The notes under the pieces are model-generated. The model saw nothing but the letters and a program-made list of their open reading frames with translations. It was not told the DNA's origin and made no database searches. 51,526 bases of DNA from Polymyxa betae A26-41 (taxonomy: Eukaryota > Protista > Endomyxa: Phytomyxea), in contig RBZT01000316.1 in the NCBI GenBank assembly GCA_003693705.1, positions 1-51,526 of the forward strand, written 5' to 3'. Shown one piece after another: positions 1-51,526 of this stretch (within the stretch, counting starts at the first letter, position 1; each line of letters starts with the position of its first letter). The translations under genes and the position numbers were made by a program.

Positions 1-34
1 CGATTTCTGGGACGATTTCTGGGACGATTTCTGG
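1..34. repeat. 12-bp tandem repeat (CGATTTCTGGGA), about 3 copies, encoding QKSS repeats on the minus strand
   Basis: Directly visible at 1-34. Confidence 0.85.
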
Positions 35-174
35 AAAGCCGCAGCACCAATAAACCAAGCCAGAAGGACGGCGCCGATCCCCGAGACGATCTTGAAAACG
101 AGCGGCCAGTTTATCTGCGGCAGCGTCGACGTGGACTTCTTAAGGGTCTTGGATTTCTTGGATTTAGAGGCCAT
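1..174 (-). CDS. 5' part of a predicted type II membrane protein (runs off the window start)
   Basis: ATG at 174 opens MASKSKKSKTLKKSTSTLPQINWPLVFKIVSGIGAVLLAWFIGAAAFQKSSQKSSQKS: basic N-terminus, one hydrophobic helix, then a QKSS repeat. Frame is open to position 1. Not in the ORF track. Confidence 0.65.
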   Translation of the reverse strand, partial: MASKSKKSKTLKKSTSTLPQINWPLVFKIVSGIGAVLLAWFIGAAAFQKSSQKSSQKS

Positions 175-1343
175 GGCTGATTTGTGGAGAATTCAGGAAT
201 GAAGACGAAGGGTGAATGATTGGTACGATAAACATCCCCAACGATTGATCAATCATAATGGATTGCTGCCATCTTCGAACAACTTCCGCTGGCGGCATGA
301 AGTCATTCAGTGCGACTTCCGGCTGCTCAGGTGCTTTCCTATCAGCCGGAAGTTCAGGCAGAGAATCGCTTTGCACACGTCGGCAAGCAAAAGGCTTTTC
401 ACGGATATCATACGACTGCAATAGAAGCTTTCGTTGGAGAGCCGGTCAAAACAATGCTGGCGCTCTTCTGGGGTCTGGTTACTTCGGAATGAACATTGTA
501 ATGCCTGTCCTTCCAGCGCTACGGTCAATACGAAATCGAACAGATGAGTTGTTGCTGCCAGCGTGTCCTTCCTCGCTGCTGATGAAGGCATTGACATCCA
601 CCCGCTATTCACCGGGTCGTACAGGGTTTTAACACCATCAGAATGACTGACACTGCGTCTGCTTTCCTTCAAAGCCTGGTGCCTTGTCCAGTAATGTCGT
701 AGATTCTTGCCATCGACGTTGAGGCTACATGTCCAGATCGTCCTGGTCAATTCTTTATTCGCCGTCGTCAATGATGTAGTTCTTGACAGCTGTCAACTGT
801 AATTTGCGAATGGACTTGATCGATGTGATCCCATGTATTCCAGAGCCTATCAGTAATCTCGCAGGGTCCCAGCCTTTGAGAATTAAGCTGACTGTAGAAG
901 ATATAACATCAGCTTCCATGACCTCTCTGATCACTGCCATCGTGTTTAGGCAGAGCGGCACCTAATCGTTAGGTAATCGATTCAGAGACTGAAGACGTAT
1001 AAGAGGCTTAGATTCCCATCAGCCTTTCCATTGACTTCGGGGTAACGTGCGGTCTACTGGGATAAACTTCGTGCCAACCCGGTTGACGTCGTTTTGCAGA
1101 CATGACCTGTGATGAATATTTTCAGATCGCGACGGCCTTTTTTCACGATACCATTCCTGTCAGTCGGAAATGCCTACAAACTCCAAGCAAATTATTCGAA
1201 CAAAGGGGATTTCAAGTAGCCGCCATTAGATAAGATTTTATTTCTTTTTAGGATTCAGTGTAGACCATGATGTAAATAATAAGAGAGGTCAGGCTCAGAC
1301 TGACCGTTAAATTTATTAAAAAAAGCGGATGTTTAAAGCAATT

Positions 1344-2720
1344 TTATAACAGGTCGAAGTTATAGCAGTTGGGAGGTGGGATGAAATTCATGATTTCCTC
1401 GCAATCACGATCTTCTGCCTCGTTCCGCATGGCTGGTCGTGGACGTTCCAGCACCGGTTTATTCTCGTAGTCGTTTAATATTAGAAACGAATCGGCAGTT
1501 GTCAGATCGTTGTCCTTCGAAAATGATGGGCCGCCATCAACGTCATCGTGCTGAACAGGTCCTAGATCTACCGAAGCTGCAATTCCAGACAGACTCGGAA
1601 TTGGATGATCTAAACGGCACGATCATTCAAAAAAAGTGAACCTTTTTTGTTATATCTACGTTTTTCTGACGATAGAGTTCGCGGTCGCTTTTTGGCTTCG
1701 GCAAGCAACTGTGGTTCCCTTAGAGGCTCCAAAGCCAATAGCTTTTCAGGTCGCTTGTGCTTGCGCTTTACCCTGAAGAAAGGCATGACTGCTATCTCCT
1801 GATACACGCCCTAACCTTCAAATATCAATGCCAGGAACGCTTGCTTTCAATAACGAATATACTCTATTGTGTGTACTAACAACAATTTGTAGTTCCTGTT
1901 CAGTGGGGGCGTTGTTGTTTCTGCCGCTGTTCTCGCTATCGAGTCTTCGTAATATGGGCTCGCTAATAAGCAGAGTTAGGTTCCCTGACCACCAAGCATC
2001 ATGTTCAAGTCATTGCTGTGCTTTGAGCAGCGGTACCTGTGATGTCCACATCGAAGACTGATAAATGAGTAACGTCTGTGTCTTGATTGATTTCAGTCGT
2101 TGATCGTGTTAGATAACCTGCAAACACAGTTAGAATTTGTTGAAACGTTAGGGTGAAATATCACCTAGCCATTCACCTGTCGTTGCCTTCCTTAAACGGA
2201 AACGGGCCTTGAGATTAATAGGCTCAGGAGCGACATTGTCGACACGAACGTAAATGTAACGCTTCCCATCACATTTGTTATACGGACGGATCTCAATAAC
2301 CTTTCATCGGATTGAGCTTCATTCATTTGGTCTCATCAGGTGGAGTACCGGAATCTCGCCATTCAAGAAATCTGTCACCTCTTTCCACCGATGCTTCGTG
2401 ATCGTCAGTCGAAGGTTTCCAGTTTGTTTGTAGGCCTGGCCAACAGGACGTTCTGCGACCGCTCGCTGGAAGGAAGGACTTCCTCCTGAGATTGCTTCTC
2501 CATGATTGACATCAGATCAAAAACAAGACCAGCACAAGGGCTCACCAGAATCGGTCAATACTAAAGGCCCGCCCGTGAAGTTTAAAGGGGCCGGCGGTGC
2601 AATACAGTGATTGAAAGGCGAATGAAAATATGGGATCGGAGGCGTATGTGGACGTTGTATGGGTGTAGCAGGCGATCTGCTATCGTAATGCGAGGTCGAT
2701 TGTGATAATGAAGCAGCCAT
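1344..2720 (-). CDS. Multi-exon protein of unknown function (Pro-rich N-terminus, beta-rich core, basic NLS-like segment)
   Basis: GT-AG splicing gives a continuous frame: MAASLSQS...TDS|EAISGG...NGEIP|VIEIRPYNKCDGKRYIYVRVDN...GEWL|GYLTRS...DVDIT|GNLTLLISEP...QIV|EIAVMPFFRVKRKHKRP...FDLL*. No family recognised. Confidence 0.55.
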
Positions 2721-3245
2721 GAGCTGCCTGGTCGTCTCCAGGTGATCAAAGGGGGTTGAGCCGAGGGCTTTCTAAGAGATGTCGATGCGGTTGATGGAGC
2801 GGGCCGCGCACCCCCACTGCCAAGGATAACGCTCAACGGCTAACGAATTAGGGCCGGTCGACAGGGCTCGAGTCTGAGCCCATCACTGCAATTATCCGTG
2901 CGTCAAGTTGTATCGACGCGCCATGCGATTCTGAGTTTCGGTCTTGTGAGGGATGATCGCTTCGTTTCTCTTTATCGCGCGCCCTAATCTAGCTTAGCGC
3001 GTTAAGTGCTGTTTTCGTATCATATGGGACCCCGTTAGCTATGAATCTTTCAGTATAGTAGAAAATCACTGAACTGTTTAAAGATAATCCCTGTTGTCGA
3101 GATCCAGTGTCATCAGTTTCTCCCTTCTTTTCGAACTGTTGTCTACGCATCGGAAATCGTGATCGTGAGTATTCTTATGTGATCATATTTTTTGGGTGCC
3201 TTCGGCGAGTTTCACAGACAGTCACTGAATTTTAACATCGAAGAG

Positions 3246-4223
3246 ATGCTGGTGGAATACTTGCCATCAGCGGAAGCAGGAAGGCGGTCAAGCATTGGCT
3301 ATGCCTGCCTCCTAATAGCGAGCTTGATATTGTCGTTTTACTGGGGCCGCATATTCTCCAGATCGTTTCAAAACGCTATTGCAACTTTCGATCATTCGAG
3401 CGGCATCGAGTTGAACGTATTGCCAACCGACCCGCCAGCCACTCACACAGCTCTTCCAAGGAAGAAATCCAGTCGGGTGTTTTCGTTCGTATTTTATGGT
3501 GACGATCCGATGTTTGTGAAAGGCGCTATGAGAAATGCACAGATGATTCCCTTGCTGATGCCAGGATGGAATACTAGATTCTATATCGATGGAACAGTCT
3601 CCCAAGAGTTTATTGCTGAAGTGGAGCGGCAGGGAGGAGAGACAATTCGAGTTAGCGACGAGATGGCTGCGTGGAACGAAGTTCGCCGATTATGGCGATA
3701 TATGATTCTCGACGACCCCAATATCGAATATGCTGTATTTCGTGATATTGACTCTCGGGTTTCGATCAGGGAAATTTTGGCGATTCGTGCTTGGATCGAC
3801 AGCGGGATTCCATTCCATGCAATGCATGATCATCCTCATCATAGCACGGCGATACTTGGTGGCATGTGGGGAGCCTATGTTCCAGCATTTAGGAATATAA
3901 CGATAGCGACCCAGAGCATGCTGAATTTTGTTCGCGGCGGTATAGACCATAGCAAGATGGGCGACCAGACCTGGCTCGCCGCCTATGTATTCTCTTTGTT
4001 GCGAGATCATCTTTTATTGCATGATTCGTTTATATGTAATGCGTATGGTATCAAATCGCACCCGTTTCCATCACCAAGGTCAGATCATGGAGATTACGTT
4101 GGGAAGATTATCCACCCGAACTACGGTCCAACCGATCCCTATTACGTTTTTAGCTCCAAGCGCTTCAATGGAACAGAATCACCTCTGAAATGTCGATTGT
4201 TACCTGAATATGTGTTTGGTTGA
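3246..4223 (+). CDS. Intronless type II membrane putative glycosyltransferase (GT-A-like, uncharacterised family)
   Basis: N-terminal TM segment, then motifs FSFVFYG..GAMRNA..PGW.TRFY, LWRY..DD...VFRDIDSR..RE, FHAMHDHPHH..ILGGMWG and GDQTWL. The DxD (DID) motif suggests a GT-A fold. First ATG is at 3246; the track start at 3192 is TTG. Confidence 0.75.
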   Translation: MLVEYLPSAEAGRRSSIGYACLLIASLILSFYWGRIFSRSFQNAIATFDHSSGIELNVLPTDPPATHTALPRKKSSRVFSFVFYGDDPMFVKGAMRNAQMIPLLMPGWNTRFYIDGTVSQEFIAEVERQGGETIRVSDEMAAWNEVRRLWRYMILDDPNIEYAVFRDIDSRVSIREILAIRAWIDSGIPFHAMHDHPHHSTAILGGMWGAYVPAFRNITIATQSMLNFVRGGIDHSKMGDQTWLAAYVFSLLRDHLLLHDSFICNAYGIKSHPFPSPRSDHGDYVGKIIHPNYGPTDPYYVFSSKRFNGTESPLKCRLLPEYVFG

Positions 4224-4709
4224 ACATATGCATGCATAAAAGGTCAGTTCAAACGTGGGCGTCACAAAAAAACCAGACAATTTGGGAGACTACAATCACA
4301 ACGGTTTCCAGTTCATACTTATCACAGACACATGAGAATTGATTTATCGCTCAAATAAAGCTTCGTCATATATAGAGCACATCTTCGTCGGAAAGCTATT
4401 TGAGGCCCCCATCCAGTAGAATGCTAAAGTTCCGAAAAAAGCAAGAAAAATCGATGATCGTAATCCGAAACAGAAGAACTGCGTAGGCTGCGCAGAGGGC
4501 TTCTCGTGGCTTCTGTTTCTCATCTCGGTCGCAAGCAGGTCAGCGGAAATAAGCGGAGGCCGCCTGGATGATTCCCAGTCAGCTTTTTGGGGCGTGACCT
4601 CCAGTAACGCCGCAACTCCGTCACATAGTCGCCTTTCCGCACTTCTGTTTTTTCTTTCGAGGGACGTTGCTCTCGTCGCCAGGCCATTGCTTGAGAAAAC
4701 CGTCCAATC

Positions 4710-7700
4710 ATGGCAGCGCCTCGCCCGATTGACGTCATGCCTATTATTCATAATGGTCCTTCAGCTGCAGACATTGCCAGCCGCATCGCTTCCGCCGATC
4801 CCACAAAGCAAGCAGAAGCCCAGGCGAAGATTTCGTTTGCCTACCACCAAAAGCAAGGTGAGCGTAGAGTTTTCTCCAGGCTTGTAGAAGTCTAATATTA
4901 TCCAGTGTCCTCTAGTCTGCAATCTCAGCAGCAAGCTGATAATGCAAAAGAAGACGCCCCTCTGAGAGGCAACGTGAAAATTAGCGGTTATGCAATCGTC
5001 AAATCAGTTCCTCAAGCTGACACTCTGGTAATTCAGTTCATGGATTTATTTTCTATAATCCATTTACTTTGTACAGGTACTGGTCGGAAGTGGGCCAGCT
5101 GGGAAAGCTCCTCCCGAAAAAGTCTTGATTCTGTCCGGAATTGTTGTTCCTAGAATTGCCCGGCGCAAGGATGCTGTTGATGAACCTTATGCCTTCCACG
5201 CCAAGGAGTTCATGCGAAAGCTTGTCATTGGCAAACGTGTGAAGTTCACGGTCACTTATATCCATGGAGAATCTGGTCGCGAATACGGAACTGCAGAGCT
5301 TGAGAATGTTGGTGATTTGACCGAGAAATTGGTTGCGGAGGGATGGGGTATTTGAATGTCTTGCCTCTGTTTTGATTCACAGTAATATTTTTCCCTAGCC
5401 AAGCTTAAGCCTGCAAAAGAGCCTGCTAATAAAAGCAAGGACAAGGATGCGAAGGTTAAACCCGAGCAGGAAAAATATGAAATTTTATCTGCCAAGGAAG
5501 CTGCCGCTATTGAGGCCAAGATCGGACTTCACGCTGCGAAACCGGTTGCAAATGCTGTTCGCACTGTTGAACACCTTACTGCTGCTGACCAAATCAAAGA
5601 ATTTTTCAATGCTAACCGTGGCAAAAAGCTTAACTGTATCGTTGAACAAGTACGATAGTCTCCAATCGCCCCCCATGTACAACCTTAACGATGCCTTTGC
5701 AGGTTCGCGAGGGATCTTCTCTCAGATTGGAACTTCCTGAGAAGACCCACAAAGTTTTTGTTCTTCATCTTGCCGGTGTTCAGGCTCCTCGCATTCCTGT
5801 CCCTAAATCAGGTGTTTACATTTGCAAGCACTGGTTGGCTTGGTGTTTATTCACTGTGTTTGTAGGCTCGCCAAAGAATTCTGAGAAAGCCGAACCTTAC
5901 GCTCTTGACTCACAGAAGTTCACTGCCGATCGTCTGTTGAACCGCGATGTCAATGTTGTACTTCTTGGCTGTGACAAGCTCAACAACCTCTTCGGATCGG
6001 TCTCTGTTTCTCAAGGCGATATCGCTGTTGCACTTCTATCAAAGGGCTTGGCCAAGTACATTGATTGGTCTGCTTCCCTGACCCCTAACAAAGCCGAGCT
6101 TCAAGCTGCTGAAATTTCAGCGAAGACTCAGAAGCTTCGCCTATGGAGTAAGTTCGAAGCTCCTCAGCCAGCGGAGGATGTACGCGGCAAACAGTTTTCG
6201 GGCAAAGTTGTACAAGTTGTTTCTACCGATACTCTTGTCATTGAAGACGGTTTGAAGAAAGAGCATCGTATTTCTCTTTCTTCGGTCCGAGTACCACGTG
6301 TTGCCTACAAGGATCGTTCTGCCGAGCCATGGGCTGCTGAAGGCAAGGAGTTTATGCGGAAAAAATTGATTGGAAAGAAAGTTAGAATCTGTGTTGACTA
6401 TGTTCGATCTGCGCCGTCGGAGTCCAAGGAACAAGAAAGTCGCGTTTATGCTTCTGTCTTTCATGGCAAGGAAAACGTCGGTGAGACTCTCGTTGCCAAT
6501 GGCTATGCTTCCGTTGCTCGTCATCGTATGGATGAAGACCGCAGTGAGCATTACGAAGCTCTTCAAACTGCCGAAGAAAAGGCTTTAAAAGACAAGAAGG
6601 GTATTCACGGGGCGAATCCTCCAGCTTCTGTTCCGGTCGTTGACTTGTCTGAACGTGTTCGTGTTCCTTCCAAAGGAGCTAGTGAGGAGGTCATGCGGAA
6701 ACAGCGTGATTTGGTCATTAAGACCAAACAGTTCTTCTCGGCCATCCAACGTCTGGGTCGTGTCAAAGCTGTTGTAGAATATGTCTTCAACGGTGGCCGA
6801 ATCAAGGTCTATGTTCCTGCCGAAAACCATGTCTTTACTTTTATGCTGTCCTATATTCGTCTTCCAGGGGGAAAAGGAGAAGTTGACAAGTTGGGCGAAG
6901 AAGCAACTGAATTCATCAAAGGCCTGATTCTTCAGCACGATGTTGAGATTGAAATTGATTCAATGGATAAGGGCGACAATTATTTGGGTAGCCTGTTTAT
7001 CGATCGCAAGAATCTATCATTGCTGCTGCTTGAGCGTGGTCTTGCGCGTTTGGTTCCTCGCTCTTATGAGAAGAGCAAATATGCTCAAGAGCTTAACCTG
7101 TACCAACAGGCTGCTCAAAAAGCCCGCCTCGGTGTATGGCATGATTACGATATTGAAGCTGAAAAGAAGAAGGCTGAAGAGCGTTTTGCTGCTTTAAAAA
7201 AGCAGAGGGCTGAAGAAAAAGCTCAGGAATTGCTTGAAAAGCAGCAAGCGATGGAATTTGTGTGCACGATCAGTGAATGCTTCGATCCTTTAGACTTTTA
7301 CTATCAAAAAATCAACGATCCGAATTTACCCAAGATTGAAGCTGCTTTAAAGTCCCTCGCTCCTTACAAGGGCCCAGTTTTTGAGCCCAAGCGCGGAATG
7401 ACCTGCATTGCTCAATATGATGATGGTACTTGGTACCGCGCTAAAGTCGAAAAGAACATTCTAAAGGGTTTATACCTTGTGTTTTTCATTGACTACGGCA
7501 ACCGAGCTGAAGTTACCAGTGTACGACCTGTTCCTGATAATGTCCCTGCCCTCAAAAGCCCTGCCTGCTCGCACCATGCTCAGTTGTCCGGAATCAAATT
7601 GTCCCATGATTACATTGATTACTCTGTTGAGCTGTTTCAGGAACAGGTACGTGATGAACGGTATTTCCTATTCTCTTACCAAATTGTAATATTCGTTTTA

Positions 7701-8056
7701 ATAGACCTGGGAGAAGCAACTGCAATCTAATGTGGACGCTACCGATCGTGAAAGTCACAAGGCCCATGTTACTCTGACTGTCATTGATCAAGAATCTGGA
7801 GAACGTTCTAATATGTAATGCTTTGATTGCTATGATTCTTCTGCTTACAGTGATTAGGTCTATAAACGAATATCTGGTTCGCTCGGGTGCTGTTCGAGTC
7901 CTGAATCGGGGAACTCGTAATATTCGTCACATTGTCGATCCCCTCAAGCTTGCCGAAAATGCTGCCAAACAAGACCATCTCGGTATCTGGGAGTATGGTG
8001 ATGTTTCCAGTGACGAAGACGAAGAGAATGTGAAGTCCAAGGATAAACGATTTTAA
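4710..8056 (+). CDS. SND1: Tudor staphylococcal nuclease (Tudor-SN / p100)
   Basis: Four tandem SNase-like domains (EPYAFHAKEFMRKLVIGKRV; EPYALDSQKF; EPWAAEGKEFMRKKLIGKKV; LQHDVEIEIDSMDK), a Tudor domain (AQYDDGTWYRAKV..FIDYGN) and C-terminal GIWEYGD. Several short introns. Confidence 0.95.
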
Positions 8057-8125
8057 ATTGTTCCAGTCCCAATATAAAGTGCAAGCCATTATTCTTATTT
8101 ATATGACTGCCTACATCCTTTGATC

Positions 8126-9673
8126 CTAGCGTATGGTAAACTTGCTGGGGAATGATTCGGGAACTGATCCCAAACGAGAAACATCTGTAAGATTTTTAGA
8201 CATTTTAAGCGTTGGCCACCTGACTCACTTGAATGTGGGAAAATATTCCAGAACCGCAAAGTTTCATCGCCTGCTCCAGTCACAATCGTTTGTCCATCAG
8301 GACTCATGGCAAGGTATAGAACTCGAAATGTGTGCCCTGTTAGGGTAGCAAGTTTCGTCATTGTGGGGTATGACCAAAGAATAATCTGGTTCAGCGAATA
8401 TCCATGAGTGGATACCACCTGTTGACAGCACTCAATATTGCTCGTGATGCGTTTTGTACTCATCGACCTCATTGACGTTTTTTGACCACATTAGGTTGCA
8501 AACCTGGCTGCCAGTATCAACACTGTGCAATGGTGTGCAGGTTAATGTATTCCAGAAACGAATACAACGATCTGCTGTTCCTCCCCCGCTTGCCAAGAGC
8601 CCATGTTGATGCGGTGACCAAGCCAATGCTTTCACTGCTGCACTATGTTCAGCAAACCTAACCACTGGGTTGTTGGCCGAAGCGGCATTCCATATCAGAA
8701 GCTTATTGTCATTGCCACCGGATGCAAGATGGGTCTCATCAAATGACCAACGCAAACCACAAACCTATGCATCCTTAAATAGGAAATATGTGATTTAGAT
8801 AGCATGCTACCTCCTGTCTGTGCCCCTGCAATTTTGCAGTATATGCTTCCGATGCACGATGGTCTCTTAGGACTATAGATCTATCTCTACTTCCAGATGC
8901 AAGACAATGACCAGCCCATGCTAGGGTGCCCACTCTCATACTATGGCCACTCATAGTTCGAACCTGTCACAGTCATGATTGATGATTCACATCAGAGGCT
9001 GCGTTGTTGACGTTACCTTGATCTGTTGTATTGTGTCATAGAGATGAAGCTCGCCATTACGAGTTCCAACTGCTAGATAGTTAGGTCTAGTCGCCCAGCA
9101 AACCTATACCCAAGCTCATATCCAAATACGTCCGATGAATGACATAGGGACAGATGTTACGCTCGTAATCGTATTGCCTTCATCGGCCAGGTCGCAAAGC
9201 TTCGTCACTTTCGAAGTTGAAGCACTCCAGAGATAAATGCAGCTTCCCAGCCCAACCACAAGGACGTTATTTGATGACCAGTCTACTAGGTTTAAGTAGA
9301 AATCGTCCTGTAGCGCAGGGGCATCCAGAACCTGAATCATTTATTGGAGTGAAAGTTCGTGGAAGGACACAAGCATAGTTACCTTGAAAGGCGATGTGCA
9401 AATTTTACGGTTTGAGATTCGTTTCGCCTGAGTTAAAGGCTTCGATGATCTTGCAGACAGTTCCCTTTCAGGTGATCTGTATTGCAAGACAGATGAACCC
9501 TCTTTCTGCTCGCCCAGCACATATCGTCTCAGTAATTGTGTGTACACAGAGACATTCGGATCTTTCTTTTCGATTTGTTGTAAAACAAGAGGCAACTCAG
9601 CCGTGGCCCTCGCTGGTAAATGCCTGTCGCTAAATATCTCGTTTGATGTTCTTGTTTGGCGAATAGGAAGCAT
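8126..9673 (-). CDS. FZR1: APC/C co-activator Fizzy-related / Cdh1 (CCS52-type WD40)
   Basis: C-box-like [64 protein letters not shown]. The spliced last exon ends ...KFTIR* (IR tail) with TAG at 8126-8128. Confidence 0.93.
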
Positions 9674-10079
9674 ACGAGGGCCCGGGCCAGCGATTTATCC
9701 AAAAGTCTGATAAAATATTGGATGATCGCTACGGCTCGACCCGATCAATTGATTAGAACGCTTAAAGGTACCGGCTAAGTAATGAGTTCGGATCGAAAAC
9801 TCCAGTACTTCCATATTGAAATTGACGTTATGTTGAAGAGAAGTTTTTTTGCTTCGATCCAGTTTAGGCAAATATGCGGCTTTTGGACTATTAAGATTTA
9901 TAAAACGCTTTTAGATCCTATGTAAACAAAATTTGAACACATTGAGTTCACCCCTCTTAATCAGTAAATTCAATCTGAACTTGTGATTAACAAAGAAATC
10001 ATCTTGCTTTTGGAGTCAATCGATCTTCCGAGGTTCCGCAAAAATTTCAGCGAGTTTTCTATGGTTTTTGTAAGATCCA

Positions 10080-11287
10080 ATGGAGAATGAGCTCGTGGTT
10101 ATCATTATGCCTGTATTTAACGCTGAATCCACTCTCGAAGAAAGTGTGAATTCGCTCCTGAACCAAACCTGGAGCAATCTCCGCCTCGTCATTGTCAATG
10201 ATGGGTCAACTGATGACTCCCGAACTATCCTCGACAATCTTGCCAGAAAAGATAGTCGTCTCCTAATCATTCATAGAGCTACTAATATGGGGCCCGGGCC
10301 TGCTGCTAATACAGCATTAACTTCATCAGTCTGTAATGATGCTGATTTTATTGCTCGTGCTGATGCTGATGATATCAATGATCCAATGAGGATCGCAGAA
10401 CAGGTTTAATCACTTTCCCAAAGCAATGGTTTTTATCTTACAAATACAGAACTAAGCATAACATTTGTTTATGGATTTTTTGCATTTGATTTTCATCAAG
10501 ATAAATTTTTTTCAGGTGAAGTTTATGAATGCCAATCCTGATATTGATGTTTGTGGAACATCTGTAACCGTTGATGGACGTGTAATAATGATGCCATCTG
10601 ACCCATGTTTGACACGATTTCATATGCTGCTCTATTGCAGCCTTGCCAATCCCTCGATCATGTGTAGATCATCAGCCTTAAGGCTTAGATACAGTATTGC
10701 CCGGTCTCATCGTGTATGCGAAGACTATCGCTTATGGCTCGATCTTTTGCTTGTCAGAAAGCAATTTGTCAACATTCCTGGTCCACCATTAGTTCATCTG
10801 AAAAGGTTCTTCTCTTATGCCAATATTCGAATGTCATGGCTGATGGTTTTACAGAACGAAATCCTGCTTATCAGTAAAATCTGCAGAGGAGCAGCGTTAT
10901 TCAGCCATTGAAGCTGCTCGCGATGCTATCTCTGCTGTTGTTGGTGATCATGGTTTGACACTTCAACAAATTGAACACTGCCGAGAGCCAGCTTTAATTC
11001 GTACAAGTGCCCAAGCTCATAAAGCTTATGAGCTCATATCGTCAATGAGGTCTGCTTCGGTTTGCCAATGCTGTAAGTAAGTGGGCTCAGATCAGTTTGG
11101 CGAATCTTGTTCATCTGTGTTAGTATCTACATGCGAATCTGTGGAAGATGAGCTCACGAAGCGGTTAGGTGAAATCGCTGTGATTTCAATGCAGCTGGGA
11201 GATATGGAGCTCTTTCAAAAATGGTTAAGAGTATCGCCCATGTCAACTGTTGACTATTTACGAAAACTTCCAATCATAAAACAATAA
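10080..11287 (+). CDS. Glycosyltransferase family 2
   Basis: IIMPVFNAE, IVNDGSTD, ARADADD (DxD), LANPSIM and CEDYRLW motifs; spliced. Confidence 0.88.
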
Positions 11288-11922
11288 ACTAATTTATGTA
11301 TAATTCCTTTCTATGGTAAGACGAAGTATCTGGTATTTTTTTCAATATTGTTCATTGAGCTGTACCTCTTCCGATCGCTATCGACTGCAGTCGATAACAT
11401 TGACCAATCCTGTTTGTCATTGTCATTCTTGTATTCATCAACAAATCTATCATTCTTCAATCTCAACCTTCAGCTGATTATACAATCAGGAAGAGCTGAA
11501 GCCGTGACCCTGGGTCGACCCGCACTTAAAAATTCATAAAGCTTGTGGAATAGCAAGCCTGATAAAAATAGAGAGGGTAGAGTAGAACAGAACCAGCCGG
11601 GGCTGCTTTCCTGGAACATATTTCACCAAGAAGGCTACCGGTAGTTCCTTTTTAGTACGGTTACGGGTCGGGGGTTCCATTAAGGAGGGATCGGGCCGGC
11701 ACTACTTTGACTTGATGGGTGCCTGCTCCTCCCAGTCGCAATAAATTTAGAAAATGATACAGGTGATTGCGTCGACCGAGCCTAACTTGTCCAGTTTCAT
11801 TTTGGACCCTTGCAAGCTTGATCTCTCGTCTTCCACTTCAGATCTCTCAATATTCCTGATCCAATTCTGCACGTACTTGATTATCTGCTAAAATATCCCG
11901 TCCTGGAGATTGTACTGTTGAA

Positions 11923-12839
<917 letters not shown>

Positions 12840-12903
12840 CTCTGTCTTACCTATCGTCTACTTATAAAACACCAAAAAAGTTATATATCGCTGTCACGCT
12901 TCG

Positions 12904-39288: not shown

Positions 39289-41551
39289 CTATCGTAGCAC
39301 TGGACGGATGAATATGTCTTGGCAAGACATACTCAGGAATGTCAACACCACAAAATCTGGATTAACCAAGGCAATCTTCTTTAACCATTCTGAAACCAAA
39401 GTTCAGAAGTAATGAACAATTCATCTGCATTGATCACCTTTACAAGCTCCACACCTAAACTCTGGTCAGTCTTATTTTGATTGTGACAATAGAATGTATA
39501 CGGATTAATAGGGTTTTGAGCCCTGAGACGCGATGGAATCTGTTTTGCTGTTGAATGTCTCATAGTTTGAGATCTTGTAGGTCGATCTTGAAATCTCAGA
39601 TCATCCCATGCATCTGCAACTGTTGTAGGTTCTGCTGATGAAATCGATATTGATTGTGTTGTCACTGCTCAATAATTAATGTCAGTCTGTACGAAGGTGA
39701 TAACAGAACCTTGATCCCAGGACAACTCACTATCAGTATAATCCAGAGATAACGACAGAACTGCAATGGCTTTCATATCGAACCGTCGGATCGTCTTTCC
39801 ATAACGTGTGAATAACCCAGGTAAACATGATATTAAGAGTAGTTATTACTGGGTCATACGCCAGGGCGTTGCCGATAGCATTACGTTCTGCACATAAACT
39901 CCCAGTTGGCATTGACACCTAATCAGTGTCTGAATTGTGATTCTCAATAAGATGATGTTGTACCTCGATGTTGATTCCAGAATAATACACGGGGATACCA
40001 TCTGATTTGATAACTTGAAGAACGCTCAGTACAGGTTGAAACGATTTTCTCATCCAAAATTTCTTCAGTTCATTACCACCAGAGCGACATGTATTCCAGA
40101 ACTGTATCCATCACTAAAGCGTAGACGAAACTGATCGAATTACCTCTTGCTTCCTTTCGATCATTTTCTCTACTAAATCACTCAGAAGAAAAGATTGGAT
40201 ATCTGATACTGGAACAGACGGATTCGACTCGACATCGTCGAATGCCAAAAATTCGATGTCTCCAGACCAAAGCTTATTGATATTTGGCCACCCATACCTA
40301 CAGCGAATTTCCGATTAGCTTTTACCACATACTTCAAAACAGAACATACCAAAACGTTTTCACTTCGGATATGTGCAAATAATCAGGTCGAAACTGTCTG
40401 AGACTTTTGGTCTAATCAGGGACTGCTCTAAAAGAAGTCTTGTTACAGCAAACCTTGACATGAGGGCTGTAGTCCGAGCTACAGTTCCAGGTTTCAAAGC
40501 GACCATTAATGAGAAACGAGCTGGCCAATCTTCACCCAGGACCTGGGCTAGCTCGCTACGTTTAACATTGATTAAAGGTGCCAATGACTACGTTCAAGTA
40601 AATTTTGATTATGAATGCAGTGTTGCATTTCCTGCCTTTTGGATAAAATTAACATTGGCGCCAAATACAAATAAACCTGGACCAGAATCCACAACCAGAG
40701 TTTGAATACCCCTTGAAAAGTAAGCAATGCTGTCATAATTGATTACCAAATAAATCATTTAACAAGGCATTGACATGACCGACCTCATAATAAATAATCT
40801 AATGAGCTCACCTAATGCAGCAGTAGAATTCCCTCTCCAATCGTGCTCAGGTGTTCTTTTAAGTATTATAAATCGAAAACTGACTATCAATTGAAGCAAA
40901 TCCAAGTTAGTTACCTAGCAGTTCCCGATCCAGACACCAGATACAGAAATTTCTTCCTTTTGATACAGTCTGTTTCAGTAATTGCTGAGAAATGCAACCA
41001 TGCAGGTAATACTAGATAGCTGTCAATGTATAACAGCGCCGACCGAAAATATGATACTTATAGCAATTAGAGGGAAATAAACAGCGATAACTGAGACTTC
41101 AATGTTGTCCAAATCCTGCCACAATCCGCTAAAAAATTCAGCATTGAAATGGCATTACGCTTTACTTTGGACAATTCTTCGTCACGACTACGAAGCCTCC
41201 AATCCTTTAATTCACCACCAGGAATTGCTGGCGTAAACTCTATTCCGATCGGTGCAGATTCACATACCGAAGACTCGGGATGAGGTACCGACAGAATCTT
41301 ATGCTGGGACTACGAACATATAAGATCTTCCTACAACTGCTTGGAATTTTGATTTCCGAGCCAACCTGGAGAAAATGAGATTGTAATCTGGAACAGATGG
41401 AATCGAAGCTGGAATAATGGGGCCTTGCTAGGACTTTGGCCTGGTTTGATAGCTGCAGACAGACGTTGATGTCGGCATGGGTGACAACATAAGATAGGAG
41501 GGTGTATAGTGGATGGTGGAATGGTTCATAGGTCTCTAATCCTGTCACCAT
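39289..41551 (-). CDS. Cytidine-deaminase-fold protein with an N-terminal Rossmann-like (possibly CARF-like) domain
   Basis: C-terminal half: KFWMRKS..PVLSVL..YSGINIEVSMPTGSLCAERNAIG.AL and NPINPCGACKEWL.KI (CAE plus PCxxC Zn motifs). N-terminal half: KFLYLVSGSGT..NST; IQTLVVDS; FSLMVALKPGTVARTTAL. Confidence refers to the deaminase call. Confidence 0.82.
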
Positions 41552-41713
41552 TGCTGATTACAGTACCCTGACATGAATGATAGGGACTCGCAGGCACTTA
41601 CATAAAGTATTAGATACAGTAATCACTATCACTATTCTCTATATCAACGTATTCTAGATATTGATCTCCGATATATTCTATGTATATTATGATTAATGAT
41701 GCTAAACGTCTGC

Positions 41714-44700
41714 CTACGGCAATACAGATTTCATTTTGTTATCATGAGCATCTTGCCTTGTATCTGTATCCGGTTTCCCGGGTGTCGTTTTCACTGGCTG
41801 CGTTCCTGATAATTCTTTCGAGGCTATCCCTGCTTCTGTACTGGGAGCGACAACATTCCTTTTCCGAGTTAAATGTGATCTGAACGCTGTTAGTATTCGT
41901 TTCTTGGCTTGCTCTGCTTTTTCTATTCCTGAGATCCTTTGTCAGTACATTATTTCAGTTTTTTTTAACGATACGTTTTTCTACGATGTCATTGATCCTA
42001 AGAAGGTCATCGGCATGATTTTCTGTCTCTGAATTAATTTTTCGGAACATCTCCTCAAATGTAATAGTCCCTCCAAGCAGTTTCACCATCCGAACTGTTT
42101 TCACAATAGACTGAATCTTGGGCCAACCCGTTAGTTTCGCCTGAACAAACGCATCAAACGCAGTCGTGGGACTTCAATAAATTCTATGATTACTCTTCCA
42201 AGAGAATATTTCTGCATGGAAGCAGCGAAATCTGGGTAATGTTTCAACAGATGCTTAATCTGATTCTTATGCAACAATAATAATTCGCAATGTGTTAGGG
42301 CTTGCACTGAGTACTGTCTTCTGCTATTATCCAGCATACTTTTCTCACCGAAAAACCCTCCCTCTAAAACGACTTTCGGTTCAAAGAAAATCACTATTAA
42401 ACTTAATACCCTTCAGAATGAGCCGATTAGTTTTAGATCTCCCTTCGATTAAAACTTCAACGCGCCCTCGCTGAATGAAAATCATTTCTGTCCCTCTTTC
42501 TCCTTTTATGCAGATAAATTCCTTTGGAAGGTAAATCTGAGTGAAAATCAGTCATGGCAGTTACAAACGAATATTTTAAACCTTGGGTTCTAATCTACTA
42601 ATGATGGAAAGGATGCAATGTCTGCTGAGATCTTTGAACATCGGTACATTATTAATGAGTTTTTTGTTTAACGCCAAATCCAGTTTCACTTTCAAAGCTG
42701 TGTGTAGATCCTGTTGGTCATGATTGGTGATATGAAACATCTAGATGCAATCCATTTTGAAACCTCCATGAGTGGGTTGCCAGATAACGAATGTGAATAA
42801 GCGTATTCATAGTAATCAAGAATACGAGTCTGTAGACTTTTATCAACTTCCCGCTGCTGGAGAAACTGATAAATTGTCTAAAAGCAACGATGAGCTTTCT
42901 TCTCTATAATCGGCTAAGACATTACTTCTAGTTTGGCTCTTTTTTCAGCAGTTGCAGCATCTAGATTTGCCAATGCGCTTGTGGCACTACCGACGATAAA
43001 GGCATACATCAAGACTCCAGTTGCGATCACCAAAATTGTGAAAGCAGTTTGCAGGATAGTTTGGGGATTAATATCACGCCCAACACCCGATGTGGCACTC
43101 ACAGCCCAGAAGTACGCCTAAACCATTTTAACAAAATTTGGATTGAAAGATATCATTGTATACTTGGGCATATTGTGAGCTGAAATCAGCGTACTGAAAA
43201 TCAGGATCGGGAGTCCAACCATCCTTTTCAAATCCCTAAATAACTCTTTGAGTTGCTTTGTCGTAATACTACCAAACCAGTGTATACATCAACGTTACAG
43301 ACAATCCAGTAGCAGCATCCCATCCAATGCCACATTACAATTAACGCTCCGAAGTATTTACATAAACGAATCAGAGCGGGATTGCTAGCAGATGCCTAAT
43401 ACAGCCTTGAAATAGGTGTCCAAGTCAGATAACTGTCTATACCTGCATTAGGCGCTTGAAAATTCTGGACATCTTCAATACTCTGATGAGCTTAAACCCT
43501 CTCATCAGTCGTGCCATCTTATTGAAAGAGGCGGTCATTTGAAACCCAAACAAGCTCATAACTTGATCCAAAGGAACTGTGGCGATCGCATCAATCCAGA
43601 ACCATCGTTTCAAATATGCCTAAACCAATGATGTCAATTACGATATAGAACTCAGAAGCTCAGAATGTGCCTTTGCTATTGCTGTAAATCGGACTTCCAT
43701 TTGACCTTTATCATGTCCTTCCTCGATACGAAATGCAGTAAAAAAATTGAGTAGAATATCAAATCCAAACAAGCAATTGAAAGCAGTATCGACATCAGGA
43801 TTGTGAATTTGATCACCAAAAGCCTGTTGATGTTATTTGAGTTATTGAGCATGACAATGGGCTGACATAGCATACGAGATTAATGGGCGTTAGAATGCCA
43901 TAATAAATAACTAGCAGCATGATTAACAAATCCCATTTCACTCTCCATGAATTAGTCGGCAACATAATCCAAGCAGCTTTTTGAATCTGTTCCAAAAAAA
44001 TGGTTGATAGTATCGGCGAAAACATTCAAGTATTAGACAGAAATCTGTCAGCCCATTACCTCTTCGGAATCATCGACATCTTCTTCTTCGTCACTGGAAT
44101 CTTCATCATTGTCTCCAGATATATTCGTATCGATGATACGAGAATTCCTCCTCATGTTGTTAAATCGTAGATCGGCTTTCACCTGTGCACAATTCTTCGT
44201 CATCGACAAAATCTTGAAACCTTCATAAAGACCTGCTGTGCGATTTCTTGTGCATTTAGATTGTGATTTTTTCCAAGAACCTCATACCAATGTACACGTC
44301 TTTTCTCAGCTTTTTTCTATCGGAATCTTGGTGATCAACAAAGGTCTGAATGACAATCTAACCTGCTGTAGCACTACAGAAAACATAGTAACATTCTCCG
44401 GTTGACGTTTAGCTGCCTCTTCAGCTTCTAATTTCTCCTGAACATTTCCATGAGACCTTTATAGAGTTCATATAAAACAATCTTTACAGCATATTTCTCT
44501 TGTTCATCATTCATCTTCAAACTAGTTTGCCTGATGGATTTCAAATGTTCAGCGGCAGTAGAAATCTGGGATATCCAGAGCAAAATGTTTTCATGGTCTG
44601 GACGAACTGTAGACGCGTTTTTCACAGCTGATTGCACTGAAGCTTTCTGAGTAAAACTGATAATGTCATAATTGAGCAGTATTTCATACCAATAGCAGGT

Positions 44701-45195
44701 AACTTTGCTTGAGATGACGCACCTCGAACATGTCTCCTTAGTTTTTGGATATTTGCCAGAACGGACTGCGATTTATTCTCTGAGAAGCTGTTACTCGATG
44801 CAAGTGATAGAGAATTCTCATCTTCAGATAGTGGTAAAGCGGTTGCTACAACAGCCGCCTGAGCAAGATTCGGTAAAACTATAGCAGATCCCTGAATTGG
44901 CTTCAGCTGCTGGATGCTGTTCAATAGCTTCTTTCTTCGGATGGGATCTTGCAGTCCTAAGCGATTAACTTTTAATTTCTTTTCGTTTGTTTGATTGATA
45001 TGTTCAACCTAGCGATATCAAATCACTCTCATTCAGATCTAACAATCGCTTGCCAGTAATCTTCTCTCTCCGAAACCTAAGTTTCATCAGAAAATGTTTT
45101 ACCAAGACACAATAACTATTACCTGTCTTTATACCGTTCAAAAGCAATTGACTGAAGCCAATCTTGGACATGTTCTGGGCGCCATGATTGTACAT
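41714..45195 (-). CDS. SAM domain plus 6-TM cyclic-nucleotide-binding-domain channel (CNG/HCN/KCNH-like)
   Basis: SAM: FRREKITGKRLLDLNESDLISLG...RKKLLNSIQQL. Channel: WDLLIMLLVIY, YLKRWFWIDAIATVP, S4 RLMRGFKLIRVLKMSRIFKR, pore YFWAVSATSGVGRD, C-linker, CNBD FFGEKSML...R..SV.ALT.CELL.L. Confidence 0.88.
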
Positions 45196-45725
45196 CGCTG
45201 GGCAAAGGTGTTCCCGCTCCTGTCATCAATCGTCTGGGCTCAACTCCTAGATCGTTAGATGCTAAAAAGGGGGTACAGGTTCACGACCAGTATTCATACT
45301 AGTATTTGAAAGGTTCGCATCTAAGTCCATTTTCTGAGTATGGCCATAAACCATGTGATTTCAATGTTGTTTCGAAAGAATGGCACTGGACATGTGCCGT
45401 GATCATGGATGAATTCAGTTAAGAAATGAATATAGAGATGGAATGAGGAATGTTTGGCATATAGGGCTGTGAGAATTTTGATGTATATTATACTAATTCC
45501 ACTCCCTACTCCAGAGAGAATAAGAACCGATACCCCAACTAAACATTCCTGATGCGAAAAGAATAGGAACAAAGCTTAGCTTTTGAATAAAACTGAGAGC
45601 ATGTGCTGTTCTAAATGCAATACAAGATGTGTGATAATGGCTGAACGTTGTTAGACAAGATTTTGATATGACGCAGACATTGAATAGAGCGTATCATAGA
45701 TGTGAGAGGAGTCTTCATATTAAAT

Positions 45726-47044
45726 ATGCATAATAATGATGACATTACACAGTTTACCATATGGATAGGATCTTGGAATCTCAACAATAGACAGATATCA
45801 GACCCTCCTGCCAACCTCAAGACATGGATAGCTCCTGCCAATCGACAACCAGATATATATGTCATTGGACTTCAAGAGCTTCCCGATCTTGCTCTCAGCA
45901 CACTTTTTTCTGCTCCTGATGTTGACCGCTTATCACTTCAGTATCAAGAAAATATTGAGTCTGTCTTTACCACTCTCATTCCAGAAGGATATAGCCGTCT
46001 TATCGGTAATGAGTATGTACGCTTTTTCTGTTTATTGCATATCTGTAAATCATTCCGGTCAGATTTGGTGCGATGGCAGTTGATGTATTTGTGAAAGACG
46101 ATAAACGGAAATACATCAAAGAAGTGGCAACGAGAGCATATGGATTTGGAGTGCTTGGAGGATTAGGTCAGAAAGGTGCTGTTTCTGTACGATTCTCTGT
46201 ATTTGGCCATTCAATCTGTATTATATCGTGTCACCTAGCAGCTAACGAAGGCAACAAACAAACTAGAGACTGTGAGACCATATTGTTGTAATTCTGATAG
46301 GCTGAGTCGTTTTTCTAGCACAAATTGACGAGCTTTGGACCATGATGAAATATGCTGATGCCAAAGGAGAGCCGTTCTCAATATCTGGTCACGAGCATGT
46401 CGTCCTGATGGGGGATCTGAATTACCGAATGCAGGCCCCTTCTACTGTAATGATGGAGCTGCTTGAGAGAGGACAAGGCAAATTGAACTCATCTGATATT
46501 AGTCTCTATGATGAGCTTTCAGGAAGTCAAGATTCAGGACCACTTTCCAAAGGCATCATAGCTTTTTGTGTTCTGTATTATTGGTTACTGACTAGCTTTT
46601 CTCAGGATTCATTGAAATGCCTATTGAATTTCCTCCAACTTACAAATATACACCATTCTCTGATATTTTAATATTCAATGATCGTATTCCTTCATTTACA
46701 GACCGAATCCTTTTCCGGTTTGTCATATCGCCGAATGAAATGTGTCTCAACTCTGAATGCCATCCTTCAGACCTCCAGGGCCATCACTGAGATCTTCATC
46801 TGTACTTCGATGTATTTTATATGACAGTGCTCGATTATGTCAAAGTAGTGATCATAAGCCTGTAATGGCCCTGCTTGAATGGTGTATTGATCACCATGAT
46901 GCTGATCTACGACATGATGAAGAAATTCCAGAATGTTGGCCCGTTGATGTTGGCAATAGAGCTGCACAAGCTGTTATTCAGGGTGCTACTGCTGCTGTTC
47001 AGTACTCGCTGTCCTCAATTAGTCATTTTATTCAGGGATCATAG
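45726..47044 (+). CDS. Inositol polyphosphate 5-phosphatase
   Basis: IGSWNL, PDIYVIGLQE, KGAVSVRF, CHLAA, MGDLNYR, FPPTYKY, PSFTDRIL, SDHKPV. Start codon uncertain. Confidence 0.92.
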
Positions 47045-47138
47045 ATATAAAACATAGGAATTTACACAAATTGATCTTGACGATAGTTTTGATGATTGAG
47101 ATCATGTTGCAGTGTACTTTGGGTTTATCAATATATCC

Positions 47139-48438
47139 ATGACCGAGGATGTCTGGCAAGTTGCAAGTCGAGGTGATATTCGCTCTTTGCGATTACTTAT
47201 TCGTAAAGGACGGATGGAAGACATCGATCCAAATGGTAATACACCTCTCATATTAGCTGCTAAACATAATCGTCTTCCTGCTGTTAATCTGCTTCTTGAT
47301 CGGAAAGCTAATGTCAATCATGCCAATGTAGATGGAGATACAGCTATGCATGTTGCTGCTGCTGAACGAGGTTCTATCCAATATTGATTACATATAGATT
47401 AGATATCAATCAGAGAATGTAGGCATTATGCATGTTAGCATCATTCGGCGATTATTTGAAGCTGGAGCTAACATATTCGCTGTCAATTCTCTTAGAGAGA
47501 CTCCAATTTCTCTCATCATCAAAAATGTTAAATTAGCTCGACATCCAAAATTATCAGCGATTCTAGAGAAGCGAGATTCGGTGAGATACAAAAAGAGGAA
47601 AATTATCAAATCAGATGTAAGCTGAAATTGACCGATCTCTCTATCATGTTGTGATAATGGTAATCAGGCAACCAAAGGTAAGTCGCCAGCAAGAAAGCAA
47701 TCACTAAAAGGCCCAGGAGCATCTGGACGATTAGCTCAGTTGAATGCTTATGATGTCAATGGTGAAGATGTGTCATCACTTCGTCAGATTTGGGATCTTC
47801 TAGCTGGGTTATGTCGCTCGTATTTTACACATGCATATGGGATTCTCATTTAATCTATAGAAATGGGAGTCGATTAGATCCTAGTAGATTAGCTCCCATA
47901 TTTCAATTACTGAATATTCGTATGACCACTGTAAGCAGATTTTGTATCGATAATGAAATGAACGATCATATGAGATAATAATAGACTGATTATACTGTAT
48001 TTATGGATCTGCTTGATGCTGATCAGAACGGTATTGTAGATTTCGACGACTTTTATGTCTCGGTTGTAAGTTACATTTGATATGTTTCCATACGTATACT
48101 AATAAGGAGGTTGCCATTAGATGTGGAGGAAGCTGTCTGATAATCAAGAGATGTATGCAATAGATGTTCCATTTGATGCATTAGATACATGTATGGGTTC
48201 CGAGCCTCCAACTGGCATGATCTCGAGATCAAGCTATAAAGCAGCTGAAAAGCTTCTTGGTCCGATATTGTTTGCTGATAACGATCGTGATGTGAATCGA
48301 ATCTTCACCACATTGATTCCCAACTTTGCAACCCTTATCAGGATGGATGCTAATTCTGGCATTGACCGGAAATTATTCGCTAAGATCATTAGTGGCAGGC
48401 ACGAGTTTCAGACAGCAAACTCTATGAACCGAAAATAA
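47139..48438 (+). CDS. Ankyrin-repeat plus EF-hand protein
   Basis: GNTPLILAA, GDTAMHVAA and ETP ankyrin motifs; EF-hand LDADQNGIVDFDDF. Confidence 0.8.
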
Positions 48439-48540
48439 ACAAGTTGTATTCGAATGTTGGAATATGATTTCCGAATGAATTGTTATAGATAGTTTTTTGA
48501 TAGAAATGAGATGTGAATTGATTGTGTAATGTTACATGTA

Positions 48541-50257
48541 TTAAGCACGTGATCTAACAATAACTTTCTCATTATCAATATTACTCTCTCCATTAACACA
48601 ATACAATTGAATAGTATCTACAGGGGACGGAGCTTCAAAGGCCAGAAAATCACCATTCACTTCTGTCTTCACCCAAATCCCATATCCGATCGATACCAGA
48701 TTGTCACCCGCTCGACGTACTGGCCCGAGACCTTGTTGGATGGAAGTCAGTATAGACATGATGCAAACATGAACTGCAGCGGGATAACAATGAGGTGAAT
48801 AAACAATCATGACAATTAACTTGGCTCGTATAGAGAAATCTGTGATTGAATGGAGAATAACAGCCAGATGATCAGGAGATAATTGATACATATTCTTACG
48901 TACATAACTGATAAGAGTTAGCTCTAAGACAGTATTACGTTGTGATTTGGATGCAGGATGTGTAATCAATGTAATGAATACATCAGGTGATAGCTGTATA
49001 TATAACCTAATCAACCAATCGGATCTATGAACGATACAAGTGATTAACTGACCTGACAAAGATTATCACGAGGGAACATTTCAAAATGTTCAGCGACCAG
49101 GTTAACCAGAGAATCGTGACGAACATTGAGTGATAGGAAGAAAGCACCATCTTGAGGTGAGATCTGATGACGAGGATTATCTAATAATGATCGAACTAAT
49201 AGATCATGATGTTCACGTTCTGAACGATGTCGTTGAAGGTATAATGCAAGTTTTTCACTAACATAATTACCAGGAGCTAATAGACGCCTATACGAGACAT
49301 TTAAAATTGAATCTGAAACAATGGCAAAATAGGAAAATAAATTCTGGGGATTCTGAAAGATAAAGAACACTAACGGTGATCGTAATATTTCTGATAAGAA
49401 TTTGGGTGGCAAACGATCCCAGACATCATTATTGATAAATGTAAATCTACGAGCAATTCTTCGAGCACATATTTGAGCACATTCATCTGCAAGACCAAAA
49501 CACTGGGCATCGTTGAGAATATCAGCTATATTCTCAACTCCAACCATATCAGTAAGTGATGATTTGATCATATCTACTAATTGATGTAGACAGAGATAAT
49601 CAGCTAATCTCCATACAGGCATAATCAAATGCAGAGGTAATGGTGTAGAATCTGGACGAAAATACATATATGATAGAACTGATTCAGCAGCTTGTTGAAA
49701 TCTATCACGTAATTGTTCTATAGATAGACGTCGTCCTGGACATGTTGATTCTAAATCTATACTTGTACATTGATCTATTTGATCTGAGAATGATGTCGAT
49801 TGAAATATACGTGCAAGAACAGGAGATGATCGCGGACCTAGACCTAGAACATATCGATGAACATGGAATACAGCCCCAGATATCGATAATGTCCAATCCG
49901 AGAATATTCCATGCTTCCAGGGAACAGCTTCTTCAATGCAGAGATCAAACATTAAGATGTGATCTATATCGAGGTACTCAATTGAACTGATGCTTAGTAG
50001 ATATTTCATATAATCCAGTATTGTACAGAGTATCTACAAGAGATCAGGCACAGCATTATATGTTCGAGATATTTCATTAGCAGGTAACAATATGCACTAA
50101 TCAACATAAAAAGACCAAAAGGTTTCAACATTTCTGACCCCAGAAAGACCCGTTCGTCATTTGCACACAAGCTTCCTCCGCATCTGTCCTGTCTGCTCAT
50201 AGCACTCCAAATCACGACTGATTTGCCGTCTAGTGCTGAATCACAGGACTGAGCCAT
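48541..50257 (-). CDS. BTB/POZ (BACK-like) domain protein
   Basis: FSDWTL....FHVHRYVLGLGPRSS..L.RIF..VLSYMY...LADYL.L..L; following helical BACK-like segment. The start at 50257 is tentative. Confidence 0.78.
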
Positions 50258-50267
50258 GGTGTCACTA

Positions 50268-50627
50268 GGGGGTATCAAAGTTCCTGATTTTCCCGGATCG
50301 AGTTTCCGATACTCGATCCTCCTTGTAGCTAAGTTTACCCTGAGAGTAGGGGGTATCAAACATGCGCTTTCCGTAGCTTTTAACGTCTGCTTTTAAACTT
50401 TTTAAAAGTGCTTTTAACTTTGCTGTTGATGCTATAAGTCTGTGAAAAATAGGTATTTTCCGATTGTTTTTTCGCAAGTTTGCGTGGCCTCCACTTTAAA
50501 AGCGCTTTTAAAATTTAAAAGCATCTCCCGAGGTGCTTTTAAGATTAAAAAGCGCTTTTAAACCGATGCCACGTTAAATTTTAAAAGCGCTTTTAAAATT
50601 CTCCGGAACGCCAACTTTGATACCCCC
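50268..50627. mobile_element. MITE / non-autonomous PIF-Harbinger-type element
   Basis: TIR GGGGGTATCAAAGTT at 50268-50282 and its inverse at 50613-50627, both flanked by TA. Internal second TIR copy at 50349. AT-rich, no credible ORF. Same TIR core as the adjacent transposase element. Confidence 0.85.
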
Positions 50628-50723
50628 TAGTGAGGCCGTTGCAAAGAGAAGATTTTAAATGGCCAAACTTAGAAGAAATCAGAAGTGAACAAAATATGTG
50701 GCTCAATACAGAAGATTTTATTA

Positions 50724-51526
50724 GGGGGTATCAAAATTAAGCGGAGAATCGATTCTCCGGGGGTCCAGAAAGGTGCGGGAGAATCGTTTCTCTTGGCGGG
50801 GTTATCAAAATTAAAATGGTTCGTTACTCGGCAAGAGCTCATTTACTACGAGATATTGACCAAATCATTCGCCTCCTTGCTATCGAGCACTCCAGTCTTC
50901 GTTTTAGCTGCCGTGCCAGGGCCGATAAGGTCCAGAGTTCAATTAACCAGCTCGTCGAGTTAAAAATCATCCTCAATCAACATCGGAACATCAATCATCG
51001 GCGATTATTAGCCAAGAATCTTGGCGCGTTGCAACTGTTGCCAAACTTAGTAGTAGAAGAATTTAAACAAGAAGTTAGGGTCAGCCAGGAAACGTTCTGT
51101 TACATATTGAAGCAAATTGAAAGTAAATTCCGCAAGAAAGCGACTACGTTAGTTAGATAGATGATTTAACGTGCAAATTCAAAGGACATCCTGTATTCCA
51201 AAATGAATCTGCCCATCCCCAGCGAGCGGTTTGGATTCAGTTGGCGTGTGCGCTTCATCGCTTGGGACATTACGGAAGCGGCTCCGCAATTGGAATGGTG
51301 GCTCGTTCCAAAGGAGTTGGATACGGCAGTGTTGTCAAGTATACAGACCGCATTCTGGCTGCCTTGCTCTCTCTCCAGCATTCCTACATTTCATGGCCAG
51401 ATGATTTGGAACGTAAATCTCTAAGCTCTTACAATCACCGCCATTACGGGTTCGAAGGGTGCATTCTATCGACTGATGGGACACATGTGGTTCTCTGTCA
51501 TGCCCCATGGGCATGACAGTACTCGC
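50724..51526 (+). mobile_element. 5' end of a PIF/Harbinger DNA transposon
   Basis: TTA then GGGGGTATCAAAATT at 50724, followed by a transposase gene. Confidence 0.85.
50816..51526 (+). CDS. Harbinger (HARBI1-like) DDE transposase, partial or possibly disrupted
   Basis: FKQEVRVSQETF..IL..I (intron 51123-51184) HPVFQN.S..PQ..V..QL..AL.RLG..G, I.WP...ER, GF.GCI.STDGTH (first catalytic Asp). In-frame TGA at 51514. Confidence 0.85.

What the first reader, a model, noticed from the sequence alone, without database searches (positions are those of the whole stretch)
39289..41551. Deaminase fused to a CARF-like Rossmann domain: possible ligand-gated deaminase effector in a eukaryote
Seen: an intact Zn-dependent cytidine-deaminase-fold domain (SLCAERNA; PCGAC) after roughly 250 aa of alternating beta/alpha sequence: KFLYLVSGSGT..NSTAALGELIRLFI / IQTLVVDS..F..NVNFIQKSL..LI / FSLMVALKPGTVARTTALMS / DLIIC. 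Knowledge: CARF domains, especially the Sso1393/APE2256 ring-nuclease type, show a strand-S/T-helix, a strand plus F..GL..L helix, then a hydrophobic strand with (T/P)G.K/R before a helix and a last short strand. CARF-effector fusions are activated by cyclic oligonucleotides in prokaryotic immunity. Ordinary eukaryotic cytidine deaminases are small single-domain proteins. Inference: this may be a second-messenger-regulated nucleotide or nucleic-acid deaminase (defence or signalling). The gene has many introns, so it is a long-resident eukaryotic gene and not contamination. The CARF assignment is pattern-level only.
Basis: partly seen in the sequence, partly recalled or inferred. Interest (0 to 1): 0.82.

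Follow-up and report, generated by a model that had tools for sequence, protein, structure and literature searches.

The report
Protist deaminase with CARF-like sensor domain
This is a real, intact, single-copy protist gene for a known but uncharacterised kind of cytidine-type deaminase, and its front half is predicted to fold like the bacterial CARF signal-sensing domain; CARF has not been reported in eukaryotes as far as I could check, and nothing here shows which signal, if any, it senses.

Summary
The gene at 39289-41551 (minus strand) is real. It has 15 exons, 14 introns of 42-72 nt and 508 codons, is single-copy, and is colinear with full-length orthologues from Spongospora (61% identity) and Plasmodiophora (54%).

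The C-terminal third is a PF14421 "LmjF36.5940-like" CDA-clade zinc deaminase with intact CAE and PCxxC motifs.

This architecture is not new. Iyer et al. [quoted passage not shown]

What is new is what that domain looks like. An AlphaFold2 model of the orthologue's N-domain (pLDDT 88, pTM 0.87) has solved CARF domains as its top 20 matches in an exhaustive structural search (Z 12.5-8.4), and whole minimal CARF cores align. The best non-CARF match scores Z 8.4 or less. An ESM Atlas search agrees.

Sequence-level tests for CARF are all non-significant. Only a "TGGTKPM"-like loop after strand 4 is shared.

Bacterial homologues (mostly Myxococcota MAGs) are stand-alone genes with no CRISPR or cyclase neighbours.

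The fold-level CARF call is therefore supported. Gating by cyclic oligoadenylate is not.

The parts
39289..41551 (-). Whole coding region: 15 exons, 508 codons plus stop. Exons: 41551-41366, 41309-41166, 41115-41058, 41011-40915, 40855-40784, 40711-40636, 40587-40454, 40403-40350, 40297-40144, 40101-39964, 39918-39850, 39794-39731, 39664-39502, 39454-39438, 39389-39289.
   Evidence: Phase-consistent model with AG acceptors and GT donors, plus one GC donor. Colinear with P0001 (Spongospora) over residues 32-538. Per-exon identity is 61% to P0001 and 54% to P0004.
40144..41551 (-). Exons 1-9: N-terminal CARF-like Rossmannoid domain of about 320 aa, with an insertion of about 125 aa between strand 1 and strand 2.
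   Evidence: AF2 model of the orthologous P0001:1-338 has pLDDT 88 and pTM 0.87. The top 20 VIA-align hits are all CARF domains, Z 12.5-8.4. The Atlas search agrees. A profile of the family's N-domain hits window 40456-40857 (E 6.8e-16) and 40346-40408 (E 1e-5).
41462..41509 (-). Predicted CARF strand 1 and its polar loop (LYTLLSYVVTHADINV). Bacterial homologues read hhhHN(V/I)GHH(D/E) here.
   Evidence: In the model strand E31-39 is the first aligned element against VC1899, Card1 and Can2 residues 1-2. Alignment A4.
40456..40515 (-). Predicted CARF strand 4 plus the motif-II-like loop and helix (FSLMVALKPGTVARTTALMS). G and R are near-invariant in the eukaryotic family. Bacterial members read S-x-S-T-G-T-x-P-M, against Card1-type N-x-T-G-G-T-K-P-M.
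   Evidence: Conservation in A2, A3 and A4. Card1 CARF sequences. hhalign picks exactly this segment, but with probability only 2%.
40350..40403 (-). Exon 8 (LRQFRPDYLHISEVKTF): predicted strand 5 and a conserved basic residue.
   Evidence: tblastn to P0001 is 86% identical in this frame. 16/17 identity.
40588..40635 (-). Intron 6, the only GC-AG intron.
   Evidence: The junction FIQK|SLAPL matches P0001 FVQE|SLTSL.
39289..40143 (-). Exons 10-15: PF14421 (LmjF36.5940-type) CDA-clade zinc deaminase domain. A low-confidence insert of about 45 aa lies between the two zinc motifs.
   Evidence: Pfam hits on the exon pieces, on the own genome and on the orthologue, residues 339-536 at E 4.6e-48. Foldseek prob 1.00 to mouse, human and yeast CDA. 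Insert 446-489 has pLDDT below 50.
39877..39900 (-). SLCAERNA: first zinc ligand (Cys) and catalytic Glu.
   Evidence: Invariant C405 and E407 in A3.
39438..39454 (-). 17-nt microexon encoding (P)CGACK, with the two remaining zinc-ligand cysteines.
   Evidence: 5/5 identity to both orthologues.

Best explanation
An intact, single-copy, intron-rich gene of a plasmodiophorid (Rhizaria). It encodes a protein of about 508 aa from the known LmjF36.5940-like (PF14421) branch of CDA-type zinc deaminases.

Shown:
- The C-terminal domain has the complete catalytic apparatus: CAE, PCxxC and the CDA fold.
- The N-terminal domain of about 320 aa, previously called only an 'uncharacterized Rossmann-fold domain', is predicted with high confidence to contain a complete CARF-type core carrying a large insertion.
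- The two-domain protein also exists as an intron-less stand-alone gene in bacteria, mostly Myxococcota MAGs.

Inferred:
- The CARF-like domain is a divergent member of the CARF superfamily, or a sister to it.
- It uses the conserved polar loops after strands 1, 2, 4 and 5 to bind a nucleotide-derived small molecule or an RNA end.
- Through that binding it controls or targets the cytosine deaminase. This would resemble the way the CARF domain of Cad1 gates an adenosine deaminase, but with a ligand that is probably not a Cas10-made cyclic oligoadenylate.
- The substrate is most likely a cytosine nucleoside or nucleotide, because the catalytic domain is closest to free-nucleoside CDAs and no canonical tetrameric CDA was detected in this genome.
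For: - PF14421 hits.
- Orthologues and exon model.
- All 120 listed homologues carry both domains.
- The N-domain model is confident.
- Exhaustive structural search: the top 20 are CARF proteins. Examples are Csm6 9w3u, VC1899 1xmx, Can2 8q3y (all Z 12.5), Card1 6wxw (12.4), SSO1393 3qyf (11.7), Sso2081 7ygh (10.7) and Cad1-CARF 9c68 (9.4). The whole minimal CARF is covered: VC1899 residues -1..131 give 133 aligned at 2.8 A, and Can2 8bao gives 122 at 2.4 A. The first non-CARF folds score Z 8.4 or less.
- In Foldseek, the weak matches with the highest probability are also CARF (Cam1 0.93, Sso2081 0.85).
- ESM Atlas rows are Csm6, Cas02710, Csa3_N and CARF_Card1 clusters, plus a bacterial PF14421 cluster.
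- The loop after strand 4 resembles the Card1 TGGTKPM motif.
- The deaminase is closest to tetrameric CDAs.
- The gene is single-copy, and no TIGR01354-type CDA was found in the genome.
- Cad1 precedent: PMC12669630, listed.
Against: - No sequence-based method links the domain to CARF. Pfam, PADLOC and PDB profile searches are blank or give one isolated weak hit. hhalign probabilities are 2% and 0.1%.
- The motif-II lysine is absent in bacterial members. In eukaryotes the conserved Arg is shifted by one or two positions.
- No ligand-producing enzyme is linked.
- The model is of the Spongospora orthologue, not of the window's own protein.
Confidence: 0.45

Rival explanations
1. The N-domain is a Rossmann-like domain that only resembles CARF, by convergence or very distant common ancestry. 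It is not a sensor. It would be an oligomerisation scaffold or a second enzyme acting with the deaminase in pyrimidine nucleotide metabolism, for example a hydrolase using the conserved His/Asp/Ser/Arg/His/Lys residues.
For: - All sequence tests for CARF are non-significant.
- Conserved His- and Asp-rich loops (HNxGHHD in bacteria) look more catalytic or metal-binding than typical CARF motif I.
- A MazG-type NTP pyrophosphohydrolase lies next to the gene in two bacterial loci.
- Housekeeping-like pattern: single copy, and vertical inheritance in oomycetes.
- No other CDA was detected in the genome.
Against: - Twenty different CARF structures outrank every other Rossmannoid fold by up to 4 Z units and are covered end to end.
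- The atlas search gives the same families independently.
- The strand-4 loop resembles Card1 motif II.
- The MazG linkage appears in only two related loci.
Confidence: 0.3
2. It is a nucleic-acid editing or mutating deaminase, as Iyer et al. 2011 proposed for the family. The CARF-like domain would recognise an RNA feature such as a 2',3'-cyclic-phosphate end, as I recall being reported for the RtcR CARF domain (my own knowledge, not checked here), rather than a free second messenger.
For: - Kinetoplastid members replace the N-domain with CCCH RNA-binding fingers, which suggests the N-terminal module targets nucleic acid (PMC3239186).
- A family-specific insert of about 45-95 aa lies between the zinc motifs.
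- Makarova 2014 notes that CARF families lacking the strand-4 Lys (RtcR, RV2818) may bind other ligands.
Against: - The catalytic domain is closest to free-nucleoside CDAs.
- No RNA-binding domain is detected in this protein.
- No editing phenotype is known.
- None of this is direct evidence.
Confidence: 0.15
3. One reading: a defence effector switched on by cyclic oligoadenylates, cGAMP or 2-5A made by a partner cyclase.
For: - CARF-like fold.
- Precedent of cOA-gated CARF effectors, including the deaminase Cad1 (papers listed).
- A few bacterial neighbours have a conflict-system flavour: a weak Macro hit, RHS repeats and DUF2357.
Against: - Ten bacterial loci examined show no CRISPR, Cas10, CD-NTase or other cyclase next to the gene.
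- Cmr2-type Cas10 is present in only 2 of 5 host genomes, and on other contigs.
- No SMODS was found in this genome.
- The motif-II Lys is missing.
- The gene is single-copy and vertically inherited.
Confidence: 0.07

Closest known systems
LmjF36.5940-like CDD/CDA-derived deaminases (Pfam PF14421; Iyer, Zhang, Rogozin, Aravind 2011, PMC3239186)
   Same: The Pfam model matches over its full length. The CAE and PCxxC motifs are the same. The two-domain plan, an N-terminal Rossmann-fold domain plus deaminase, is the one described for stramenopile, chlorophyte and Bdellovibrio members.
   Different: Rhizaria (plasmodiophorids) were not in the 2011 list. The N-domain was left 'uncharacterized' there, whereas here it is assigned a CARF-like fold. 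Kinetoplastid members carry CCCH fingers instead.
Cad1 / CAAD, CARF-fused adenosine deaminase of type III CRISPR systems (PMC12669630, PMC12993439)
   Same: An N-terminal CARF-type domain is followed by a zinc deaminase. Cad1-CARF structures 9c68 and 8z3k match the model at Z 9.4 and 9.3.
   Different: The Cad1 deaminase is a TIM-barrel adenosine deaminase acting on ATP, whereas this one is a CDA-fold cytosine-type deaminase. Cad1 is CRISPR-linked and gated by cA4/cA6. This family has no CRISPR or cyclase linkage and lacks the motif-II lysine.
Minimal CARF domains of Card1, Can2 and VC1899 (Pfam PF23400 CARF_Card1)
   Same: These are the best structural matches: Z 12.1-12.5, rmsd 2.4-3.5 A, 122-136 residues, covering the whole CARF core. 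The loop after strand 4 is similar (TGGTKPM against STGTxPM).
   Different: There is no significant sequence similarity. This domain has an insertion of about 125 aa after strand 1 and a 34-residue helix 3. The effector is a deaminase, not a PD-(D/E)xK nuclease.
   Same: Z 11.7, with the longest alignment among the best matches (182 residues, the longest of the 50 rows listed).
   Different: rmsd is 4.1 A and identity 9%. Ring-nuclease activity cannot be inferred.
Homotetrameric cytidine deaminases (mouse 2fr5, human 1mq0, yeast CDD1 1r5t) and blasticidin-S deaminase
   Same: Closest solved folds for the catalytic domain (Foldseek prob 1.00, TM by target 0.53-0.69). The zinc ligands are Cys-Cys-Cys in both.
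   Different: Those are single-domain proteins of about 130 aa. This domain has an extra N-terminal helix, an insert between the zinc motifs and the CARF-like domain.

Membership tests
LmjF36.5940-like deaminases (PF14421) | Match to the Pfam model above the gathering score (27.1 bits) | tested here: met
   Window exon piece scores 43.1 bits. Own-genome scan scores 60.8 bits at 39754-40083. Orthologue P0001 scores 164 bits over profile positions 4-217 of 218.
LmjF36.5940-like deaminases (PF14421) | C[H]AE in helix 2 and PCxxC in helix 3 (CDD/CDA-type zinc site) | tested here: met
   SLCAERNA in exon 11. P|CGACK across exon 13 and the microexon. These residues are invariant in A3.
LmjF36.5940-like deaminases (PF14421) | N-terminal Rossmann-fold domain, as in non-kinetoplastid members (Iyer 2011) | tested here: met
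   All 120 listed homologues align to both halves of P0001.
CARF superfamily | Rossmann-like core structurally matching solved CARF domains better than other Rossmannoid folds | tested here: met
   The top 20 of 48,161 chains are CARF proteins, Z 12.5-8.4. Non-CARF chains score 8.4 or less. Atlas rows agree.
CARF superfamily | Six-stranded core with strands 5 and 6 forming a hairpin (Makarova 2014) | tested here: inconclusive
   The order of secondary-structure elements is compatible: E31-39, E167-178, E214-223, E262-268, E289-293, E314-317.
CARF superfamily | Polar, usually S/T, residue at the end of strand 1 | tested here: inconclusive
   The loop after strand 1 reads V-T-H-A-D in the window, I-S-H-S-D in oomycetes and I/V-G-H-H-D/E in bacteria. 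It is polar and partly conserved, but His/Asp-rich rather than the usual G-x-S/T.
CARF superfamily | [DN]x[ST]xxx[RK] with a conserved basic residue just after strand 4 | tested here: inconclusive
   The eukaryotic consensus is D-G-x-P-A-R, with Arg invariant in A3 but at +5 rather than +6. Bacteria read S-T-G-T-x-P-M with no basic residue. It resembles Card1 N-x-T-G-G-T-K-P-M. Makarova 2014 notes that the RtcR and RV2818 CARFs also lack the basic residue.
CARF superfamily | Statistically significant sequence or profile similarity to a CARF family | tested here: not met
   Pfam scans of 103 eukaryotic and 10 bacterial N-domains at E up to 10 gave no CARF family. PADLOC gave one member at E 0.012 to Csx1/Csm6. 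PDB profile searches were blank. hhalign against 3 Card1 CARFs gave probabilities of 2% and 0.1%.
CARF superfamily | Homodimer forming a ligand pocket on the two-fold axis | not testable with these tools
   Only monomer prediction is available, and no coordinates.
CARF superfamily | Genomic or functional link to a cyclic-oligonucleotide synthase (Cas10 or similar) | tested here: not met
   Neighbours in 10 bacterial loci are heterogeneous: USP, DUF697, MBOAT, MazG, ribosomal protein L3, acyltransferase, kinase, E1 dehydrogenase, RHS and a weak Macro hit. Cmr2 is in 2 of 5 host genomes, on other contigs, and Csm1 never passes its cut-off. No SMODS was found in this genome.

The most novel reading that the evidence does not exclude
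This family is the first bona fide CARF-superfamily sensor found in eukaryotes. It would be a ligand-gated cytosine-nucleotide deaminase, the pyrimidine counterpart of Cad1. It was acquired anciently from, or is shared with, Myxococcota-like bacteria, and has been kept as a single-copy gene in oomycetes, plasmodiophorids and other protists. It would respond to a still unknown eukaryotic nucleotide-derived messenger or a damaged-RNA signal.
Probability: 0.2. Interest if true: 0.85.

Novelty: new variant of a known kind. Interest (0 to 1): 0.6.

Why it matters
CARF domains are the central second-messenger sensors of type III CRISPR immunity. The defining paper stated that they could not be detected in eukaryotes (PMC4012209).

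If the N-domain of this widespread protist family really is a CARF, two things follow. CARF-type sensing would extend to eukaryotes, including major plant pathogens such as Phytophthora, Albugo, Plasmodiophora and Spongospora. It would also pair a CARF with a CDA-fold deaminase for the first time, giving a testable parallel to the ATP-deaminating Cad1.

It also gives a concrete hypothesis for a domain left 'uncharacterized' since 2011.

If the resemblance is only structural, the gene is an ordinary member of a known family of unknown function.

Tried and rejected
- **SLOG/LOG or TIR identity of the N-domain.** This was my first guess, from the PGT...T loop. No such fold appears among the top 50 structural matches.
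Present only at Z about 7-7.4, well below CARF.
- **Ferredoxin-NADP reductase matches in Foldseek.** rmsd is about 15 A and probability 0.1-0.2, so they are spurious.
- **2H phosphoesterase.** PF13563 hit 41 of 103 members, with a best E of 7.5e-4. On full-length members scanned individually the hits were below threshold (13-15 bits against a cut-off of 27). They fall on a single H-x-T-x motif ('FHVTIA') on strand 4 of the oomycete proteins. That motif is absent in plasmodiophorids and bacteria, and the fold is not 2H.
- **ESM Atlas feature search of the N-domain.** It gave hexokinase at 0.86, below the 0.9 lead level. The Atlas's own model of P0001 is poor (pTM 0.36), so its structural rows (TIM-barrel enzymes) are meaningless.
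- **Word search with one exon.** Blank, as expected from the length window.
- **Papers not held.** Makarova et al. 2020 (PMC7498327) and Burroughs & Aravind 2020 (PMC7685563) could not be read. A later report of a eukaryotic CARF in those papers cannot be excluded. Searches of the held library found none.
- **Joined spliced protein.** Exons were searched by reference, and the database orthologue P0001 served as the full-length proxy.
Full report
**The observation**

The minus strand of 39289-41551 carries a multi-exon gene. I first scanned the stop-to-stop pieces by reference against Pfam. Two pieces hit PF14421 'LmjF365940 subfamily CDD/CDA-like deaminase', at E 5.3e-11 and 1.4e-4. None of the N-terminal pieces hit anything.

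A word search with the longest N-terminal piece was blank, as expected from its length window. I therefore used the one exhaustive search, with that same piece. It returned P0001, a 538-aa protein that a source names as Spongospora subterranea A0A0H5R4R2. P0004, from Plasmodiophora brassicae, is a second orthologue.

tblastn of P0001 against the window is colinear from residue 32 to 538. This let me fix a phase-consistent 15-exon model: 508 codons, introns of 42-72 nt, thirteen GT-AG and one GC-AG. Summed over exon peptides, identity is 61% to Spongospora and 54% to Plasmodiophora.

The window genome (27 Mb, 1001 contigs) is therefore a third plasmodiophorid. That is an inference, and I did not identify the species.

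The exons were never joined into one protein for any search or fold. P0001 was the full-length proxy throughout.

SLCAERNA and PCGAC are real. PCGAC is spliced over a 17-nt microexon. KFLYLVSGSGT, NSTAALGELIRLFI, IQTLVVDS, NVNFIQK|SL and FSLMVALKPGTVARTTALMS are also real exon sequence.

The stretch after ...ALMS is not protein. 'DLIIC' (40375-40389) is really ...RPDYLHI..., and that exon is 16/17 identical to the orthologue. The true first strand, LYTLLSYVVTHADINV in exon 1, was overlooked.

**The family and what was already known**

P0001 matches PF14421 over residues 339-536 at E 4.6e-48, and nothing else.

Iyer et al. 2011 (PMC3239186) defined this 'LmjF36.5940-like' branch of the CDD/CDA clade in kinetoplastids, stramenopiles, chlorophytes, Perkinsus and Bdellovibrio. 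Plasmodiophorids are merely a new lineage for it.

A profile search found 169 homologues, and all 120 listed align to both halves of P0001.

In this genome the gene is single-copy.

A quick maximum-likelihood tree of 40 eukaryotic and 10 bacterial proteins separates the two groups (SH-aLRT 97-99). Plasmodiophorids form their own clade. The oomycete clade follows the species tree (Saprolegniales, Albugo, Pythium, Phytophthora). This fits an old, vertically inherited gene. Many bacterial branches are long, so I draw no conclusion about a donor.

**What the N-terminal domain is**

I aligned 103 N-domains (A2) and predicted P0001:1-338 with AlphaFold2. The model has mean pLDDT 88 and pTM 0.87.

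Foldseek against the PDB gave nothing below E 1e-3. Among the weak rows, though, the highest probabilities belonged to CARF proteins (Cam1 0.93, Sso2081 0.85). The FNR rows had rmsd of about 15 A.

The exhaustive VIA-align search, which does not depend on Foldseek, was clear. Ranks 1-20 are all solved CARF proteins:

| Protein | PDB | Z |
|---|---|---|
| Csm6 | 9w3u | 12.5 |
| VC1899 | 1xmx | 12.5 |
| Can2 | 8q3y | 12.5 |
| Card1 | 6wxw | 12.4 |
| Can2 | 8bao | 12.1 |
| SSO1393 | 3qyf | 11.7 |
| Csm6' | 8pcw | 11.5 |
| Cdn1 | 8z4i | 11.2 |
| Sso2081 | 7ygh | 10.7 |
| Can1 | 6sce | 10.7 |
| Cami1 | 8phb | 10.3 |
| Csa3 | 6wxq | 10.2 |
| Cam1 | 8t64 | 9.8 |
| Cad1-CARF | 9c68 | 9.4 |
| Csx1 | 4eog | 8.4 |

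The first unrelated folds (KimA, the KCC C-terminal domain, NadM, USP, glycosyltransferases, SDRs) start at Z 8.4 and fall to about 7.

The minimal CARF domains are covered from end to end. VC1899 residues -1..131 give 133 aligned residues at 2.8 A. Can2 8bao residues 1..123 give 122 aligned at 2.4 A. They map onto model residues 31-322. The protist domain therefore contains a whole CARF core plus about 160 extra residues. Most of the extra is a block of about 125 residues between the first strand (31-39) and the strand KKFLYLV (167-178), together with a 34-residue helix before strand 4.

The ESM Atlas shape search independently returned two kinds of row:
- a bacterial 446-aa PF14421 cluster (TM 0.64);
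- clusters carrying Csm6_HEPN, Cas02710, Csa3_N, HFX_2341_N and CARF_Card1.

No SLOG, TIR or deaminase fold appears.

**Sequence-level tests**

These do not reach significance.
- Pfam at E up to 10 on 103 eukaryotic and 10 bacterial N-domains gave no CARF family.
- PADLOC gave one member at E 0.012 to Csx1/Csm6.
- Profile searches of all PDB sequences were blank.
- For a profile-profile test I fetched three Card1-type CARF genes from Myxococcota-phylum genomes and ran hhalign. The probability was 2% for the bacterial N-domains and 0.1% for the eukaryotic ones.

The single segment hhalign chose is nevertheless the one expected from the structure: helix 3, strand 4 and the following loop. There the bacterial members read L-S-x-S-T-G-T-x-P-M-I-x-A-L, against Card1's L-N-v-T-G-G-T-K-P-M-s-x-a-a.

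The CARF-defining lysine is missing in the bacterial proteins. In eukaryotes an invariant Arg sits one or two positions away (D-G-x-P-A-R; K-P-G-T-V-A-R in the window). Makarova et al. 2014 describe the CARF signature as S/T after strand 1 and [DN]x[ST]xxx[RK] after strand 4, and note that the RtcR and RV2818 families lack the basic residue and may bind other ligands.

My reading is that the fold is CARF-like with good confidence (about 0.8). Homology to the CARF superfamily is likely but unproven (about 0.6).

**Context**

A pattern scan of 185,579 prokaryotic genomes found 19 loci, mostly MAGs of Myxococcota or 'Deltaproteobacteria'. The loci with complete genes carry intron-less ORFs of about 390-510 aa, and one of 738 aa. 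The ten ORFs I scanned with Pfam (424-509 aa) all have the same two-domain plan. Several sit on contigs of 260-320 kb.

Their neighbours differ from locus to locus:
- USP
- DUF697
- MBOAT
- ribosomal protein L3
- an acyltransferase
- a kinase with FYVE
- an E1 dehydrogenase
- RHS repeats
- a weak Macro hit
- DUF2357
- a MazG-type NTP pyrophosphohydrolase, in two related loci

No CRISPR, Cas10, CD-NTase or other cyclase is adjacent. Cmr2-type Cas10 occurs in 2 of 5 host genomes, on other contigs, and Csm1 never passes its cut-off. The window genome has no SMODS match.

So nothing ties this family to cyclic-oligoadenylate signalling.

**The catalytic domain**

The full-length model (pLDDT 78.6, pTM 0.73) shows a canonical CDA fold with a disordered insert between the zinc motifs. 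Foldseek matches mouse, human, yeast and bacterial tetrameric cytidine deaminases and blasticidin-S deaminase with probability 1.00.

No TIGR01354-type CDA was found elsewhere in this genome. The caveat is that exon-split genes are hard to detect this way.

**Mechanism**

Shown:
- an intact CDA-type active site;
- a CARF-like N-domain with conserved polar loops at the C-terminal ends of its strands;
- conservation of the fusion from bacteria to protists.

Inferred: the N-domain binds a nucleotide-derived ligand or an RNA end and regulates or targets deamination of a cytosine nucleoside or nucleotide, in formal analogy to Cad1 (CARF plus adenosine deaminase).

I put 0.45 on this. I put 0.30 on a non-sensor Rossmann domain (a scaffold or a second enzyme). 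I put 0.15 on nucleic-acid editing with RNA-end recognition.

**Novelty**

The gene is a member of a known family with a known architecture. What appears new is the CARF-like identity of the N-domain.

The CARF-defining paper states that CARF could not be detected in eukaryotes. Searches of the held library found no later report of a eukaryotic CARF or of a CARF-CDA fusion. Makarova 2020 and Burroughs & Aravind 2020 could not be read, so prior notice cannot be excluded.

**Limits**
- RNA-seq confirmation was not possible.
- The structural evidence rests on a 61%-identical orthologue, not on the window's own protein.

Noticed in passing
window 38794-39000 (-): The next ORF downstream on the same strand begins with a peptide containing ...TPLHGGLSNKLFLVQV. 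From memory, this resembles the glycine-rich N-terminal motif of choline/ethanolamine kinases. It is probably the first exon of a separate gene.
   Followed up: no
window 40588-40635 (-): Intron 6 of the deaminase gene has a GC donor (GC-AG). All 13 other introns are GT-AG. The junction is supported by the orthologue alignment.
   Followed up: partly
P0045:263-322, P0036:239-299, P0014:555-620 (oomycete homologues): Forty-one of 103 N-domains give a weak PF13563 (2'-5' RNA ligase / 2H phosphoesterase) hit: best E 7.5e-4 in that scan, and below the Pfam cut-off (13-15 bits against 27) on the full-length members checked. The hits are centred on a single H-x-T-x motif ('FHVTIA') on predicted strand 4. 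The motif is absent in plasmodiophorids (FSLMVAL) and bacteria. It is probably a chance motif match, but it sits in the putative ligand site.
   Followed up: partly
L016:8796-9161 (-) and L017:7382-7747 (-): In two bacterial loci a 121-aa MazG-type nucleotide pyrophosphohydrolase lies divergently next to the CARF-like deaminase gene, preceded by an acyltransferase. The two loci are related, so this may simply be shared synteny.
   Followed up: partly
L001-L009 bacterial homologues, first 15 residues of the mature N-domain: Bacterial members carry a striking H-N-(V/I)-G-H-H-(D/E) loop after the first strand. It looks more like a metal-binding or catalytic motif than a typical CARF motif I.
   Followed up: no
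P0014 (Pythium insidiosum, 942 aa), residues 227-271: Some longer oomycete paralogues or orthologues carry extra N-terminal modules. One example is ankyrin repeats in front of the CARF-like domain. Other homologues of 800-940 aa have unassigned N-terminal extensions.
   Followed up: no
I found nothing linking it functionally to the deaminase. In bacteria the deaminase has no conserved neighbour.
   Followed up: no
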